Part shown: positions 1-59,065 of the stretch, one piece after another | Layout: each line of letters starts with the position of its first letter | Numbering within the stretch: the stretch's first letter is position 1 | Source of the DNA: Candidatus Zambryskibacteria bacterium RIFOXYD1_FULL_40_13 | GTDB lineage: Bacteria; Patescibacteriota; Minisyncoccia; Phycocordibacterales; DATDWN01 | Length of the DNA stretch: 59,065 nt | Direction of reading: 5' to 3' | Assembly (NCBI GenBank): GCA_001824295.1 | Contig: MHWY01000003.1 | Span: forward strand, 1 to 59,065 | The notes under the pieces: generated by a model | What the model saw: the letters and a program-made list of their open reading frames with translations, nothing else | Database searches by the model: none | Told to the model about the DNA's origin: nothing | Position numbers and translations under genes: made by a program

Positions 1-2620
1 TGCTTCATCTGCTACTCTAACAATCTTCACTACAGTGAAGACTGGTTATCAAGGACAAACAATACCAAACACAGCTACAACAACAGCAAACCAAACAGAT
101 CCAACTCCAGGAAACAATACTTCTACAGTAACTGTTGTGGTAAATGGGTTAGTAAATCATCCACCAGTTCTAACACTTGTTGGTGCAAATCCTGCAACGG
201 TAAATGTTGGGAGTACATATACAGACCCAGGTGCTACAGCACTTGACCAGGAAGATGGAGATATCACAGCAAATATAATCGCATCAAGTACAGTAAATAG
301 TAATGTGGTTGGAACATATACAGTTATATACAATGTTTCCGATTCACAAGGCCTTGCAGCTGTTCCAGTCTCTAGAACAGTCAATGTAATTGGCCTACCA
401 GCTGTTCTTGGAAAAATATCATTCTGTCTAGTGCTTACTGATACAAATAATGCAATCGCAACATCTTCAAATGGATTACCTGCAGGTATCTTCTCAATGA
501 ATCTTGCAACCTCTACTGATTTAACAAACACCTCTATATATACAAGAAGCTGGATGACAACTACATTCTCTCCAAACAGAAGAATTATTTTGGGAACTGA
601 TTTTGATTCAGATTGTGTGACCTATGATAACCTAGCACTTGGTACTTATTATTATTCTACACTTTCTGTAACCGGTGGTTCATGGCTTACTCCACAATAC
701 AATGATCAGAATAATCATCCGATAAACAACGTATTTGATTTCTTTGCATACAGTCCAGAATTATTTAATGCAACATCAACTGATGATGCGGGTAGAAATC
801 TAAACTCCGATGGTCAGATTGTTCTAACATCAGGGAACAGGGATCAAACCTTGGTGGTGTTTGAAAAAGATGGACCTGCTCAATGTGTTATACCACCCGT
901 TATTACTTCATCACTCACAGCATCGGGTTTCGTTGGACAACCATTTACTTATACAGTGACAGCGAACTCAGTTTCGACAACAACATATTCTGTTACAGGA
1001 CTTCCTGCTGGTTTAACTTTCTCAACAACAACAAATACAATCAGTGGAACACCAACCACCGCTGGAGTATTTAACATAACACTGAATGCTGTTAATGAGT
1101 GTGTTGCTGGTATCGATACAAAAATTTTAGTACTTACAATAACAACCCCAACATCATCAGCCGATATATCAGTGGTTAAAACTGCTGATAAAACTTCAGT
1201 AAATACTGGAGATGCAGTGACCTATACAATTACAGTAACAAATATTGGAACAAGCCACGCAACTGGAGTGGTGGTTACAGATGTGCTACATGCCGGATTG
1301 AATCTTACTACGTATGCTTTCTCTAGTGGTACATTTGCTACAACAACCGGAGTATGGACAATAGGCAATTTGAATCATGGCTCATCAACAACAATGACTC
1401 TTGCCACAACAATAAAGGCGGGATATCAGGGCCAAACCATACCAAACACTGCGGTTGGAACATCTGCATTACCCGATCCAATTCCAGGCAATAACACTTC
1501 TACAGTGAATGTTTCAGTTAATAATCCAAATCCTCCTTGTACAGTAAACTGTGGTGGCGGAGGGGGCGGTGGTGGAGGCGGTGGACCAATATACCCAAAT
1601 AACCTTACAATCTTTAATGAACAAGTGGTTGAGACTGTGCCTGGTATTGCATTTGTAACATGGAATACAAACCTTCCAGCAACGAGACGGGTTGTTTACG
1701 GAAACACATCAAATCCAACAGTCGGAAGTGCGCCAAACTACGGCTACTCAGCATCAACAGAAACAGTATCATCCCCACTTCTTACTGCTCATGGAATGGT
1801 TGTCGGAATTGAGGCAAACAGAACTTACTACTTCAGAGAGATATCAACCGACATAGCAAATGGTTCAGTGAGAACAGTCGTGGGCAAAGAATTAGTTCTA
1901 AACCCTGGTATAGTTCCTAACTCTTGCTATTACCTATATGATTTCCTTAGAGCAGACTTCAATAACAATCCAGTGGAAGTTAGAAAACTTCAGGTGTTCT
2001 TACGAGATTTGGAAGGTTTCAATACGGTACAGATCACAGGTGTGTATGATGCCCAAACAATAGTTGCGCTTGATGCATTTCAAAACAGATATGCTGGAGA
2101 TATTCTTACACCATGGGGACATACCGCACCAACAAGCTACACTTATATTCTAACCAAGAAAAAAGTAAATGAAATATATTGCCAAAGAGCCTTTCCAGTT
2201 ACTCCACTAGAACAAGTTGAGATAGATAGTTACAGAGCGTTCTTACTTGGTTTGCAGGGTGCAGGAATCGTATTGCCACCTGATGTTACTATTCCACCAA
2301 CAACACCTGCCACAACAACTCCACTAACGAATGATATTATTGGTGTGGCATCAAGTACCAACAACACTACACTTGCGGGCGTTTCAACAACCACCACAGG
2401 AATTATGTCCAGGTTTACAGCAAACGTATCAGCTGCATGGGGTAAAGTAGGTGGATGGACAGGTTTAAGTTGTCCTGCGGGTGGTGGAGTAAATTGTGCA
2501 TGTAGGTTTGTTAGCTGGTTACTTCTAATAATTATTCTTGTTGTATCATATCTCTGGTATCGCGAGTGGGATCAAAACAGAAAGATAGAAAAAATTAATA
2601 AGGAAATAGATCTCAAATAA
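1..2620 (+). CDS. Large cell-surface protein, 5'-truncated (DUF11-like repeats, Ig-like domains, poly-Gly linker, peptidoglycan-binding-like domain, C-terminal TM)
   Basis: Frame is open from the window edge. Thr-rich. Repeated 'K.GYQGQTIPNTA...P.PGNNTSTV' and 'ADISVVKTADK...GDAVTYTITVTN' (DUF11-like). 'PPVLTLVGANP...YTDPGATALDQEDG' is Ig-like. 'EVRKLQVFL...TGVYDAQTIVALDAFQ' is PG-binding-like. C-terminal hydrophobic anchor. Confidence 0.8.
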   Translation, partial: ASSATLTIFTTVKTGYQGQTIPNTATTTANQTDPTPGNNTSTVTVVVNGLVNHPPVLTLVGANPATVNVGSTYTDPGATALDQEDGDITANIIASSTVNSNVVGTYTVIYNVSDSQGLAAVPVSRTVNVIGLPAVLGKISFCLVLTDTNNAIATSSNGLPAGIFSMNLATSTDLTNTSIYTRSWMTTTFSPNRRIILGTDFDSDCVTYDNLALGTYYYSTLSVTGGSWLTPQYNDQNNHPINNVFDFFAYSPELFNATSTDDAGRNLNSDGQIVLTSGNRDQTLVVFEKDGPAQCVIPPVITSSLTASGFVGQPFTYTVTANSVSTTTYSVTGLPAGLTFSTTTNTISGTPTTAGVFNITLNAVNECVAGIDTKILVLTITTPTSSADISVVKTADKTSVNTGDAVTYTITVTNIGTSHATGVVVTDVLHAGLNLTTYAFSSGTFATTTGVWTIGNLNHGSSTTMTLATTIKAGYQGQTIPNTAVGTSALPDPIPGNNTSTVNVSVNNPNPPCTVNCGGGGGGGGGGGPIYPNNLTIFNEQVVETVPGIAFVTWNTNLPATRRVVYGNTSNPTVGSAPNYGYSASTETVSSPLLTAHGMVVGIEANRTYYFREISTDIANGSVRTVVGKELVLNPGIVPNSCYYLYDFLRADFNNNPVEVRKLQVFLRDLEGFNTVQITGVYDAQTIVALDAFQNRYAGDILTPWGHTAPTSYTYILTKKKVNEIYCQRAFPVTPLEQVEIDSYRAFLLGLQGAGIVLPPDVTIPPTTPATTTPLTNDIIGVASSTNNTTLAGVSTTTTGIMSRFTANVSAAWGKVGGWTGLSCPAGGGVNCACRFVSWLLLIIILVVSYLWYREWDQNRKIEKINKEIDLK

Positions 2621-2622
2621 AT

Positions 2623-2661
2623 AAAAAGAAAGAGCCCACACAAAGTGGGCTCTTTCTTTTT
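2623..2661. terminator. Bidirectional intrinsic terminator
   Basis: aaaaagaaagagcccac-acaaa-gtgggctctttcttttt between convergent genes. Confidence 0.85.
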
Positions 2662-2697
2662 TGTACCTCCAGGCACGATTATAATATATGTGGTTTT

Positions 2698-3873
2698 TTA
2701 TTTCAACTTCAGGTTTCCATCTGCAGTGATTTTGACCGAGCCATGCATTAAATCAGGATGAAGTAAGACATTAAAGTATGTAGCGCAAGCTATCATTAAC
2801 GCATTATCTGTGGACATTTTATTTGTTGGTATTTTTATTATTAATCCAGGGTATTCTCTCTCTAGGTTTACAATCTCAGACCTTATCCGCTTGTTTGCTA
2901 TAACCCCACCCGCCACAATCAGGGTCTTGGCTGTAGTTTGGTCCAGTGCTTTTCTGGTCTTACTTAGTAGTACATCTACAACAGAATCCTCAAATTCCTT
3001 GGCAATATCCACCTTTTCTTCGTGCAAAAGCTCCCTATTGCCGTATTTGTCTCTAATATGGTATAGAACAGAGGTTTTTAGCCCAGAAAAGGAGAAGTTG
3101 AGGTTATTTGAATGAATCATTGGTCTTGGAAATTTGGCTAAGCGATGGTATTCAGGAGAGAATGTTTCTTCCGCCAGTTTGGATATTTCCGGTCCACCTG
3201 GGTAGGGGAGACAGAGCATTCTTGCTGTTTTGTCGTATGCCTCGCCAACAGCGTCATCTAAAGTTTCTCCAAGTATTTTATATTGTCCCCAGTCTTTTAC
3301 TTCAACCAACTCGGTATGACCTCCGGATATAAGAAGAGCTAGGGCGGGGAACTCTATTGGTTTATCGTCCATGCTTTCCATGAGTACAGAAACAATATGC
3401 CCCTCCATATGATTGATTGGCACAACAGGAATATTCCAAATTTTTCCGAGAGCAACTGCACAGCTTATTCCGACCCACAAAGCAGGCGCAAGGCCCGGAC
3501 CTGATGTAACACCAATGACGTCAATATCTGGTTTATCTATATTATTAAAAATTTCTCGTAAGCTCTCGTATAGTCCCTCTTCTCTGGAAAGTATTTCCTT
3601 AACATCTTTCCATATGTTCTCAGAATATTGAGCGTCAGTTTTATTGAACATAGACGCTTCAGCCAAAGCTCTTGTTAATAAATGTGGAAGATTTTTTCCG
3701 TGCTCTCTTTTTGCAAGCATTGGATAGACACCTCCATATTCCTTATGAATATCAATTTGTGAAAAAAGTGCATTACCAAGAATAGAAAAAGAAGGGGATT
3801 CTTTTTTTTCTTTTGCCTCAATAATACTAACAGCTGTTTCGTCACAAGAAGTTTCTATGGAAAGTATTTTCAT
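2698..3873 (-). CDS. tsaD: tRNA threonylcarbamoyladenosine transferase TsaD
   Basis: IETSCDET, YGGVYP..A.REH, GPGL, NHMEGH, LLISGGHT, DDAVGEAYDK, TDNALMI. Start placed at ATG 3873 because the longer ORF overlaps tRNA-Glu. Confidence 0.95.
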   Translation of the reverse strand: MKILSIETSCDETAVSIIEAKEKKESPSFSILGNALFSQIDIHKEYGGVYPMLAKREHGKNLPHLLTRALAEASMFNKTDAQYSENIWKDVKEILSREEGLYESLREIFNNIDKPDIDVIGVTSGPGLAPALWVGISCAVALGKIWNIPVVPINHMEGHIVSVLMESMDDKPIEFPALALLISGGHTELVEVKDWGQYKILGETLDDAVGEAYDKTARMLCLPYPGGPEISKLAEETFSPEYHRLAKFPRPMIHSNNLNFSFSGLKTSVLYHIRDKYGNRELLHEEKVDIAKEFEDSVVDVLLSKTRKALDQTTAKTLIVAGGVIANKRIRSEIVNLEREYPGLIIKIPTNKMSTDNALMIACATYFNVLLHPDLMHGSVKITADGNLKLK

Positions 3874-3876
3874 TTG

Positions 3877-3948
3877 TGACCTCACGGAGAGTCGAACTCC
3901 GGTTAACGGATTGAAAACCCGTTGTCCTAACCATTAGACGATGAGGCC
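3877..3948 (-). tRNA. tRNA-Glu(TTC)
   Basis: Cloverleaf GGCCTCA...TGAGGTCA; anticodon arm ACGGG-TTTTCAA-TCCGT; T loop GTTCGAC. Confidence 0.93.
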
Positions 3949-4021
3949 AAGCGAACCGAAACATTATAGCATTTTTTGTAGAAAAAGCAAAAACATGATA
4001 ATATTCAAGTACAAGTATTTT

Positions 4022-4094
4022 GCGCGATTAGCTCAGTTGGTAGAGCGACTCATTGACGTTGAGTAGGCCACAGGTTCGAGTCCTGTATCGCGCA
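4022..4094 (+). tRNA. tRNA-Val(GAC)
   Basis: GCGCGAT...ATCGCGCA; anticodon arm ACTCA-TTGACGT-TGAGT; GTTCGAG. Confidence 0.95.
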
Positions 4095-4232
4095 CAAAGA
4101 CGAAGTCTTGTGCCAGGACTCGAACAGATTAGCGGTTTACGCTTGCACCAGCAAGTGTCGCTAATCTGCGTTTTTGATTTTGGTTTTTGACGAAAAATCA
4201 AAATCGAAAAAGAGACTCCTGTATCGCGCACA
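4095..4232 (+). repeat. tRNA-trailing structured element, scaffold A (Val unit 1)
   Basis: Antisense T-arm caggactcgaac (4114-4125), core hairpin, GACG-loop hairpin, direct repeat of tRNA 3' end (4217-4232). Confidence 0.85.
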
Positions 4233-4395
4233 ATAAAGCCACCGTAAGGTGGATTTTTTGTGCGTTATAAGTAAAGTCATGTCATGACTTTACGTCAGGA
4301 TTCGAAAACCCTTGATAGTTTTTTGTGAGTCTACGAAACAAAAAACAGAAAAGGTGTACTGACCATGTAATGGTCGAGACTCCTGTATCGCGCAC
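4233..4395 (+). repeat. tRNA-trailing structured element, scaffold B (Val unit 2)
   Basis: tgtgcgttata-[hairpin 4270-4295]-caggattcgaa; core shared with the Lys element; direct repeat tcctgtatcgcgcac (4381-4395). Confidence 0.85.
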
Positions 4396-4487
4396 CCTAA
4401 TCTAACATTGGAAAAAACACAGAAGAAGATAAATAGGTACCAATAAAACAAGCCTAAAATTCTCTATATTTTAGCCTTGTTTTGTGC

Positions 4488-4517
4488 TTGACAAATGACG
4501 CCACTTGGGAATATAAT
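4488..4517 (+). promoter_or_regulatory. Sigma70-type promoter
   Basis: TTGACA-18 nt-TATAAT. Confidence 0.7.
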
Positions 4518-4523
4518 AATAAT

Positions 4524-4759
4524 GTGGGTTGGAGAGGTTCTCGGTCCCGCAGGCAGTCCCAGCACTGCCAGCCTCCTCCTTTGGTCCTCCGGGACCCCTC
4601 CACCCCACTCGTTCGTCGCTTATGCTCACGCATTCGCGACACCCTGTCCTTTCGCGGTCATCAAGGCAATGGCCAAGATGACGCACTTCGTTCCGTGACC
4701 TATCCTCTTAGGTCACACTCGCGCTCTCTCCTCGGCTTCGGCTGAGCGAGAGGGTTTTT
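4524..4759 (+). ncRNA. Candidate structured ncRNA (alternatively a leaderless 58-aa ORF at 4522-4698)
   Basis: GC-rich run of hairpins between a consensus promoter and a terminator hairpin with T-tract (4724-4759). Confidence 0.35.
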
Positions 4760-4810
4760 AAATATAAAAAAACGCAAATCTTTTTCTCACAAAGACTTTT
4801 TTAAATCATG

Positions 4811-5734
4811 TTATTTAGCACGCAGAGTTATATAAATATCCTCAAGAGCTTTAACAGCATCACCTGAAGCGATGTTGTTTTGGTGGTATAGGCCATCTGT
4901 GCAATCCCCAGCAGCCCATATGCCGAGGATACTCGTTTGTTGAGTCCTTGGGTCTGTTGGTATTTGGCCAATTTCATTGAGCTTAATTATGTTTTTTGCA
5001 AAGTCTGTTGTTGGGATTAGTCCAATTTCTACAAAAATTCCAGATACTTTTAATCTGTCCCTTTCACCCGTTATTTTGTTTCTGTAATAAAGACCATCCA
5101 CAAATTTTCCTCCCTGTACCTCGATAATTTCTGAATTATTCAAAACCTTCATATTTGGGTGAGAGAGTACTTTTTTTACTGTAATTTCATCGGCTCTGAA
5201 TCTGTCGGAACGGTTTAGTAGAGTGACACTTTTACAATAGGCTAATAGTTGGGCAGCTGACTCAAATGCGGCATTTCCACCACCAATTACGGCAACATCT
5301 TGACCCGCGAAGAGGGGACCATCACATGATGCGCAATAGATTAGTCCTCTGTTGTCATATTCTTTCGCTCCAGGAACGTCTAATTTGCGTCTGGTAGACC
5401 CTGTGGCAATAAGTATGGTTTGTGTATGGTATTCTTCTTTTTCTGTAATTACGATTAATTTTTCACCGTCTTTTCTTATGTCTTGTACTGCTTCACCTTC
5501 TTTTATTTCTAGAGATTCGCCAGAATAAGCTAATAAGTGATTCTTAAGATTTTTTGCTAAATCATTGCCAGATATCTTGATTGTGCCAATCCAGTTTTCT
5601 ATACCTTCTGAAACTGTGCTCTGTCCCCCAAAATCTGGTGTAATTAAAAGGGTTTTAAGCTTTTTTCTAGCAGAATAAACACCGGCTGACACACCGGCCG
5701 GCCCTCCACCGATTATTATTAGTTCATAAGTCAT
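4811..5734 (-). CDS. trxB: Thioredoxin-disulfide reductase family (TrxB-like)
   Basis: GGGPAG FAD motif, CASCDG redox pair, GGGNAA NADPH motif, WAAGD. Confidence 0.85.
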   Translation of the reverse strand: MTYELIIIGGGPAGVSAGVYSARKKLKTLLITPDFGGQSTVSEGIENWIGTIKISGNDLAKNLKNHLLAYSGESLEIKEGEAVQDIRKDGEKLIVITEKEEYHTQTILIATGSTRRKLDVPGAKEYDNRGLIYCASCDGPLFAGQDVAVIGGGNAAFESAAQLLAYCKSVTLLNRSDRFRADEITVKKVLSHPNMKVLNNSEIIEVQGGKFVDGLYYRNKITGERDRLKVSGIFVEIGLIPTTDFAKNIIKLNEIGQIPTDPRTQQTSILGIWAAGDCTDGLYHQNNIASGDAVKALEDIYITLRAK

Positions 5735-5738
5735 AAAA

Positions 5739-5823
5739 TGTATAAGGTATTATGTATAAAGTATAATGTATAAAAATTAACACGCATAAAACACATTATA
5801 CATAATACCTAATACTTTATACA
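5739..5823. repeat. Inverted degenerate 7-mer arrays (TGTATAA / TTATACA)
   Basis: tgtataa-ggtatta-tgtataa-agtataa... followed by the complementary array. Confidence 0.6.
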
Positions 5824-5827
5824 GGTA

Positions 5828-6985
5828 TTATTTTAACTTGCTTCTTCGAAGGAAAGCTGGTACAGCACCCCACTCATCATCATCTGTAATTTCTAGAGTT
5901 TTTTCTGGTGTTTCTTGTGTTTGTGTGGGAATAGAATTAAATATTTTACCCTTTTCTTCCTTTACCACCTCCTTGTCTTTGTTATCGCCCATTATTTGCG
6001 TTGACTGAAAAAGAGTTTTCTTTGTAAAGTTCTCTGGAAAGTTTGAGGCTATAACGGTAATTTTAACTTCACCCTTCTTTAGTTTCTCGTCTCGCACTGT
6101 TCCGAATATTATTTTTGCATTAGGGTCAACTGATTCAGTAATAATTTTGGCAGCATCTTGAATTTCAAACATTCCTAAGTCATCTCCACCAGCAATTGAG
6201 AATAGTACGCCCTTAGCCCCGTTAATTGAAACCTCCAAAAGAGGGGAATTTATAGCCATTTTTGCCGCTTCCTCAGCTCTTTTCTCACCTGTTGCCGTAC
6301 CAATGCCCATGAGTGCTGAACCAGCATTTTCCATGATAGCCTTTATGTCTGCAAAGTCGATATTGATTATTCCGGGTGTGGTGATAAGGTCCGAGATTCC
6401 CTCAACAGCAGATTTCAAAACATCATCACATGTTGCGAAAGCACTTTTTGCTGTGGTTTCTTTGCTAATAGTTGAAAGTAGTCTGTCGTTTGGAATGACA
6501 ATGATTGCATCAACAGCCAAGCGTAGCTCCTCGAGTCCGACTTCAGCAAGCTTCATTCTCTGTTGACCTTCAAAGAAAAATGGTTTTGTGATGACTGCAA
6601 CAGTTAGGGCACCCATCTCCTTGGAAATTCTGGCAATTATAGGAGCAGCACCGGTTCCTGTTCCACCCCCAAGACCACAGGTAATAAACACCATATCTGC
6701 ACCCTTGATGGCTTCTTGTATTTCTTCTTTGGTTTCCTCTACTGCCCGTTTTCCAAGTTCTGGATTCATACCTGCTCCCAAGCCGTGTGTGAGGTTCTTG
6801 CCAATATGTATCTTTCTCTTGGCCATAGAGTGATGCAGGTCCTGAGAGTCAGTGTTTACAGCGATGAAATCCACTCCTCTGACCTTCGAATTTATCATGT
6901 GGTTTAAGGCGTTTTTTCCGGAACCACCTACTCCTAGGACTTTGATTCGTGCAAATGCTTCTACGTCTGGTTTGATTTGGGGCAT
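5828..6985 (-). CDS. ftsZ: Cell division protein FtsZ
   Basis: GGGTGTG tubulin signature, NIDFAD, C-terminal VPAFLRR. Confidence 0.98.
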
Positions 6986-7099
6986 GTTGTTTATAATTAA
7001 GTTTAATTGGTATGGCTATAATAACAGAAAACCAAACAAATAAAAACAATTGACCCAATTACAACTTTGTGTCTTATTTTAAGCCATTTTATTGTGTTT

Positions 7100-8281
7100 T
7101 TATGGAAGAAATTGCTTTATCCATTCGCCGATTTTTCCTCCAGCTTTATTTATTGTACTACGAAGTCCAACATTTATTTTTTCCTCATTAGATGCTCCAA
7201 CCATACAAAGTCCACAGGCGACTGCCCAAATAGAATCCTTGATGTTTGTTTTTTGCCCACCAAGATTTATTGTGGCGATACGCGCTGGAAGTTTCAAAGC
7301 TGTCTTTGCAAAATCCTCTATGTCTGTAGTTGAGCTTCCTCCACCAGTAATAAATATACCTGCTGGCAAGAGTTCATTACGACCCATTTTTTTTAGATGG
7401 CTTTCAATCAGTTCAAATATATCATAAAGTCTTGCAGAAATAATTTCATCTATTTTTTTCTTTGGATATGAACTAGAACCAATACTACCCACTTTTATGT
7501 TTTCGGCGTCCTCTGGGGTAATTTTCAATCCTAGGGCTATATCATTGGTTATATCTGTTGAGCCGACTGGAAAAACCTCAAGGGAAATAGGAATATTGTT
7601 TTCAAAAACAACCAAGGAAACCGTTTCAGAGCCAATATTAACTAGCACACAGCCGGCCATTTTTTGTGATTTTGATACATTTACAAACGAAGAGGCGATA
7701 GGTGAGGCCAAGCAGTCCATAATCTCCACCCCCGCTTCATCTACTGCTTCAAGAAGACTGTTTAGGTGAGGTTCAAGGCATATAACAAAAAGCATTTTCA
7801 CCTCAAGTTTTGTACCCTTCATGTCTAGGGGGCTTTTTGCTAGTACGATTTTTCCATCAATCTTGTATTGTATCGGTATGCTGTGTAAGATTCTGTAATT
7901 CTGAATAAGGTTTGATGGCAACTCTTCCTCACATATTTCATTAAGTTTTTTTATATCCAGCTCTGTGATTTGAAGGTCTGCTCTACTAATAACAACACTG
8001 GCTGTCCCAGTAATGGCCGTAAGCCCGATTCCACCAATTGCCACAAAGGCCTTCCTAACTTTGATTCCAGAGGTTTTTTCTGCTTGTTTTATGGCTATAC
8101 TTAGGCTTTCTACAACATCATCGCTGTTTACGATGTATCCATGTCGCAGTCCCTTAGATTCAGACAATCCAGTGCCAATAACTTTTGTTATTAGTTTTTC
8201 ATTTTCTCTCACGAGTTCAGTTACCACCACTTTTATCTGGTGTGTGCCGATATCTATTCCGACTGTTGTGTTGCGCATCAT
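7100..8281 (-). CDS. ftsA: Cell division protein FtsA
   Basis: GIDIGT, GLRHGYIVN, ITNDIA, ITGGGS; upstream of ftsZ. Confidence 0.93.
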   Translation of the reverse strand: MMRNTTVGIDIGTHQIKVVVTELVRENEKLITKVIGTGLSESKGLRHGYIVNSDDVVESLSIAIKQAEKTSGIKVRKAFVAIGGIGLTAITGTASVVISRADLQITELDIKKLNEICEEELPSNLIQNYRILHSIPIQYKIDGKIVLAKSPLDMKGTKLEVKMLFVICLEPHLNSLLEAVDEAGVEIMDCLASPIASSFVNVSKSQKMAGCVLVNIGSETVSLVVFENNIPISLEVFPVGSTDITNDIALGLKITPEDAENIKVGSIGSSSYPKKKIDEIISARLYDIFELIESHLKKMGRNELLPAGIFITGGGSSTTDIEDFAKTALKLPARIATINLGGQKTNIKDSIWAVACGLCMVGASNEEKINVGLRSTINKAGGKIGEWIKQFLP

Positions 8282-8290
8282 GTAGAAGAA

Positions 8291-8372
8291 TTTTCAATTT
8301 CTAATTTTCAATTTTCAAACGAGTCCAGGTGAATTCGTTTAGAAATTAGAAATTAAGAATTAGAAATTTAGA
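8291..8372. repeat. Inverted degenerate 7-mer arrays (TTTCTAA / TTAGAAA)
   Basis: ttttcaa-tttctaa-ttttcaa... then ttagaaa-ttagaaa-ttaagaa... Confidence 0.65.
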
Positions 8373-8759
8373 TTAGATGCCAAATTGTTTTTGAAATTTG
8401 GCCTCCAATCTATCCATTCTACTACCATGTCGCATTCCTTTCAAATGCATTAAACCGTGGATAAACAAGAAAGCCACAAAGTTTGTCGGTTTTCTGTCAA
8501 ACCGTGGAGACTCTTTTTTCGCAAGTGATAGGTTAATGAAAATTTCTCCAGTCGTCTTGTCCAGCGGGAAACTTAAAATATTAGTAGGTTTATTTTTTCC
8601 TCGGTATGAATTGTTGAGCTCCTGGGATTTTTTGTTTCCCACAAAAACAAGCGAAAGACTATATTTTTTACCCAACACCACGTCCTTCATTAGAGCAAAA
8701 GACACGCTGGGGAGCGTGTTTTTTGTTTTGTTTGTTATTGTAAAGTTGTTATCTGTCAT
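8373..8759 (-). CDS. ybeY: rRNA maturation RNase YbeY
   Basis: LN..YRGKNKPTNILSFP, GEIFI, HGLMHLKGMRH zinc motif. Confidence 0.93.
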   Translation of the reverse strand: MTDNNFTITNKTKNTLPSVSFALMKDVVLGKKYSLSLVFVGNKKSQELNNSYRGKNKPTNILSFPLDKTTGEIFINLSLAKKESPRFDRKPTNFVAFLFIHGLMHLKGMRHGSRMDRLEAKFQKQFGI

Positions 8760-8769
8760 TTACTTTGTT

Positions 8770-8892
8770 AATAACACGCAAATATGGATGCAGTTCAAGG
8801 AGTCAGCGAGTATTGCGACCAAGCTGTATAGAGATACTGCGCGAGAGAAACGGAGCCAGCGACAAAGAAATGCGCCAGATTTGCGTGTTATT
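8770..8892. repeat. Long imperfect hairpin element
   Basis: aataacacgcaaat ... atttgcgtgttatt termini; overlaps the bS21 stop codon. Confidence 0.55.
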
Positions 8893-9133
8893 TTCTGCCT
8901 CCTTTTGTGTACTCTGACATCTTACCCAACTTAATAAGCTCCGCCACCTCTTCTCGTCTCCTGAGAACTTTCAGTGTTTTCTTTTGTTTGACGTAAGGGG
9001 ATAGCTTACGAGCAGAATAGCGAATACTTCGTACACGAGATAAGACCCCAGAGCCCTGGACCTTTTTTGTGAATCTTCTAATAAGATTTACATTGTTTTC
9101 GTTGCCTGTTTTTATTACTTCTGCATTTATCAT
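8888..9133 (-). CDS. rpsU: 30S ribosomal protein bS21-like
   Basis: Small basic protein with EN...LIRRFTKKVQGSGVL pattern. Confidence 0.7.
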   Translation of the reverse strand: MINAEVIKTGNENNVNLIRRFTKKVQGSGVLSRVRSIRYSARKLSPYVKQKKTLKVLRRREEVAELIKLGKMSEYTKGGRK

Positions 9134-9174
9134 AGATTTCGATTCTAGCACAAACAGCAGGGCATTTCAAGCCC

Positions 9175-10401
9175 TTATTTGTTCTTTGTTTTTACGAGTT
9201 TTTTGAGATACTCACCAAGCTCGTTTAGGGATACAGTTTCTTGTTCTCTATTAGTAATGTTTCTGACAACAATGGTATTTTCAATAGCTTCTTTCTGGCC
9301 GATTATAAGGACATGGGTAGCCTTCATATACTCCGCCCCAGAAAGCTGTCCCGTAATCTTGTCCTTGGTTATGGAGTGATATACAGGTATTTTTTGTTTT
9401 CTCAGCAATTCTACGACTTGTAGTGCTTTTAATTTCGCACTTGAACCCAATTGAACTAGGTAAAATTTTGGTTTTTTGATGTTTTTTACAAGTACTTTTT
9501 TAAGCATTTTAGGGTTCTTTTTTACAAAAATTGTCACACCCACGGTTGGAATTTCTCTCTTTGAACCTATCTTTTTTGCCAAGTGATTGTATCTATAACC
9601 ATAAGCCAATAATTCGCCAGAGTTTTCGTCAGTCTGGGCGTCAGTCTTGGACACATCTTTTGGTTTTATAATTTCAAATATTGTGTTTGTGGCAAAAAGT
9701 TTGTTGGATAGAATGCTCGATTTTATTTTATAGGCAGTATCAAACGTCTCCACGCACTCCAAGACCTCCTTGAAATGTATTCTGCTGTTTTCTGACAAGG
9801 AGCCTATAGGTTGGGGTGTATTTTTTCTGAAATCTTGTGTCTCAGGTCTTTCGTCCGACAACATCAAGTGATGATCCTTTTTGAACTCTTGCTTTATCTT
9901 AGCTGGTATTGTGCCTGAATGCTTTCTAAAGTAACTACCTAGTTCTCTTTCAAATCTTGCTATTGATTCTCTGTCACCAATGCTGTTTATATCTATAAAA
10001 AGGTTTGTGTAGCCGTGTTCCTCAAGCACCGCAAGTGCACACCGTAGAAGCAATGCCTCACTTGTAGACTTTAGACTACCCATAATTTCAAAACCATAGG
10101 TCTCTACATTTGTTTTCTTTTTGCTTAGTCCTCCAGGTAGAGGTTTTTTGTAGTGAAAGGCTTGGGGTTGAGCCTCAAGGTCCAGTCTCTCTTCCATATA
10201 CCACCTGGTTAAGGCAACTTTCTCGGGTGAATCTTCATAGCGGTCAAACTCCTTGAACTGTTTTGATTTGTGTATATCGTCGTTACTGATTTGCGGTGGT
10301 TTAATCACCACAAAGCCATAGTGCACGGCAATTTCTCCGGTCTTGTCGGTTACACTTTCCAGGTATGATTTTTCCTGCTTGGTTTTTTCTTTTTTAGGCA
10401 T
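9175..10401 (-). CDS. Histidyl-tRNA synthetase-like protein (degenerate core, class IIa anticodon-binding domain)
   Basis: FEIMG, INSIGD.ES, GYRYNHLA, C-terminal 'A..LR...I.V...QL..A......VLIIGQKE.....VVRNI'; motif 2 is eroded. Confidence 0.7.
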   Translation of the reverse strand: MPKKEKTKQEKSYLESVTDKTGEIAVHYGFVVIKPPQISNDDIHKSKQFKEFDRYEDSPEKVALTRWYMEERLDLEAQPQAFHYKKPLPGGLSKKKTNVETYGFEIMGSLKSTSEALLLRCALAVLEEHGYTNLFIDINSIGDRESIARFERELGSYFRKHSGTIPAKIKQEFKKDHHLMLSDERPETQDFRKNTPQPIGSLSENSRIHFKEVLECVETFDTAYKIKSSILSNKLFATNTIFEIIKPKDVSKTDAQTDENSGELLAYGYRYNHLAKKIGSKREIPTVGVTIFVKKNPKMLKKVLVKNIKKPKFYLVQLGSSAKLKALQVVELLRKQKIPVYHSITKDKITGQLSGAEYMKATHVLIIGQKEAIENTIVVRNITNREQETVSLNELGEYLKKLVKTKNK

Positions 10402-10403
10402 CT

Positions 10404-10994
10404 CTATTTGTCTATGCTTCCTGGTAATACGTCAATTTTCTTAACTGGAAATAGTCGTACCAAAGGCTTTCCCAACATGTATTTTTTTTGCAGTGGTCCC
10501 CAATATCGTGAATCATAGCTTTCTGCTCTGTTGTCTCCCAATACATAGTATTCGTCCTCCGCTAACATTTTTTCATACGAATCAAGTGATGGGTGTGTCA
10601 CATAAGACCCATCAACCACAAAACCATCTGGATTCTCTGTGTTTACGATGGTGACAACTCCGTTACTTATTTTTACTGTTTCTCCTGGTAGGCCGATTAT
10701 CCTCTTTATGAAGTTTTTACTGGTATCTTCGGGGTATTTGAAGACAAGCACACTGTTTCTCTCTGGTGTCTTGAATTTGTAGGATAATTTATCAACTATT
10801 AGGTAATCTCCAGTGGCGAATGTAGGGTCCATGGATCTTCCATCAACAAGATATGGCTCAGCCACATATGCTCTAAAGGGTAGTACAATTCCAAAGGCAA
10901 TAATTGCAAATGTTATAATCTCTTTCACTATCTCTCTCCGATTGTATTTCTTATCTTTTTTTTCTTGTGAAAGGTCAGTTGTTTCGTCACTCAT
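10404..10994 (-). CDS. lepB: Signal peptidase I
   Basis: G.SMDPT, IKRIIGLPGE, GDNRAESYDSRYWG. Confidence 0.96.
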   Translation of the reverse strand: MSDETTDLSQEKKDKKYNRREIVKEIITFAIIAFGIVLPFRAYVAEPYLVDGRSMDPTFATGDYLIVDKLSYKFKTPERNSVLVFKYPEDTSKNFIKRIIGLPGETVKISNGVVTIVNTENPDGFVVDGSYVTHPSLDSYEKMLAEDEYYVLGDNRAESYDSRYWGPLQKKYMLGKPLVRLFPVKKIDVLPGSIDK

Positions 10995-11059
10995 TGCGAT
11001 AGTATACAGGGGAAGTTAACTTGACACAATAGAATTATTTGTAGTTTGATAAATTTACC

Positions 11060-11185
11060 AACAAAATCTCTTTTTCGTAATGTTTCTTCGAGAGACACGC
11101 ATAAATTTTTGCTAAAATTTTGCTTGAGTTCAGCTCGACAGCCTCACTAGTCTCTCTTAGAAACATTACTCAACGAGATTTTGTT
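11060..11185 (+). repeat. Hairpin element with AATCTCTTT...TCAACGAGATT termini
   Basis: Long imperfect inverted repeat; termini shared with 12408-12571 and 17566-17602. Confidence 0.65.
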
Positions 11186-11216
11186 TAATGGTAATTTGTG
11201 TGTTACTATTTCTATT

Positions 11217-11840
11217 ATGTCAAATTATGTTTTTGTTGGGTTGGGGAATCCAGGGCAGGAATATGAAGGAACCCGCCACAATACGGGAAGGATTTTGCTG
11301 TCTATTATAGGCAAGCAGTACGACGCGGAATGGAAAGAAGACAAAAAACTCTCGGCACAGGTTGCAAAAATTAAGGTGGGCCTGCCCGCCAGTGCCAGCC
11401 GTAGGCAGGCGGGGAAGTCACCCGTTACCTTGGTGTTGCCAGATACTTTTATGAACAACTCTGGTAAGTCTATTAAACCACTCATCACAAGCGTGAAGTC
11501 AGCCGAGAAGCTCGTGGTGGTTTATGACGATTTGGATATGCCTTTCGGTAGTAGCAAAATATCTTTCAATAAATCCTCGGGCGGTCATAGGGGACTTGAG
11601 TCAATAATAAAAGCAATAAAGACAGAGAAATTTGCCAGAGTTCGTGTGGGCATTTCACCCAAAACTCCTACAGGAAAATTGAAAAAACCAAGCGGGGAAG
11701 ACGCCGTAATGAAAGTAATAATGGGAAAGTTCAAGCCAGAAGAAATGCTAGTTCTCAAGAAGTTGTCCAAAAAAATCTCCGAAGCCCTGGAAACCTTTGT
11801 TTCTAGTGGTCTAGAGCGAGCAATGACTAGGTTTAACTAA
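11217..11840 (+). CDS. pth: Peptidyl-tRNA hydrolase with 11-aa palindromic insert
   Basis: VGLGNPG..Y..TRHN.G, TFMNNSG, DDLD, GGHRGL. Confidence 0.95.
   Translation: MSNYVFVGLGNPGQEYEGTRHNTGRILLSIIGKQYDAEWKEDKKLSAQVAKIKVGLPASASRRQAGKSPVTLVLPDTFMNNSGKSIKPLITSVKSAEKLVVVYDDLDMPFGSSKISFNKSSGGHRGLESIIKAIKTEKFARVRVGISPKTPTGKLKKPSGEDAVMKVIMGKFKPEEMLVLKKLSKKISEALETFVSSGLERAMTRFN
11381..11413 (+). repeat. 33-bp palindromic micro-insert, in frame
   Basis: cctgcccgcc...gcaggcggg; same ends and length as 46385-46417. Confidence 0.8.
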
Positions 11841-11852
11841 AAATCAATAAAA

Positions 11853-11953
11853 TTACCCCATCTGCGTTGTTGCTGTTCACATTTGCGCGTTCACCGTACG
11901 CCTAGTACGGCTCACTTGCAAATGCTCCAGCGCCTAGCATCTAGGGCAATTTA
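11853..11953 (+). repeat. 101-bp hairpin element, copy 1
   Basis: Two mismatches relative to 48746-48846. Confidence 0.9.
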
Positions 11954-12027
11954 ATTGTTTTTTGGCTTATTGACTTGTTGGTGCAATGGGTGTCTAATTA
12001 ATGACGGAGAACAAAGGAGCTCCAGGC

Positions 12028-12300
12028 ATGACCACATCTGTTCCGTATCACAAATGGCTGTTGGGGGCCATCAGGCAGGCATCTTTCGTGGGGATTCATG
12101 AGTTGGCTCCGATGGCCAAGGAAGTGAGAATCCCCGTCGGATTCCACGACGGAATCATTGAGGCATGGAGAAGGAAGGTGTCGAGGCTCGGCATGAAAGA
12201 TGACCTCAGTGTCCCAGCGGCGCTGCTCAAACAGAAGGACGAGGTTGAGGCCGAGGCTCAGAAGGAATCGGCGGCCAAGGTCGCCAAGGGCATGTTCTAG
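12028..12300 (+). CDS. Hypothetical protein (GC-rich orphan cassette)
   Basis: TTGACT-17-TCTAAT (11970-11998), AAGGAG SD, hairpin cccgagcgg-gaaa-ccgctcggg after the stop. Confidence 0.6.
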   Translation: MTTSVPYHKWLLGAIRQASFVGIHELAPMAKEVRIPVGFHDGIIEAWRRKVSRLGMKDDLSVPAALLKQKDEVEAEAQKESAAKVAKGMF

Positions 12301-12387
12301 GGACGGCCGGCCACCAAGGGCCCGAGCGGGAAACCGCTCGGGCTCAATTCGTATTCAAAAATCTCGTCGAGTTATATTTGAGTAAAA

Positions 12388-12412
12388 TTTGTCAACCTGC
12401 CAGGTTGACAAA
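12388..12412. repeat. REP-like palindrome GTCAACCTGCCAGGTTGAC
   Basis: Four copies in window. Confidence 0.8.
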
Positions 12413-12571
12413 ATCTCGTTGAACCAAAATTTTTTCAGAGCACCCGCAGTGCCTGAAGCATGGTTCTGTCAAGGTATTCTGCCTTGACAGATTCAGGCCG
12501 AGGACCAGAACAAAACCGGTGCTGGCCGGTTTTGTGTCTCTGAAAAGATTTTGGTGAGAAAGAGATTTTGT
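12408..12571 (-). repeat. Hairpin element with AATCTCTTT...TCAACGAGATT termini, containing an internal REP-like palindrome
   Basis: Termini match 11060-11185 in reverse; internal ctgtcaagg-tattctg-ccttgacag (12466-12490). Confidence 0.6.
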
Positions 12572-12577
12572 TCTCAC

Positions 12578-13726
12578 TTACTCTGCTTTCTTGTTTGGAT
12601 CAATGAATGACAAAGTCATCTTCTGCTCCTTAGCGTCAAACAAAGTAATCTTGAATTTGTAGTTTTTACCAAGCTCTAGAGTGTCGTGTAGCTTCTCGTC
12701 ACTGCCAAACTCTGAAATATGGACTAGTCCAGCTATACCTTCCTCTATACTTGCTAGGGCTCCGTGTTTGTTAAATTTGATAACGACACCGTCCACAACG
12801 TCATCTTTTTTGTATTTCTTCTCAGCATCGTGCCATGGGTTTTCCTTCAAAGCTTTGATAGATAGGGAAATCTTGCCATCCTTAATTTCAATTATTTTAA
12901 CTTTTACCTTCTCACCTATATGGAACATAAGTTTTGGATTCTCAACTAGCGCCCAGTCTATTTCTGATATGTGAACCAAACCTTCCAAACCCTCCTCAAG
13001 CTTTACGAATACTCCGAAGTCAACCATGCCGGTTACTTCACCCATTACTTCCTCGTTTAGAGCGTATTTACCAATAATAGAATCTTTGTTCTTTTGTTCT
13101 GGATTTTTCTCCGAGAAGATAAGTTTACCTTCTTTTGGAGATGCACCAATAATAGCAACAGAGATTTTCTGTCCAACAAGCTTCTTTAGTTCCTCCAATA
13201 TTCTGTCCTTGTCTCCATCTGCAACTCTTGGATAATGTTCTGTCTTGAGTTGTGAGGCTGGAAGGAAGCCAGAGATACCCTGCCATGACATGATAAGACC
13301 ACCCTTGTTAGCTTCCTGGATAGGCAACTCAAATATTCTTTTATCCTTGATAGCTTCCTCTGCTTCACTCCAGATTAGTGCTTGGCGAGCTTCCTTTAGG
13401 GAAATCTCAATGTAGCCATCTTTGTTGGAAAGACTTATAACCTTACCAGCAACTCCATCACCAACATTTATCTTTTTTATTATGTCTCTAGCATTTATAT
13501 ATTCACGACCATAAATAATACCAGTTCCAAATGGTGGTATATCTATGTAAACTATCGATTTTTCTATACCAATAACAGTCCCCTCTATAACATCATCAAT
13601 TGATGGTGGGGTTGCACTTGCATTTAGTACCTTTGACATAACCCCATCATCTTTTGACTGGGTATGTTCATCTTGTACTGAATCTTGTGAGGCCAAATCA
13701 GCCTCGTCTTTAACTAATGTATCCAT
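12578..13726 (-). CDS. rpsA: 30S ribosomal protein S1 (4 S1 domains)
   Basis: GFLPASQL, FGVFVKL.EGLEGLVHISEI, GIAGLVHISE. Confidence 0.92.
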   Translation of the reverse strand: MDTLVKDEADLASQDSVQDEHTQSKDDGVMSKVLNASATPPSIDDVIEGTVIGIEKSIVYIDIPPFGTGIIYGREYINARDIIKKINVGDGVAGKVISLSNKDGYIEISLKEARQALIWSEAEEAIKDKRIFELPIQEANKGGLIMSWQGISGFLPASQLKTEHYPRVADGDKDRILEELKKLVGQKISVAIIGASPKEGKLIFSEKNPEQKNKDSIIGKYALNEEVMGEVTGMVDFGVFVKLEEGLEGLVHISEIDWALVENPKLMFHIGEKVKVKIIEIKDGKISLSIKALKENPWHDAEKKYKKDDVVDGVVIKFNKHGALASIEEGIAGLVHISEFGSDEKLHDTLELGKNYKFKITLFDAKEQKMTLSFIDPNKKAE

Positions 13727-13737
13727 GTAGTATATGT

Positions 13738-13830
13738 GTCAAAAGCGGTCATGTTCGGGATGTCTTCGGCCATTGCCTCGGAGGTCCACTACCAGCCTAG
13801 GCTGGTTGAATATGATTTATCACCTTTGAC
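13738..13830 (-). promoter_or_regulatory. Putative structured 5' leader of rpsA
   Basis: GTCAAAG...TTTTGAC closing stem with internal hairpins, 11 nt upstream of the ATG. Confidence 0.4.
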
Positions 13831-13929
13831 GGTTGATAATATACGAAGCTAAGTATACATAAATAGTGTACTATTGCAATCTCTTTCCTGAGAGTTTGAA
13901 ATATTAAGCAATTTTGTTATACTGCCAGC

Positions 13930-14565
13930 ATGATTATTACATATCACGGTGTAGATTTTTTCAAGGTTTCGTTTGGTGACACCACCATAGCTATTAATCC
14001 AATCTCAAAGTCCTCAAAACTTAAGAGCTCCACATTTGGAAGCGATATAACTCTTATTTCACTAAATAGTCCAGAACACAATGGGGCTGACATTACTTCC
14101 AGGGGTGACAAGGAATCATTTCTAATAAACGGTCCTGGAGAATATGAAGTCTCAGGGGTTTTTATAAAAGGCTTCCTTTCTAAGTCAAACTATGGAGGGG
14201 AAGAGCGAATAAATACTATATATACTGTCTCTCTTGAGGGTATTAACCTCTGTTTTCTTGGCGCTTTGGGTGACAAAGATCTCTCACCCCAAACAAAGGA
14301 GGCAATAGATGGTATTGATATACTTTTTGTACCAGTTGGCGGGGAGGGTGTACTGGACCCAGCTGTTGCACATAAACTAGCGGTTCAGTTTGAACCCAAA
14401 ATAATTATTCCAAGTCATCATGGTGATGTTGGGGTTAATAATTCTCTAAAAATGTTTTTGAAGGAAGCTGGAGAAGAAGGGATTAAACCTGTTGATAAGC
14501 TGACCATAAAGAAGAAAGATTTAGAAGGGAAAGAAGGGGAGGTTGTAGTGCTGGAGGCGGTATAA
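13930..14565 (+). CDS. MBL-fold metallo-hydrolase-like protein
   Basis: GPGEYEVSG, NTIY...EGI...LG.LG, IDILFVPVGG, EPKIIIP.H. Confidence 0.8.
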   Translation: MIITYHGVDFFKVSFGDTTIAINPISKSSKLKSSTFGSDITLISLNSPEHNGADITSRGDKESFLINGPGEYEVSGVFIKGFLSKSNYGGEERINTIYTVSLEGINLCFLGALGDKDLSPQTKEAIDGIDILFVPVGGEGVLDPAVAHKLAVQFEPKIIIPSHHGDVGVNNSLKMFLKEAGEEGIKPVDKLTIKKKDLEGKEGEVVVLEAV

Positions 14566-14569
14566 ATAA

Positions 14570-14682
14570 ATTACTAATTTCTAATTACTAATTAACCTAA
14601 ATAATGTCCAAGTGCCAATGATGAGTTGGGGTTTGGAGATTGGGATTTATTTAGAAATTAAAAATTAGGTTAATTAGGAATT
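14570..14682. repeat. Inverted degenerate 7-mer arrays
   Basis: ttactaa-tttctaa-ttactaa ... ttagaaa-ttaaaaa-ttagg. Confidence 0.55.
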
Positions 14683-14689
14683 TTATTTC

Positions 14690-15031
14690 ATGTTCAATTT
14701 CATTGAAAAACTAAGACAGAAACCGGATAAGACCAAGAAGAAAGTTGCCTTTCTTTCAGCTCTTTTTTTGTGTGGAATTATTTTTGTGGTTTGGTTGTCG
14801 GTCATTTTTCCAGGTTTCAGAGAAGACCAGGCAAAGAAACAGGCGGTTCAAAAACTTGAACCAAGCCCGCTTGGGACTTTCAAGGCGACATTTGAAGCCG
14901 GTCTGTCTACTATGAAAGACCAATACACAGAACTTAGGAATTCTATCGCTGAAGTGGCCACAAGTTCTCTTGGTATTGTTACTGCCACAAGCACGCTCGT
15001 GTCCGCCACAACCACAGAACCAACAGATTAA
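14690..15031 (+). CDS. Hypothetical single-TM protein
   Basis: ORF with N-terminal basic stretch and TM helix. Confidence 0.7.
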   Translation: MFNFIEKLRQKPDKTKKKVAFLSALFLCGIIFVVWLSVIFPGFREDQAKKQAVQKLEPSPLGTFKATFEAGLSTMKDQYTELRNSIAEVATSSLGIVTATSTLVSATTTEPTD

Positions 15032-15087
15032 TCATTTGAAAATCATCACCTATTATGATATAATAGGAGGACTTACTATTATTTTTT

Positions 15088-17559
15088 ATGTCTAAAAACC
15101 AGACGATGAAACAGCCGGACGAGGCCAAAATCCCGCATAGATTAAGCATTATCTCACAGGAAATAGTTGATGAAATGAAGACCTCTTTTATCGACTACGC
15201 CATGTCAGTTATTACTGACCGTGCTCTTCCTGATGTTCGTGACGGGTTAAAGCCCGTTCATCGTCGTGTGCTTTTCGCCATGAATGAGCTTGGTTTGACT
15301 TCTGGTGCCAAAACTCGAAAATCAGCTGCCGTTGTTGGAGAGGTTTTGGGTAACTATCACCCCCATGGTGATGTTGCTGTGTACGACTCGATGGTCAAGA
15401 TGGCTCAGGACTTCACCATGCGTTATCCTCTTGTTCTGGGACAAGGTAACTTCGGTTCGATAGACGGGGATTCACCTGCAGCCATGAGATACACCGAGGC
15501 CAAGATGACCAAACTTTCTTCAGAGCTTCTGCGCGACATAGAAAAGGAGACAGTTGACTTCATCCCAAACTACGATGGCACGAAAAAGGAGCCAAAAGTT
15601 TTACCAACCACAGTCCCCGCTCTTCTCTTGAACGGAACCTTGGGCATTGCGGTGGGTATGGCTACAAACATTCCGCCCCACAACCTAAACGAAGTGATGG
15701 ATGCTGTGTCATATCTGGTAGATAACAAGGATGCAACAACCGAGGATTTATTACAGTTTATTAAAGGCCCTGATTTCCCAATAGGGGGTGTTGCTTTTAA
15801 CCAGAAAGATATTGCTCATGCCTATGCAAATGGGAAAGGCGGCGTGGTAGTTCGTGGTGTGGCTGAGATAGTAGAAAACAAGGCAGGCCAAAACCAGATT
15901 ATTATTACCTCTATTCCATTTAGAGTAAACAAATCAAATCTCATCACAAAGATTGCCGAACTTGTTCGGGACAAAAAACTTGATGGGGTAAAGGGCTTGC
16001 GTGACGAGTCAGCAAAGGATATTCGCATCGCCATAGATCTCAAGGGCACAAGTCACCCACAGACGGTCTTGAATTATATATACAAACATACCCAGCTAGA
16101 AGAAGCATTTCACTACAACATGGTGGCTCTGGTTAACGGGGTGCCGGAAACTTTGTCACTCAAAGGCATTTTGGAAGAATTCGTTTCTCACAGAGTATCT
16201 GTCATAAGACGCAGGACGGAGTATGACCTAAGGAAAGCTCTGGAGAGAGAGCACATCTTGCTTGGACTGAAAAAGGCCCTAGACCATATAGATAGAATCA
16301 TCAAGCTCATAAAGAGTTCAAAGGATACAACCGAGGCACATAAGAATTTAATGAAGGAGTTTAAGTTTTCTGCCATTCAGGCGACTGCTATTCTGGAAAT
16401 GAAACTTTCTCGTTTAGCCGGTCTTGAGAGAAAGAAAATAGAGGATGAACTCAAGGCTATTCAGGAGTTTATTGCCCAAATGAAAGCCATTCTTGCTAGC
16501 CCAAAGAAGATTCTTGGAATAATAAAAGATGAATGCAAAGAAATTAAGGAAAAGTATGGAGATGAGAGAAGAACGAGAATCATAAAGGGTGGTGTTCAGG
16601 TCCTTTCAGTTGAGGACTTAATTCCAGACGAGGAGAATGCTCTAGTTCTGACTGCTGGTGGGTATATAAAACGAACAAATCCTGATGAGTTCAGAAAACA
16701 AAAACGAGGTGGGGTTGGTGTTGTTGATATGGACACAAAGGAGGAGGATTTTGTCACAAACTTGCTCATTGCCTCAACACACAGTGACCTTCTGTTCTTT
16801 ACTGATAAAGGTAAGTCTTATCAGACCAAGATGTATGACATTCCGGAGGGCAGGCGGGCAACTAGGGGTAAGTCAGTCATGAACTTTTTACCACTTTCTG
16901 AAGGGGAGAAAATTACTTCTATCTTACCAATGCCAAAGGAGGTGAAAAAATCAGAGTCCTCTCTCATGATGGTTACAAAACACGGAATTGCAAAAAAGGT
17001 GGCTACATCTAGTTTCCACGATGTTCGTATTTCTGGAATTATTGCAATAAAGCTTGATGAAAAGGATTCTTTGATCTCAGCTTCGTTTGTTCACAAGAAA
17101 GATACTGTTATGGTTGTCACTGCTAGGGGCCAATCTATTCATTTCAAGGAATCGGATATTCGCGAGATGGGTAGGACAGCTATGGGTGTGAGGGGTATGA
17201 AGCTCGGCAAGGGTGACGAGGTCATATCAGCCGAGCCAATTTCGCACGAGCTAAACAGTGCTACTCTCATGGTTATTTCAGAAAACGGATATGGAAAGAG
17301 AACAGATATAGATGAATACAAGGTTCAAAATCGTGGTGGTTCAGGTATAAAGACAGCCAAGGTTACTCCAAAGACCGGCAAACTCATTTCTGCAAAGGTT
17401 TTTGCTTCGGACGAGGCAGAGGTGGTAGCGATTTCCAAGAAATCTCAAGTTATACGAGTAGATGCAAAAGAAATCAATGTTCTAGGTCGCCAAACCCAGG
17501 GTGTTCGGGTAATGAAACTCCGCGAAGGGGATTCTATTGCATCTCTGATTTGTTTATAG
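15088..17559 (+). CDS. gyrA: DNA gyrase subunit A
   Basis: [29 protein letters not shown], GyrA-box QKRGGVG, beta-pinwheel repeats. Confidence 0.98.
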
Positions 17560-17565
17560 TTGTAT

Positions 17566-17602
17566 ACAATCTCTTTCTCAAGACATGACTCAACGAGATT
17601 GT
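17566..17602 (+). repeat. Minimal AATCTCTTTCTCA...CTCAACGAGATT element
   Basis: Same termini as the 11060 and 12408 elements with almost no interior. Confidence 0.55.
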
Positions 17603-17610
17603 GTTTTGAC

Positions 17611-17639
17611 TTGACAAGTTATTAAAATATGTGTATAAT
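17611..17639 (+). promoter_or_regulatory. Sigma70 promoter
   Basis: TTGACA-17-TATAAT. Confidence 0.8.
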
Positions 17640-17674
17640 AGCAAAAGAATGGAACTTAGAGAGGATGGTGACAA

Positions 17675-17950
17675 ATGGTAGACAGAAACACGAGATGGAT
17701 GATTGTTTCTGGACTGGTTGGGCTCTCCTTCTTTCTCATTGCGAATTTCACGGACCTCTTTACTGGCTCGAGTGTTCTTGCTGGGTGTCTGCAACTTTGC
17801 GTTAACGCTTTCGTGTTTGTCGTTTGGAGTAAGGCGTTTTCGCAAAGTCGTGGGTTTATGAGGTTTGTAGCATTCTTTGGGGTTGTTGTGCCGGCTGTAA
17901 TGGCGAGTATAACTATTCTGAGAGTGCTGATACCCGCAATCGTCAACTAA
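17675..17950 (+). CDS. Hypothetical 3-TM membrane protein (orphan cassette)
   Basis: Promoter, GAGGA SD, hydrophobic helices, hairpin ccacggtg...caccgtgg after the stop. Confidence 0.65.
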   Translation: MVDRNTRWMIVSGLVGLSFFLIANFTDLFTGSSVLAGCLQLCVNAFVFVVWSKAFSQSRGFMRFVAFFGVVVPAVMASITILRVLIPAIVN

Positions 17951-17991
17951 CTCCACGGTGGAGCATCAGCTCACACCGTGGGGTTTGCCGT

Positions 17992-18639
17992 TTATATGTC
18001 AAGGGGCATCCTTGACATACTCGTTTCTTTTAAATAATTTTCTGTCTCACCGACCAGTGAGTTTTTATCTCCAAATATTCCTAGCAGTAAATCTGTAGTG
18101 ACTATTTGTAGACCTCTTTCTTCACTGTAGTCTTTAAAACTACTCCACTTATATTGGCCCGGGTGTTTTACTAGTCCATCTTTTACTGGGTTCATGTGTA
18201 TGTATGCCGAGGCCCACATTAGTTGTGCGTCATCTTCTATTTGCACGGCCTTAAACTGATCTTGAAAGACATGGCCCACCCTTTTGTGTTTTTTGTTTAC
18301 AAACATGGCGTAACTCGTGCAAACCTTTGATAACATTTTTGAAATTGATGTGTTGTTTGTTTGTTCAACTAGTAGATGAAAATGGTTTGGCATTAGGCAA
18401 AAAGCATGAAGTTTGTAGTCACTTTTATTTGTATCCGTAATTCTTATTCTTGAGTAGGGAAGTGAAAGTAAATTATCTTTCTGAATTTCTTTTTCATCAA
18501 ATCCAAGACTTAGGCCAAGTCTAAAAAGAAACGCTCGATAATCTTGCTCGTCAAAGAATATTTTTTCTTTATTGTTTCCACGGTTGTAAATATGAACTAT
18601 TGTGCCGGGACCAAATTCCTTGAAGTCTCTATTTTTCAT
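17992..18639 (-). mobile_element. HUH Y1 transposase, REP-associated (RAYT/TnpA-REP-like)
   Basis: HIYNRGNNKEKIF...DY..F, CLMPNHFHLL (HUH), GHVFQDQFK, YIHMNP (catalytic Tyr), YKWSS. Confidence 0.88.
17997..18017. repeat. REP hairpin at the RAYT 3' end
   Basis: tgtcaaggggcatccttgaca; exact reverse complement of 18650-18670. Confidence 0.85.
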
Positions 18640-18649
18640 TCTTATATTA

Positions 18650-18670
18650 TGTCAAGGATGCCCCTTGACA
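18650..18670. repeat. REP hairpin upstream of the RAYT
   Basis: tgtcaaggatgccccttgaca. Confidence 0.85.
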
Positions 18671-18754
18671 GCAAGGGGTGGTGGGGTTAGTAGTTGTAAT
18701 TGTTTGACACTTTTTTACTACTCATCTACTCTTATGAAAGAGGGGGAAACGACT

Positions 18755-19015
18755 GTGCCGACGATTAAAGACCTGTTGCGACAAGTTGAATCCGGTTCTT
18801 GCGACTCTGGCGCATGTTTTGGAGTGACTGACCCAAGCAGGTTGCGTCCAGTGTTGCACCGGACAATGCCCAAGATTGTTTGTCTTGGTTGTGTCGGTCC
18901 AGAGCACCGGTGTGAGAAAAAGGTCCCGGTTCTTCGTGTCACTTTTCCGAAGCCGGGCCGCACAAGAAAGCGACGGACCTTTGTGAAGTGTGGCTGTTCT
19001 ATGTGCAACAAGTAG
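18755..19015 (+). CDS. Small Cys-rich hypothetical protein (orphan cassette)
   Basis: TTGACA-17-TACTCT (18704-18732), GAGGGG SD, GTG start, 8 Cys, terminator near 19060-19105. Confidence 0.55.
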   Translation: MPTIKDLLRQVESGSCDSGACFGVTDPSRLRPVLHRTMPKIVCLGCVGPEHRCEKKVPVLRVTFPKPGRTRKRRTFVKCGCSMCNK

Positions 19016-19192
19016 TGAGGCTGTAATGCTTGTGACACAACATCGGTCGGAGTTACACTAAGTCCCCAAGACCATTGAAGTCTTCGGGGCTTCTTTGGTT
19101 TTTTGTTAATAACTAGAATGCAGAAAAGATTTTTTCATACTATAATATGTACTAGTATTTACTTTATAAACTTTTAACCTCATAACTCATTC

Positions 19193-19720
19193 ATGTTTTC
19201 TGATCCTATAAAAAATATAGAACAGTGTGGGATTCAGGCCGGTATGGAAATTGCAGATTTTGGCAGTGGTTCTGGACATTACAGCATCGCAGCAGGCAGA
19301 GCACTTATCTCAACAGGAAGGGTCTACGCCATTGACGTTCAGCAAGAGCTTTTGACAAAGCTTAAAAACACAGCTACTCGGGAAGGTGTATATAATGTTG
19401 AGGTTATTTGGGGAGATATAGAAAAGATTGGTGGTACCAAGCTTCGGGACAACACAATTGACCTGGTGTTTCTCTCTAACATTCTTTTTCAGGTGGAACA
19501 CAAGGAAAATGTTGTAAAAGAGGTCAAGCGTGTTCTTCGAGCTGGTGGTCGGGTCTTGGTTATTGATTGGACGGATTCTTTTGGAGGTTTAGGTCCAAAA
19601 CCGGATATGCTTTTCAGGAAAGATTCAGCAGTCAGTCTCTTTGAAAAAAACGGTTTTCATTTGGATAGGGAGATTCTGGCTGGGGCGCATCATTATGGAC
19701 TTATATACAAGAAGCTATAA
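19193..19720 (+). CDS. Class I SAM-dependent methyltransferase
   Basis: ADFGSGSG, VYAIDV, RVLRAGGRVLVIDW. Confidence 0.9.
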   Translation: MFSDPIKNIEQCGIQAGMEIADFGSGSGHYSIAAGRALISTGRVYAIDVQQELLTKLKNTATREGVYNVEVIWGDIEKIGGTKLRDNTIDLVFLSNILFQVEHKENVVKEVKRVLRAGGRVLVIDWTDSFGGLGPKPDMLFRKDSAVSLFEKNGFHLDREILAGAHHYGLIYKKL

Positions 19721-19747
19721 TGCAAAAAAGTTTTTTATACAAACCAC

Positions 19748-21031
19748 ATGAGTACTTTTAAAATAATCGTTACAACTGTTTTCGTGGGCTCTTTCGTTAT
19801 TGGAATTATTCTTTTTGCCATGTCCAAGAGCACTCCATCTGCTGGTTCTGCCGATTTGGTGGTTTGGGGGACTGTTCCAAGAGAGGTATTTGATATTGCC
19901 TACAAGAACTCTTCTCTCAAAGCTAACAAGGCCATCAGGATTACTTATGTTGAGAAGGATGCACTAACCTTTGATACTGACTTCGTTGGAGCCCTATCAG
20001 AAGGTATTGGTCCGGATATTGTTATATTGCGAGATGACTATATGTATAAGAACCGCAACAAGTTGTTTGTCATACCATATTCGTACTACACACAGAGGGG
20101 TTTCAAGGATACCTTTATTGAAGCAGGAGAGATGTTTCTTGATCCAAACGGGGTCGTGGCTCTGCCATTTATGATAGACCCATTGGTTATGTATTGGAAT
20201 AGAGATATATTTTCAAGCAATAGTATTTCCGAACCGCCTAAGAACTGGGACCAGATATATGGCCTTATTGAGAAAGTCACTCGTCGTGACGCCAATGCCA
20301 ATGTTCTCCAGAGTACTATTGCTTTGGGTGAGTGGCGCAATATAACAAATGCAAAGGAGATATTAACCATGCTCTTACTTCAGGCTGGAACTCCAATAAC
20401 TACCAGAACCTCAAGTGGGGTCGTCTCTGTTCTGAAATCTCAGTTTGATTACCCAATTGCTCCTTCCCAGAGTGCAATAAGTTTTTACACTCAATTTTCA
20501 AATCCAACCTCACCTTCATACACTTGGAACCGTTCTCTGCCCGAGTCGTTCAACATGTTTCTTTCTGGGGGGCTTGCAACATATATTGGTTTTGCAAGTG
20601 AGCTGTTTTCTATCCAAGAAAAAAACCCAAACCTAAACTTTGATGTCACAGCTGTTCCACAAGTCAGAGATTCAGCAAAAAAGGTGGTCTTTGGGAGAAT
20701 GTATGCTCTAGCCATAGTCAAACAGACAAAGCAGGTTGGTGGGGCCTTTGTTGCTGTTAATGGTTTAACGGAGCCCACATCTATTAAGTCGCTTGAGGCT
20801 GTAACAAACCTTCCTCCTGTCAGAAGAGATTTGTTTTTGGAAAAACCAACTGACGCATACAGGATAGTTTTTTATGACTCTGCACTTGTTTCTCGTTCCT
20901 GGATTGATCCGAACGGAGCTGGAAGTGAAAAAGTCTTCCGTGATATGATAGATATGATTACGAGTGGACGAGGGAAGATAAGCGAGGCATTGAGTTTGGC
21001 GGATACAGAGCTTAGTAATTTGTTAAAATAA
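19748..21031 (+). CDS. Extracellular solute-binding protein (family 1-like)
   Basis: N-terminal TM, GPDIV, ALPFMIDPLVMYWNRDIF, PPKNWD, F.SG.LA. Confidence 0.85.
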   Translation: MSTFKIIVTTVFVGSFVIGIILFAMSKSTPSAGSADLVVWGTVPREVFDIAYKNSSLKANKAIRITYVEKDALTFDTDFVGALSEGIGPDIVILRDDYMYKNRNKLFVIPYSYYTQRGFKDTFIEAGEMFLDPNGVVALPFMIDPLVMYWNRDIFSSNSISEPPKNWDQIYGLIEKVTRRDANANVLQSTIALGEWRNITNAKEILTMLLLQAGTPITTRTSSGVVSVLKSQFDYPIAPSQSAISFYTQFSNPTSPSYTWNRSLPESFNMFLSGGLATYIGFASELFSIQEKNPNLNFDVTAVPQVRDSAKKVVFGRMYALAIVKQTKQVGGAFVAVNGLTEPTSIKSLEAVTNLPPVRRDLFLEKPTDAYRIVFYDSALVSRSWIDPNGAGSEKVFRDMIDMITSGRGKISEALSLADTELSNLLK

Positions 21032-21037
21032 ATTTTT

Positions 21038-21478
21038 ATGTTAACCATGAATATTAAAAGGTTTGGTGGGATGACACTTTTGGCTTTTACTCTCCTTTTT
21101 ATTTTTTTACCTACTCTTGTTTTTTCAGCTGAAAGCCCAGATTCTGCGAATGACAAGACCGGCATTACATATGAGTGTGCAACAGAGGTGAACGGTGTTA
21201 TGGTTTATGGCGAATGTACTTTTCAGGATCTAATAGCGGCAGTTAAAAAGGTTGTTGATATAGCAGTAAAGCTCGCCTTGTCGCTTTCTGTGATTGCTAT
21301 AACATATGCAGGTTTTCTTTATATGAAATCTGGCGATAATCCAGGTGATAGAAAGAGAGCAAACAAAATGCTCTTAAATGTCGTGAAGGGAATAGTCTTT
21401 ATCCTCGCAGCCTGGCTAATCGTATCATTAATAGCTAACGCGCTTTTGAGACCTGGTGTTGTGCAGTTTGGTATGTAA
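21038..21478 (+). CDS. TrbC/VirB2-like pilin family protein
   Basis: Signal peptide plus two TMs joined by 'YAGFLYM.SGDNP..R.RA'. Confidence 0.75.
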   Translation: MLTMNIKRFGGMTLLAFTLLFIFLPTLVFSAESPDSANDKTGITYECATEVNGVMVYGECTFQDLIAAVKKVVDIAVKLALSLSVIAITYAGFLYMKSGDNPGDRKRANKMLLNVVKGIVFILAAWLIVSLIANALLRPGVVQFGM

Positions 21479-21482
21479 AACT

Positions 21483-21893
21483 ATGAAAACATTTAAACAA
21501 ATTTCAATACACCTTTTTATTCTAAGTTTTATTGTTCTTCCTGTTTTTGTCTATGCAGGACCAACCCCACCTGCCCCAACCCCTTCGGCTCCTACAACAA
21601 TCAAAATAGGGATTCAAAATCCATTTAACTGTGGGGGTCAGCCAGATTGTACTATCATGACCCTGATTGTGGCCATACTTGAAAAAATAGTTATGCCTAT
21701 TGCAGCGGTTGGGGTGGTCATGTGGATAGTCTATGCTGGATTTACATTTGTCACCGCCCAGGGTGTTCCAAAGAAGATAGAAGAAGCAAAACAGCGCCTT
21801 CTGTGGTCCCTCGTTGGTGCAGGCATATTACTAGGCGCAGTTGCAATATCAAAGGTGGTAGAGAGCACGGTGGGGGCCTTAATAGCACCATAA
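21483..21893 (+). CDS. TrbC/VirB2-like pilin family protein
   Basis: 'IVYAGFTFVTAQG.P.KIEEAK..LLWSLVG'. Confidence 0.8.
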   Translation: MKTFKQISIHLFILSFIVLPVFVYAGPTPPAPTPSAPTTIKIGIQNPFNCGGQPDCTIMTLIVAILEKIVMPIAAVGVVMWIVYAGFTFVTAQGVPKKIEEAKQRLLWSLVGAGILLGAVAISKVVESTVGALIAP

Positions 21894-21899
21894 ACAAAC

Positions 21900-22265
21900 A
21901 TGAACAGAATACAAAAAATTTTTTCATTCGGTTTAATCTCTCTCGTTCCACAGATGGTCTTTAGTTTCGATTTGGCTAGTAGTAACTTCAAAGGAGTTTT
22001 AGAGGAGGTGGGTAGCGTAATAAGTATTCTAATTCCAATATTGTCTGGTATCGCCCTAATCTATTTCTTTTGGGGTTTGTCAAAGTTTATCCTCAATTCA
22101 AGTAAACCAGAGGATATCAAAAAGGGTAGAGAGTACATGCTTTGGGGGATATTGGTGCTATTTATTTTATTTACATTCCAAACAATTATTGGGTTAGTAT
22201 CAAATGAGCTGGAGATAGGAGGTAAAACCCCAGCTATTCCTGCGTTAAAAACAAATATACAATAA
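21900..22265 (+). CDS. TrbC/VirB2-like pilin family protein
   Basis: 'YFFWGL.KFI......GR..MLWGI'. Confidence 0.75.
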   Translation: MNRIQKIFSFGLISLVPQMVFSFDLASSNFKGVLEEVGSVISILIPILSGIALIYFFWGLSKFILNSSKPEDIKKGREYMLWGILVLFILFTFQTIIGLVSNELEIGGKTPAIPALKTNIQ

Positions 22266-22269
22266 ATCT

Positions 22270-22692
22270 ATGAAAAAAAATTATATAACATTTAGTTTCT
22301 TCCTAGTTGCACTTTGTGCTTTACCCATACCAGCCCTCGCTGCCTTAGATGGGGTTAAAGGGTTACTTCGGGCGTTTGGTGGCATATTGGGATTAATTGT
22401 CCCAGTGTTGTTTTCCCTCTCTTTGGTGTATTTTTTTTGGGGAGTTACTCAGTTTATATTGAAAGATGCTGGCAATGATAAAACTCGTGAGGATGGAAAG
22501 AAAAAGATGATATGGGGACTTATTGCCCTCTTTGTTTTTGTCTCAATCTACGGCATTTTGAGTGCCTTTGGTAGTGCTATCGGTATACCTTTTCGGGTCT
22601 CGGGTCTAAGCCCTACCGGTGGTGCAAATAACTCAAACAGCTCAGGATACATGACACCCACACAGGGCGGTTGGACGCCACCAAAGTTTTAG
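22270..22692 (+). CDS. TrbC/VirB2-like pilin family protein
   Basis: 'YFFWGV.QFI......GKK.MIWGLIALFV..SIYGI'. Confidence 0.75.
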   Translation: MKKNYITFSFFLVALCALPIPALAALDGVKGLLRAFGGILGLIVPVLFSLSLVYFFWGVTQFILKDAGNDKTREDGKKKMIWGLIALFVFVSIYGILSAFGSAIGIPFRVSGLSPTGGANNSNSSGYMTPTQGGWTPPKF

Positions 22693-22792
22693 CCAACAGG
22701 CTTCTCATTTATCCACAGTTTATTGTTTATTTTATGTTTTTGTATTATAATTTTGGTATTACACATTATTTAATAATAACTTAAGTAAAAAT

Positions 22793-23146
22793 ATGAAGAA
22801 ATTTATTTATGGTTTGATTTCTTTTTCACCAACATTGGCTCTTGCAGCAGATGCTGATTTGAGTGGAATTCAGAGATTAGTTATACAAGTCGGAAATATA
22901 ATAAAAAGTATTGTACCTCTACTCTTTGCTTTGGCTGTGGTTTACTTCTTCTGGGGTCTTGCAAAGTTCATTAAATCAGCTGGCGATCCAAAGGCACAGG
23001 GCGAAGGTAAGTCAATTATGATATATGGTATTATCGCTCTTGCTGTTATGGCTTCTGTCTATGGTTTGATAGGTTGGTTGCAGTCATCTCTTGGCGTTAC
23101 TGGTGGTGGAACAGTAGTTCTTCCAACTTTGCCTCCAATACAATAA
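22793..23146 (+). CDS. TrbC/VirB2-like pilin family protein
   Basis: 'YFFWGLAKFI.SAGD....GK..MIYGIIAL.VM.SVYGL'. Confidence 0.75.
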   Translation: MKKFIYGLISFSPTLALAADADLSGIQRLVIQVGNIIKSIVPLLFALAVVYFFWGLAKFIKSAGDPKAQGEGKSIMIYGIIALAVMASVYGLIGWLQSSLGVTGGGTVVLPTLPPIQ

Positions 23147-23164
23147 CAGTTTGCTTTCATACTC

Positions 23165-23443
23165 ATGACTATTGCTACTTTTCTCAATAGGGTAAACGAA
23201 CTAATCCTTAACCCTTTGATTGTGCTTGCTTTCGGTCTTTCATTTGTCTACTTTACCTATGGTATAGTCAAATTTTTGAGACTTGAAGCGGGGGACAAGA
23301 GCAGAAAGGAAGCTCAGGATGCCATACTTTGGGGAATTGTTGGAATGGTCATCATGTTTTCTGTTTACGGGATTATAAAGTTTGTGCTTGCAACATTCGG
23401 TGTTACGGCAAATCCCGGTGCTGGACAATACCTCAATCCATAG
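23165..23443 (+). CDS. TrbC/VirB2-like pilin family protein
   Basis: 'YF.YGIVKFL......ILWGIVGM.IMFSVYGI'. Confidence 0.72.
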   Translation: MTIATFLNRVNELILNPLIVLAFGLSFVYFTYGIVKFLRLEAGDKSRKEAQDAILWGIVGMVIMFSVYGIIKFVLATFGVTANPGAGQYLNP

Positions 23444-23465
23444 GAACAAATAGTAAAATATAAAC

Positions 23466-23502
23466 AAAACCCGCGCACCTCTCGATGAGTGTGCGCGGTT
23501 TT
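23466..23502. terminator. Bidirectional terminator
   Basis: aaaacccgcgcac...gtgcgcggtttt between convergent genes. Confidence 0.7.
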
Positions 23503-23520
23503 GCCTTTACGGCGAACGAA

Positions 23521-24252
23521 CTACTTCCCGACCGTGACCTTGACGGTCACTGGCCAGGAGACTCTAGATTGGAATTCGCCCCAGTCCATCCAGGGCAAGT
23601 TGCTATTAGTTTCTTTCCCAGGGCCGTCCTTGTACGGCTTTCCCCTGTGGTCCCAGATAGTGATGAGCCCTTCTGGCTCAATCATGCTACCTTTGGTGAG
23701 GTCTACCCGACAGCTCGGGCGTCCGACTGGGGCCGTGACGGTGTATGTCCCGTCGGCGTTCTGCTCACACCATTTGACGGCGCGTGTGGCCGACTCTGGC
23801 GACCAGAAGTTCTTCCAGGCCGCCCCGACATGTCCGGGGATTTCCACGAGGTTGACGCCCTTGGCGAGCACCGTCCTCCCCACCATGAACCCGAGGCCCA
23901 CGATGAGGATGGTCAGCATGACCCGCCCCAAGAAGTTCATCTTCTTCTCACCCTTCTTGCCGTCTTCCCTGTAGAACAGGAAGGCGACGGCGATGAGAGG
24001 GTGAGCGAGAAGTGACCACTTGGTGAAGAAGAGTGCCTTCCACACTTCTGGCCAGAAGCACCAGAAGGTGAAGTGACACAGAGCCACCCCGGCGAGTGGC
24101 TTGAGCCACCTACCGCTTTTGGACAAGTCGGGGAGGCGTAGCTGTCCCGTTGCCGAGCGAACCCGCGACGGCAGGGAGCTTTTCCCCACAATCACGAGGA
24201 CTATGATGGCCACAAGGATGGCCACATAGTTTTCGTTCCAAAACTCAATCAT
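23521..24252 (-). CDS. Hypothetical membrane protein (GC-rich)
   Basis: Several TMs, GGAGG SD, overlaps the SPFH gene end. Confidence 0.7.
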   Translation of the reverse strand: MIEFWNENYVAILVAIIVLVIVGKSSLPSRVRSATGQLRLPDLSKSGRWLKPLAGVALCHFTFWCFWPEVWKALFFTKWSLLAHPLIAVAFLFYREDGKKGEKKMNFLGRVMLTILIVGLGFMVGRTVLAKGVNLVEIPGHVGAAWKNFWSPESATRAVKWCEQNADGTYTVTAPVGRPSCRVDLTKGSMIEPEGLITIWDHRGKPYKDGPGKETNSNLPWMDWGEFQSRVSWPVTVKVTVGK

Positions 24253-25327
24253 GCGACCCTCCCTTCTGGTTCATGGCCGTCTTGAATGCGTCGACTAGGC
24301 TTTGGATAAGGCTGCCCCCCGCGAGGAACGTGTTGTGCCCACCCTTCAAGGCGTCGACAAGTGTTTGGAGCTGAAGGGCGTCCATGCCGTTCTTTTTCTC
24401 CATGACGAGGCGAATGACCTCCGTGCCTTCTGCCTGTTTCGTAAGCTGGGCAAGCAGGCCGTCAGCTTCTGCTAGAAGCAGGGCCTTCTTGGCTTTGGCC
24501 TCACCAACGCCGTGAGCAGTCAACTCGTATTTCTTGGCATCCGCTGCTGTTTTAGTTGCGCTGGCTTCTTGGGTCGCAGCGTGTGCCTTGGTCACTGATT
24601 CGTTGAGGGTGTGGCTAAAGATGATGGGCTTGATCTCAGCTACACTGATCCTGATGCCCCAGTCCACCACATTGTCAGCAAACACCTTTAGTAATGCTGC
24701 ATTGTGTGTCCCGAGGTCTCTGTTCACTGCGGCCGGCGACTTCACTGTGAACTCCCTGTTGAACAGGGCAATCGCCACGTCCTCCAGGTTTTTCAGGGTT
24801 CTCTCGACCGTTCCCATCTTCTGAAGCCAACGGCACGGGTCGCTGATTTCAAAACTCACGAAGATTGGCACTTCTGCCACGATTCGCGAGTTGTACGGGT
24901 CGTCCTTCGGCAAGTTTTCATCCGCTGGTCCGAACAAGATTCGGATTGGCGGTTTCATGTCAGACCCAACTGGGGGTGGAGCGTACTTGTCATCTTTGGT
25001 ACCGCGCCAGATTTTGTCTGGCTCTGCTGGCAGTTCTGCTTGAACTATCCGTCCTTCCACGGTTTTGAGCTTGATGAGACCGAGTGGTGCGAGCACTGGT
25101 CCCGGCCCAACGTTTGCATATGGGTATCCGAGAAACAGCAAGGCGCCTTTCTGGTCATGCTCGACTTTGTCGATGCTTGCCCAGATGTAGTACCCCCCTC
25201 CGATGAGGGAGAGGAGTCCGAGGCCCTTGATGCCGTAGGTGGCCCCGAGGGTCGTTCCAACAAACATCAGGACTCCGAGAACGATCGCGAAGCAGGTGAT
25301 TCCAACCAGGTCGATATTCTTCATCAT
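24245..25327 (-). CDS. SPFH/band-7 (prohibitin/HflC-like) membrane protein
   Basis: N-terminal TMs, 'V...Q.GALLFLG......GPG', 'WGIRISVAEIK.I', Ala-rich coiled coil; TTGACT-17-TAGAAT promoter (25436-25464). Confidence 0.7.
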   Translation of the reverse strand: MMKNIDLVGITCFAIVLGVLMFVGTTLGATYGIKGLGLLSLIGGGYYIWASIDKVEHDQKGALLFLGYPYANVGPGPVLAPLGLIKLKTVEGRIVQAELPAEPDKIWRGTKDDKYAPPPVGSDMKPPIRILFGPADENLPKDDPYNSRIVAEVPIFVSFEISDPCRWLQKMGTVERTLKNLEDVAIALFNREFTVKSPAAVNRDLGTHNAALLKVFADNVVDWGIRISVAEIKPIIFSHTLNESVTKAHAATQEASATKTAADAKKYELTAHGVGEAKAKKALLLAEADGLLAQLTKQAEGTEVIRLVMEKKNGMDALQLQTLVDALKGGHNTFLAGGSLIQSLVDAFKTAMNQKGGSHD

Positions 25328-25544
25328 GGTTTCTCTCCTAAGTCGTGTTTCCAATCTAGATGTCAACGAACTCTTCCAGGAACTTCCTGGAAACCTCTCG
25401 GGAAATTCCCGTGAGTATCCGTTGTCTCTGTATATATTCTATCACAAAACACACAGAAAGTCAATGTTTATGTGCTACGAAACATGGCCTAAATAAAGGA
25501 TATTTTTTGAGCAAAAATAGCCCGGCCGACTCGAGTCGGCGGGG

Positions 25545-25829
25545 CTATCTGTGACGAAGGGTGAACTTCAGCCCGTGGTCGTTTGCGTTGTAGTACGCTT
25601 CGACCACCCAGCCGTGGTAGATGCTCTCAAGCTCTACCATCTGTGCGAAATTAACCCTAGCACCTCTACGGCACTTCTCTGGCCCGTTCATACTGACAAA
25701 TGTCGGGCCCGTGTACCTCTGGTCGCGAGCAAGTAGGGCTTTGTCGATGATGTCCAGAAGCCCAGTTACCCGTGTGGTGTCAGCGGAAACCTTCCGCTCA
25801 AGCACCGCAGATTGGGCTCTTGTGTGCAT
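25545..25829 (-). CDS. Hypothetical protein (orphan cassette)
   Basis: GAGGTG SD; terminator hairpin ~25515-25548. Confidence 0.5.
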   Translation of the reverse strand: MHTRAQSAVLERKVSADTTRVTGLLDIIDKALLARDQRYTGPTFVSMNGPEKCRRGARVNFAQMVELESIYHGWVVEAYYNANDHGLKFTLRHR

Positions 25830-25889
25830 CTTACACCTCACAATTTACTGTTCGCAGTTATGCTACTACAGACAGATGCTCCTGTCTAA

Positions 25890-26072
25890 TTGTGGGTAAG
25901 GAGGGGTACTCTTTTTTAATAATAAAATGTCGTCACATTTTATTATTAAAAACCCAGATTCACGACACTCGCTGGTGCGAGCGTAAACCGTGAATCTGTT
26001 CGAGCCCCTCACGCAAAGCTTCGCTTTGCTCTTACCCACAAATCAAAAAACCGCTTTCGCGGTTTAGATTTG
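25890..26072 (-). repeat. tRNA-trailing structured element, scaffold A (Leu-TAG)
   Basis: tgtgggtaag-[hairpin]-gaggggctcgaac; core homologous to Val unit 1; direct repeat at 25891-25905. Confidence 0.88.
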
Positions 26073-26154
26073 TGGGTAAGGAGGGACTCGAACCCTCAAG
26101 CCTTACGGCACTAGTTCCTAAGACTAGCGTGTCTACCAATTGCACCACTTACCC
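26073..26154 (-). tRNA. tRNA-Leu(TAG)
   Basis: GGGTAAG...CTTACCCA; CTAGT-CTTAGGA-ACTAG; long variable arm. Confidence 0.95.
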
Positions 26155-26168
26155 AAAAAATACGAAAT

Positions 26169-26316
26169 CAGTAGGGAATCGACCATTACATGGTCAGTAC
26201 ACCTTTTTGTTATTTGTTTCGCTTTGCTCACAAATAACTATCAAAGGTTTTCGATCCCTAACGCAGACTATAACATAGTCTGCTCTGGGCGTAAAAAAAT
26301 CGTAACCGATTTTTTG
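26169..26316 (-). repeat. tRNA-trailing structured element, scaffold B (Lys)
   Basis: cgcccag-[hairpin]-tagggatcgaa; core closely similar to Val unit 2; short repeat ccctactg. Confidence 0.85.
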
Positions 26317-26389
26317 TGCGCCCAGTAGGGATCGAACCTACGACCTTATCCTTAAGAGGGATCTGCTCTACCAGCTGAGCTATGGGCGC
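26317..26389 (-). tRNA. tRNA-Lys(CTT)
   Basis: GCGCCCA...TGGGCGCA; ATCC-CTCTTAA-GGAT. Confidence 0.93.
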
Positions 26390-26544
26390 ATATATGAAAA
26401 AGTACTTTGGTACTATACCACAAACCTTTGTATAAAATAAAGACATAGTAAAAAAATATAATTAATTATGAAAAAGAATACTCCTCCTTGCCCACAAATT
26501 GACAAAGTAACTATATTCTGCTATGATTTGGATAGGAGGCCACG

Positions 26545-26757
26545 ATGCCCGACCCGTTTCTTGTTTTAGCTGCATCTTTCGCAAGCAGTGCCGTCCCGCA
26601 GGCTGATGCGGACGATTCAATGGCCGGGGCGACATCTATCCCCTCGGAGGTCACTGTTGCTCGCCGTCGTGCCGAGCAAGTGACATTTGTCCAAAGTGGA
26701 AGACGAAAAGACTGGTACTGGCTACTGCCAGATGGTACAAAAGTCTTCCATCAGTAA
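26545..26757 (+). CDS. Small hypothetical protein (orphan cassette)
   Basis: TTGACA-17-TATGAT (26499-26527), AGGAGG SD, hairpin after the stop. Confidence 0.6.
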   Translation: MPDPFLVLAASFASSAVPQADADDSMAGATSIPSEVTVARRRAEQVTFVQSGRRKDWYWLLPDGTKVFHQ

Positions 26758-26884
26758 GACACGCCGCCCGCTAGTGAGAACGCCTTGTCGTTTCTCACGG
26801 CGAGGCGGTTTCTCATTTTAAAACCTTGTAGTCAATTTGTTTATATAAAAAAGAGTGGGCGAACTCGAGTCCGCCCACCAATCC

Positions 26885-27040
26885 CTACTGAAGTAAGGTG
26901 CGCAACGTTTCCGTTCGCACCTTGAGCAACGGCTCAAGACTTTCTCTCATCTCTTTCCTGTACGCTCCACCCTTGCGGAGGAGTTGCCAGAATCGTTCTG
27001 GCGTGAGTGTCAGCCGTTGTGTCGTTTTAGCATCTTTCAT
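26885..27040 (-). CDS. 51-aa microprotein MKDAKTTQRL... (not in ORF track)
   Basis: AAGGAG SD; terminator gtgggcg...cgcccac plus T-tract at ~26846-26880. Confidence 0.55.
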   Translation of the reverse strand: MKDAKTTQRLTLTPERFWQLLRKGGAYRKEMRESLEPLLKVRTETLRTLLQ

Positions 27041-27109
27041 CACTAGCTCCTTCCATTAATAATAATACACAAAATATTTGATACTACCAATTTTCAAAAC
27101 AATGTGGGG

Positions 27110-27288
27110 TGGTGCCCGAGGTGGGAATCTTCCGCAACTAAAAATTTTTCGTCAAAAATTTTTGTCGTGTCCGCAGCTCGCGACCCGCGCTGTTGCACGG
27201 GTACCCCGCTTCGCTTTTCGATTCCCAACATAAAGCAATAACATTGCTTTATTCCTCGGACACACAAAACTACCGCATGGTAGTTTTT
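27110..27288 (-). repeat. tRNA-trailing structured element, scaffold C (Leu-TAA)
   Basis: gtgtccgagg-[hairpin]-tgggaatcgaa; GACG hairpin; 20-bp direct repeat including CCA (27110-27129). Confidence 0.85.
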
Positions 27289-27375
27289 TGGTGCCCGAGG
27301 TGGGAATCGAACCCACATGACCTTGCGGTCACAAAATTTTAAGTCTTGCGTGTATACCAATTCCACCACTCGGGC
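27289..27375 (-). tRNA. tRNA-Leu(TAA), CCA encoded
   Basis: GCCCGAG...CTCGGGCACCA; CAAGA-CTTAAAA-TTTTG. Confidence 0.94.
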
Positions 27376-27396
27376 AGTGCCTAAATTACTTTAGGG

Positions 27397-27468
27397 AGGC
27401 GTGGGGCGGAATTGAACCGCCGTATATTTCTTTTGCAGAGAAATGCCTTACCACTTGGCTACCACGCC
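27397..27468 (-). tRNA. tRNA-Cys(GCA)
   Basis: GGCGTGG...CCACGCCT; TTTCT-CTGCAAA-AGAAA; U discriminator. Confidence 0.94.
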
Positions 27469-27475
27469 CTTTGTC

Positions 27476-27799
27476 TTATCCCTGGTTTAACAGGTTATCA
27501 ATTTTTTGTCGGTTTTTTTCTCCAGAATCCAAGGCAAAATCCATTTGTGGGATTCTACCAAGTCTTGAGTTTTCCTTAATATACTCCTTGAATTCGCTTC
27601 TTTTTCTCTTAGCAAACTCAAGAGCGGTCTTCTCAAAACTATCTGGAAATACCGTAAAAAGAATAGTAGCATATTTTCCATCTCTCGTTAAATTAACACC
27701 AGTTACTGTTATAAGTGAGGAACCATTTCCGTTTAGTGATAAGAAGCGTGCACCCAAATCATGAAGTATCTCTTTTATTTTTTCGTTTCTATTTGCCAT
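27476..27799 (-). CDS. rbfA: Ribosome-binding factor A
   Basis: LITVTGV.LT.D.KYA, RIPQMDFALD; follows infB. Confidence 0.88.
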   Translation of the reverse strand: MANRNEKIKEILHDLGARFLSLNGNGSSLITVTGVNLTRDGKYATILFTVFPDSFEKTALEFAKRKRSEFKEYIKENSRLGRIPQMDFALDSGEKNRQKIDNLLNQG

Positions 27800-27800
27800 C

Positions 27801-29315
27801 TTATTTTTCAGTAATCACAAAACTTTCTATATAATCTCCTGGTGCTATTTCAGTATCAGAAACAATCATCGTTCCAAACTCTCCCTTTGTCACTTCCTTG
27901 GTTGCTACTTTTTGTTGCTGAAGTTCTCTAACCCTGCCTTCACCTATTGATTCGTCTCTGCGGATTATTTTTACTTGTGAACCCAGTGAGATTTCTCCTT
28001 TCTCCACCCTTGCCCCTAATATTTGTTTATCTTTAACCTTACTAAAGATTTTCAAAACTTTTACTGTTCCCAGTGATTCAGCAACCTTAATTTTTGGTGT
28101 GCGTGTTTCCAAGGCTTCCTTTAGCCACTCATTCATCTTATATATTATTTCAAAAGTTTTGATTTCTGTCTCATTTCTTTCTGCAAGGTTTTTGGCCGGA
28201 GAATCAATCTTAACATTGAAGCCAATAACTATTGCTTTTTCTTTGCCACCCGCCTGTCTCACATCGTTTTCGGAGATTGTTCCTATTCCACAACAAATAA
28301 CGTTTGCCGACATTCTTTCTGTTTTCAATTTTTTTATTTCTGATATTAATGCCTCTAAACTACTTCCAGTATCTGCCTTAACGATTATTGAAATACTATT
28401 TGTTGATGGGGTAGAATCATCAGGACTGTTTTGAGAATCACCATGACAAAGCAACCTAACACTTTTTTCTTTCTCTATTTTTTCGCGAGCATCCTCACGA
28501 TTTTTGTGAGATACAAATGTGTCACCAACTAAAGGTAGCTCATCCCAGCCAATAATTTTAATAGGGGAGGAGAAAGAAGCCTTGTCTAATTGTTTACCTA
28601 GATAGTTTTCCATTATCCGAACCGGGGCTGTGGCAAGGCCGGAGGTGATATACATACCTTTTTCTATTGTGCCGTTTTTAATAATACAGGTGGCAGAAAT
28701 ACCCTTTTTTATATCCATATTGCTTTCAATTACCATACCAGAAGCTGGGACAGTTTGGTCCCCAGTTAGGCTTTCCATCTCAGCTACTAGTGCAATCATA
28801 TCCAGTAGTTCTGGTACACCTTCACCACTCTTAGCTGAAAGAGCTACAGATGGAATATCTCCTCCATAACCCTCAACATAGACACCATTTTCAGCCAAAC
28901 TTTGTTTGGTTTTTTCAACGTTTGCTTCCGGTTTATCTATTTTGTTGATTGCGATAATGAACGGAGTGTTTGAGTTCTTGATTGAGGAAAGGGCTTCCAT
29001 GGTTTGTGGTTTGACTCCATCTTCTGCTGATACAACAAGCACAACCACGTCGGCCACAGAAGCGCCTCTTTTTCTTATTCCGTTGAAGGCTTCATGTCCG
29101 GGTGTATCAACAAAAGTGATACCATATTTTTTTCCTTCCTTTGAAACATATTCAACTTCGTAAGCAGAAATATGTTGAGTGATTCCACCCGCCTCGTTTA
29201 ACGGCTCGTTACTTTTGCGTATATAGGAAAGGAGAGTTGATTTTCCGTGATCAATGTGACCCATTATTGCCACGACAGGTCCGCGCTCTATTGTGTTCGA
29301 ATTCTGATTTTGCAT
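27801..29315 (-). CDS. infB: Translation initiation factor IF-2 (short, no N-terminal domain)
   Basis: GHIDHGKS, EAGGITQHI, DTPGHEAF, NKID. Confidence 0.96.
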   Translation of the reverse strand: MQNQNSNTIERGPVVAIMGHIDHGKSTLLSYIRKSNEPLNEAGGITQHISAYEVEYVSKEGKKYGITFVDTPGHEAFNGIRKRGASVADVVVLVVSAEDGVKPQTMEALSSIKNSNTPFIIAINKIDKPEANVEKTKQSLAENGVYVEGYGGDIPSVALSAKSGEGVPELLDMIALVAEMESLTGDQTVPASGMVIESNMDIKKGISATCIIKNGTIEKGMYITSGLATAPVRIMENYLGKQLDKASFSSPIKIIGWDELPLVGDTFVSHKNREDAREKIEKEKSVRLLCHGDSQNSPDDSTPSTNSISIIVKADTGSSLEALISEIKKLKTERMSANVICCGIGTISENDVRQAGGKEKAIVIGFNVKIDSPAKNLAERNETEIKTFEIIYKMNEWLKEALETRTPKIKVAESLGTVKVLKIFSKVKDKQILGARVEKGEISLGSQVKIIRRDESIGEGRVRELQQQKVATKEVTKGEFGTMIVSDTEIAPGDYIESFVITEK

Positions 29316-29343
29316 TGTGGTAATTGATTAAGTCCATGTAAAA

Positions 29344-29814
29344 TTATTTACCTAGATTTTTTTTAGCTCCCAGCACCACCTCTTTTTCCTCTTCCGTTAA
29401 TTCGAAACTGCTTTCAAACTTGGATAGTGGTTTAGAAAATATACTGACTCTGTCTCTGGAATATAGACTAGAAATAACTACTCCATCGCCTTTTTCACTA
29501 AGAAATGAAGTCGAGAAGCTCTGGCTTCCTCCTTCACCTGTGCCCTTGAATGGATTGAAACGAATTGTCTCAACTGCCTGTATACTGCGGTTTACACGTT
29601 TCTCTACATCAATAAAATATTGAATAGATTCTCTCTGAAACTCATTCAGTTTATCTAGGTTGTCATGTGCGGATACGATGGAATCTTCCAGAGACCTAGC
29701 ATTCTTTCCACGCAAGAGTTTATACATTTTTATTTCAATGCGCACAAGCCACCCAATAAGTATTACAATACATAGTATTAGACCATATGTAACAAATAGA
29801 GGATTAGAAAGCAT
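29344..29814 (-). CDS. DUF4446-like membrane protein
   Basis: N-terminal TM; 'IRFNPF...GG.QSFS..FL...GDGVVISSLYSR...FSKP.....S...L..EE'. Confidence 0.75.
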   Translation of the reverse strand: MLSNPLFVTYGLILCIVILIGWLVRIEIKMYKLLRGKNARSLEDSIVSAHDNLDKLNEFQRESIQYFIDVEKRVNRSIQAVETIRFNPFKGTGEGGSQSFSTSFLSEKGDGVVISSLYSRDRVSIFSKPLSKFESSFELTEEEKEVVLGAKKNLGK

Positions 29815-29859
29815 GCTGTGATTATTGCACAAATAGTTGTCTTTTGCAAAAAAATCTCC

Positions 29860-30044
29860 GTCATAATTTTCTGAGGACGCGCATATTCGCCTGGTGGCGA
29901 ATTGCTATGCTCGTCAATCAAGAAAACAATGCACTCTAGAGACACGGCTTCCCGGCAAACTCGCTACGCTCAAACAGTGCCTCCAGCCGGCTCTCTCGTG
30001 CTTGTTTTCTAATTGACTGCGCAATGTCCTCAGAAAATTATGAC
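29860..30044. repeat. 185-bp nested hairpin element
   Basis: gtcataattttctgaggac ... gtcctcagaaaattatgac with nested stems. Confidence 0.75.
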
Positions 30045-30149
30045 TTCGAAAACTGAGGGTCTGGTATAAAACAAAACTCTCAGCCAATAGACTGAGAGTT
30101 TTGTTTTGTTGAGTAGTAAAATAAAAATTAATTCTTAACGTTCATTTTA

Positions 30150-30572
30150 CTACTCCTCATCAAGAAACTTGATGAGAGAGATTTTGAGAGTTCTGGGATT
30201 TACGTCCATGAGCTCACAACGACAGGACGGGGTTGCAACACACAATGTTGCGGGGCAGAGAAGTGGTCTAGAGTATTTTTTTATCTGGAGGATTTCGGTT
30301 ATTATCACCCCAGATTCTAGTACTCGATCATGTTTGCCTTTGATCTTATTTTGGCATTGCTCAAGTTCCACTTGGGCAATATGCCGGGCGTGATTATGAC
30401 TAGTCGCCTCGACGTCAACATGGACGGTCTCTGATTCATACCCCTCGTAATCTACCGTTTCCCAGTGTGCACGGCATCTTGTGTCAGAGTATGGCAAGAA
30501 ACCTTCTTCCAGCCACTTCTTCTCTGAGTACACGAACCGACACCAGGTATTCATGATGATTCTGTATTTCAT
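30150..30572 (-). CDS. Hypothetical protein (orphan cassette)
   Basis: TTGACA-17-TATAAT (30652-30624), AGGAGG SD. Confidence 0.6.
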   Translation of the reverse strand: MKYRIIMNTWCRFVYSEKKWLEEGFLPYSDTRCRAHWETVDYEGYESETVHVDVEATSHNHARHIAQVELEQCQNKIKGKHDRVLESGVIITEILQIKKYSRPLLCPATLCVATPSCRCELMDVNPRTLKISLIKFLDEE

Positions 30573-30689
30573 CACACCCTCCTGTTTTGGCAAGGAACCA
30601 TTCCTTACCATTTTCTAATCAGAATTATACACCCAGTAGACACAAATGTCAAGGTTTTGGTGACAGGTCAAAACATATATACTTACAGC

Positions 30690-31541
30690 ATGTATGATGC
30701 TCAAAGAAAGGAATTATTGCTAAACACATTGAATTATTTTATTCACGGGCGAAAATCATTATCTTTTCTTAATTTGCTTTTTGTTTTGGATTCTTTTCGT
30801 TTTTTGGGTGAAAAAATTCCGGAGATTGAAACCATTTTGGAAGAATTTAATAGTATTCAATCTGATGATGGAACATGGAAAACCGGCCACGAACACTATG
30901 TGCCAATTACTGCTCAAGCTTTTATGTTCTATAAACACATTGGTGCCGTGCCAAAGAAGTCGTTAGAGCCATTTCTATTAAGCATTGATACTTGGGAAAA
31001 AACTCTAGCTCACAATGAAAAATATGAACCTGGAAATTATTGGGGTGGACTTTGGGGTTATGTGGGGTGCTTTGTTGCAGTTGGTCAGAGACCACCATGG
31101 GTAGATAAATTTATTGAAGAAATGCACAGCAGGTTTGGCGAGTGGTCTTCTGACAACCACCAGCGTAGTCATGTGGTCATCTCTCTTGGTCAGTTGGGTG
31201 AATCAATACCGCAGGTCAAAAAACTTATCGACATAACAATTAAAGATCAAATGTCAGACGGTAGATGGACAGCAGAAGATTGGAATCCCGCTGTTCCACA
31301 AACTGCCTTTGGGATTTCAACTCTCAAAATTTTAGATAAAGAGAAACGACCTAAAGTAAATGATGCAATTGAGCGAGGGCTTACATTTATGGAATCCTGT
31401 TTTAAGATAGTTGATTGGAAGGGAAGAAAGTGTGGCGGATATTCAGAAAATCCAGATGATAAGAGCCCCGACGCACTTGCAACATCTATTGCTATCGGGG
31501 CACAACTATCATCATTACAAATAGAAGAGTGGATGAAATAA
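30690..31541 (+). CDS. Prenyltransferase/squalene-oxidase repeat (alpha/alpha barrel) protein
   Basis: QW-like repeats 'IQSDDGTW' and 'DQMSDGRW', 'AIERGLTFM'. Confidence 0.55.
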   Translation: MYDAQRKELLLNTLNYFIHGRKSLSFLNLLFVLDSFRFLGEKIPEIETILEEFNSIQSDDGTWKTGHEHYVPITAQAFMFYKHIGAVPKKSLEPFLLSIDTWEKTLAHNEKYEPGNYWGGLWGYVGCFVAVGQRPPWVDKFIEEMHSRFGEWSSDNHQRSHVVISLGQLGESIPQVKKLIDITIKDQMSDGRWTAEDWNPAVPQTAFGISTLKILDKEKRPKVNDAIERGLTFMESCFKIVDWKGRKCGGYSENPDDKSPDALATSIAIGAQLSSLQIEEWMK

Positions 31542-31625
31542 AGTTTTGAATAATCGGCGTTTTGCAAAATGTTCTAATGTGTAGTAAATTGAAATCTCTA
31601 AGTTGCAGATTGGGTTTGCTTAAAT

Positions 31626-32807
31626 ATGTTTTTTAAAAAAAATAAAAAAAGAATATTTTTGGACTATGCATCACTTACGCCAATTGACGAAAATGTCTTG
31701 GCCAAAATGAAACAAGTCCAAAAGAAGACATTTGCAAACCCATCAGCACTCTACGGAGAGGCACTCATAGCAAGAGACATAATAAAAGAATCAAGAGAAA
31801 AAATTGCCAAAATACTTCACTCGCAGAAAGAGGAGATTTTTTTCACAAGCGGTGGTACGGAGTCAAACAATCTAGCCTTATTAGGAATTTATGAATTTTG
31901 TACAAGGTTCCACCTTGTATCAGGGAAGCCACACATAATAACTACGACCATAGAACACCCGGCCATATTGGAAGTATGTAAGGAGATAGAAGAGAGAGGC
32001 GGAGAGGTGACGTATCTATCTGTTTCAGAGGATGGACTTGTCTCTCTCACGGATGTTCGCAACGCTCTAAAAGAAAATACTATTTTAGTTACTGTCTCAT
32101 ATGCCAACAATGAGATAGGTACTGTACAGCCAATTCATGATATTGGCAGAGTGATAAAGGACTTTAGGCAAAAAAATAGTACAAAATTTCCATATTTTCA
32201 CACTGATGCCTGTCAGGCAGGTTTATATCTTCCGTTAGACGTCTTGAAACTTGGTGTGGATATGATGACCTTGGATGGAATAAAAATGTATGGACCTAGA
32301 AATGTGGGGCTTCTGTATGTTAAATCAGGAGTAGAGATTTCTCCCGTCATATTTGGAGGTGGTCAGGAGAAAGGCAAGAGAAGTGGAACAGAGAATACTG
32401 CTGGGATAGCTGGCCTGGCCACCGCATTTGAAATTGCAGAAAAGATGAGGGAGAAAGAGGTTGAAAGAGTTGGCGCTATTCGTGACTACGGTATAAAACA
32501 CCTTCTCAAGTCCTTTAGCGACTCAACAATAAACGGTTCTATTGAACATCGCCTACCGAATAATATTAATATTTGTTTTCCCGACCTAGATGCAGAATTT
32601 GCCGTTGTTTTTCTGGATGTTTGGGGCGTCTCCGCTTCGTATTCTTCTTCTTGTCGGACACTGAAAGAAGACTCATCCTCTTATGTTATAAAAAGTATTG
32701 GTAAAGAGAAATGTGGAGAATCAAGTTTGCGATTTACCCTTGGAAGAGAAAGCAAAAAAAGTGATATAGATACATTGATAAAGATACTAAAAAGGGTAGT
32801 GAAGTAG
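31626..32807 (+). CDS. Cysteine desulfurase (IscS/NifS class)
   Basis: FLDYASLTP, FTSGGTESNN, NNEIGT, HTDACQ, K.YGP, RSGTEN, S..SSC. Confidence 0.92.
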   Translation: MFFKKNKKRIFLDYASLTPIDENVLAKMKQVQKKTFANPSALYGEALIARDIIKESREKIAKILHSQKEEIFFTSGGTESNNLALLGIYEFCTRFHLVSGKPHIITTTIEHPAILEVCKEIEERGGEVTYLSVSEDGLVSLTDVRNALKENTILVTVSYANNEIGTVQPIHDIGRVIKDFRQKNSTKFPYFHTDACQAGLYLPLDVLKLGVDMMTLDGIKMYGPRNVGLLYVKSGVEISPVIFGGGQEKGKRSGTENTAGIAGLATAFEIAEKMREKEVERVGAIRDYGIKHLLKSFSDSTINGSIEHRLPNNINICFPDLDAEFAVVFLDVWGVSASYSSSCRTLKEDSSSYVIKSIGKEKCGESSLRFTLGRESKKSDIDTLIKILKRVVK

Positions 32808-32866
32808 GGCGTGATTGCACCCGTATCTTCTCGGTGCTACAATTTCATCATTAAGCTCAATTATCT

Positions 32867-33700
32867 ATGGAAGACCTAAATAAAAATCAGATTATTTTGT
32901 TGGTATTACTTATCAGTTTTGTGACATCTATTGCCACTGGTATTATGACGACCGCTCTTCTTCAGGAAGCGCCTATCGAGGTTACTAGAAACATAAACAG
33001 AATTGTGGAAAAAACTATTGAGACAGTTACCACACCAACAAACATAACCACCCCAGGGCAGAAGGAGGTCACAACAGTGGTTGTAAAAGAAGAAGATTTG
33101 ATAATGAGTTCAATTGATAAAAATGTAAAAAGTATTGTTCGTATAACAGAAAAGGATTCGGTTACTGGAGTTGTTAATTTTTTTGGTTTGGGTTTGGTGA
33201 TAAACAAAGAGGGCTTCATAGTCGCTGATAGAAAAATGATGACAGTCGGTAACACATATTCAGTAAAAATGAGTGATGACACCGAATTCTCACTTGCTCC
33301 ACAGAATCTAGATAAGCAAACAAATTTTGCTATGTTCAAAGTTGTTAAACCTGAGAAAAGTACGTACAACTTTGTGTCGGCCACGCTCGCAGATAATGAA
33401 CCGAAACTTGGTCAGACATTAACCAGTCTCAGTGGAGAAACAAACAACTCGGTTTCAGTTGGAAGAGTAGTTTCTCTTATAATGAAAGAGTCAGGGACGG
33501 GGACATCTACAGTAAGATTTCTTGATGCTATAAACACAGACATCACTTCTGGCAATTTGCTCGTAGGAAGTCCCGCTTTTAACCTCTCAGGTGATGTGGT
33601 TGGAATCAAACTTTCTTCTGATTTGTCCAAATCTTTCACCCCAATCTCGGTTTTAAGGAAGGAACTTGGTGTCTTGATGGAATCTCCCAAAACTCAATAG
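32867..33700 (+). CDS. Membrane-anchored trypsin-like (HtrA-fold) protein, probably inactive
   Basis: G.G.VI...GFIV, LGQ, INTD, 'GSPAFNLSGDVVGI'; catalytic His and Ser motifs absent. Confidence 0.65.
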   Translation: MEDLNKNQIILLVLLISFVTSIATGIMTTALLQEAPIEVTRNINRIVEKTIETVTTPTNITTPGQKEVTTVVVKEEDLIMSSIDKNVKSIVRITEKDSVTGVVNFFGLGLVINKEGFIVADRKMMTVGNTYSVKMSDDTEFSLAPQNLDKQTNFAMFKVVKPEKSTYNFVSATLADNEPKLGQTLTSLSGETNNSVSVGRVVSLIMKESGTGTSTVRFLDAINTDITSGNLLVGSPAFNLSGDVVGIKLSSDLSKSFTPISVLRKELGVLMESPKTQ

Positions 33701-33757
33701 TTTATAAAATTCCCAAATTTGACTCTGGCTAATAATAAGGCTATAATACAGCCAATT

Positions 33758-36433
33758 ATGCCACCGATTAATCATTTTACGACAAAAGCAAAGGAAGCAA
33801 TTCGTAGGGCCCATGAGCTGGCTATTGAGCGTGGCCAAAGTCATGTCAATTCACTGCATTTACTGACCGCTCTGATTCTCCAGGAGGAGGGAATTGTCAC
33901 TTCTATCTTAGATAAAATGGAAATAGATTCCATTCTTTTAACCGATTCACTTATTGAGGCCATAGAAGGTTCGGATGCAGGACAAACTCTTTCGGCTTCG
34001 TATCAGGTTTATCTTACGCCAGACTTAGCTGGGGTTTTAGAGGGTTCAGTAAAACAAACGCCAATACTTGGTGATGATTTTGTTTCTACCGAACATCTTT
34101 TCTTGGCCCTTATTGATGTCACAAGTCCAGCCAAAGATTTGTTGATGAAATTTAAAATCCAAAAGGATGCTGTTCTTCGTGTCATTGAGGAAATAAGGAG
34201 CGTAAAAACTACCAACACTGACTTGCCAAAGAAATTTAAGTCACTGACAAAATATACAAGGAATCTGACAAAGCTCGCAAGCATGAATAAGCTTGATCCA
34301 GTAATCGGAAGAGATGATGAGATAGGACGCATCATGCAGATTCTTTCTCGCAGAACAAAAAACAATCCGATTTTGATAGGAGAAGCTGGTGTGGGCAAGA
34401 CTGCTATCGTTGAAGGCTTGGCTATCAGAATATCAATGGGTGAAGTACCAGAATCACTTCGTGATAAGGAACTCGTTTCTCTGGATTTAGGTCTCTTGGT
34501 TGCTGGTACAAAGTATCGTGGCGAGTTTGAGGAAAGATTGAAAAATATATTGAAAGAAATAGAAAAATCAGACGGCAAAATAATCTTGTTTGTTGACGAG
34601 ATTCACACCATAGTTGGTGCTGGTTCTGCCGAGGGGTCACTTGATGCTTCAAACATGTTAAAGCCCGCTTTAGCTCGTGGTGAGCTTCGTGCCATCGGTG
34701 CTACAACCCTCAAGGAATACCAGAAACATATTGAGAAAGACCCCGCACTTTCAAGAAGATTTCAGCCGGTGTATGTAAATGAGCCAAGTATAGAAGACGC
34801 AATAACTATTCTTCGAGGGCTTAAGGAAAAATATGAACTCTATCATGGGGTTCGTATAACAGATGAGGCTATTATTTCTGCTGTAAACCTTTCAAGTAGA
34901 TATATTTCTGACAGATTTCTTCCAGACAAAGCCGTTGACCTTATAGATGAATCAGCTTCTTATCTGAAGATTGCTTTGGAAAACAAGCCACCTGTATTAC
35001 AGAGTGCCCACTCCAAAATAGTAAAACTTCAGATAGAACATGAGGCACTGAAAAAGGAAACAGACATGAAATCCAAAACTCGCATTAAGGATATAGAAAA
35101 GGCAGTTGCAGACCTTAAGGAAGAAACCGGAGAACTTGAGCTCAAGTGGAACAATGAAAAGGAAACAGTAAACGATATTAAAAACATCAAGAAACAACTT
35201 GAGGAGTTTCGTCGTGAGGCAGAGGTGGCAGAAGCCAAATCAGACTTAGCTCTTGCAGCTGAAATCAGATACGGGAAAATTCCATTACTGGAAAAAGATT
35301 TAGATGGGAAATCAAAGAGACTGAAGAAGCTTCAAAGTTCAAGGAGGATTTTGAAGGAAGAAATAACTGAAAATGATATAGCCATGATTGTTTCCAGGTG
35401 GACAGGTATTCCTGTTACAAGGATGTTAGAAGAGGAGGCAGATAAATTAAATCGCATGGAAGATGTGTTGCAGAAAACTATTGTTGGACAGAAAGAGGCA
35501 GTGCAGAAAATATCCGATACTATCAAGAGAAGTCGTGCGGGTATCTCCGATCCAAACCGACCAATAGGCTCTTTCTTGTTCCTTGGGCCCACTGGTGTTG
35601 GAAAAACAGAACTGACAAAGGCTTTGGCTCAGTTTATGTTCAACGATGAGAAATCACTTATCAGAATAGACATGTCTGAGTTTATGGAGAAGCACAGTGT
35701 GTCAAAAATACTTGGTGCTCCTCCAGGATATGTCGGGCATGAGGAGGGTGGAACTATAACCGAAATGGTTCGTCATAGACCATACTCTGTTATTCTTTTT
35801 GACGAGGTAGAGAAAGCGCATCCTGAGGTGTTCAATGTTTTACTGCAGATTCTTGACAACGGCAGGCTGACCGACGCAAAAGGAAGGGTTGTAAACTTTA
35901 GAAACACAGTTATTATCCTAACCTCAAACATCGGTTCTCAATATGTAGATAAAATGGAAAAGATAGGTTTTGCTTCCGGGGGCAGTGAAAAAGCAGTTTA
36001 TGAAGATGCAAAAGCAAGAGTAATGGGGGCTCTAAAGGATCACTTCCGACCAGAGTTTCTTAACCGCCTGGATGACATCGTGGTGTTCGATATATTGAGT
36101 CGTGAAGCTGTAGCTGAAATAGTTAAAATTCAAGTAGAAATAGTGCGCGAGAGATTGGCGCAAAAGGAAATCAAATTAATCCTTTCTTCTTCTGTTCTAA
36201 GTTATCTTGCAAGTGAAGGTTATAGTCCTCAGTATGGTGCAAGACCACTGAAGCGTCTAATACAGACAAAAATACTGACACCAATCGCCTCCCTTATGAT
36301 TAGTAAGGGTCTCTCTAAGGGCGGCTCAATATCTGTAGATATGAAGGGTGGAGAGCTTACATTCAATGTAAAGAAAGGTAGGAATGGTTCGTTTGTGGCG
36401 AATTCGTTTGTCCAGGATGGAGCCTTGGCATAG
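33758..36433 (+). CDS. clpB: ATP-dependent chaperone ClpB
   Basis: Two AAA modules ([16 protein letters not shown]), long middle domain with AAEIRYG, GARPLKR. Confidence 0.95.
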
Positions 36434-36471
36434 ACCACTTTCTTGTGTTAAAGTGTTTAAGTTAGAAAAAT

Positions 36472-36554
36472 GCGTCGGTGGTGGAGTGGTCTATCACAAC
36501 AGACTGTAAATCTGTCGCCTTCGGGCTTCGTTGGTTCGAATCCAACCCGGCGCA
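36472..36554 (+). tRNA. tRNA-Tyr(GTA)
   Basis: ACAGA-CTGTAAA-TCTGT, variable arm, GTTCGAA. Confidence 0.94.
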
Positions 36555-36634
36555 CAAAAATATCCCCGGAAGGGGATTTTCTTGCTTTTTTACGGTTTTT
36601 TGCTATGCTGTAGGAACTTAATTAAAATACAAAT

Positions 36635-36790
36635 ATGTCACAAGATAGATTAATACAACTAAAGAATAAGGAATCCAAGGAGGTTTATTGGACTTCAAAG
36701 AATAAGAAAAAAGTTGAGCGAAAAATAGAGCTCAAGAAATACAGCAAGAAACTTCGAAAGCGGATTACATTCAAGGAAGCTAAAAAATAA
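36635..36790 (+). CDS. rpmG: 50S ribosomal protein L33, Cys-free type (not in ORF track)
   Basis: MSQDRLIQLKNKESKEVYWTSKNKKKVERKIELKKYSKKLRKRITFKEAKK. Confidence 0.9.
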   Translation: MSQDRLIQLKNKESKEVYWTSKNKKKVERKIELKKYSKKLRKRITFKEAKK

Positions 36791-36844
36791 AGATAAACAA
36801 AAACTCGCCATACAGGCGATTTTTTGTTATATTTGAATACGTTA

Positions 36845-36915
36845 GGGGGATTAGTTAAGTGGCATAACAGCGCTCTCCAAAAGCACTGTCGGGAGTTCGA
36901 TTCTTCCATCCCCCG
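36845..36915 (+). tRNA. tRNA-Trp(CCA)
   Basis: GGGGGAT...ATCCCCCG; anticodon loop CTCCAAA. Confidence 0.9.
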
Positions 36916-37006
36916 CAGAAAACGCAGTTTTGTGCTAAGAAAAAAATTTTTATAAAAATAACCGCCCGGCCGAGACGCGATGTCTCGGGGGGCGGGATGC
37001 ACCAGG

Positions 37007-37168
37007 CTAGTTCCTGGGACCAGACGACTTAGCGTCACAGACGGCGCACTCGTGCGAGGTTGTGACGGCGACTCCTTCACCGCATGTCCGACAATCCTCA
37101 TTGCGCGAGGGTGTCGGAGGGGGTGCTGGGGGTTGGGCTGACGGCGACTGCGTGAGGGTGGTCGGCAT
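37007..37168 (-). CDS. 53-aa Pro-rich zinc-ribbon microprotein (not in ORF track)
   Basis: GGAG SD; MPTTLTQSPSAQPPAPPPTPSRNEDCRTCGEGVAVTTSHECAVCDAKSSGPRN; terminator hairpin ~36962-36996. Confidence 0.55.
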   Translation of the reverse strand: MPTTLTQSPSAQPPAPPPTPSRNEDCRTCGEGVAVTTSHECAVCDAKSSGPRN

Positions 37169-37233
37169 CGTGGGTTCTCCAGTGATATTAAATCACACAC
37201 GGTGCGATAATTCAACCACCAGGTTTTCAGGAT

Positions 37234-38496
37234 TTACTCAATTATTTTTTCAATTTTCATGCCCCTTGAGCCCTTAAGGAGGAAAGTGTAACTCTTAAAT
37301 TTTTGTTTATCAAACCAGGTTTTTGCTGAAACAGAGTCAGGGAACCAGTCGTGCGGTTTCCTTGTCTTACCAACTGCTATCTTGAAATTTTTACCGACAA
37401 ATATTACCTGGTCTATTTTTTGTTTTAAAACATAGCTTGCAATCTTCTTGTGCTCTGATGCGGAATATTTTCCAAGCTCAAGCATGTCACCAAGGATAAC
37501 GCCTCTGGGTCCGTTGGTTGATTTAATAAAGCTCTGAAGTGATAGGGAAACGCTGGTTGGGTTTGCATTGTAGCAATCCACAATGTATTTAATTTTATTT
37601 TTTGACAGGAATTGAGACCTCTTTGACGTTGGTTTATATTTACAGATAGTCTTTAGGGCCTCTTCAACAGTAACACCAAAGTTTTTACCGACAGAAACGG
37701 AAAGCAGGACGTTCTCAATGTTGTAGTTACCGAACATCTTCGTTTTGTATTTTTTTTGTTTCCACACCACAGTCAATGGGTTTTGGTTGGTATTTTTTAT
37801 ATTTACCTCTGGATAAGTGATTCGTATGTTTCTTTTTGAGTCAGACATCAAATCCTTGTGTTCCTTGTTTACAAACACTTTCACTCTGTTTTTGAGTGCC
37901 CAGTCATATATTTCTTTATTGGCTTTTCTTGCTCCGCTTGGCGAGCCAAAGCCTTCCAGGTGGTCCATTCCGTTGTTTGTAACCACAACATGAGTCGGAT
38001 TTATTATATTCAATAATTCTATGTGTTCGTTTGGATGGTTTGCTCCTATTTCAAAAACCCCAATTTGAGTTTTTTTATTCATTGAAAAAATAGAAAGTGG
38101 TACCCCAAGATGATTATTCAGACTTCCTTCTGTTGCACACACCTTGTATTTTGTTTTCAATATGTCACGAACGAGCTCTTTGCTTGTTGTTTTACCGTTT
38201 GACCCTCCGATTACAAGGATTGGAATTTGAAAAGTTTGTCTATATTTCCTAGCGAGGTTCTGAAGTGTGTTTAGTACATTTGGTACAAAATAAATATTAT
38301 CACCAATCTTTTTAATATCATCAGTGACAGCAATAACAGCTCCTTTTCTAAGGGCTTCATCTACAAACCTGTTTCCATCAAAAGAGTCGCCTTTAATGGC
38401 AAAGTAGGCCTTTCCCCTTAGGTCCTCCCGAGTGTCTTTTGACACCTTAAATTGGCATTTTTTCAGTATCTCAAAAAGTTTTTCCTCAGTATTCAT
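37234..38496 (-). CDS. murF: UDP-MurNAc-tripeptide:D-Ala-D-Ala ligase
   Basis: DTR, GSNGKTTSKE, NNHLGVP, DCYNANP.S, LGDMLELG, LKGSRG. Confidence 0.95.
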   Translation of the reverse strand: MNTEEKLFEILKKCQFKVSKDTREDLRGKAYFAIKGDSFDGNRFVDEALRKGAVIAVTDDIKKIGDNIYFVPNVLNTLQNLARKYRQTFQIPILVIGGSNGKTTSKELVRDILKTKYKVCATEGSLNNHLGVPLSIFSMNKKTQIGVFEIGANHPNEHIELLNIINPTHVVVTNNGMDHLEGFGSPSGARKANKEIYDWALKNRVKVFVNKEHKDLMSDSKRNIRITYPEVNIKNTNQNPLTVVWKQKKYKTKMFGNYNIENVLLSVSVGKNFGVTVEEALKTICKYKPTSKRSQFLSKNKIKYIVDCYNANPTSVSLSLQSFIKSTNGPRGVILGDMLELGKYSASEHKKIASYVLKQKIDQVIFVGKNFKIAVGKTRKPHDWFPDSVSAKTWFDKQKFKSYTFLLKGSRGMKIEKIIE

Positions 38497-38538
38497 TAAT
38501 GGAACAATAAATCAAAACCTAAATAATATCAAATACAG

Positions 38539-39432
38539 TTATGAGACAAAACCAGCCAAAGACTTATCAATTTTTCTAGTTTCTCTCGGTGAAAACCACT
38601 TGATATTCTTATCCCTCTTAAACCAAGTTATCTGACGTTTGGCATAGCGCCAGATTTCTGTTTCAAGTTTCTGGATAAATTCAGCTTTAGTCATTTTCTT
38701 TTCTAAATAATCTGCCTCATATCGGTATTCTAGTCCAAGTTCTCTCATGCGTTTCCAGGACAAACCTTCTCGGTGTAATTTCTTGGCTTCATTTATCATA
38801 CCGCCCTTGATCCGAAGAAGTAGTCGCTTGTGAATATTTTCTTTTAGCTTCTTATCCGGAAGTGTTAGTCCAATTTGTAAAGACTTATAAGAATTCTCCG
38901 CACCAGTCCTCTCGAGGGTTGGTACTGAACCCAAGTAAGTCGCGATTTCTATTGCTCGTATCAATCTTACTTTGTTTTTTATATCTATATCTGAAAACCG
39001 TCTTATGTCTAGTCTCGCCAATGTTTTTTGTAGTTTCTCCAAACTATTTTTCTCCATCTTTTTTCGAAGTATTTTGTTTGGTGGCACTTCTGGCAGAACA
39101 ATATTATCGACGACTGACTGGATGTAGAATCCAGTACCGCCACAAATGATTGGTAGTTTACCTCTTGAAATAATATCCGCAATAGTTTTCCTTGTTCTCT
39201 TTTGCCAATCTGAAACCGAGTAGACTTTTTTTGGCGAAACTACATCTAGCATGTAGTGGGGAACACCCCGCATCTCTTTTTTAGTGATTTTTCCTGTGCC
39301 GATATTTAGTCGCTTGTAGACCTGTCTTGAATCAGCGGAGATTATTTCTCCGTTGTATTTTTTGGCCAGTTTAACAGCTAGGCTACTTTTACCCGTGGCA
39401 GTTGGCCCGAGGATAACAAGGATTTTATTCAT
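38539..39432 (-). CDS. miaA: tRNA dimethylallyltransferase
   Basis: GPTATGKS, SADSRQVY, GGTGFY, YAKRQITWF. Confidence 0.97.
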   Translation of the reverse strand: MNKILVILGPTATGKSSLAVKLAKKYNGEIISADSRQVYKRLNIGTGKITKKEMRGVPHYMLDVVSPKKVYSVSDWQKRTRKTIADIISRGKLPIICGGTGFYIQSVVDNIVLPEVPPNKILRKKMEKNSLEKLQKTLARLDIRRFSDIDIKNKVRLIRAIEIATYLGSVPTLERTGAENSYKSLQIGLTLPDKKLKENIHKRLLLRIKGGMINEAKKLHREGLSWKRMRELGLEYRYEADYLEKKMTKAEFIQKLETEIWRYAKRQITWFKRDKNIKWFSPRETRKIDKSLAGFVS

Positions 39433-39436
39433 TTTG

Positions 39437-39518
39437 TGCCGGGGAGAGGACTTGAACCTCCATCCCTTGCGAGACGCGATTTTGAGTCGCGCGCGTATAC
39501 CAATTCCGCCACCCCGGC
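39437..39518 (-). tRNA. tRNA-Leu(CAA)
   Basis: GCCGGGG...CCCCGGCA; CGCGA-CTCAAAA-TCGCG. Confidence 0.95.
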
Positions 39519-39576
39519 AATGAAGAAAGTCTATCTTTATTTTACTAAAAAATCAATTTCGTGATAAAATACTTTT

Positions 39577-40620
39577 ATGACACAGTTTTATAACGATTCA
39601 GTATTTTGGATTGATGTGGACAAGATTCACCCAAATCCCTTTCAGCCAAGGAGAGAGTTTGATGAAGCCCAGATGCAGAGTTTGTCCGATTCCATACGAC
39701 AGTACGGGGTGCTTCAGGCCCTAGTTGTAACCAGAAAGGAGTATCAGAAGGAAGATGGTGGTCTTGGGGTAGAATACGAGCTTATTGCTGGCGAAAGGAG
39801 ACTTCGAGCGTCAAAGCTGGCTGGCCTTTCTCAAGTACCTGTTCTTATAAAGGTTGGGGACGAGACAAACGACCTCATGAAGCTAGAGCTGGCTATTATT
39901 GAAAACATTCAGCGCGAGGATTTGAATCCCGTAGACCGCTCACGAGCCTTCCAGCGCCTTATAGATGAGTTTGGTTTCAAACATGTTGAGATTGCCAAAA
40001 AAGTTGGTAAAAGTCGGGAGTATGTTTCAAACTCAATCCGTCTACTTCTTCTTCCTCCAGAAATACTGGACGCACTTTCACAGGGCAAAATATCCGAAGG
40101 TCATGCACGGCCTCTTATGATGCTTGGCGATAGACCAGAGGAGCAGGGGACTTTGTTCAAGGAAATAATGTTTAGAAAACTGACTGTGCGTGAGGCCGAG
40201 GCCATTGGACGCAGGATTGCTTACGACAAGATTCGCAAGAAAGGAATAACCCTTGATCCCGAGACGCAAGAGATGGAGGAGAAGCTTACTGAAACACTTG
40301 GTACAAGAGTTTCCATAGAGAAACGGGAGAACGGCGGGAAGATACTCATAGACTTTTTCTCGGTTGATGATTTGAAGGATATTTTAGAATTACTTAAAAC
40401 AAACAAGGCAAAATCTCCAACAGAGATGCTAGACAGACACATAGAGAAAAACCCAGTTCCGCCAAAGAATGAATTTACCCCAGAATATGTTAGAGACGAA
40501 AAATTAGCAGAAATGACCATTGAAGACTTGAATAATCTTGACGACCGCACACCAGAAGAAAAGAAAGAAGGGGAGAATAGTGAGGAAGAGATTTACTCAA
40601 TCAAAAATTTCTCTATCTAA
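39577..40620 (+). CDS. parB: ParB/Spo0J chromosome partition protein
   Basis: NPFQPRREF, IAGERRLRA, ENIQREDLNP, GKSR..VSN, GHAR. Confidence 0.95.
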   Translation: MTQFYNDSVFWIDVDKIHPNPFQPRREFDEAQMQSLSDSIRQYGVLQALVVTRKEYQKEDGGLGVEYELIAGERRLRASKLAGLSQVPVLIKVGDETNDLMKLELAIIENIQREDLNPVDRSRAFQRLIDEFGFKHVEIAKKVGKSREYVSNSIRLLLLPPEILDALSQGKISEGHARPLMMLGDRPEEQGTLFKEIMFRKLTVREAEAIGRRIAYDKIRKKGITLDPETQEMEEKLTETLGTRVSIEKRENGGKILIDFFSVDDLKDILELLKTNKAKSPTEMLDRHIEKNPVPPKNEFTPEYVRDEKLAEMTIEDLNNLDDRTPEEKKEGENSEEEIYSIKNFSI

Positions 40621-40738
40621 ATTTCCAAATTTGACGAACTCCTTTGTTGGACTTCAAAAAATACTTCTCACTTTACGATAAGTAAAGCTCAAAGTATTTT
40701 TCTCGTCCGCCTCAGATTTCATTCAAATTTGAAAATTT
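40619..40738 (+). repeat. Divergent member of the 101-bp hairpin family
   Basis: Same bulge words (gttg, ttc, tca, ctca, ctc, cgcct) with compensatory stems. Confidence 0.6.
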
Positions 40739-40754
40739 GACGGACTCGCCACCT

Positions 40755-42260
40755 TTATTTTTTATTGTTCTCTAGGTAATTATTTATTCTTCTCTTTGCC
40801 ATTGTTGTCTTGCAGAACTCAAGCCACTTACGACTGGGTTTTGAACTTTTTTTTGTCTCAATTTCCACGCGGTCACCATTTTGAAGTATTGTGCTCAATG
40901 CGACAAATTTACCGTTTACTTTTGCTCCGGACATATGGCTTCCAATATCTGTATGTATTGCGTATGCAAAGTCAATAACAGAGGAATCTTTTGGCAAGTC
41001 AATCACATCACCTATGGGGGTAAAAACAAAAATTCTTTCCTCAAAAAAATCATCCTTTATTTCATCAACGAGTCCATCTCCTGTTTCCTTTTGATATTCA
41101 ACTAATTCTTTGACCCAGTGTGGTATATCAACAGAACTAGAGTGTATCCCAGCGTTTGGGTTTTCGTTCTGCTTCCATGGCAGTATCTTTGTTACCCAAA
41201 GCAGGTCAGGGTTGGTTGTTTTTTTCTTTATTCCTTCCTTGTATGAAAGGTGAGAAGCGATACCATACTCTGCTTCCTTGTGCATGTCCTCTGTCCTTAT
41301 TTGTACTTCAATAATACCCCCATCACCAGAGAAAATGGTGGTATGTATGGACCTGTAACCATTTAGTTTGGGTGAGGCAATATAATCTTTTATTCTTCCA
41401 GGTAGAGGTCTCCATGAACCATGAATGATCCCAAGAATTTTATAACAGTCGGCTATATCTGGAACGGTGATGCGCAGAGCAGAGATATCATATACTTTTT
41501 CAATATCCATATCCTTTTGCTTCAGTTTCTTGTACAACGAATACATACCTTTGACACGATGGTCAATTTTGAAATCAATTATGTTGTTTTTTGCCAACTC
41601 TTTCTTGATTAGTTTTTCAAATTTCTCCAGATATTTCTCCTGCTCTTTCTCTTTTGTTTTAAGCAAATCTTGGACATTTTTCCAGTCTTCAGGATACACA
41701 TACATGAAGGATATATCCTCCAGTTCTCTCTGAAGTTTTTTTATACCAAGACGGCTGGCGATAGGCGCATATATCTCTAGGGTTTCCTTTGCAATGCGCA
41801 ACTGCTTTTCTTCCGGAACATATGCCAGTGTTTGCATATTATGTAGTCGGTCACAGAGTTTAACAATAAGTACCCTTATATCTTGTGACATTGCTACAAA
41901 AAGTTTACGGAGACTTTCGTTGTATCTGTTTGTTCCACGATATTTAATTTCTCCAAGTTTTGTTACGCCCTCTATGAGAAACAAAATTTCTCTTCCAAAC
42001 TCTTTTTCCACTTCCTCACTGGTAATATCTGTATCTTCAAGCATGTCATGTAAAAACCCCGCAGAAATAGTTGTTGGGCTCATACCCAACTCGGCTATGT
42101 TTTTTGCTGTGGCGAATAGGTGATTAAAGTATTCCTCCCCACTGTTCCGTTTGTGTGTGGCATGTGCTTTCCTGGCAAAATCATACGCTTTTTGGATAAG
42201 TGCAATATCGTTCTCTGTTGGGTTGTATAATAGAGATACTATCTCTTTTATATCATTCAT
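40755..42260 (-). CDS. RelA/SpoT family (p)ppGpp hydrolase-synthetase (HD-SYNTH-TGS)
   Basis: RNSGE.Y..H, LHDMLEDT, DRLHNM, YAPIA.RLG, KDYIA.PK.NGYRSIHT, EVQIRT, TGS 'DFAYAIHT'. Confidence 0.95.
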   Translation of the reverse strand: MNDIKEIVSLLYNPTENDIALIQKAYDFARKAHATHKRNSGEEYFNHLFATAKNIAELGMSPTTISAGFLHDMLEDTDITSEEVEKEFGREILFLIEGVTKLGEIKYRGTNRYNESLRKLFVAMSQDIRVLIVKLCDRLHNMQTLAYVPEEKQLRIAKETLEIYAPIASRLGIKKLQRELEDISFMYVYPEDWKNVQDLLKTKEKEQEKYLEKFEKLIKKELAKNNIIDFKIDHRVKGMYSLYKKLKQKDMDIEKVYDISALRITVPDIADCYKILGIIHGSWRPLPGRIKDYIASPKLNGYRSIHTTIFSGDGGIIEVQIRTEDMHKEAEYGIASHLSYKEGIKKKTTNPDLLWVTKILPWKQNENPNAGIHSSSVDIPHWVKELVEYQKETGDGLVDEIKDDFFEERIFVFTPIGDVIDLPKDSSVIDFAYAIHTDIGSHMSGAKVNGKFVALSTILQNGDRVEIETKKSSKPSRKWLEFCKTTMAKRRINNYLENNKK

Positions 42261-42360
42261 GGGTATTTCTATATTGTAATGAAAATCGGCTTAAATACAA
42301 CAAACCATATCTAGCTAGTATTCTGTCCTGTATGTGCTAGTCTGACTCATGGAGGGTCGC

Positions 42361-42570
42361 ATGACCACATTTCTCGTTCTTCTGTTGTTTGGATGGCTTA
42401 GGAAACGCTACAAGCCCCCATTCGTAAAGTGTGAACAGTGCGGAAGCAGAAAGACAGTTTGGCATAGGAACAAGGGTGAGTGCCATCTGCTCTGTAGTGG
42501 GTGGCGACATTGCTATGCCTGTGGTCACGAAGAAGTCGGGTGTAGCAATACGCCCGGCGGGTCTCAATAG
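42361..42570 (+). CDS. Small zinc-ribbon protein (orphan cassette)
   Basis: GGAGG SD; CEQC...CYACGH. Confidence 0.55.
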   Translation: MTTFLVLLLFGWLRKRYKPPFVKCEQCGSRKTVWHRNKGECHLLCSGWRHCYACGHEEVGCSNTPGGSQ

Positions 42571-42689
42571 AAAAGGTTCTCGCGCAAGCGTATGCTCGGG
42601 GTCCTGAGTAACATTGGGACCTTTTCTATAAAACTATTTATGTGTCTCTCTCTGAGGAACATGGCGAGAAGGAGATTTTATATCTTAAT

Positions 42690-44918
42690 TTATTCAGCTT
42701 TTTTCTTTCTAAACCCACGTTTTTTCTTTTCTTGAGCAAATATTTCAAGTGCTCTCGGAAGTTCTATGGTGTAGACGTCATCTTCTTTAAGCGAGCGAAA
42801 ATCTTTTTGATGCACAACATATGGTCCAAACATCCCGACGTTTGCTGTAATTTTTTCTCCTGTTTCCGGATGAACACCAAGAACTCTTGGTAAGGTGAGA
42901 TATGTAAGAGCATCTTCAAGCGTAACGCTGGATAAGTCCTTGCCTTTCGGAATACTTGTCATCTTTGGCTTCGGGGCTTTTTTGCTTCCTTTTCCTTTGA
43001 CTCTGTCTCCAAGTTGGACATATGGGCCATACTTTCCAATCATGATATAAATTGGCAGTCCTGACTCTGGATCTGTTCCTATCGGTTCTTCTTTCTTTAT
43101 CTCTAGCCCATCCATTGTTAGTGAGCCCTCGCATTCAGGATATTTGGCACAGGAAAGAAATTTTCCTCCCCTAGATAATTTTATTATCATTGGTCCGTCA
43201 CATGTTGGGCACTTGAGGCTAGGGTCGGCGTCTCCCATGTTTGTAACCTTATCCATTTTGTCTTTGCTTTTCACTTCAGCGAGAAATGGACCATAAAATG
43301 TCTTCAATGTTTTTACATATTCTTCCTTACCGTCAGCGATAAGGTCTAGCTTGTCTTCCATTTCTGCTGTAAAACTGTCACTTATATAATCTGCGAAATT
43401 AGCTTCCAAGAAACTTGAAACCACATCACCTGTATCTGTCGGTACTAAAGCCTTATTTACTTTATCAACATACCCCCTGTCCTCAAGAGTTTTTATAGTT
43501 GAGGCGTATGTACTAGGTCGCCCTATGCCTCTTTTTTCTAGCTCTTTAATAAGTCCAGCTTCGGAGTATCTTCCAGGTGGTTCGGTTTGTTTCTCTTCTG
43601 TGGAAACCTTTTTCAATTCCAGTTTTTCGTCCACAGAGACCTTTGGCAGTTCAACATCATCACCTCTCGATGCAGGGTCTCCAAGAAGCCACCCAGGAAA
43701 CTTTATTTGTGAGCCAGTAATAGAAAAGTCTGGAATGTCGGCATCCTTTACATTTGCTGTAATTTTTGTCCGAAGAGTGAGTGCATCTTTCATCTGTGAA
43801 GAAACTGCTCGTCTCCATATGAGCTCATATAGTTTTTTTTGTTCATCATTTATTCCGGCGTGTTCCACGTTGAAGTGGGATGGCCTCACAGCTTCGTGTG
43901 CTTCCTGCGCGTTTTTGCTTTTTGTTGCGAACTTTCTTATCTGTAGGTATTCCTTACCAAACTTTTTTTCAACTACCTCGGCAATCTGTGCTATTGCAAC
44001 ACCACTTAAGTTTGTTGAGTCAGTACGCATGTATGTAATATGTCCTGCCTCATATAGTTTTTGTGCGATTCCCATCGTGCGTGAAGGAGAGAAGCCGAGT
44101 CTAGAGCTGGCTGTCTGCTGTAGGGTGGACGTGATAAAAGGTGCACGAGGAGATTTTTTTACATCACTTTCTTTTATATCTTTTACAAACCACTTCCTTT
44201 CTTCGCCACCCTTCTCTGCAACATCCACAATATGCTTGAGGGTTTTTTCGTCCGTTGGTTCAACTTCACAGACAAGGGTCATGTTGTTTTTCTTTGCTGT
44301 ACTTACATCTGCTGAAATAACCCAGAATGTATGTGACTTGAAGGCTCTGATTTCTCTTTCTCTTTCCATTATTATACGGAGTGCGGGGGATTGGACTCTA
44401 CCTGCTGATAAGCCGTATCTAACCTTTTTCCATATAAGTCCAGATAGGTCGTATCCAACAAGTCTGTCCAACACCCGTCTTGCCTCCTGCGCTTGTCGTA
44501 AATTCTGGTCTATTTCTCTGGGGTGACCAAGTGCCTCTCGTATCGCTTCTTCTGTAATTTCCACATATGAGACTCTCTTCACTTTTGAATTTTGACTTTC
44601 GGCTTTGGACTTGCCAGACTTATCTTCTATAAGTTCGGCAATATGCCAGGCAATGGCTTCTCCCTCGCGGTCAGGGTCAGTTGCAAGTAGTATCTCGCTT
44701 GCCTTCTTGGAAAGTGATTTTATTTCACTAACCACTTTTTCCTTACCTTTTGATATTTCGTAATGGGGAATAAAGCCACCTTCGATGTCAATGGCTTGCT
44801 TGTTTGATTTCGGTAAATCACGAATATGTCCGACAGAAGCAACAACGGTGTATTCACCGTTAAGGTATTTTGAAATTGTTTTTGCTTTTGCGGGTGATTC
44901 AACGATTAGTAACTTCAT
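42690..44918 (-). CDS. topA: DNA topoisomerase I
   Basis: IVESPAKAK, ATDPDREGE, SAGRVQ, ITYMRTDS, GIGRPSTYA, zinc ribbon and C-terminal repeats. Confidence 0.98.
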   Translation of the reverse strand: MKLLIVESPAKAKTISKYLNGEYTVVASVGHIRDLPKSNKQAIDIEGGFIPHYEISKGKEKVVSEIKSLSKKASEILLATDPDREGEAIAWHIAELIEDKSGKSKAESQNSKVKRVSYVEITEEAIREALGHPREIDQNLRQAQEARRVLDRLVGYDLSGLIWKKVRYGLSAGRVQSPALRIIMEREREIRAFKSHTFWVISADVSTAKKNNMTLVCEVEPTDEKTLKHIVDVAEKGGEERKWFVKDIKESDVKKSPRAPFITSTLQQTASSRLGFSPSRTMGIAQKLYEAGHITYMRTDSTNLSGVAIAQIAEVVEKKFGKEYLQIRKFATKSKNAQEAHEAVRPSHFNVEHAGINDEQKKLYELIWRRAVSSQMKDALTLRTKITANVKDADIPDFSITGSQIKFPGWLLGDPASRGDDVELPKVSVDEKLELKKVSTEEKQTEPPGRYSEAGLIKELEKRGIGRPSTYASTIKTLEDRGYVDKVNKALVPTDTGDVVSSFLEANFADYISDSFTAEMEDKLDLIADGKEEYVKTLKTFYGPFLAEVKSKDKMDKVTNMGDADPSLKCPTCDGPMIIKLSRGGKFLSCAKYPECEGSLTMDGLEIKKEEPIGTDPESGLPIYIMIGKYGPYVQLGDRVKGKGSKKAPKPKMTSIPKGKDLSSVTLEDALTYLTLPRVLGVHPETGEKITANVGMFGPYVVHQKDFRSLKEDDVYTIELPRALEIFAQEKKKRGFRKKKAE

Positions 44919-44927
44919 TTTAATTAA

Positions 44928-45038
44928 ATATACGAATATACGAATTATGCAAATCTACGAATAGCTACGAATAGAATAATAACACAGTCTCATTATTCGC
45001 ATACATTCGTATCATTCGCACGATGTTCGTATCTCGTA
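44928..45038. repeat. Inverted degenerate ~9-mer arrays (TACGAAT / ATTCGTA)
   Basis: tacgaat repeats followed by attcgta/attcgca repeats. Confidence 0.6.
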
Positions 45039-45152
45039 GTATTACTGCAAAATAATTTTTTTGCAAATTACTGGTGTAAATTATTTCCATATATACGATC
45101 ATCCGCCGTACGCAACTCTCGTTGCGCCGGCGGATTGCTGTGAACTCCGTGT

Positions 45153-45380
45153 TCACGGAAGGCGAAAGATGTTTTGTTCTTTCAGCCCGACTGGTGGTAT
45201 TTCAGCGAATCGAGCTTCCTTGCCCGGATGGTCTGCGTTGACCAAGATCCCGGATATTGTTGGGTGTGGGTTCCACCCCATTCCTCCGAACCATGCATCA
45301 GCCTCGGCTTGAGTGAAACGGCCGTCTGCCGTTGTTACGGCGTGGAGTTCACCACCACCCTCGATTAGAGCGTAGCCCAT
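45153..45380 (-). CDS. Small hypothetical protein (orphan cassette)
   Basis: TTGACA-16-TATGAT (45429-45402), GGAGGA SD, hairpin ~45100-45136. Confidence 0.6.
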   Translation of the reverse strand: MGYALIEGGGELHAVTTADGRFTQAEADAWFGGMGWNPHPTISGILVNADHPGKEARFAEIPPVGLKEQNIFRLP

Positions 45381-45474
45381 CGCGTTTGTCCTCCCACAGA
45401 AATCATAGTGTGTTCCCGCAATTTGTCAATTTTGTATTTTCTTTATGGACTTTATAAACTTTATGAACTTTTGA

Positions 45475-46329
45475 CTACTTTAGGTGTATCTCTCCCATAA
45501 CTTCTTCTAAGAGACCCTTAATCTCCATTGTGGCGATGATGGTTTGTGTTACATAAACAGGTTTTCCAAGTTTGCGAATTATTTCGTTACGAGTCATTGG
45601 TTCATTCAGGATGTTTATAACCTCATGTTCGTCTGTTGAGCAGTCGGAATAGTCGCGCCTCTGGAAAAGGTCCTCGTGTGGTCGCAGTCCCAGAGCAGTC
45701 ACGATGTCACTTGGTTGTGTTATTGGGGTTGCTCCGAGTCGGAGGAGCATGTGTGGTCCCTCTGAGGTTTTAGAGAAGATAGAGTTTGGCACAGTGAAAA
45801 CATCACGGTTATATTCAATAGCATATTTTGATGTAATAAGTGTGCCAGACTTTAATTCCGCCTCTATTATAAGAGTGGCGTGGCACATTCCAGCCATTAT
45901 CCTGTTTCGTTGGGGAAAGCTGTATAGTTTTGGTTGCCAGTCATCAGGGAACTCAGAGATAAGTGCACCGCCACTCTCCACAATCTCCTCTGCAATCATT
46001 CTATTTGTAACAGGATATAAAACCTTTTGACCGAGACCAGAACCAGGCACTCCAACAACAGGTAACCCTGCTCTTAGAGCAGAACGCAGAGCTATCCCAT
46101 CCATACCAAGGGCGAGACCGGAGACAATAGTGATAGAGTAACCCCGCAAACCCTCTATCAATTTCTCGCAGACATTTTTGCCGTATTCACTGTATTTGCG
46201 AGAGCCAACAACAGCCAGATATTTTTCTGTTTGTGGTAATTCACCCACAATCCTCATTGATTTTGGTGGGTCGTTGATTTCAAGAAGGAGAGGAGGAAAA
46301 TCTTTCTTGGGTAAATCACGAATTTGCAT
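45475..46329 (-). CDS. dprA: DNA processing protein DprA
   Basis: AVVGSR..SEYG, IVSGLALGMD, FPQRNRIMAG, EA..KSGTLIT. Confidence 0.95.
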   Translation of the reverse strand: MQIRDLPKKDFPPLLLEINDPPKSMRIVGELPQTEKYLAVVGSRKYSEYGKNVCEKLIEGLRGYSITIVSGLALGMDGIALRSALRAGLPVVGVPGSGLGQKVLYPVTNRMIAEEIVESGGALISEFPDDWQPKLYSFPQRNRIMAGMCHATLIIEAELKSGTLITSKYAIEYNRDVFTVPNSIFSKTSEGPHMLLRLGATPITQPSDIVTALGLRPHEDLFQRRDYSDCSTDEHEVINILNEPMTRNEIIRKLGKPVYVTQTIIATMEIKGLLEEVMGEIHLK

Positions 46330-46384
46330 CGTTTAATTATATTTGAATTTGAAAATTATGTCATTGAATAATGTTTAGAAATTA

Positions 46385-46417
46385 CCTGCCCGCCCTCACA
46401 AATCGGGAGCAGGCGGG
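46385..46417 (+). repeat. 33-bp palindromic micro-insert inside a TTAGAAA array
   Basis: cctgcccgcc...gcaggcggg; removal restores ttagaaa-ttagaaa. Confidence 0.8.
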
Positions 46418-46465
46418 GAAATTAGAAATTGAAAATTCCCATAGCATTTGATATGCTTGGGGTAT

Positions 46466-47749
46466 ATGTTGGACATAAAATTCATAAGGGAGAATAGAGA
46501 TATAGTCGAAAGCGCTATAAAGAACAAAAATCGAGAGATAAATCTGGATGATTTAATCGAATTATCAGATAGACGAAAAGCCCTCAAGCAGGAAGTGGAC
46601 GGAGTCAACCAAAAGAGGAATGAGGCCGCGAAGTCTAGAGATGTGGAAGCTGGGGGCCAACTAAAGAAGGAGTTGGAACTTCTTGAAAAAGATTATGACG
46701 AAGTAGACAAAAAGTTTATTTCTATGATGGTTAAAGTGCCTAACATACCATCGCTTGATACTCCAATTGGAAAAGATGATACGGAAAACAAAGTAGTTCG
46801 TAAGTGGGGGGAGCTTCCATCTTTTAGTTTTAAACCAAAAGAGCATGATGATATAGGTAAGGCGTTGGGAATTATTGATATTGATACAGCCGGAGAGATT
46901 TCTGGTTCCAGATTTGCTTATCTAAAAGGCGATTTGGTTTTAATGCAGTTTGCATTGCTACAGCACTGTTTTGGAATTTTAACTAACAAAGAAAAATTAG
47001 AACAATTGGCAAAAAATGTTAATCTGCCGAACGACCTTACTTCATTTACCCCAATAATCCCTCCTGTTTTTATAAAGACTGCAGTACAGAATCGCATGGC
47101 GAGATTTATGACACCAGACGAGCATTACATGTTTCCAAATGATGATTTAATGCTGATTGGTAGTGCGGAACACACTATGGGATCTATGCATATGGATCAG
47201 ATTATAGATGAGAGCAAGTTGCCACTAAGATATGTTGGATATTCAACCGCATTTCGTCGTGAAGCTGGAAGTCACGGAAGAGATACGAAGGGAATAATTC
47301 GTCAGCATCAATTCGATAAGCTAGAAATGGAAACATTCTGTCTTCCCGAACACTCAATACAAGAACAGGATTTCCTAGTTGCTATTCAGGAACACATATT
47401 ACAGTCTTTGGGTTTGCCATATCAGGTGGTTGCAGTCTGTACGGGAGATATGGGTTTTCCAGATTATAGACAGATTGATATTGAGACATGGATGCCTGGT
47501 CAGAATAAATACAGGGAGACACATAGTGCGGATTTAACTACAAGCTTTCAATCTCGTCGCTTGAATACGAGAGTTAAGCGTGCGGATGGAAAGATTGAAC
47601 CACTACATATGAATGACGCCACAGCGATTGCTATTGGCCGTACCTTAGTTGCTATTATAGAAAACTATCAGAACGAAGACGGAAGTATAAGAATTCCAGA
47701 AGTTCTTCAGCCTTACATGGGTGGACAACAAACTATTTCAAAGAAGTAG
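46466..47749 (+). CDS. serS: Serine-tRNA ligase
   Basis: MLDIKFIREN, GSRFAYL, FRREAGSHGRDTKGIIRQHQFDKLE, DIETWMP, ENYQ. Confidence 0.98.
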   Translation: MLDIKFIRENRDIVESAIKNKNREINLDDLIELSDRRKALKQEVDGVNQKRNEAAKSRDVEAGGQLKKELELLEKDYDEVDKKFISMMVKVPNIPSLDTPIGKDDTENKVVRKWGELPSFSFKPKEHDDIGKALGIIDIDTAGEISGSRFAYLKGDLVLMQFALLQHCFGILTNKEKLEQLAKNVNLPNDLTSFTPIIPPVFIKTAVQNRMARFMTPDEHYMFPNDDLMLIGSAEHTMGSMHMDQIIDESKLPLRYVGYSTAFRREAGSHGRDTKGIIRQHQFDKLEMETFCLPEHSIQEQDFLVAIQEHILQSLGLPYQVVAVCTGDMGFPDYRQIDIETWMPGQNKYRETHSADLTTSFQSRRLNTRVKRADGKIEPLHMNDATAIAIGRTLVAIIENYQNEDGSIRIPEVLQPYMGGQQTISKK

Positions 47750-47753
47750 TTTG

Positions 47754-47866
47754 AATTACTAATTTTTAATTCCTAATTTCTAAATAAGTACCAGTAAAAA
47801 ATTATTGGTTAAGGGTTGGGCTTTGGAATTTAGTTAGTAATTAGAAATTAGATTAATTAGAAATTT
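47754..47866. repeat. Inverted degenerate 7-mer arrays
   Basis: ttactaa-tttttaa-ttcctaa-tttctaa ... ttagtaa-ttagaaa. Confidence 0.6.
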
Positions 47867-47871
47867 TCATT

Positions 47872-48744
47872 ATGCTTCCAAATAGGTCAATCTCACATGA
47901 AGAGTTTCTAAAGAGAAAAAGAAGAAGAAAGCTTTGGAAATTTGGTGTTGCTATTTTTTTGGTTCTACTTCTCCTAGGACTTGTTTCCTACGCTTCACAC
48001 AGACGAGAAATTCGTATATCAAAGATAGAGTTAAATGGTGGCATTCTCGTAACACAGGAGGACCTTGAGCCAAAGGCACTTGAATTCATGTATGGCTCGC
48101 ACCTCTGGTTATTTCCAAGAAATAATGCTCTCTGGTATCCGCATGGGGAACTTGAAAAATATCTGAGAGATACTTTCAAAAGAATTGATAGGATAGATAT
48201 AAGTCGTAAAAACTTCAATACACTTGTTGTGGATATAAAGGAACGCAAGCCGTTTGCTATGTGGTGTGAGAAAAACAATTCTTCTGTAGGGCTTTCTACA
48301 ACCACACCGGTTACAATAGAAACAGAGGCCTGTTATTTTATTGATCAGAACAGCACAATCTTTGCCAAGGCTCCGCATTTTTCTGGTGACGCTTACTTCA
48401 AATATTATGGACTTGTCGCTTCATCTACCACAGAGACACCGATTGGCAAAGAATATATAGCTGATGCCACCTTGTTTAGTGATATTTCCAATTTTGTTAC
48501 AAAGGCCAAAGAGCTTGAGGTAAGACCCTTATATGTTTTAGCAAAAGAGAACGATGAGTTTTCGCTTATTCTTCATGGTGGTGGGGAAATATATTTTGAC
48601 CTGAAGAAACCACTTTCACTCGTTGGTCAGAACCTGGAGGCGCTTTTGCGTACTACATTTGCAAGTAGTACGGGAGATTTGAAGATTGAGTATATCGACC
48701 TGCGCTATGGGAACAAACTTTTTTACAAGCTTAAAAATAACTAA
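47872..48744 (+). CDS. FtsQ/DivIB-like cell division protein
   Basis: Basic N-terminus, TM, POTRA-like region, 'ERKPFAMW', C-terminal 'EYIDLRYGNK'. Confidence 0.7.
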   Translation: MLPNRSISHEEFLKRKRRRKLWKFGVAIFLVLLLLGLVSYASHRREIRISKIELNGGILVTQEDLEPKALEFMYGSHLWLFPRNNALWYPHGELEKYLRDTFKRIDRIDISRKNFNTLVVDIKERKPFAMWCEKNNSSVGLSTTTPVTIETEACYFIDQNSTIFAKAPHFSGDAYFKYYGLVASSTTETPIGKEYIADATLFSDISNFVTKAKELEVRPLYVLAKENDEFSLILHGGGEIYFDLKKPLSLVGQNLEALLRTTFASSTGDLKIEYIDLRYGNKLFYKLKNN

Positions 48745-48745
48745 C

Positions 48746-48846
48746 TTACCCCATCTGCGTTGTTGCTGTTCACATTTGCGCGTTCACCGTACGTCTAGTA
48801 CGGCTCACTTGCAAATGCTCCAGCGCCTAGCATCTGGGGCAATTTA
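48746..48846 (+). repeat. 101-bp hairpin element, copy 2
   Basis: Two mismatches relative to 11853-11953. Confidence 0.9.
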
Positions 48847-48897
48847 GTTATTTTAAGGAAAGGTGACTTTTTGGGGTAATTACAGTAATCTAACGAT

Positions 48898-49899
48898 ATG
48901 AACTTTTGGCAGAAATTAAAGAAACCAATAATGGTTCTAGCTCCTATGGCGGATGTGACCGATCCCGCTTTTCGTCGTGTTATTGCTAAATATGGAAAAC
49001 CAGATGTTTTGTGGACGGAGTTTGTTTCAGCAGATGGACTGTTCTTGGGGGGATATGATGCTCTTATAAAAGACTTAGCTTTTAGTAGAGAAGAGCGTCC
49101 TATCGTGGCTCAATTTTTCACAAGCAAACCCGAGATAATGGAGAAGGCATCAAGACTTGCTGTGGAACTTGGTTTTGACGGTGTAGATATAAATATGGGT
49201 TGTCCAGACAAAAGTATAGAAAAGCAAAATGCTGGAGCAAAACTTATGACCGACCCCAAACTTGCTCAGGAAATTATTTTGTCTGCTATGAAAGGGGCCC
49301 GTCGTCCAGGTGGACAGGACGGGCAGGCGGGGGATTTGCCTGTCAGTGTCAAAACAAGAATTGGTTGGAATAAAAACGAATTGGAAACATGGCTTCCTGT
49401 TTTGCTCGAAACAAACCCTGCTGTTATCACTGTTCATGCTCGTACTCGCAAAGAAATGTCTCTTGTTCCAGCTAGATGGGAACATGTGAAGAGGGCAGTG
49501 GAGATACGCGACAGTTTTGTTGATTCAAGTGGTGAGAAAAGCAAAACATTAATTTTTGGAAATGGTGATGTAAAAGATTTAGATGATGCCAGAAAGAAAG
49601 TTGCGGAAACTGGTTGTGATGGAGTAATGTTCGGCCGTGCCATTTTTGGAAATCCCTGGTTCTTTAATCCAAGGGTTCCCCTTGGACAGATTACGGTTGG
49701 GGAGAAGTTGGGAGTTTTGGTTGAGCATACAAAGTTATTTGAGGAATTATTGCCACACAAGAGCTTCGCAATAATGAAAAAGCACTACAAGGCTTACGCT
49801 GCTGGGTTTGACGGGTCAAAGGAACTAAGAATGAAACTAATGGAAGCGAGAGACGCTAACGAAGTTCAAGAAATAGTAAATCAATATCTAACCCGATAG
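48898..49899 (+). CDS. tRNA-dihydrouridine synthase with 10-aa palindromic insert
   Basis: LAPMADVTD..FR, DINMGCP, VSVKTRIG, TVHART, GNGDV, DGVMFGR. Confidence 0.93.
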   Translation: MNFWQKLKKPIMVLAPMADVTDPAFRRVIAKYGKPDVLWTEFVSADGLFLGGYDALIKDLAFSREERPIVAQFFTSKPEIMEKASRLAVELGFDGVDINMGCPDKSIEKQNAGAKLMTDPKLAQEIILSAMKGARRPGGQDGQAGDLPVSVKTRIGWNKNELETWLPVLLETNPAVITVHARTRKEMSLVPARWEHVKRAVEIRDSFVDSSGEKSKTLIFGNGDVKDLDDARKKVAETGCDGVMFGRAIFGNPWFFNPRVPLGQITVGEKLGVLVEHTKLFEELLPHKSFAIMKKHYKAYAAGFDGSKELRMKLMEARDANEVQEIVNQYLTR

Positions 49900-50019
49900 T
49901 GAATTTTGACATCGGACACTGTCCTGCTCTGAAAGAGCAATGTCAAAATCTACTACTGGGTAGATAATGGCTTAAAATAAGGGTATTTTTTTAATACACA
50001 AAACACGGGTCAAAATTGC

Positions 50020-50048
50020 TTGACTTATTTTTTATACTATGCTATGAT
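50020..50048 (+). promoter_or_regulatory. Sigma70 promoter (extended -10)
   Basis: TTGACT-17-TATGAT with TG. Confidence 0.7.
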
Positions 50049-50055
50049 TATAAAT

Positions 50056-50520
50056 GGAGATGGGCACTGCGTACCCTTTCTGCTATTCTAGGCCCGAAAG
50101 CAGACAGGCGCCGTACCCGGGCCCGTCTTCTTCTCATCACTGGTCCGTTATGTGGCGTACCACGGCTCGAGGCACGGGCACTGGGCGCCGCCCGGACTTA
50201 ACCAAAGCAGTGAGTTAATTCATTGCGCTTGGAAGGACAGCATGCCGAAGATATGACCGGTAGCGAGGGCCGTAAGCCTCGCCTCGGTCTGGACCCCGAG
50301 ATTTAATTTCACCTTTGGTCCAGAGGCAAGCATTTTGGTTCGGTGCCGACGAAGCTCCGCTCAGTCGAGCGCGGGCAACTGCACCGGACAAGTTCTTTCG
50401 GGGGTGGGGCGTTAGTCGCCCACTGTTCTCCCACAGCCATCAGCTGTGCGATCCGAACACCGGGTGAAGCGACACCCACCCCCGACGTCCCGAGTCTACA
50501 TTGTAGGTCCGGGCGTTTTT
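50056..50520 (+). ncRNA. Candidate ~465-nt structured ncRNA upstream of dnaX
   Basis: GC-rich, many stems, no convincing ORF, promoter before, terminator at 50486-50520. Confidence 0.45.
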
Positions 50521-50551
50521 CGTATTTAAAAAATCTGCTATACTAGCAATT

Positions 50552-51580
50552 ATGAGTGAGGCACTATATAGAAAATACCGACCCCACAAATTCTCCGAGG
50601 TAATCGGTCAGGACCATGTTGTCAAAGTGCTTGAAGCCGAAATTAAGTCTGGAGAAATTTCTCACGCCTATCTCTTTGCTGGAACGCGCGGAACAGGCAA
50701 GACTTCTGTGGCCAGAATTTTTGCTTCTGAAATTGGTACGACACCAAATGATATTTATGAAATAGATTCTGCTTCAAATACGAGTGTAGATGATATCCGT
50801 GCTTTGAATGAATCCGTATTTACACTGCCTTTTGAATCAAAATACAAAGTTTACATATTGGACGAGGTTCACATGCTTTCCAAGTCTGCCTCAAACGCAC
50901 TACTTAAGACCTTGGAAGAGCCACCTGCACATGTGGTCTTTATTCTAGCTACAACAGAGACACACAAGATACCAGAGACGGTCTTGTCTCGTTGCGAGGT
51001 GTACACATTCAAAAAACCAAGTCAGGAGGTTTTGAAAAAGATGTCTGTCTCTATTGCAAAGAAAGAAGGTTTTGCGCTAGATGACTCGTCTGCAGAACTT
51101 ATCGCTATCTTAGGTGACGGTTCTTTCCGTGATACGCAGGGGATTATCCAAAAAGTTTTAGCTTATTCCAAGGACTCTAAAATTTCAGAGGAAGAGGTTC
51201 GTCTAGTTACAGGTTCGCCGTCTGTAGAGCTTGTTCACGAGATTGTGTCCTCTATTGCAGAAAAGAATCTAGCCCAGGGTTTTCAGGGTGTAAAGAAAGC
51301 GGTGGAGAAAAATATAGACATGGCAGTATTTCTCAAGCTTGTACTTCATACCATGCGAGCAGTCATGCTTGTTCGTTTTGGAGCAGGGGATTTAGTCCAA
51401 GACGACTTGTCGGAGAAGGAGTACGCCTTTGTCGGTGGTTTGGCCAAGACGGATAACCCAGTTTTTTCTTCCCAAACATTGGTTGAGCTCTTGACTGCAT
51501 ACGAGAGAACGACGGGAGCATATATTCCACAGTTGCCACTTGAACTTGCTTTGGTAAAAATAATAAGCGAGGGGGAATAA
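50552..51580 (+). CDS. dnaX: DNA polymerase III gamma/tau subunit (short)
   Basis: LYRKYRP, GTRGTGKTS, ILDEVHML, NALLKTLEEPP, SRC. Confidence 0.95.
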   Translation: MSEALYRKYRPHKFSEVIGQDHVVKVLEAEIKSGEISHAYLFAGTRGTGKTSVARIFASEIGTTPNDIYEIDSASNTSVDDIRALNESVFTLPFESKYKVYILDEVHMLSKSASNALLKTLEEPPAHVVFILATTETHKIPETVLSRCEVYTFKKPSQEVLKKMSVSIAKKEGFALDDSSAELIAILGDGSFRDTQGIIQKVLAYSKDSKISEEEVRLVTGSPSVELVHEIVSSIAEKNLAQGFQGVKKAVEKNIDMAVFLKLVLHTMRAVMLVRFGAGDLVQDDLSEKEYAFVGGLAKTDNPVFSSQTLVELLTAYERTTGAYIPQLPLELALVKIISEGE

Positions 51581-51582
51581 TT

Positions 51583-52479
51583 TTATTTCAACAGGCTGAG
51601 ATTATTTTTGTGAATAATCAGTGTGTCGTGTGCCCTCCACTCCTTTTCTTTTATTATATTTGGTTTGTATTCTTTCCAAGTTGGGTTTCCTTTCTTGTCT
51701 TTTTCTGGTCGCATGAAAACATATCCGAGTTTTAGAGTAATACCAATAACCGGAGTGGAATCCCACGGAGTTTCCCAGCCAGGCTGGAGCATAAGGGCTG
51801 TTATTTCTTTTTTCCATAACCTTGCCGTCCATGTGCCGATAGAGGAGCCCATTACCTCATGATTCTTAAACTTTCTTACTAGGGTCTGGGTCAGAGGAGA
51901 GTGGCTATCTATAGGGTTTCGTAGTAGGCATTGTGAGTCGGAAAGTTTTTTCAGCTTTAGTCCTGGTTCAAGTTGTTCAAAGGCATCCAGTCTGGTAATA
52001 CGGAATACTTTGTCTGAACCTGGTCTGTATCCGTAGACTTCATCTGTATTAATATCACCGATGTAGGCAGAAATAATTTCACCCTTATCTACCATAGCGA
52101 CCATTGTCGCTACACCATGAGACTGTCTTCTGACATAGGCTTTGGTTCCGTCCAGTGGGTCAACAGTGAAATAGGTTGTACACTTGCCACTGGCTTTTAT
52201 TGTCAGAGAATCTTCCTCGGCTATTACACCGCAGAGAGGGAAGCATTCCTTGAATGTTCGCAAATAAATATCTTGAGCTTTTTTGTCGGCAGAAGTGAAA
52301 ACATCATCCATTGTTCCACTGTAGCTTTCCTTGGTGTGCGCTTCAAAAATAGTTGTCTCGTTTCTTATAACCACCCCAGCTCTTCGGACAGTCTCCTTCA
52401 AAACCCTACCAATAACATGACCGTTGATGGAACCAACATTTACACTATTTGCTTTGTCATTTTTCTCAAGCTTTATCAT
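51583..52479 (-). CDS. Inositol monophosphatase/CysQ family phosphatase
   Basis: T.AD, AEE, VDPLDGT, WD motifs. Confidence 0.85.
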   Translation of the reverse strand: MIKLEKNDKANSVNVGSINGHVIGRVLKETVRRAGVVIRNETTIFEAHTKESYSGTMDDVFTSADKKAQDIYLRTFKECFPLCGVIAEEDSLTIKASGKCTTYFTVDPLDGTKAYVRRQSHGVATMVAMVDKGEIISAYIGDINTDEVYGYRPGSDKVFRITRLDAFEQLEPGLKLKKLSDSQCLLRNPIDSHSPLTQTLVRKFKNHEVMGSSIGTWTARLWKKEITALMLQPGWETPWDSTPVIGITLKLGYVFMRPEKDKKGNPTWKEYKPNIIKEKEWRAHDTLIIHKNNLSLLK

Positions 52480-52533
52480 ATTTTAAATATAACAAAAAAT
52501 AGAAAAAATTTCTGTATAAACGAGAAAGCCGTA

Positions 52534-52562
52534 AATTTGTCAACCTGGCAGGTTGACAAATT
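52534..52562. repeat. REP-like palindrome
   Basis: aatttgtcaacctggcaggttgacaaatt. Confidence 0.8.
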
Positions 52563-52604
52563 AGAAAAGGAAAGACTTTGCGCCTCTATTATCCGAGTCT
52601 GTTT

Positions 52605-53012
52605 TTAACATTCATCTAGAAAGTTTCTTGCTTTCAATAAAGTATCTCGACGCAGATCAGTAATTTTAAGTTTCAGTGCGTCGTCGACGGTGAACCAACC
52701 ATAACCCTTACCCTCATGTTGAACAAGCTGTTGTGATTTATCATACTTTTCAATAAAATTGTGTGTGACTATCTTACTATCACCATCTATAAATTCATTG
52801 GTTACCAAAAGTACAGGGTTTTTAACTTTGTATTCAAGCTCTTCAACCAGCTCTCTCTCTAAAGCATCTTTTGGCGTTTCATCGTTTTCCATATGCCCAC
52901 CAAAACAGCCCCAATATCCAGCATAATATTTCTCATCATTTCCACGTTGTTGCATCAATATTTTTTTATTGTCATCATATAAAATGACAACAGCTATTCC
53001 GATTAACTTCAT
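52605..53012 (-). CDS. NUDIX hydrolase
   Basis: GGHMENDETPKDALERELVEEL Nudix box. Confidence 0.92.
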   Translation of the reverse strand: MKLIGIAVVILYDDNKKILMQQRGNDEKYYAGYWGCFGGHMENDETPKDALERELVEELEYKVKNPVLLVTNEFIDGDSKIVTHNFIEKYDKSQQLVQHEGKGYGWFTVDDALKLKITDLRRDTLLKARNFLDEC

Positions 53013-53124
53013 ACTGTAAATATAGCAAAAAATAGAAAAAAATTCTGCAAACTTGTTTGGGGTGGGATAAAGCGAAACCGCGACGGGGTTGCCGTCGCGG
53101 CTGGTTTGTGTACTGCGGTTCTAT

Positions 53125-53880
53125 CTAGAACCGCTTGAGGGTCATGCGGACCTCCCAGCTTCCGGATTCCGCCGGCTTCAGCCAGGTGCCATTCTGAGCG
53201 CCGAACGACCCCGGGCTTCCGAAGACGGGCTCAACGCACACATACTTGGCCGGCTGGTCCGACCAAAGTACGATGTGCGTACAGGAGTCGGGGAGGTCGA
53301 ACTGGATTCTCCCGATTCCTGCAAGTTCCACCACCAACTCCCCAGTACGCTTAAAGGTGTGAGCGTTTGCGGAGATGTTTAGTATCTCCCCTCTGCAGGG
53401 GATTGCTCTGGCGATGTCCCTGCCGTTCATATTCATCCAGAACCCTTTGGAGGGCACCTGAAAGTACGGGTGGAACGCTGGCAGAATCGGTGTTAGCTGG
53501 TTCCCTGAGTTCCACATACTCAGGGTTGTCGTGAGACAGTCATCCTTGACTGTCACCCTGACTTCGGTGGGTAGGTCCAGAGCCGGCATCGGGGCATTAC
53601 GACTAAGGTCGAGTGTCCCGAAGACAGCAGTGTCGCCGCTTATCCACGACGGCAACACGAGGCTCCGAAGCTTACCGTGCTTCGGCTGGTCCTTGGCGTA
53701 GGCCGGTGGTGGTGGGCCGTAGTTCGGCGCACACCAATGGCATTCGCCTCGGAATACCACTCTCTCTCCGACACGCTCGTAGCGTGCCGGACCGAGAATG
53801 AAGTGCTCTTCGTTCTGCCAGGCGTTCACTGAACCGCTTGGGGTTACCTGCACCGCGTTGTTTCCGCTTCTAATCCACAT
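53125..53880 (-). CDS. Aldose 1-epimerase / galactose mutarotase-like protein (GC-rich cassette)
   Basis: RG..H.CAP.YG, KHG.LR, AFHPYF, VCVEP; GGGAG SD. Confidence 0.8.
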   Translation of the reverse strand: MWIRSGNNAVQVTPSGSVNAWQNEEHFILGPARYERVGERVVFRGECHWCAPNYGPPPPAYAKDQPKHGKLRSLVLPSWISGDTAVFGTLDLSRNAPMPALDLPTEVRVTVKDDCLTTTLSMWNSGNQLTPILPAFHPYFQVPSKGFWMNMNGRDIARAIPCRGEILNISANAHTFKRTGELVVELAGIGRIQFDLPDSCTHIVLWSDQPAKYVCVEPVFGSPGSFGAQNGTWLKPAESGSWEVRMTLKRF

Positions 53881-54002
53881 CTTCTGTCTCCCTTCTGTTT
53901 GGTGTTTCTGGTATCAAACTACAACATTTTTTCCAGTTTAGCAAGAAGGGATAAAGATACTACTGGTCAATGATTAAAAAAAATGATATAAAGTCTAAGT
54001 AT

Positions 54003-54062
54003 TGGGAGATCGCCCGTCTCGACTCGGCCAAGCTCGCGAGCCGAGGTGGATCTAACGGTAGG
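54003..54062 (+). pseudogene. Duplicated 5' fragment of tRNA-Gln split by a 38-bp hairpin insert
   Basis: tgggagatcg-[54013-54050]-tctaacggtagg equals the first 22 nt of tRNA-Gln. Confidence 0.7.
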
Positions 54063-54080
54063 GTATTTGAAAATAAATTT

Positions 54081-54151
54081 TGGGAGATCGTCTAACGGTA
54101 GGACAGAGGCCTTTGAAGCCTTTAATTGGGGTTCGATTCCCTGTCTCCCAG
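54081..54151 (+). tRNA. tRNA-Gln(TTG)
   Basis: TGGGAGA...TCTCCCAG; GAGGC-CTTTGAA-GCCTT. Confidence 0.93.
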
Positions 54152-54324
54152 CAAAGCAGAGCGAAGCGAAAGCTTTGCTGGGAGAAGCAAATTGAAAATT
54201 TGCGTCAGGGAATCGAACGGATTCGCGGTCTACTGACCGAGTACGGTCTGTCGCGAATCCGCGTTTTCACTTTTGATAAGTGTCGACGAATCAAAAGTGA
54301 AAAAGATTACCCCTGTCTCCCAGC
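54152..54324 (+). repeat. tRNA-trailing structured element, scaffold A (Gln)
   Basis: gctgggaga-[hairpin 54186-54205]-cagggaatcgaac; core; direct repeat at 54311-54324. Confidence 0.88.
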
Positions 54325-54402
54325 GGTGTATATAATTTTCAATGAGGGGTGCTAGTCGGCCAGCCAATTTGAGATAAGTTTGGGCTCTAAGAGGAATAAA
54401 AT

Positions 54403-55038
54403 ATGGAAAATCTAATCCTCAATCTTTATGAGAAATTAGGAGAATATTTTACAGGTAGTCAAAAAAAACGACCTGTCTATATTATTCTATTACTCATCTT
54501 TATTACTTTAAACCTTATTTCGTATCGGTGTGAAATCATACTTAGTCCAGAGGGTTTATATTGGGTGTTTAGTAGTCTGGTGCAAGCTTTGCTTGCTTTG
54601 GTTGCGTTAATGGGTGTTGTATCGGTTTTTAAACTCCAAGTCTTGTACAGCCATGAACAGAGAATTCTTGATGAAATCAACGATCCTGACAGAGGTTATT
54701 TTTATTTACTTAATAATAGATACTCGACAATACTATTAATAAAGGTTGCATTAACAAAATATCTTGCTTCCAATATGGTTGGAGAAACGCATTTAGTAGC
54801 AACTATGAGCAAACGAGTTGATGACCTGTTGTTGTCTAAAAAATTAGTGGCTGATTATGCGATAAGATATACTGTATATACATTTGCAGTTGCATTACTG
54901 TCACTTTTATTTTTGATTTTCGTTAAACAAATTTCTGGTTTGTATTTAGGACCAGGTACTCTTTACTTAATGTTTATATTATCGAGCCATTCTTTGTTTC
55001 TAGCAACGAAGGGGGTCGCTTATTCTATTAGAGATTAG
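54403..55038 (+). CDS. Hypothetical 4-TM membrane protein (AT-rich island)
   Basis: GAGGA SD; hydrophobic helices. Confidence 0.7.
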   Translation: MENLILNLYEKLGEYFTGSQKKRPVYIILLLIFITLNLISYRCEIILSPEGLYWVFSSLVQALLALVALMGVVSVFKLQVLYSHEQRILDEINDPDRGYFYLLNNRYSTILLIKVALTKYLASNMVGETHLVATMSKRVDDLLLSKKLVADYAIRYTVYTFAVALLSLLFLIFVKQISGLYLGPGTLYLMFILSSHSLFLATKGVAYSIRD

Positions 55039-55063
55039 AATTTTACAAGTGTTTGAGAAGTAT

Positions 55064-55468
55064 ATGAAAAATGTGATAAAACGAAAACCAGAAATACTCC
55101 TCCCTCTTTCGATTAGGTTTGCAAAGGAATATTTTAATGAGCTTTGCAAAATGCAAGATGATATTATAAATACACAAGAATCGAAAGAACTCACCACAGT
55201 TTATAGAGCCTTATGGACGGCATTAATTATCGAGGTTGCTCGTCTTTTTGATACGCATCACAATGTTATTTCATTCAAGAAAATTCCTAAAATAAAAGCA
55301 GAGATAGACAAATACCACTCGGAAGCCATTATTGGAAAGATTATTGAAACAAGGAAAACTTTCACAGCACACTTTGCTGATGAGGGAAAGGAAATAACTT
55401 CTGCTTCAGAAATATGTCAATCTAAGCTTAGTGAAATCTTAGATGATTTGGATAAGCTCTCCGTCTAA
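55064..55468 (+). CDS. Small HEPN-like protein (AbiU2-like)
   Basis: 'LIIEVARLFD' and 'RKTFTAH' (R...H motif). Confidence 0.55.
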   Translation: MKNVIKRKPEILLPLSIRFAKEYFNELCKMQDDIINTQESKELTTVYRALWTALIIEVARLFDTHHNVISFKKIPKIKAEIDKYHSEAIIGKIIETRKTFTAHFADEGKEITSASEICQSKLSEILDDLDKLSV

Positions 55469-55621
55469 AAGTAAGTATTCCGAGGAGCGTCGAAACGACG
55501 CTCTCTTGTTGTCCAAAAAGTGATTGTGGTGTACCATTTCTAATATTACGAGACCGAGTCGGCCAACCAGTTCGAAATAGGTTTGGAGACTGACGGGCAC
55601 AGACGACCATTTTCCATATTA

Positions 55622-56350
55622 ATGATGAATAGCATGCTTAATTTTTTTAAGAAAAATCCGCATACTCAAGATTTAGAACATATAAAGATTTTTTTGCGTT
55701 CTCATTTGGACCAGCTGACTGAGGCTAAAGATAAAATTTCTCAAAATATTCTTGATGTAACGAAATTCTTTATAGAAGAAAACTTAGATTATTATGAGTC
55801 TATGGACATTCTTATGCGCAAAAATCATTTTAGGGGTTGTATTCCAATGGCACGATCTATCTTTGAAAATTCAATAAATCTCCAATATATATACAAAGAA
55901 AATACAGAACAAAGAGCTAGAAACTTTAAGTTAGCCTCGATGGATTCTTTTCTAAAAAGATGGACAGATTTTAAGGAGTACCCTCACGAAGTCGAGGAAA
56001 TGAAGAAGTATTTTGAAAGTGAGTTAAAGAATTATGTTCCAGATCGAAAGACTATAAAAGAAAAGGCTGAGGAAGTAGGCGTTCACTCAATGTATAGGGA
56101 TATATACAAAAGACTGTCTGAGTATGTCCATTCAGGCTATAAATCAAAAAGAGATTTTGATGATGGTGGGCCGTACTCTACCTATATGAAGAGAATCGTA
56201 TTTTCGGATGCACTCCTGGTTGTTTTAGAATCACTTAGAAAGATTTGTGAGAGATATGATTTTGACGGAGGAGTAATGATCATTGATGATCCTGGTTATA
56301 AAGGAGTTGTATTCTTCGCAACCAATCCAAAAAAACAGGAGAAAATCTAA
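55622..56350 (+). CDS. DUF5677-like (HEPN-related) protein
   Basis: 'ARSIFE..INL.YI' and 'Y.RLSEYVHS'; start codon uncertain. Confidence 0.6.
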   Translation: MMNSMLNFFKKNPHTQDLEHIKIFLRSHLDQLTEAKDKISQNILDVTKFFIEENLDYYESMDILMRKNHFRGCIPMARSIFENSINLQYIYKENTEQRARNFKLASMDSFLKRWTDFKEYPHEVEEMKKYFESELKNYVPDRKTIKEKAEEVGVHSMYRDIYKRLSEYVHSGYKSKRDFDDGGPYSTYMKRIVFSDALLVVLESLRKICERYDFDGGVMIIDDPGYKGVVFFATNPKKQEKI

Positions 56351-56662
56351 CTACATTAAGTAGTGTCGCTTTTGACCTATTCTGAGGAATGTTGAAATGA
56401 TAAGATAAGGATAATCATATAAAGTAATGCTTTTTCACACAAACTTATACGATTTAGTACATGATTTGTTTCAAGTTATAATCTGGGTGTTTGTTCAATT
56501 TTGGCAGATTTGGCTTGTTGTTTTGTTGGTGTGTATAATTGTGTATTTAATTAATCATTTCTCTAAAAAACCAAGACCATGATAATAGTAATTTTTGAAG
56601 TACCTGAGATACTTGTTCCAGCTCATTATAAGTGACAACTTGGTTTGGGGTATAATTACTAA

Positions 56663-57236
56663 CATGAAGGATACATATAGGAATTTTGTAGAATTACATG
56701 AGATTGAAAAAGAAGGTGAAGATTTTCGTATTGAAGCGAGGGATATTGGAAGTAAGGTGTGTGTCATCTCGATTCATGGTGGAAATATAGAGGTAGGTAC
56801 AACTGAAATTGCGAAGCAAATAGCAGGCGAAAGGTTCTCGTTTTATAGTTTTTCTGGATTGAAGAAGTCAGAAGAGGAAAGTGAGACACTTCATATAACA
56901 AGTTCAAATTTTGATGAACCTCAGTGCTGTGATCTGGTTTTTAAAAGTGAAAAAGTTTTGTCTATTCATGGAAAAGGTGAGATGGAGGATTTTGTTATGG
57001 TTGGTGGCCTTGATAATGAGAGTATGAATAAAGTAGTAGATGCATTAAACGATAGTGGTTTCAGAACCCCTCAATCACCAGAAAACGTCAATGGTAATTC
57101 ACCAATGAATATCTGTAATAGGTGTTATTCTAAAAAAGGCGTCCAGTTAGAAATAAGTCGTGGGTTGAGAAATAAACTTCTAAGCAATGAAAGTGAGATG
57201 TTGAAATTTTGTAATTCTATTAGGAATTGCTTTTAG
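56663..57236 (+). CDS. Poly-gamma-glutamate hydrolase family (DUF867/YjqB/PghP-like)
   Basis: D.Y.NF.EL, HGG.IE.GT.EIA, LHITS.NFDEP, SIHG, NICNR, GVQLEISRGLR. Confidence 0.85.
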
Positions 57237-57367
57237 CCAGTTTGGTTTGCATCGCCTGATGAAACTAGCAATCTTAGGTGAGAAGACCGTTAAGGTTCGC
57301 AAAGCCCCTCGTGAAAAAATACCAGAAATTTTGAAATAAATATTGACGGACTATCATTCCTAAAAAC

Positions 57368-57386
57368 GTCAACCTGCCAGGTTGAC
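57368..57386. repeat. REP-like palindrome
   Basis: gtcaacctgccaggttgac. Confidence 0.8.
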
Positions 57387-57446
57387 TAAAACAGGACATT
57401 TTACAACTATTTGTGTGCAAAACGTCATATTGTATAATACGGGCAT

Positions 57447-58307
57447 ATGAAAAAAATACTATCGTTTATCGTTGTTCTATTATTAATAGTCCTAGGTTTG
57501 TTTTATTTTCTAAGAGATAAGGAGGTTGAGCCAATTGTGGCTGTCGGTGGCAACAGGGACACTCATGGATGTCTCGGCCCTGCTGGTTATGGTTGGAGTG
57601 AAGAGGTTGGAGCGTGTCTGCGTGCCTTTGAAATGACCCCAGATATTTTGAAAGCGTCAAAGATAGCGGTTGACCATGTGGGACCTGGCTATGCCTTGAC
57701 TGTTGTTTCCTTTAACTCATACGAAGAAGCTGGTGCGTATGACATTGTTCTTGAGAGTGGAGAAGAGAGGTCAAAACAAACTGTATATATAAAAGATTGG
57801 AAGGTTCAGAGTGTTGTAGCCGACATGGAGTGTTTTGATTCGCCAAAATATTTTGCAATACAAAAAAGTCTAGCTCCGAATGTTGGTTCAGACATTTTAG
57901 TCAAATACAAAACAGAGGCAAATCAGAATTTGCCTTGTGCTTATGTATTAGCAACCAGCGATTTTGAAATAAAAAATGTTGATGCAGAATATTTCCTTGC
58001 ATTTACTGATAACTTCCTGGTTCTAGACAAGGGGACGGCCCCATCACCACGCGGACTTGTGGTTTACGACCTTCGTTCTCGCAAAATAGCTTTCACTGAT
58101 TCATACAAGAAGCCGGTAGTAGTGGCGGGGGATAGTATTACTTATTTATCACAAACCAGTCAAAAACCAACCACACAAAACTGTCCAAACTTAAATGAGT
58201 ATACAAGCAATGGTCTTGGAGCAGTAATAATGTCTAAGGTTACGGTTGATTTGCTGACACTTAATAAAAAGGAACTTGGTGTGACAGAATGTATGGCAAC
58301 ACAGTAG
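57447..58307 (+). CDS. Membrane-anchored exported hypothetical protein
   Basis: N-terminal TM; small Cys module 'VGGNRDTHGCLGPAGYGWSEEVGACLR'. Confidence 0.75.
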   Translation: MKKILSFIVVLLLIVLGLFYFLRDKEVEPIVAVGGNRDTHGCLGPAGYGWSEEVGACLRAFEMTPDILKASKIAVDHVGPGYALTVVSFNSYEEAGAYDIVLESGEERSKQTVYIKDWKVQSVVADMECFDSPKYFAIQKSLAPNVGSDILVKYKTEANQNLPCAYVLATSDFEIKNVDAEYFLAFTDNFLVLDKGTAPSPRGLVVYDLRSRKIAFTDSYKKPVVVAGDSITYLSQTSQKPTTQNCPNLNEYTSNGLGAVIMSKVTVDLLTLNKKELGVTECMATQ

Positions 58308-58320
58308 GCGGAATTTATTT

Positions 58321-58343
58321 TTGTCAACCTGGCAGGTTGACAA
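58321..58343. repeat. REP-like palindrome
   Basis: ttgtcaacctggcaggttgacaa. Confidence 0.8.
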
Positions 58344-58436
58344 ATTGAGTGGTAAATCTGGTTATCCTTGACTGGCTTTGGAATTTGATGTAACAATGTT
58401 GTTAGGCAGTTCCGCCTCTGGAGGAGGAGAGAAACC

Positions 58437-58883
58437 ATGCGTGCTTTTACAGCGTGTATCGTTGTTTTGCTTTTGGCCTTGGTCGTTCTTCTGGCTGTGG
58501 CCAACGCCCAGCCGTCGTCGATGGTGCCAGGATATGAAGCCGACCTGGTCAAGCTTGCACCACTCCAAGACAATGGGCTGGTTCTGGGGTGTGGGGAGTA
58601 CTTCCGCTACATTGATGCCAGGAGAGGTCCCAATGAAAAGGGGATGCTCATCTTCGTTGCATCATCCGTCAGGAACGGGATGAAAATGGTCACAACCCCT
58701 GCACTTGGAATCAATAAGTTCCAAGTCCTCTTGGTCAAGGGCCTCGCGGTTCCGAGGATGAAAGTTCTCCGGCCTAAGGGCCCCGTGTTCCCGTGGGTGG
58801 AGATTCAGATAAGTCCGGCTGACTATCAACGGGCGCCGTGCTTGTCCCATGTGGCAATCGTCGGTGGCATCTCCGCGCATTGA
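58437..58883 (+). CDS. Secreted hypothetical protein (GC-rich orphan cassette)
   Basis: GGAGGAG SD, signal peptide, terminator ccctaggg...ccctaggg. Confidence 0.65.
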   Translation: MRAFTACIVVLLLALVVLLAVANAQPSSMVPGYEADLVKLAPLQDNGLVLGCGEYFRYIDARRGPNEKGMLIFVASSVRNGMKMVTTPALGINKFQVLLVKGLAVPRMKVLRPKGPVFPWVEIQISPADYQRAPCLSHVAIVGGISAH

Positions 58884-58962
58884 CCGTCCACCGCCGTTCC
58901 TCGTGTTCCAGGCCCTAGGGTTCGCTCCCTAGGGTCTTTCGTTTATAAATTGCCGATGATTA

Positions 58963-58991
58963 TTGACAAAAATAAATTAAAATATCATAAT
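58963..58991 (+). promoter_or_regulatory. Sigma70 promoter of the next, truncated cassette
   Basis: TTGACA-17-CATAAT; GAGGG SD and ATG at 59054. Confidence 0.6.
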
Positions 58992-59065
58992 CTTGTGGGC
59001 GTAACAATCAGACCATTCTGGTCTGGATTGCACATTTGAAACGAGGGATTGTCATGGAGCGTGTT

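Follow-up and report, generated by a model that had tools for sequence, protein, structure and literature searches.

Gene-less units behind tRNA genes of Patescibacteria carry split antisense copies of the tRNA, suggesting a base-pairing choice of insertion sites

We describe a family of small units behind tRNA genes in which an antisense match to the neighbouring tRNA, split into two arms, is set in a scaffold that folds on the tRNA-sense strand. The units bring a tRNA tail of their own, are mosaics of exchangeable parts, and have a patchy distribution that points to horizontal movement. Based on comparisons of their sequences, we propose that they are gene-less mobile elements that recombine into tRNA tails by way of their own sense copy of the tail, with the arms, which span the recombination junction, taking part in recognition of the site. 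We give this proposal about an even chance of being correct. The architecture, the match of the arms to the tRNA, the folding, the mosaicism and the distribution are observed directly; what we infer is that the arms act in targeting, beyond the folding of an RNA alone.

The window, that is, the whole stretch of 59,065 nucleotides analysed here, is one contig (C3) of the genome of Candidatus Zambryskibacteria bacterium RIFOXYD1_FULL_40_13 (728,731 bases in 10 contigs, about 40% G+C, 95.7% complete), for which ARAGORN counts 35 tRNA genes. The initial annotation of the window, made from the letters alone, had placed six trailing units behind five tRNA genes. ARAGORN and Rfam agree on all five tRNAs at those positions, and inspection of the sequence recovers all six units in place with the layout that had been described. 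The tRNA genes and units of the window, and the remaining copies in the genome, are as follows (DR, direct repeat of the tRNA 3' end).

4022..4095, plus strand: tRNA-Val(GAC), by ARAGORN and Rfam; host of two tandem units
4096..4231, plus strand: Val unit 1, short form, A-type core, 119.5 bits with model R1; hairpin 4097-4109, arm 2 4114-4125 (antisense of tRNA 54-65), core 4126-4212, DR 4217-4231
4232..4395, plus strand: Val unit 2, long form, B-type core; terminator-like hairpin ~4235-4259, arm 1 4260-4269, A-stem-GT hairpin 4270-4295, arm 2 4296-4306, core 4307-4375, DR 4376-4395
25891..26071, minus strand: Leu-TAG unit, long form, A-type core, 131.2 bits with model R1; hairpin flagged as terminator-like 26065-26048, arm 1 26040-26031, hairpin 26030-26011, arm 2 26010-25998, core 25997-25911, DR 25905-25891
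26072..26154, minus strand: tRNA-Leu(TAG), by ARAGORN and Rfam
26169..26315, minus strand: Lys-CTT unit, long form, B-type core; arm 1 26290-26285, hairpin 26284-26261, arm 2 26260-26250, core 26249-26181, DR 26180-26169 (truncated, 12 nt)
26316..26389, minus strand: tRNA-Lys(CTT), by ARAGORN and Rfam
27109..27288, minus strand: Leu-TAA unit, long form, A'-type core, 45.9 bits with the A model (a weak match); arm 1 27261-27254, hairpin 27253-27228, arm 2 27227-27217, core 27216-27129, DR 27128-27109 with CCA included
27289..27375, minus strand: tRNA-Leu(TAA), by ARAGORN and Rfam
54081..54152, plus strand: tRNA-Gln(TTG), by ARAGORN and Rfam
54153..54324, plus strand: Gln-TTG unit, long form, A-type core, 137.5 bits with model R1; first hairpin, then arm 1 54177-54185, hairpin 54186-54205, arm 2 54206-54218, core 54219-54305, short linker with bulged AC 54306-54310, DR 54311-54324
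tRNA genes directly trailed by a unit, window: Val-GAC (two units), Leu-TAG, Lys-CTT, Leu-TAA, Gln-TTG
tRNA genes directly trailed by a unit, rest of the genome: Ala, one Met, Gln-CTG, Gly-GCC, Lys-TTT, Ser-CGA, Ile-TAT
Further copies in the genome: C5:1727-1856; C9:31887-31993; C7:17018-17165; C7:21355-21552; C8:8240-8355

The units are about 100-190 nt long, lie directly behind the tRNA gene and have its orientation. Read in tRNA sense, a unit consists of an optional terminator-like hairpin, arm 1, a hairpin of the form A-stem-GT, arm 2, the core and the direct repeat. Arm 1 is antisense to the acceptor 3' strand, and arm 2 is antisense to the T-stem 3' strand together with the T loop; on the tRNA their two targets adjoin, with the split between positions 65 and 66, as the initial annotation had read them. 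The direct repeat runs from the end of the T loop through the T-stem 3' strand to the acceptor 3' strand. On Val unit 1 the initial annotation needs revision. It was said to lack the middle hairpin, when in fact its sole hairpin aligns with the conserved A-stem-GT hairpin. It was also said to lack part of the acceptor arm, and most of arm 1 is indeed missing, but the hairpin that is really absent is the terminator-like first one. This short form, without first hairpin and arm 1, is also common in other genomes.

The family is larger than the six units first noted. Twelve of the 35 tRNA genes in the genome are directly followed by a unit, and two further tRNAs are parted from theirs by inserted islands. 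For tRNA-Ser-ACT, the unit whose repeat and arm 2 match it lies 1.3 kb away with an island in between; for tRNA-Ser-GGA, the matching unit lies across a contig break, beyond a prophage-like region in which we find an amidase and a fragment of a large serine recombinase. Additionally, two units on contig C7 flank a 4.2-kb cargo with DUF4238 and TPR proteins and an ORF of 524 residues. We distinguish at least four core types in this genome (A, A', B and C). The 3' portion of the B core is found by itself too, as a module of some 75-80 nt; it is embedded in a C core as well as in partial antisense copies of tRNA-Ile and a second RNA gene. In the same genome, tRNA-Pro is trailed by a plain repeat of its own tail with neither arms nor core, an example of an ordinary att scar.

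We next asked how closely the arms match their tRNAs. A test for a one-piece antisense match gave no information because the arms are split, and a two-arm score was used instead (9 nt plus 8 nt with constrained spacing, maximum 17). Scores of at least 15 of 17 were reached by 8 of 34 tRNAs with their own downstream sequence, versus 2 of 1122 pairings of a tRNA with foreign downstream sequence, so the match exceeds chance. The earlier observation that the arms change with the tRNA extends to every copy examined. All 20 A-type copies that stand next to a tRNA have an arm 2 that is complementary to tRNA positions 53-65 at 11-13 of 13 positions by Watson-Crick pairing, and three further arm 2 positions in this set form G-U pairs. 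Arm 2 even follows unusual T loops, for example two different tRNA-Cys loops and TTCAA loops. The final nucleotide of arm 2, opposite position 53, covaries with the closing pair of the core helix P1 (alignment columns 41 and 84), and therefore the target-matched stretch is 54-65. The direct repeat does not include positions 54-56, and the arm therefore matches target sequence to either side of the boundary of the repeat.

The direct repeat is less well kept. It is intact (13/13) in only 9 of the 20 A-type copies and retains at most 10 of 13 positions in 10 of them, so that mobility may be lacking in many copies. If the repeat departs from the tRNA copy (tRNA-Ala in this genome, and locus L072), the arms agree with the tRNA copy. 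They are complementary to the gene or precursor sequence and run on into the trailer of the gene, rather than into the CCA of the mature tRNA. The CCA is informative on the origin of the tail. At locus L055 the tRNA ends with an encoded CCA, followed by the unit, and the direct repeat is without CCA and runs into what appears to be the native terminator; locus L041 has the opposite pattern, with a tRNA copy without CCA and a repeat that has it. These differences indicate that the element supplies its own tRNA tail. A target duplication filled in after a staggered cut is disfavoured, since it would give identical copies, while recombination of an element-borne tail with the chromosomal tail explains the difference.

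The scaffold has a conserved fold. We aligned 32 A-type copies from this genome, its relatives and other Patescibacteria, nearly without gaps, and RNAalifold predicts five helices: the A-stem-GT hairpin, the pairing of arm 2 with the direct repeat, which contains the bulged AC, and three helices of the core, P1, P2 and P3. The A and GU at the junction of the hairpin are conserved. Standard pairs occupy 96.2% of 1565 cells of this alignment, as compared to 38.6-48.9% when the partners are slid by 1-3 columns. Both partners have changed at 36 of 49 pairs. Values as high as those observed did not arise in any of 500 shuffles. The covariation that the initial annotation had proposed looking for is thus strong among these 32 copies. 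Arm 2 and the repeat are both tRNA-derived, so that their pairing is not independent evidence, whereas the other four helices are independent. In these four helices G-U pairs outnumber A-C mismatches by 18 to 2, counts that come from related rows and are not independent events; therefore, the strand that folds is the tRNA-sense strand, as RNA or single-stranded DNA. The lowest-energy fold predicted for a tRNA together with its unit pairs the 3' half of the tRNA with the arms, and the direct repeat then forms the acceptor and T stems together with the 5' strands of the tRNA, so that two mutually exclusive predicted folds exist.

The cores are shared across tRNAs while the arms follow each one, which bears out the earlier remark that arms vary and cores are common; the cores are interchangeable parts of a modular mosaic. 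For instance, the Leu-TAG and Lys-TTT units of this genome are 96% identical over P1-P2, 65% over P3, 43% over the hairpin and 29% over the variable part of arm 2. At the Lys-CTT site, this genome (G000) and its relative G017 have the same hairpin and arms with different cores, a B core in G000 and an A core in G017, and the two versions diverge precisely between the last nucleotide of arm 2 and the beginning of the direct repeat. Either scaffolds move between tRNAs and gain new arms, or resident units swap their cores. No two of the 13 units compared in this genome have the same first hairpin, and they hence give no sign of recent jumps of whole units within it. If old, tRNA-specific residents exchanged their cores by gene conversion, the outcome could look like retargeting, and the match of the arms could persist with no role in targeting, either through selection on an RNA fold or through template-switch correction of the inverted repeat.

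The distribution of the units is patchy. In blastn searches with the Leu-TAG unit, A-type matches are present in 11 of 24 other genomes of the same genus and in 1 of 16 from other families of the order. A covariance model of the A type, built from 30 copies, finds 8 places in this genome but none in an even, phylum-wide sample of 150 genomes, a search with strict filters in which only part of the candidates were scored. An exact A-core pattern identifies about 27 genuine copies among 41 matching stretches in species-representative genomes, each copy behind a tRNA tail with matching arms; of its 62 matches in metagenome contigs, 33 are genuine. The genomes that hold A-core copies are titled Saccharibacteria, Paceibacterota, Parcubacteria, Zambryskiibacteriota and Patescibacteria, and the P1-P2 module of the cores is up to about 90% identical across the first four of these. 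Such near-identical cores in distant lineages point to horizontal spread. The same tRNAs are occupied in distant lineages (Leu-TAA, Lys-TTT, Asn, Cys and Gln-TTG).

Orthologous tRNA genes also provide the empty sites that the initial annotation had proposed looking for: the Leu-TAA site is unoccupied in relatives G007 and G017, and the Leu-TAG site in G017. Units stack as well. In the Val array of this genome the A unit adjoins the tRNA and the B unit comes next, and at locus L061 a different B unit adjoins the tRNA with the A unit next; therefore, the tRNA tail and the direct repeat have each served as target. Identical tandem units are seen at L045 and L176, and different units have been inserted independently at the same tRNA tail. 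Given the patchy presence, the empty sites, the tandems and the near-identical cores in distant lineages, the earlier suggestion of a non-autonomous mobile element with a target-matched segment fits the data, and the earlier interpretation as a whole, which also offered a cis switch, is supported in part.

There is no gene or ORF inside any unit. The initial annotation had proposed asking whether larger versions carry a recombinase, HUH or RT gene. No recurrent helper emerged when 396 ORFs from 29 loci were clustered; the clusters consist of syntenic housekeeping genes and of spurious frames across the units. Elsewhere in the genome we find one Xer-type tyrosine recombinase (PF00589), as in 39 of 41 genomes with this one included, two complete large serine recombinases and one fragment, two RAYT-like Y1 transposases that have their own REP hairpins unrelated to the units, and two group-II-like reverse transcriptases that score below family cut-offs. 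The TnpB Zn-ribbon was not found in this genome, and the DEDD domain of IS110 (PF01548) has no match in it at 95.7% completeness, while control genomes matched. Among the 24 other genomes of the genus, the presence of A-type units does not follow that of Y1 or of reverse transcriptase. Each of the two enzymes is present in 4 of the 11 A-positive genomes and missing from 7, and the A-positive genomes without Y1 include some that are 97-100% complete. A serine recombinase is found in 10 of 11 A-positive versus 6 of 13 A-negative genomes, which are kin. We regard this association as a weak lead only, as genomes rich in mobile elements may hold both.

The units also have no counterpart among the known families that we searched. 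Rfam 15 matches only tRNAs in the whole window at gathering threshold, and again only tRNAs in 25850-27400 at E values up to 10. Pattern scans of viral contigs returned 2 matches of the A type and 23 of the A' type, all of them chance, and 56 unrelated matches of a B/D pattern, mostly in one conserved phage coding region. By blastn, no unit was found in phage and plasmid records. A full-text literature search, judged on titles and abstracts, returned no account of such elements. At that level of the literature, the initial impression that this is not a named family holds.

Based on these data, we propose the following route of insertion. The element would enter by recombination between a chromosomal tRNA gene and its own sense copy of the tail, which extends from about position 57/61 to the 3' end. 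The tRNA would stay intact, being finished by the element's copy, and the displaced original tail would stay downstream as the direct repeat. On the tRNA-sense strand, the antisense copy of tRNA 54-73, placed between scaffold parts and split at 65/66 by the conserved hairpin, folds back on the sense copy into a long Y-shaped helix over the junction at 60/61, capped by the exchangeable core. This folded single strand, RNA or single-stranded DNA, may be the module of site recognition and recombination, and its complementarity to the unbroken target would set the place of insertion. The enzyme would act in trans; candidates are a large serine recombinase, the genome's one tyrosine recombinase of Xer type, or recombination of the RecA type once DNA has been taken up. 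The bulged AC would mark 60/61 on the sense side and the hairpin 65/66 on the antisense side; lying 5 bp apart, the two may resemble staggered cleavage points. A bolder version, to which we give perhaps one chance in five, holds that the units are a new kind of nucleic-acid-guided mobile DNA, in which the split arm of a gene-less scaffold of about 150 nt would pair across the future junction in a tRNA gene and direct a host or phage recombinase to it, and the arm would be rewritten from each new tRNA.

An explanation that we consider just as improbable as this bolder version dispenses with a dedicated recombinase. The units would be cassettes acquired by DNA uptake and crossovers at the tRNA gene and the short direct repeat (homology-facilitated insertion), and their arms and cores would serve, for example, RNA stability. 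An arrangement of tRNA, insert and a 13-20 nt tail copy is the product expected of two crossovers within the tRNA gene, and this account explains the occupation of the same tRNAs in distant lineages, the core replacement at Lys-CTT between arm 2 and the direct repeat, and the absence of a helper gene. However, it leaves unexplained the origin of near-identical scaffolds for more than 15 different tRNAs and the conservation of an antisense copy that reaches past the direct repeat, and the homology on the right-hand side is very short. Spread without a recombinase is partly compatible with our proposal of elements that recombine through their own tail.

Somewhat less probable again is that the units are cis-acting trailer RNAs, whose arms pair with the tRNA 3' half or with the direct repeat as a decoy and thereby control termination, 3' processing or the amount of tRNA. 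The shared orientation directly behind the tRNA, the folding of the sense strand, the two exclusive predicted folds, and arms that complement the gene or precursor instead of the CCA-tailed mature tRNA would all fit a regulator of this sort. However, only 12-14 of 35 tRNAs have a unit and the orthologous tRNAs of close relatives do without, a patchiness that argues against a function in host maturation. The units stack in tandem and nest, the repeat that such a switch requires is degraded in 10 of 20 copies, and the long forms have a terminator-like hairpin ahead of the arms. The near-identical cores in distant lineages, which suggest horizontal spread, also speak against this reading.

It is quite unlikely that the units are decayed remnants of integrase islands or prophages, with cores derived from attP-flanking DNA and inverted copies as by-products. 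Integration of this sort classically leaves repeats of the tRNA 3' end, larger islands and a prophage carrying a large serine recombinase are indeed present at the same tRNAs (for example, Ser-ACT and Ser-GGA), and the C7 pair encloses its 4.2-kb cargo. Nevertheless, at several loci the island lies between the tRNA and an already complete unit and hence arrived later, the units are not found on viral contigs or in phage and plasmid records, and the compensatory changes in four helices reflect selection on the fold, which is unexpected in decaying DNA. The plain tRNA-Pro scar, with neither arms nor core, likewise counts against remnants. Least probable of all, to the point that we would be surprised by it, is a trans-acting guide RNA that directs a modification or cleavage enzyme to tRNA 65/66 in the manner of H/ACA or C/D guides: two antisense arms around a hairpin with a contiguous target strand and conserved junction nucleotides A and GU recall such guides, but the arms abut and leave no target nucleotide unpaired between them, ACA and C/D boxes are missing, Rfam gives no match, the complementarity continues into the gene trailer rather than CCA, and the short forms are without arm 1.

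We also compared the proposed mobile units with known systems. Integrative elements at tRNA 3' ends are typically islands and phages with a tyrosine integrase that use T-loop sublocations and restore the tRNA with the element's tail. As in these, the insert is bounded by a direct repeat of the tRNA 3' end, displaced and starting from the T loop, the tRNA is kept intact, and units accrete in tandem. In contrast to them, the units have no tyrosine integrase gene, are only 100-190 nt long and contain a covarying multi-helix core; the split internal antisense copy of the target and its scaffold set them apart from ordinary tRNA-site elements. SCCmec and the gene-less pseudo-SCC elements are mobilised by large serine recombinases, and they too form non-autonomous stacks at the 3' end of a conserved gene, with direct repeats derived from that end and inverted repeats beside them. 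However, they differ from the units in size by two orders of magnitude, and the inverted copy of the units is at most 90 nt from its partner and interrupted by a hairpin.

Systems with internal complements to a target provide a second set of parallels. IS200/IS605 elements, PATE and REP-RAYT share with the units strand-specific folding and an internal complement to the left flank, which is the target, and IS200/IS605 derivatives are likewise small, hairpin-rich and non-autonomous. However, their guide is 4-5 nt with no target repeat, as compared to arms of 12-23 nt and direct repeats of 12-20 nt in the units, and the absence of Y1 from 7 of the 11 A-positive relatives indicates that this transposase is dispensable here. 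Class C group II introns lie behind terminators and select their site by EBS-IBS pairing with upstream sequence. The units share both the internal complement to upstream sequence and the position behind a terminator hairpin, but they have no domain V or intron core by Rfam and are far too small, and reverse transcriptase is missing from 7 of the 11 A-positive genomes. In the attC sites of integrons and the attP of CTX phage, an imperfect hairpin of one strand with bulges mimics a duplex recombination site, and there, as here, a structured single strand varies in sequence while its structure is kept; unlike integrons, the units have no integron integrase in this genome, and their target is a tRNA gene, not attI or dif. 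MITEs have terminal inverted repeats taken from a parent IS and a target duplication of short, fixed length; in the units, the inverted pair is the tRNA tail and its antisense copy, which differs with each tRNA, and the repeat varies in length and can differ between its two copies (for example, in CCA).

The bridge RNA of IS110 is about 150-250 nt long, and like the units it has variable target-matched segments around a stem-loop in a scaffold; the guide segments of one loop pair with opposite strands of the target (PMC11208160), whereas the two arms of the units both complement the tRNA-sense strand, along which they adjoin. Additionally, IS110 leaves only a dinucleotide repeat while the units leave a repeat of the tRNA tail, and there is no DEDD recombinase here.

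Three further ideas were set aside. The idea that arms and direct repeat form a tRNA mimic, an acceptor/T minihelix, is weakened by the pairing of arm 1 with the discriminator and beyond and by short forms without arm 1. We reject a primer-binding site, as the complementarity follows the gene trailer and not CCA, and head-to-head ligation at a palindromic T loop, as arm 2 passes the centre of the loop.

On a conservative reading, our findings uncover a widespread and strongly structured element family that had been missed in Patescibacteria genomes and that accounts for much of the intergenic DNA near their tRNAs. For annotation, the family gives rise to pseudo-tRNA tails and false small ORFs, and it is a concrete system for the study of DNA exchange across deep lineages of tiny symbiotic bacteria. 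If the arms do guide insertion, the units would be a compact natural integration module, programmed by base pairs and directed to safe sites in tRNA tails that come to no harm, and one that works in organisms with minimal genomes; programmable site choice would then exist outside CRISPR, OMEGA and IS110. The arrangement of these sequences suggests a base-pairing choice of insertion sites of a kind hitherto undescribed.

The window carries a RAYT-like Y1 transposase gene of 215 residues that scores above cut-off for PF01797 and below cut-off for NF047646, and inverted REP-like hairpins flank it on both sides (near 17997 and 18650). About 17 hairpins related to this pair are dispersed genome-wide, and a second RAYT-like gene, on contig C2, has a hairpin variant of its own. 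The RAYT-like genes adjoin two of the unusually G+C-rich, noncoding-looking blocks that contrast with the rest of the genome (40% G+C); a search of these blocks against Rfam returned no matches at the gathering threshold. Two reverse transcriptase genes are also found within the 729-kb genome. Their nearest family is the group II intron reverse transcriptase, with scores far below its cut-off.

Window 17992-18639, minus strand: RAYT-like Y1 transposase gene
Window ~4500-4750, window ~18640-19100 and stretch L032 ~1990-2620: G+C-rich blocks
L076, C1:70151-70750, and L077, C2:53195-53728: reverse transcriptase genes

ARAGORN called a "tRNA-Stop (tta)" in three stretches (L002, L046 and L224). 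Because the anticodon loop of these calls is identical to that of the genome's own tRNA-Lys(TTT), they look like a register artefact rather than a suppressor tRNA.

Behind tRNA-Pro, the last ~35 nucleotides of the tRNA are duplicated 3' of a hairpin, with neither arms nor core; in contrast to the units, this is an ordinary attachment-site scar. At tRNA-Ser(GGA), the serine-recombinase reading frame of a prophage-like region extends into the tRNA, the far junction holds a conserved C-terminal coding fragment of 46 residues, and a second copy of this fragment lies at the tRNA-Ser(ACT) island. This arrangement suggests an integrase gene that extends across the site at which it attaches, so that integration would break it in two.

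L021, C8:75240-75312: plain tRNA-Pro tail duplicate
L014, C5:71379-72227, with L015, C9:31985-32190: prophage-like region integrated at tRNA-Ser(GGA)
L013, C5:1850-1993: second copy of the coding fragment, tRNA-Ser(ACT) island

The hairpin and 3' part of the B core, one of the unit core types, also occur as a free-standing module of ~75-80 nt. Its settings are hairpin loops or the interior of partial antisense RNA-gene copies, and in the tRNA-Ile copy it replaces the four anticodon-loop nucleotides.

Free-standing B-core module: L018, C4:66800-66885
L019, C4:45924-46005
L020, C1:8254-8335
L021, C8:72631-72715
L023, inside the unit behind one tRNA-Met

A further insert interrupts copies of tRNA-Gln. 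Immediately upstream of tRNA-Gln(TTG) lies a partial copy of the tRNA whose D loop is split by ~38 nt, and on contig C5 the same insert breaks a near-complete second copy behind tRNA-Gln(CTG).

Window ~54003-54062: partial tRNA-Gln copy (5' part)

This ~38-nt insert may represent a further small module that targets tRNA genes for insertion.

Follow-up and report, generated by a model that had tools for sequence, protein, structure and literature searches.

The tRNA-Leu(TAG) unit and its counterparts in the window

The tRNA-Leu(TAG) gene (26072–26154, minus strand; ARAGORN, 56.6 bits with the Rfam tRNA model) is one of ten tRNA genes located by ARAGORN in the window, the whole 59,065-nt stretch of DNA that was analysed, and it is matched by a module lying immediately behind it on the same strand. 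Positions 25890–26072 hold this entire unit. Read in the tRNA sense, a terminator-like hairpin (26041–26070), the stem of which is lengthened by pairing of the flanking spacers, directly follows the tRNA and leads into an antisense copy of the acceptor 3' strand (26031–26040), which in the predicted fold forms the 5' arm of an outer closing helix and pairs with 25891–25900. A 7-bp hairpin (hairpin 0, 26013–26029, placed by folding) separates this segment from a second antisense segment (26002–26010), which copies the T-stem 3' strand and T-loop, ends in TCGAA and pairs with 25901–25911 across a 2-nt bulge. The core consists of scaffold A hairpin 1 (25955–25998; a 10-bp outer stem, a GTYT bulge, an inner stem of eight pairs and an ANYA-type loop) and hairpin 2 (25913–25952; an AT-rich 18-bp stem with GACG in the loop). 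The unit is closed by a distal sense copy (25891–25911) that runs from the T-loop to the tRNA's 3' end, carries two extra bases and supplies the 3' arm of the closing helix. All of these features are on the minus strand.

Scaffold A is present in three copies in the window against an expectation of zero, each just 3' of a tRNA gene: tRNA-Val(GAC) (4022–4095, plus strand), tRNA-Leu(TAG) and tRNA-Gln(TTG) (54081–54152, plus strand). A degenerate 21-nt pattern for the 5' part of the scaffold matched exactly these three window sites without mismatch and found nothing in 100 dinucleotide-preserving shuffles. The hairpin 1 strings quoted in the sequence-only reading were located as given, cagattagcg-gtttac-gcttgc-acca-gcaagt-gt-cgctaatctg 3' of tRNA-Val(GAC), cagattcacg-gtttac-gctcgc-acca-gcgagt-gt-cgtgaatctg in the tRNA-Leu(TAG) unit and cggattcgcg-gtctac-tgaccg-agta-cggtct-gt-cgcgaatccg 3' of tRNA-Gln(TTG), and the order described there (an AT-rich hairpin with a GACG loop, then AGA, then a repeat of the tRNA T-stem 3' strand and acceptor) was seen behind all three.

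The scaffold A module behind tRNA-Val(GAC) occupies 4096–4233 on the plus strand (123.7 bits with R1, a covariance model made from type A) and comprises hairpin 0 (4097–4109), an antisense segment (4110–4121), hairpin 1 (4125–4168), hairpin 2 (4171–4210) and the sense copy (4212–4229). It is followed in tandem by a second module, of type B (4234–4398, plus strand), which ends in a third copy of the tRNA 3' segment. Behind tRNA-Gln(TTG) the module spans 54153–54324 on the plus strand (R1, 138.3 bits), with antisense segments at 54177–54185 and 54206–54214, hairpin 0 at 54187–54203, hairpin 1 at 54218–54261, hairpin 2 at 54264–54303 and the sense copy at 54305–54324. Two further minus-strand modules, both with approximate boundaries, lie behind tRNA-Lys(CTT) (type B with the same layout, 26164–26315) and tRNA-Leu(TAA) (type C, 27110–27288; R1 gave 52.3 bits at 27120–27252).

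Modules are generally ∼130–180 nt in length, contain no ORFs and follow a single order: a terminator, an antisense segment copying the T-loop, the T-stem and often the acceptor 3' strand of the tRNA, a hairpin core and a partial sense copy. In all three scaffold A units of the window the stretch from the tRNA to the repeat folds as a single closed, branched structure, with energies of −55.6, −69.3 and −66.5 kcal/mol (z = −6.5, −10.3 and −7.4, respectively); none of 200 shuffles folded as well. The closing helix, formed by the two antisense segments and the sense copy, mirrors the T-stem/acceptor duplex of the tRNA gene and is broken by hairpin 0 and, on its 3' strand, by a 2-nt bulge that is constant; two or three hairpins lie inside it. 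The antisense segment is equally able to pair with the real tRNA 3' end upstream, and the tRNA end, spacer, terminator and antisense segment together make up a long palindrome. Only one side of the T-arm is copied in the closing helix, which is not a full two-armed recombinase site. The earlier hairpin picture was correct as to the stems, and had missed the enclosing helix of antisense and sense tRNA copies, the existence of at least four core types and the mobility of the units.

The host genome (0.73 Mb, 95.7% complete, 37 tRNA/tmRNA loci) was surveyed by reading by eye the 260 nt 3' of all 35 ARAGORN tRNA genes, of the tmRNA gene and of a tRNA gene split by a group I intron. At least one module was recognized in this manual reading at 15 of the 37 loci, and at least four interchangeable core types (A–D) share the same layout logic. 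Type A was assigned at Val-GAC, Leu-TAG, Gln-TTG, Lys-TTT, Ser-ACT and twice behind the intron-bearing tRNA; type B at Ala, the second Val unit, Lys-CTT and Ile-TAT; type C at Leu-TAA, Gly-GCC, Ser-CGA and behind the tmRNA island; and type D at Met and Gln-CTG. Hairpin 0 is common to types A, B and C, and types A and C are related, since the type A covariance model also finds type C.

Searches of the window with Rfam 15 at the gathering score matched only the tRNAs, with no family over the modules; relaxing the threshold to E values of up to 10 gave only weak, chance-level matches there. No description of these modules was found in full-text searches of the main texts of the literature. The module family is not catalogued in Rfam and has been left blank by genome annotators.

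Covariation and conserved unpaired bases

Pairing was evaluated in alignment A2, made up of 31 genus copies of type A and comprising 39 pairs and 1207 paired-column cells. Of these cells 95.7% were paired (72.8% in shuffles), 33 of the 39 pairs had changed on both sides (22.6 ± 1.8 in shuffles), 283 cells carried double changes (79.9 in shuffles) and the covariation score was 0.631 (0.185 in shuffles); not one of 500 shuffles attained any of the observed pairing or covariation values. When the partners were slid by 1–3 columns, at most 49% of the cells were paired and the score did not exceed 0.144. Changes on both sides were found in five of the seven pairs of hairpin 0 and in all 15 pairs of hairpin 2, and the same helices were recovered independently by RNAalifold. 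The compensatory stem changes first noted across the three window loci therefore persisted and grew in number with the 31 genus copies and with 55 copies from across Patescibacteria; the sequence-only reading had allowed that they might vanish as sequences were added, and with 31 copies this did not happen.

The unpaired positions behave differently from the stems. Among the 31 copies the bulge of hairpin 1 reads GTTT in 20, GTCT in nine and ATCT in two, and its loop reads AGTA in 13, ACCA in 11, AACA in four, AGCA in two and AATA in one. The foot of the inner stem carries a G–T juxtaposition in 20 copies, T–T in eight and A–T in three, and in the wider family the internal loop of hairpin 2 holds purine–purine juxtapositions (AG in 44, GA in 43 and GG in 34 cells). 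The stems are under selection for pairing and the unpaired motifs are conserved. The suggestion that selection acts on a single-stranded structure is supported by this combination of co-varying stems with maintained bulge and loop motifs.

Correspondence between a module and its tRNA

A set of 75 modules was assembled from 32 genus pattern matches, 11 loci from the order and 39 loci from across Patescibacteria, from which those without an anchor were removed; one of the 32 genus matches (L008) was a false positive in coding sequence. A tRNA gene on the same strand lay within 260 nt upstream of 67 of the 75 modules. In 59 of these 67 the 12 nt ending in TCGAA were complementary to positions T54–N65 of the cognate tRNA (31 with no mismatch and 28 with one), compared with 5.3% of pairings with non-cognate tRNAs. 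The sense copy, scored over 8 nt from N61 with at most one mismatch, was present in 53 of the 67 modules (4.2% in the control), leaving 14 without a recognizable one. The modules span 27 anticodon labels, and their orientation is always that of the tRNA.

Hairpin 1 cores are near-identical behind different tRNAs of one genome, for example behind Leu-TAG and Lys-TTT, and it follows that the scaffold is held constant while the flanking antisense/sense pair is exchanged. Each module is in this sense 'programmed' to its tRNA by an antisense and a sense copy of it.

Distribution in Patescibacteria

The strict pattern was found in 16 of 36 other genomes of the genus and in none of 24 genomes from other families of the order. 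The covariance model R1 reached further, with matches in 36 of 41 genus genomes and, elsewhere in the order, in 17 of 150 genomes (which makes 17 of 132 genera if that of G000 is included); all 11 order-level loci that were read lay just behind a tRNA and showed the full layout. A pattern for the commoner hairpin 2 variant was then used on a species-representative genome collection and matched at least 120 stretches, with record titles that included Paceibacterota, Nomura-, Kaiser-, Yonath-, Zambryski- and Taylorbacteria, Parcubacteria and many metagenome-assembled genomes labelled Saccharibacteria, together with some unrelated and probably chance matches (for example in Streptomyces). Of 80 loci fetched from many Patescibacteria lineages, 53 were confirmed by R1, with 55 matches. 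A tRNA ended 8–164 nt upstream of 40 of the 54 cross-Patescibacteria matches examined; among the remainder four lay at contig edges, one lay behind an intron-bearing tRNA and several lay behind islands. The module family is thus widespread in Patescibacteria (CPR) and phylum-wide.

In viral contigs the scaffold A pattern gave no matches. Loci matching the C-type pattern (22) and the B-type pattern (11) were taken as chance because all of them were in coding-like sequence without hairpins or a tRNA.

Turnover at orthologous tRNA genes

Orthologous sites were compared at the conserved Cys/Leu-TAA/Lys-CTT/Leu-TAG cluster in six species of the genus. Leu-TAG is followed by type A in two species, by type B plus three right-end fragments in one and by a plain terminator only in another. 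Lys-CTT is followed by type B or type A, and Leu-TAA by type C, type A or nothing. Where units stand in tandem (behind tRNA-Val and on contig C7) they share the tRNA repeat as their boundary, and arrays also hold truncated right ends and decayed tRNA repeats, a picture of recurrent insertion and decay familiar from islands linked to tRNA genes. Because orthologous tRNAs carry different modules or none, and because modules form tandem stacks and shed fragments, they are taken to be mobile, and from these comparisons they appear to have been gained, lost and stacked at tRNA genes. No excised form and no read across an empty-site junction was observed. The 16 public runs listed were all of groundwater or soil DNA, with no RNA run among them. 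The contigs of four of the DNA runs likewise gave no informative empty-site or circle junction; they consisted of short pieces, and the joints came from tRNA clusters of other organisms.

In some cases additional DNA separates the tRNA from the module, amounting to 1.35 kb at Ser-ACT, 4.1 kb at another locus and 8.2 kb in the genome G191. The 4.1 kb insert encodes an excisionase-like helix–turn–helix protein and a DUF4238 protein. Elsewhere, cargo near modules includes a restriction-modification pair, a DUF5677 gene, a SocA-type antitoxin and an IS200-type gene. In the island adjoining the Leu-TAG module, ORFs of 98, 373 and 243 amino acids matched no Pfam or NCBIfam family.

Nucleic acid and strand

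The tRNA is separated from the module by a hairpin that resembles a terminator and carries a T run; between this hairpin and the module no σ70-like promoter was found. The comparison of G–U with A–C pairs proposed in the sequence-only reading was carried out and revealed no wobble excess: G–T/T–G and A–C/C–A cells numbered 24 and 15 of 1207 in the genus alignment, and 28 and 31 of 2019 in the model-fitted cross-Patescibacteria alignment. Structured RNAs normally tolerate G–U far better than A–C. The pairing therefore looks Watson–Crick-only, as in DNA hairpins or in palindromes homogenized by gene conversion, and the comparison leans towards pairing at the level of DNA over RNA; hairpin gene conversion that maintained the pairing of function-free stems would leave wobble pairs just as unenriched. 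Taken together, a terminator without a following promoter and the lack of wobble excess favour folded DNA rather than RNA.

With DNA parameters, the predicted fold of the tRNA-sense strand was more stable than that of its complement for 30 of 31 genus copies and 55 of 55 cross-Patescibacteria copies; RNA parameters gave 30 of 31 and 54 of 55, respectively. The bias was −3.8 and −3.0 kcal/mol, against −1.2 and −1.7 kcal/mol in mononucleotide shuffles; as the asymmetry is partly compositional, the assignment of the sense strand is moderate and not strong.

Candidate recombinases

None of the recombinase families tested co-occurs with the modules. In the host genome (95.7% complete, as above) no matches were obtained for IS110-type genes (PF01548, DEDD) or for TnpB-type genes. 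The single tyrosine recombinase of the host is Xer-like, scoring 245 bits with the XerD model, exceeding the cut-off only of an XerA-type model and reaching 139.7 bits with the integron-integrase model (cut-off 265); on the contig that carries its gene, the nearest tRNA cluster is ∼5 kb away. An integron integrase with attI and a cassette promoter was not found in the host genome. A Xer-type enzyme is encoded in 40 of the 41 genus genomes, 36 of which have exactly one tyrosine recombinase, and no other recombinase is found in almost all of the genus genomes. This ubiquity is weak evidence, on which a mechanism dependent on a host enzyme, as in Xer-exploiting elements, is the simplest option. 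Action on tRNA genes is not known for Xer enzymes. No dif-like site resembling the module was found, a crude scan with an Xer-arm motif giving weak and unconvincing matches.

Two large serine recombinases are encoded in the host genome, one beside tRNA-Thr and one beside the tmRNA gene. Such genes occur in 30 of 41 genus genomes; a tRNA was found inside 18 of the 30 fetched loci, typically convergent with the recombinase gene, and no module was found in any of the 30. This family was rejected as the partner, since nine module-bearing genomes lack it and three genomes with the recombinase have no module match. No distal core repeat of 11 nt or longer was found in six serine-recombinase elements of the genus (up to 20 kb fetched). 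The G191 island, which runs from the tRNA through a serine recombinase and cargo to the module and the repeat, was ruled out as an autonomous parent element: its recombinase element is a separate, later insertion, because a short acceptor remnant and the module's own terminator precede the module and no such distal repeat was found in the six genus elements. It is inserted at the true tRNA end and not in the tRNA copy of the module. As serine-recombinase elements also use tRNA 3' ends, some of the apparent cargo between tRNA and module represents separate later insertions.

Y1 (IS200-like) enzymes, two genes for which are present in the host genome, were likewise rejected, being found in 21 of the 41 genus genomes and missing from many module-rich ones. 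Two reverse transcriptases of the host, one belonging to a diversity-generating retroelement and one unclassified, were set aside as neither lies near a module.

Interpretation

We propose that the modules are recombinase-less, tRNA-programmed attachment sites that act as folded single-stranded DNA, a reading to which we give an even chance of being correct and in which we infer both the enzyme and the mechanism. The module would work as DNA, folded as the tRNA-sense single strand, and would be the attachment or recognition site of a cassette. An enzyme acting in trans would insert the cassette at the T-arm of the tRNA gene that it matches, and such a site would find its nearest analogues in the attC sites of integrons and the folded CTX phage attP; the duplicated target segment would be the source of homology in strand exchange, and protein would contact the conserved bulges and loops.

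A structured RNA, either guide-like for an RNA-guided recombinase or nuclease at the tRNA gene or acting in cis on read-through tRNA transcripts, would account for several of the same observations but is unlikely. A constant scaffold flanked by tRNA-specific antisense (59/67) and sense (53/67) segments recalls bridge (seek) or transposon-end guide RNAs, the covariation is strong, the purine–purine juxtapositions of hairpin 2 and the G–T juxtaposition of hairpin 1 (20/31) are features usual in RNA motifs, the greater stability lies with the sense strand and the orientation is always that of the tRNA. Against this, a terminator intervenes between tRNA and module with no σ70-like promoter after it, wobble pairs are not enriched over A–C mismatches, no Rfam family matches, the host genome has no IS110-type or TnpB-type gene, and many module-rich genomes lack Y1-like and large serine recombinase genes. 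Antisense and sense segments moreover share one target stretch and pair with each other, unlike bridge RNAs, which have a two-flank guide arrangement. The wobble statistics are as compatible with another account, in which the modules are inert scars, arms of attachment sites that remain from earlier integrations at tRNA genes, with inverted repeats kept paired by intrastrand (hairpin) gene conversion and without present function. That both mismatch types are symmetrically rare, that arrays contain truncated right ends and decayed tRNA repeats, that 14 of 67 modules have no recognizable sense copy and that no partner enzyme was found would all be expected of scars. We nevertheless consider this account quite improbable: one multi-part architecture, with its bulge and loop motifs, is common to the genus and to distant Patescibacteria lineages, the match to the tRNA has survived in 59 of 67 modules, near-identical hairpin 1 cores behind Leu-TAG and Lys-TTT indicate recent spread, and gene conversion alone does not give stems that vary around unpaired motifs that are kept.

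A service to the host is a further alternative, with the module acting as a terminator or insulator of the tRNA gene, as a processing element or as a decoy site that diverts tRNA-targeting integrases. The module does supply a terminator for the tRNA and does mimic its acceptor/T-arm duplex, tRNA-targeting serine-recombinase elements occur widely in the genus (in 30 of 41 genomes, 18 of 30 loci containing a tRNA) and one such element sits between tRNA and module in G191. That element, however, used the true tRNA end and not the decoy copy. Turnover between species is fast, types are interchangeable at one tRNA, sites are empty in close relatives and only 17 of the 150 other order-level genomes yielded modules, so that a host-serving flank is very unlikely to be the explanation.

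The proposed folded-strand attachment sites were also compared with known systems. Genomic islands and tycheposon-type elements insert at the 3' part of tRNA and tmRNA genes, restore the gene and have a partial tRNA copy at the far end; in tycheposons, successive insertions push older ones outwards as remnants (10.1101/2020.12.28.424599). The modules resemble these elements in their position, in restoration of the gene, in the direct repeat of the tRNA 3' segment, in their stacking and in their remnants, whereas each island brings an integrase of its own (tyrosine or large serine type) along with kilobases of genes and the modules are gene-less. The modules further add an antisense copy of the target and consist almost wholly of co-varying hairpins; neither 'hairpin' nor 'secondary structure' occurs in the passages of that text that were consulted. 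Integron attC sites and the forked-hairpin attP site of CTX phage are folded single-stranded DNA with an imperfect inverted repeat of ∼60–150 nt, in which structure and extrahelical bases are conserved and the sequence is free, and CTX phage lacks a recombinase of its own and uses the host XerCD. The modules share the free stems, the conserved unpaired bases, tandem stacking by a fixed site and the absence of their own recombinase, but their target is the tRNA T-arm instead of attI or dif, there is no integron integrase in the host, and their arms are copies of the target gene that change with the target.

The structured non-coding part of IS110/IS1111 elements, the bridge (seek) RNA, is similarly complementary to its target and in principle reprogrammable; the module differs in having one antisense/sense pair in place of separate target and donor loops, and the host has no DEDD recombinase. 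MITE/REPIN-type elements are likewise small, gene-less, hairpin-forming, bounded by inverted termini, present in many copies per genome and presumably moved in trans. The termini of the modules, by contrast, are variable and copied from the neighbouring tRNA, their insertion is strictly behind tRNA and tmRNA genes, and no co-occurrence with Y1 (RAYT/IS200-like) genes was seen.

A more far-reaching version, which we put forward only tentatively and regard as doubtful, is that Patescibacteria possess an integron-like cassette system that uses tRNA genes instead of attI. Cassettes, whether gene-less or cargo-bearing, would terminate in folded single-stranded DNA, a site copying the T-arm of the target tRNA in both senses, would be retargeted by changes of ∼12–25 nt and would be inserted by the single Xer-type enzyme of the host or by an undescribed enzyme, perhaps when single-stranded DNA enters the cell.

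Implications for CPR bacteria

Even under the modest readings the modules constitute a large, strongly co-varying and uncatalogued structured element. Confirmation of a programmable mechanism with an enzyme acting in trans would take them beyond both tRNA-targeted integrative elements and folded-strand recombination sites. If the proposal of tRNA-programmed attachment sites is right, they would add a further example of structure-specific (folded-strand) recombination sites and would offer a naturally reprogrammable insertion module for study. In CPR bacteria the genomes are tiny, classical mobile elements are few and the exchange of genes is poorly understood; on the same proposal these bacteria would carry abundant, hitherto undescribed tRNA-targeted mini-cassettes, the target of which is set by nucleic-acid complementarity and not by a dedicated integrase, and this would explain the growth of islands behind their tRNA genes.

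Large serine recombinases and associated RNA

Genes for large serine recombinases, whose elements are separate from the modules but also insert at tRNA 3' ends, were found in 30 of the 41 genomes of the genus, with at most eight per genome (genus loci L084–L113), and were usually placed convergently with a tRNA 3' end. The source genome (0.73 Mb) contains such regions on contigs C9 (1–1766) and C8 (1847–8165); the recombinase gene on C9 is flanked on both sides by 50 bp perfect inverted repeats. A LOOT RNA (Rfam RF03000) was present in both of the large-serine-recombinase islands that were examined, approximately 1.2 kb from the start of the recombinase gene. It lies on the minus strand at 4845–4966 of contig C8 (89.6 bits) and, likewise on the minus strand, at 6019–6147 of locus L247 (75.4 bits).

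Other mobile-element genes

A 215-amino-acid ORF with a partial Y1 (IS200-like) transposase domain is encoded on the minus strand of the window at 17992–18639, and a second ORF with a partial domain of this type was located on contig C2. Longer Y1-like genes of such a kind occur in 21 of the 41 genomes of the genus. The source genome also carries two reverse transcriptase genes (contig C1, 69917–70984; contig C2, 52757–54100), one of which adjoins an Avd gene and belongs to a diversity-generating retroelement. Its counterpart, a neighbour of ychF, falls into no recognised class.

Surroundings and arrangements of the tRNA-associated modules

Immediately past the distal tRNA-Leu repeat, the sense copy of the tRNA-Leu(TAG) 3' part which ends the type A module of that tRNA, the window enters an island (23500–25890) with a G+C content of 53%, compared with ∼40% elsewhere. 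A promoter-like site is situated at this start of the island, and its ORFs (98, 373 and 243 amino acids) had no match among the Pfam or NCBIfam families.

A partial or pseudo copy of tRNA-Gln with a hairpin of ∼36 nt inserted in the D-loop region was found at 54003–54070 of the window, directly 5' of the genuine tRNA-Gln(TTG). A tRNA-Gln-like copy with a near-identical insertion lies behind tRNA-Gln(CTG) on contig C5 (about 34900–35010).

On contig C7 (16682–16996; locus L036, 683–949) a tRNA gene overlooked by ARAGORN is split by a group I intron that scores 81.5 bits in Rfam. Behind this gene stand two modules of type A, separated by 4.1 kb of cargo. Locus L166 contains two identical modules inverted around a single terminator (2564–2885), forming a large perfect palindrome, which may be genuine or may be an assembly artefact. 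In the type D module behind tRNA-Met on contig C5 (21118–21330), one hairpin appears to hold a nested type B-like piece.

Follow-up and report, generated by a model that had tools for sequence, protein, structure and literature searches.

Structured elements with split antisense arms behind tRNA genes of Patescibacteria: exchangeable modules that may home to tRNA 3' ends

The window, that is, the whole stretch of 59,065 nucleotides analysed here, is contig 3 of a Candidatus Zambryskibacteria genome of 728,731 bases in 10 contigs (95.66% complete), in which ARAGORN predicts 35 tRNA genes, ten of them in the window. Two of these, tRNA-Lys(ctt) (26316-26389; 68.5 bits with the Rfam tRNA model) and tRNA-Leu(tag) (26072-26154), follow each other, as the preliminary description had noted, and lie on the minus strand. 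The span from the last base of tRNA-Lys (26316) to the end of a terminal repeat (26169) forms a 148-nt element with no ORF inside. Read along the minus strand, it begins with a hairpin of an A-tract and a T-tract (26293-26315; aaaaaatcg and cgatttttt around gtta, from sequence and fold), which is A/T-rich and gave no terminator-like call. The left arm (26285-26291, cgcccag) is antisense to positions 65-71 of the acceptor 3' strand of tRNA-Lys and, together with the first hairpin, prolongs the inverted repeat of the tRNA 3' end. The right arm (26250-26260, tagggatcgaa) is the exact reverse complement of positions 54-64, in the T-loop and the 3' strand of the T-stem. The arms are separated by a hairpin recognized from its fold, hp1 (26261-26284), which lies opposite the T-stem/acceptor-stem boundary of the target, is identical in a locus of a relative (L157) and contains a promoter-like TG-n-TATAGT (full site TTTACG-17-TATAGT). 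They are followed by a core that we call scaffold B (26181-26249, delimited by folds and covariation), with a helix P2 (aaccttt/aaaggt) around hp2, a linker gtac and hp3 with the loop tgtaa. The element closes with a terminal repeat, T' (cgattccctactg, 26169-26181), which repeats tRNA-Lys positions ~56-67 in sense orientation apart from one inserted t, and the arms and T' together match the tRNA 3' part at positions ~54-73. This T' is partial (13 nt, the last six to seven bases of the tRNA end are missing) and was for this reason missed by a search for 14-nt repeats; it is complete at the corresponding loci L152 and L154. The Lys element is a slightly eroded copy of a large family of tRNA-3'-end modules. 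Given that a terminator-like site is predicted behind tRNA-Leu and none behind tRNA-Lys, and that only 14 nt lie between the element and tRNA-Leu, transcription through the element is plausible, and so is the co-transcription of the tandem that had been proposed.

Further members of the family lie in the same window. The element behind tRNA-Leu(tag) (25890-26071, minus strand; nhmmer E 4.8e-48) consists of a GC-rich terminator, left arm, hp1, right arm, a different scaffold (A) and T' (gagtacccctccttacccacaa). Behind tRNA-Val(gac) (4022-4095, plus strand; ARAGORN and Rfam), two elements stand in tandem on the plus strand, Val-1 with scaffold A and a complete T' (tcctgtatcgcgcac, 15/15) at 4096-4231 (E 3.1e-39) and Val-2 with scaffold B at 4232-4395 (E 1.8e-41). 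The latter is made up of a terminator (4232-4259), left arm (~4259-4264), hp1 (4265-4295), right arm (4296-4306), core (4307-4375) and T' (4375-4395); its arms, tgtgcg and caggattcgaa, pair with tRNA-Val, G.U pairs included, and both tandem copies end in a perfect T'. A third scaffold, C, is found behind tRNA-Leu(taa) (27110-27288, minus strand; E 2.1e-52, T' 15/15), and scaffold A occurs again behind tRNA-Gln(ttg) (54153-54324, plus strand; E 4.5e-46). Profile searches of the genome with nhmmer and the three scaffold alignments, counting copies at E <= 1.4e-12, yielded 16 strong copies (four B, seven A and five C), of which 12 directly follow a tRNA gene, in one case a tRNA holding a group I intron. 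A fourth scaffold type stands behind tRNA-Gln(ctg) and a tRNA-Met, and altogether only about a third of the tRNAs are followed by an element. In Rfam, only tRNAs reach the gathering score over the whole window, and searches with Rfam 15 returned nothing relevant over 25850-26420 at E <= 10 or in nine related loci at E <= 1. An ORF opposite the scaffolds was considered as a gene and set aside as not coding, as it is open in some copies and closed in the Leu(tag) copy.

The family can be described as non-coding, structured elements of 130-190 nt, placed directly 3' of tRNA genes on the tRNA's strand and built from five parts. The first is a hairpin between a run of A and a run of T; it is rich in GC and resembles a terminator where the tRNA closes its cluster, and is A/T-only where a further tRNA comes next. 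The second comprises the split antisense arms against tRNA positions ~54-73 plus the trailer, interrupted by hp1: the left arm complements the acceptor 3' strand together with the discriminator and, in many cases, the trailer, the right arm complements the 3' strand of the T-stem and the T-loop, and hp1 always lies opposite the boundary of the two stems. The third is the exchangeable scaffold, which in type B has the order P2-hp2-GUAC-hp3 with the loop UGUAA, and the fourth is T', a sense copy of tRNA positions ~56-73 seen behind Val (twice), Leu(tag), Leu(taa), Gln(ttg), Ala, Ser(cga) and others, and in partial form behind Lys. The fifth is an insertion of 1-3 nt in T' after the T-loop GA(G/T), which reads AC in both Val copies, TAC in Leu(tag) and Gln(ttg), AT in Ala and T in Lys, and measures ~14 nt in copies from Parcubacteria. 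The arms are true antisense and not copies of the tRNA 5' half, as seen from their G.U pairs and from the pairing of discriminator and trailer; the arm of Gln(ttg) pairs perfectly at positions where the T-stem of the tRNA itself contains wobbles. At the junction of the two arms, no target base is left unpaired in Lys and Leu(tag), and three are in Val-2. All minimum-free-energy folds have both arms paired with T' and a long hairpin closed around the scaffold, the helix of arms and T' resembling an acceptor/T-stem stack with a bulge, the T' insertion, where the T-loop would start.

The preliminary description had emphasized the likeness of the Lys and Val-2 cores, and we find it confirmed: an exact 29-mer occurs twice in the window (26179-26207, minus strand, and 4349-4377, plus strand), no match was obtained in 100 dinucleotide-preserving shuffles, and BLAST aligns the cores with 87% identity over 85 nt (query 138-222 against C3:4293-4377). 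Its further statement that arms and terminal repeat fit Lys in one element and Val in the other is correct for the arms and for the complete Val repeats, and for the Lys repeat only in part. From these observations it had inferred retargeting, with arms being rewritten faster than the core diverges, and had suggested tabulating arms against the adjacent tRNA. This was done for 38 tRNA-linked loci of other genomes with at least 15 amino-acid identities and 1360 swapped pairs, and the own tRNA outscores the swapped ones, both for the arms (11.5 versus 7.3, sd 1.7) and for T' (9.7 versus 5.1, sd 1.3). In one MAG, near-identical B scaffolds follow tRNA-Arg(gcg), tRNA-Lys(ttt) and tRNA-Lys(ctt), with arms that differ exactly at the tRNA-specific bases. 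The tracking extends to alleles, as arm changes follow changes of the tRNA allele at the tRNA-Lys(ctt) loci L153 and L157; at L154 the arms follow the tRNA and T' keeps another allele, and at L158 both arms and T' fit a tRNA-Lys allele other than the resident one, which counts against a homing reading. On a tree of 40 scaffold cores, restricted to instances with an ARAGORN tRNA 60-200 nt upstream, tRNA identity changes 31 times against a mean of 30.4 in shuffles (227 of 300 shuffles at or below the observed number), so that on this tree, which has few columns and weak support, the scaffold lineage appears uncoupled from tRNA identity. The arms also pair better with the real tRNA than T' does in 34 of 39 elements (-20.3 versus -12.6 kcal/mol), a set biased by having been chosen for right arms that match the tRNA, and this is what would be expected of a guide that prefers its target.

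One genomic site allows the modules to be followed through the genus. The cluster Cys-Leu(taa)-Lys(ctt)-Leu(tag) is conserved there, and in 22 genus loci, with types assigned by reading the printed sequences, tRNA-Lys(ctt) is followed by scaffold B in five, A in two, C in one, a type marked by GACGGAG in ten, an unclear sequence in two and nothing in two. In the two empty loci (L162, L173), tRNA-Leu begins 18-20 nt after tRNA-Lys(ctt). The first hairpin is A/T-rich in seven of the B, A and C loci (L151, L152, L153, L154, L157, L158 and L161), five of which have tRNA-Leu(tag) next on the same strand. Between our genome, with scaffold B at this site, and L157, with scaffold A, a block of 40 nt comprising left arm, hairpin and right arm is identical; therefore, the scaffold has been exchanged at the TCGAA junction. 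Because L157 shares the arms and carries scaffold A, the sharing of scaffold B by Lys and Val-2 is equally explained by scaffold exchange or gene conversion. Thus, of the retargeting claim, the part that stands is that one scaffold serves different tRNAs, each time with matching arms and T', whereas a rewriting of the arms in particular does not follow, since scaffold exchange is documented as well; the data show module exchange in both directions and support retargeting in part. Tandem arrays occur behind tRNA-Val (A and B) and in L104. Site occupancy, tandem arrays and the insertions of stand-alone cores of type 2 described below fit elements that insert and recombine as modules.

Several computational lines of evidence indicate that the conserved structure belongs to a single strand. 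In 35 of 39 elements, folding is more favourable for the tRNA-sense strand than for the complementary one (mean -65.6 versus -61.3 kcal/mol, Wilcoxon p 6.7e-6). In the alignment built from 91 cores, in which 19 motif columns are invariant by construction and the free positions were tested, 90.4% of the core cells are paired, compared with 75.6% in shuffles, and 153 cells have changes on both sides, compared with 55.8 in shuffles (none of 500 shuffles reached 153); slid controls were all far below the observed covariation. Over ten consensus pairs in the 91 sequences, there are 26 G.U cells and one A.C cell. The unpaired GUAC and the UGUAA loop are conserved, and tandem G.A motifs, seen by eye and reminiscent of k-turns, are present at the P2/hp2 junction and in many hp2 loops. 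Taken together, this computational evidence points to RNA of tRNA-sense polarity as the probable active form, the corresponding DNA strand being also possible. The cores of hammerhead and hairpin ribozymes, when compared by eye, show no fit.

The 19-nt core motif of scaffold B was found in 30 of 41 related genomes, in all 24 of the same genus and in six of 16 from other families of the order (related genomes being non-independent samples), while the reversed control pattern gave no match in any of the 41. In the species-representative collection there are at least 120 stretches with the motif, and the listed ones are mostly from MAGs of Saccharibacteria and Parcubacteria/Paceibacterota, with a few obvious chance matches in other phyla. 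Viral contigs contained 17 stretches, none with a P2/hp2 context by reading and apparently all chance matches in coding sequence. By reading the printed sequences, we assigned the 139 distinct motif instances among the matches listed to the tRNA-associated type B (46), to a stand-alone type 2 (48) of the form GGTGAG-hp1-CGCAAGACC-core, and to other contexts (45). The last class holds chance matches and a form that follows the stop codon of rplK and in which X is succeeded by its reverse complement, the core and X' (L063, L115, L142). For B-type copies outside our genome, among the matches listed, ARAGORN places a tRNA 60-300 nt upstream on the same strand in 30 of 44, and most of the remaining 14 are found at the ends of loci or behind tRNAs that contain introns or went unrecognised. 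The expectation of the preliminary description that core matches would be linked to tRNAs is therefore borne out for many of them and fails for the 48 of the 139 listed instances that stand alone. The orientation of these type-2 cores is unbiased with respect to adjacent ORFs (upstream 20 versus 19, downstream 28 versus 27, n=45). Two lie inside a pseudo-tRNA-Ile in the spacer between 16S and tRNA-Ile, one sense and one antisense, and others lie within the partial 5S rRNA copy of rRNA operons and inside other scaffolds.

Based on these observations, we tentatively favour, at slightly less than even odds, the reading that the elements are non-autonomous insertion modules whose homing to tRNA 3' ends relies on nucleic-acid complementarity. 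The arms would serve as an internal guide that chooses the target tRNA 3' end, and T' would be the element's own copy of the joining or cleavage site, held by the arms in the long bulged hairpin until a better-matching target displaces it from them. The strand of tRNA-sense polarity would be active in single-stranded form, most likely as an RNA co-transcribed with the tRNA, or possibly as DNA. The terminator-like hairpin that precedes the arms in most copies argues against efficient co-transcription. Guide and scaffold modules would recombine freely at the TCGAA junction derived from the T-loop, and Lys and Val would share scaffold B because modules recombine, not only because arms change. It is also conceivable that the complementarity of the arms persists passively, by template switching within the inverted repeat of tRNA and arm and with no guide function, which would weaken the guide interpretation. 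A more far-reaching form of the homing reading, which we regard as somewhat doubtful, is programmable homing with no protein gene in the element: an RNA or ssDNA of ~150 nt with a split guide of 17-22 nt and a matching 3' donor copy, swapping guides and scaffolds and served by a putative, probably host-wide enzyme of Patescibacteria.

A search for such an enzyme was carried out over 41 genomes with single Pfam models, and none of the candidate protein partners survived testing. In our genome, the IS110 recombinase model (PF01548) had no match, the control genomes being positive, and TnpB, Cas1 and an rve integrase were not found. A stand-alone reverse transcriptase was rejected, as it is present in one genome of the 41, our own, at E <= 1e-20; the other reverse transcriptase belongs to a DGR with bAvd. 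Of four small GIY-YIG paralogues, two lie just upstream of the element-bearing tRNA-Ala and tRNA-Gln(ctg), and none was seen in the other loci within their short flanks. A dif-like site was looked for and no convincing one was found, and a resemblance of ATGTAA to dif was dropped. Two RAYT-like genes (PF01797) exist in the genome, one of them in the window (17992-18639), in which HUH and Tyr motifs can be read and whose best NCBIfam match is the REP-associated tyrosine transposase, at 72.2 bits and below the cut-off of 80. They were discarded as partners, since they are flanked by their own, different hairpins and show neither linkage nor co-occurrence with the elements: scaffolds A, B and C were absent within 1.5 kb of the Y1 genes at all 12 loci, Y1 genes occur in 16 of 30 motif-positive and five of 11 motif-negative genomes, and three genomes (G007, G008, G018) have nine core copies each and no Y1 match.

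The same genome holds integration systems that suggest another origin, namely that the elements are relics or miniature versions of integrase islands, with the tRNA end and T' as attL and attR, the arms and scaffold as the P-arm of attP with its inverted core sites and sites for accessory proteins, and the cargo mostly deleted. The identity of T and T' reaches from the 3' strand of the T-stem to the tRNA end, as in tRNA-integrating islands, and the 3' ends of tRNA-Thr, tmRNA and tRNA-Ser are each overlapped by one of three large serine recombinase genes. In addition, two elements are situated at the distal end of inserted DNA, one (C5, 1714-1858) at 1.3 kb from tRNA-Ser(act) and one (C9, 31875-32016) with the T' of tRNA-Ser(gga), and a gene block of 4.2 kb on contig C7 stands between two elements for the same tRNA. 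However, the serine-recombinase insertions have terminal inverted repeats of their own and are placed between the tRNA end and a pre-existing element, and are thus separate elements. Moreover, the 60-300 nt between tRNA and core in the 30 of 44 listed B-type copies leave no room for cargo, a second T'' bounding genes downstream of T' was searched for and not found, and only one tyrosine recombinase gene (PF00589) is present in the genome. Conserved unpaired motifs, G.U asymmetry and at least five interchangeable scaffolds that are conserved across phyla would also be unexpected for att arms acting as duplexes, and we regard this origin as unlikely. In this context, the C-termini of the serine recombinases were compared with conserved ORF fragments with the sequence CGDD that lie next to two elements; the two are unrelated, and the fragments have no Pfam match.

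A role in the service of the host appears equally improbable to us, in which the element would be a host-serving or at least cis-acting RNA module of the tRNA transcript, with a trailer that pairs back to the tRNA 3' strand or to T' for 3' processing, termination, insulation or spacer protection, and would have spread between tRNAs by duplication. Such a module would account for the constant position on the tRNA's strand directly at its 3' end, for the agreement of hairpin strength with operon position (A/T-only between Lys and Leu in seven species, GC-rich behind terminal tRNAs), and for the acceptor/T-stem-like stack of arms and T' in an RNA-like structure with tandem G.A motifs, the latter judged by eye. 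Yet the elements follow only ~1/3 of the tRNAs and are absent or of another type in sister species, which speaks for their being dispensable, and the stand-alone cores in both orientations, including antisense copies inside the pseudo-tRNA and the 5S fragment, are difficult to reconcile with it.

Still less probable is a snoRNA-like guide RNA, acting in trans or in cis, that would bring a modification enzyme or nuclease to the T-arm and the acceptor 3' strand, with T' as an intramolecular competitor holding the guide closed. A guide split by a hairpin would form a three-way junction with an uninterrupted target strand, the arms pair better with the tRNA than with T', and the k-turn-like G.A motifs noted by eye at the P2/hp2 junction and in hp2 loops would suit such an RNA. 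Guide RNAs of the H/ACA and C/D classes have a fixed unpaired target geometry between the guide helices as well as box motifs. In contrast, the number of unpaired bases at the junction is inconsistent here, with none in Lys and Leu and three in Val; inspection by eye revealed no box motifs, the folded mature tRNA would need opening, no candidate protein was found, and the scaffold classes are too different for a single partner. Similarly remote is the view that these are ssDNA elements of the REPIN or PATE kind, mobilised by the RAYT-like HUH (Y1) transposases acting in trans. The arms would then be an enlarged form of the IS200/IS605 principle, in which a guide pairs with the cleavage site, and the left and right cleavage sites would be X and T'. 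Although the elements are small, hairpin-rich, non-coding and multi-copy, have a strand-specific structure and arms that can pair with both X and T', and coexist with two such genes carrying the HUH and Tyr motifs, the separate flanking hairpins of these genes, the lack of A, B and C scaffolds near them and the missing co-occurrence described above all speak against it.

With the bridge RNAs of IS110/IS1111, the elements share exchangeable, target-matching segments on a conserved scaffold, guide halves parted by a hairpin, and target-like and donor-like sequence in one molecule; unlike them, they lie outside insertion sequences, in a genome with no DEDD/IS110 recombinase. Bridge RNAs carry guide halves in two internal loops, and these halves are directed at opposite strands of target and donor, whereas both arms of the present elements are antisense to the same tRNA-sense strand, contiguously, and pair with the element's own terminal copy. 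IS200/IS605 and REPIN-RAYT systems are likewise small non-autonomous hairpin elements in which target or ends are recognized by pairing with internal segments, and RAYT-like genes are present here as well; yet the guides of IS200/IS605 measure ~4 nt and those described here 17-22 nt, with tRNA specificity and RNA-like scaffold motifs, and REP/REPIN repeats flank and co-occur with the RAYT gene, while our elements do neither. The layout of target copy, cargo (if any), inverted copy, spacer and direct copy is that of the attP of CTX phage and of integron attC, with which the elements also share a stem mimicking the target duplex, extrahelical bases (here the 1-3-nt T' insertion) and a strand-asymmetric structure. 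CTX attP and integron attC are served by Xer or IntI recombinases and have one fixed site; here, in contrast, the stem is fitted to more than 15 different tRNAs, a conserved structured scaffold serves as spacer, and cargo is missing from most copies. In tRNA-integrating islands, too, the insert is delimited by a tRNA 3' end repeated in direct orientation and the tRNA is restored, but the present elements have 130-190 nt and no integrase, contain the site in antisense as well, and systematically show extra bases in T'. The primer-binding site of retroviruses and LTR elements complements the same part of the tRNA (3' acceptor strand, T-stem 3' strand and part of the T-loop), although the arms are split by a hairpin, lie beside the tRNA gene and have no linked reverse transcriptase. 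Finally, the Rickettsia palindromic elements and other bacterial MITEs are structured repeats of small size that multiply in reduced genomes and insert even in RNA genes, like type 2; the termini of MITEs are constant, though, and the terminal segments here are specific to the neighbouring gene. By analogy, the logic would be similar to that of IS200/IS605 pairing, folded att sites and bridge RNAs, while several of their defining features that we tested were not found. Full-text searches returned no description of such elements in the texts available to them; on account of this and of the lack of an Rfam match, we rate the anatomy as new relative to those sources.

If the arms choose the target, the elements would constitute a natural, sequence-retargetable system on ~150 nt, with no linked protein gene and at least four or five interchangeable scaffolds, in some of the smallest bacterial genomes, and near-identical scaffolds with different arms can be regarded as natural retargeting experiments. 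Programmable homing, if true, would make them a new class of nucleic-acid-guided mobile elements. Even on more modest readings, they represent several conserved structured-RNA motifs absent from Rfam and, in Saccharibacteria and Parcubacteria, account for a large part of the sequence that follows tRNA genes, which is of relevance when tRNA loci, genomic islands and att sites of these genomes are annotated. A last observation concerns the contig itself: a joint from 26395 to 27291, with 895 nt skipped and 12 other letters in between, appeared in four of four runs, and probably derives from related organisms, as one of its sides comprises only 28 letters and its minimum likeness is 85. It agrees with the gene order of the relatives, in which tRNA-Leu(taa) and tRNA-Lys are close neighbours.

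Three large serine recombinase genes in this genome, located in separate loci (L014, 105-1724, plus strand; L015, 1811-3412, minus strand; L016, 3377-4180, minus strand), extend at their 3' side into the 3' termini of tRNA-Thr(tgt), tmRNA and tRNA-Ser(gga). The insertions linked to tRNA-Ser carry terminal inverted repeats of ~20 nt of the gatgtcc..aagttagaacc type and are found after the CCA end of the tRNA, being followed by a conserved gtcaccgcag and then by an older scaffold element, one of the non-coding modules that occur on the 3' side of tRNA genes. Behind tRNA-Ser(act), a 1.3-kb remnant was identified (locus L003).

Within the window, tRNA-Leu(taa) and tRNA-Lys(ctt) are separated by ~900 bp, and in the related genomes the pair is closely adjoining. 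The stretch 26390-27110, in addition to the scaffold-C element, contains two small, GC-rich, convergent ORFs (26545-26757, plus strand, and ~26880-27030, minus strand), as well as an inverted copy of a tRNA-Leu-like 3' end, actcctccttgcccacaa (~26478-26497, plus strand), after which a promoter-like site was observed. Downstream of the Leu(tag) element, a GC-rich block (23485-25841) holds long ORFs with both strands open; its ORFs of 98, 373 and 243 aa had no Pfam matches, and the block is possibly foreign DNA.

A tRNA gene with a group I intron in its anticodon loop (L001, 16354-16990; Rfam score of 81.5 bits for the intron) was not detected by ARAGORN; an HNH-like ORF lies inside the intron. 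Behind this tRNA lie first a scaffold-A element, next a block of 4.2 kb that encodes an HTH protein, a 516-aa unknown protein, DUF4238 and others, and then another element matched to that tRNA (L002, 5320-5560).

Stand-alone cores, the form of the scaffold-B core that is not linked to a tRNA, were also found inside RNA genes or partial copies of them. Two of them break a pseudo-tRNA-Ile in the 16S-tRNA-Ile spacer (L012, 3700-4000; contig 4, 66700-67000), one antisense in the anticodon loop and the other in sense orientation ahead of the T-arm, and another is inserted antisense in a partial copy of the 5S rRNA 5'-half that adjoins the real 5S gene (contig 4, 45820-46200).

As to adjoining ORFs, two conserved ends of ~45 aa with the pattern CGDD...FAQK.Y (L003, 1860-1996, and L004, ~5000-5191, both plus strand) had no Pfam match and read away from the scaffold elements. 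Four paralogous small GIY-YIG proteins of 87-97 aa are encoded (L005, 3602-3865, and contig 5, 34512-34805), two of them immediately upstream of the element-bearing tRNA-Ala(tgc) and tRNA-Gln(ctg).

Reverse transcriptases comprise a diversity-generating retroelement (RT and bAvd) at the end of contig 1 (L149) and a stand-alone group-II-like enzyme of 447 aa (L150; contig 2, 52757-54097), the latter not found in any of 40 relatives. The window also encodes a RAYT/IS200-like HUH protein of 215 aa (17992-18639, minus strand), in which the motifs HFH and YIHMNP occur and whose gene has a GTCAAGG-N5-CCTTGAC hairpin on either side (17998-18016 and 18651-18669), the two loops being each other's reverse complement. 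A paralogue on contig 2 (L203) shows the same layout with TACAAGG-N5-CCTTGTA hairpins.
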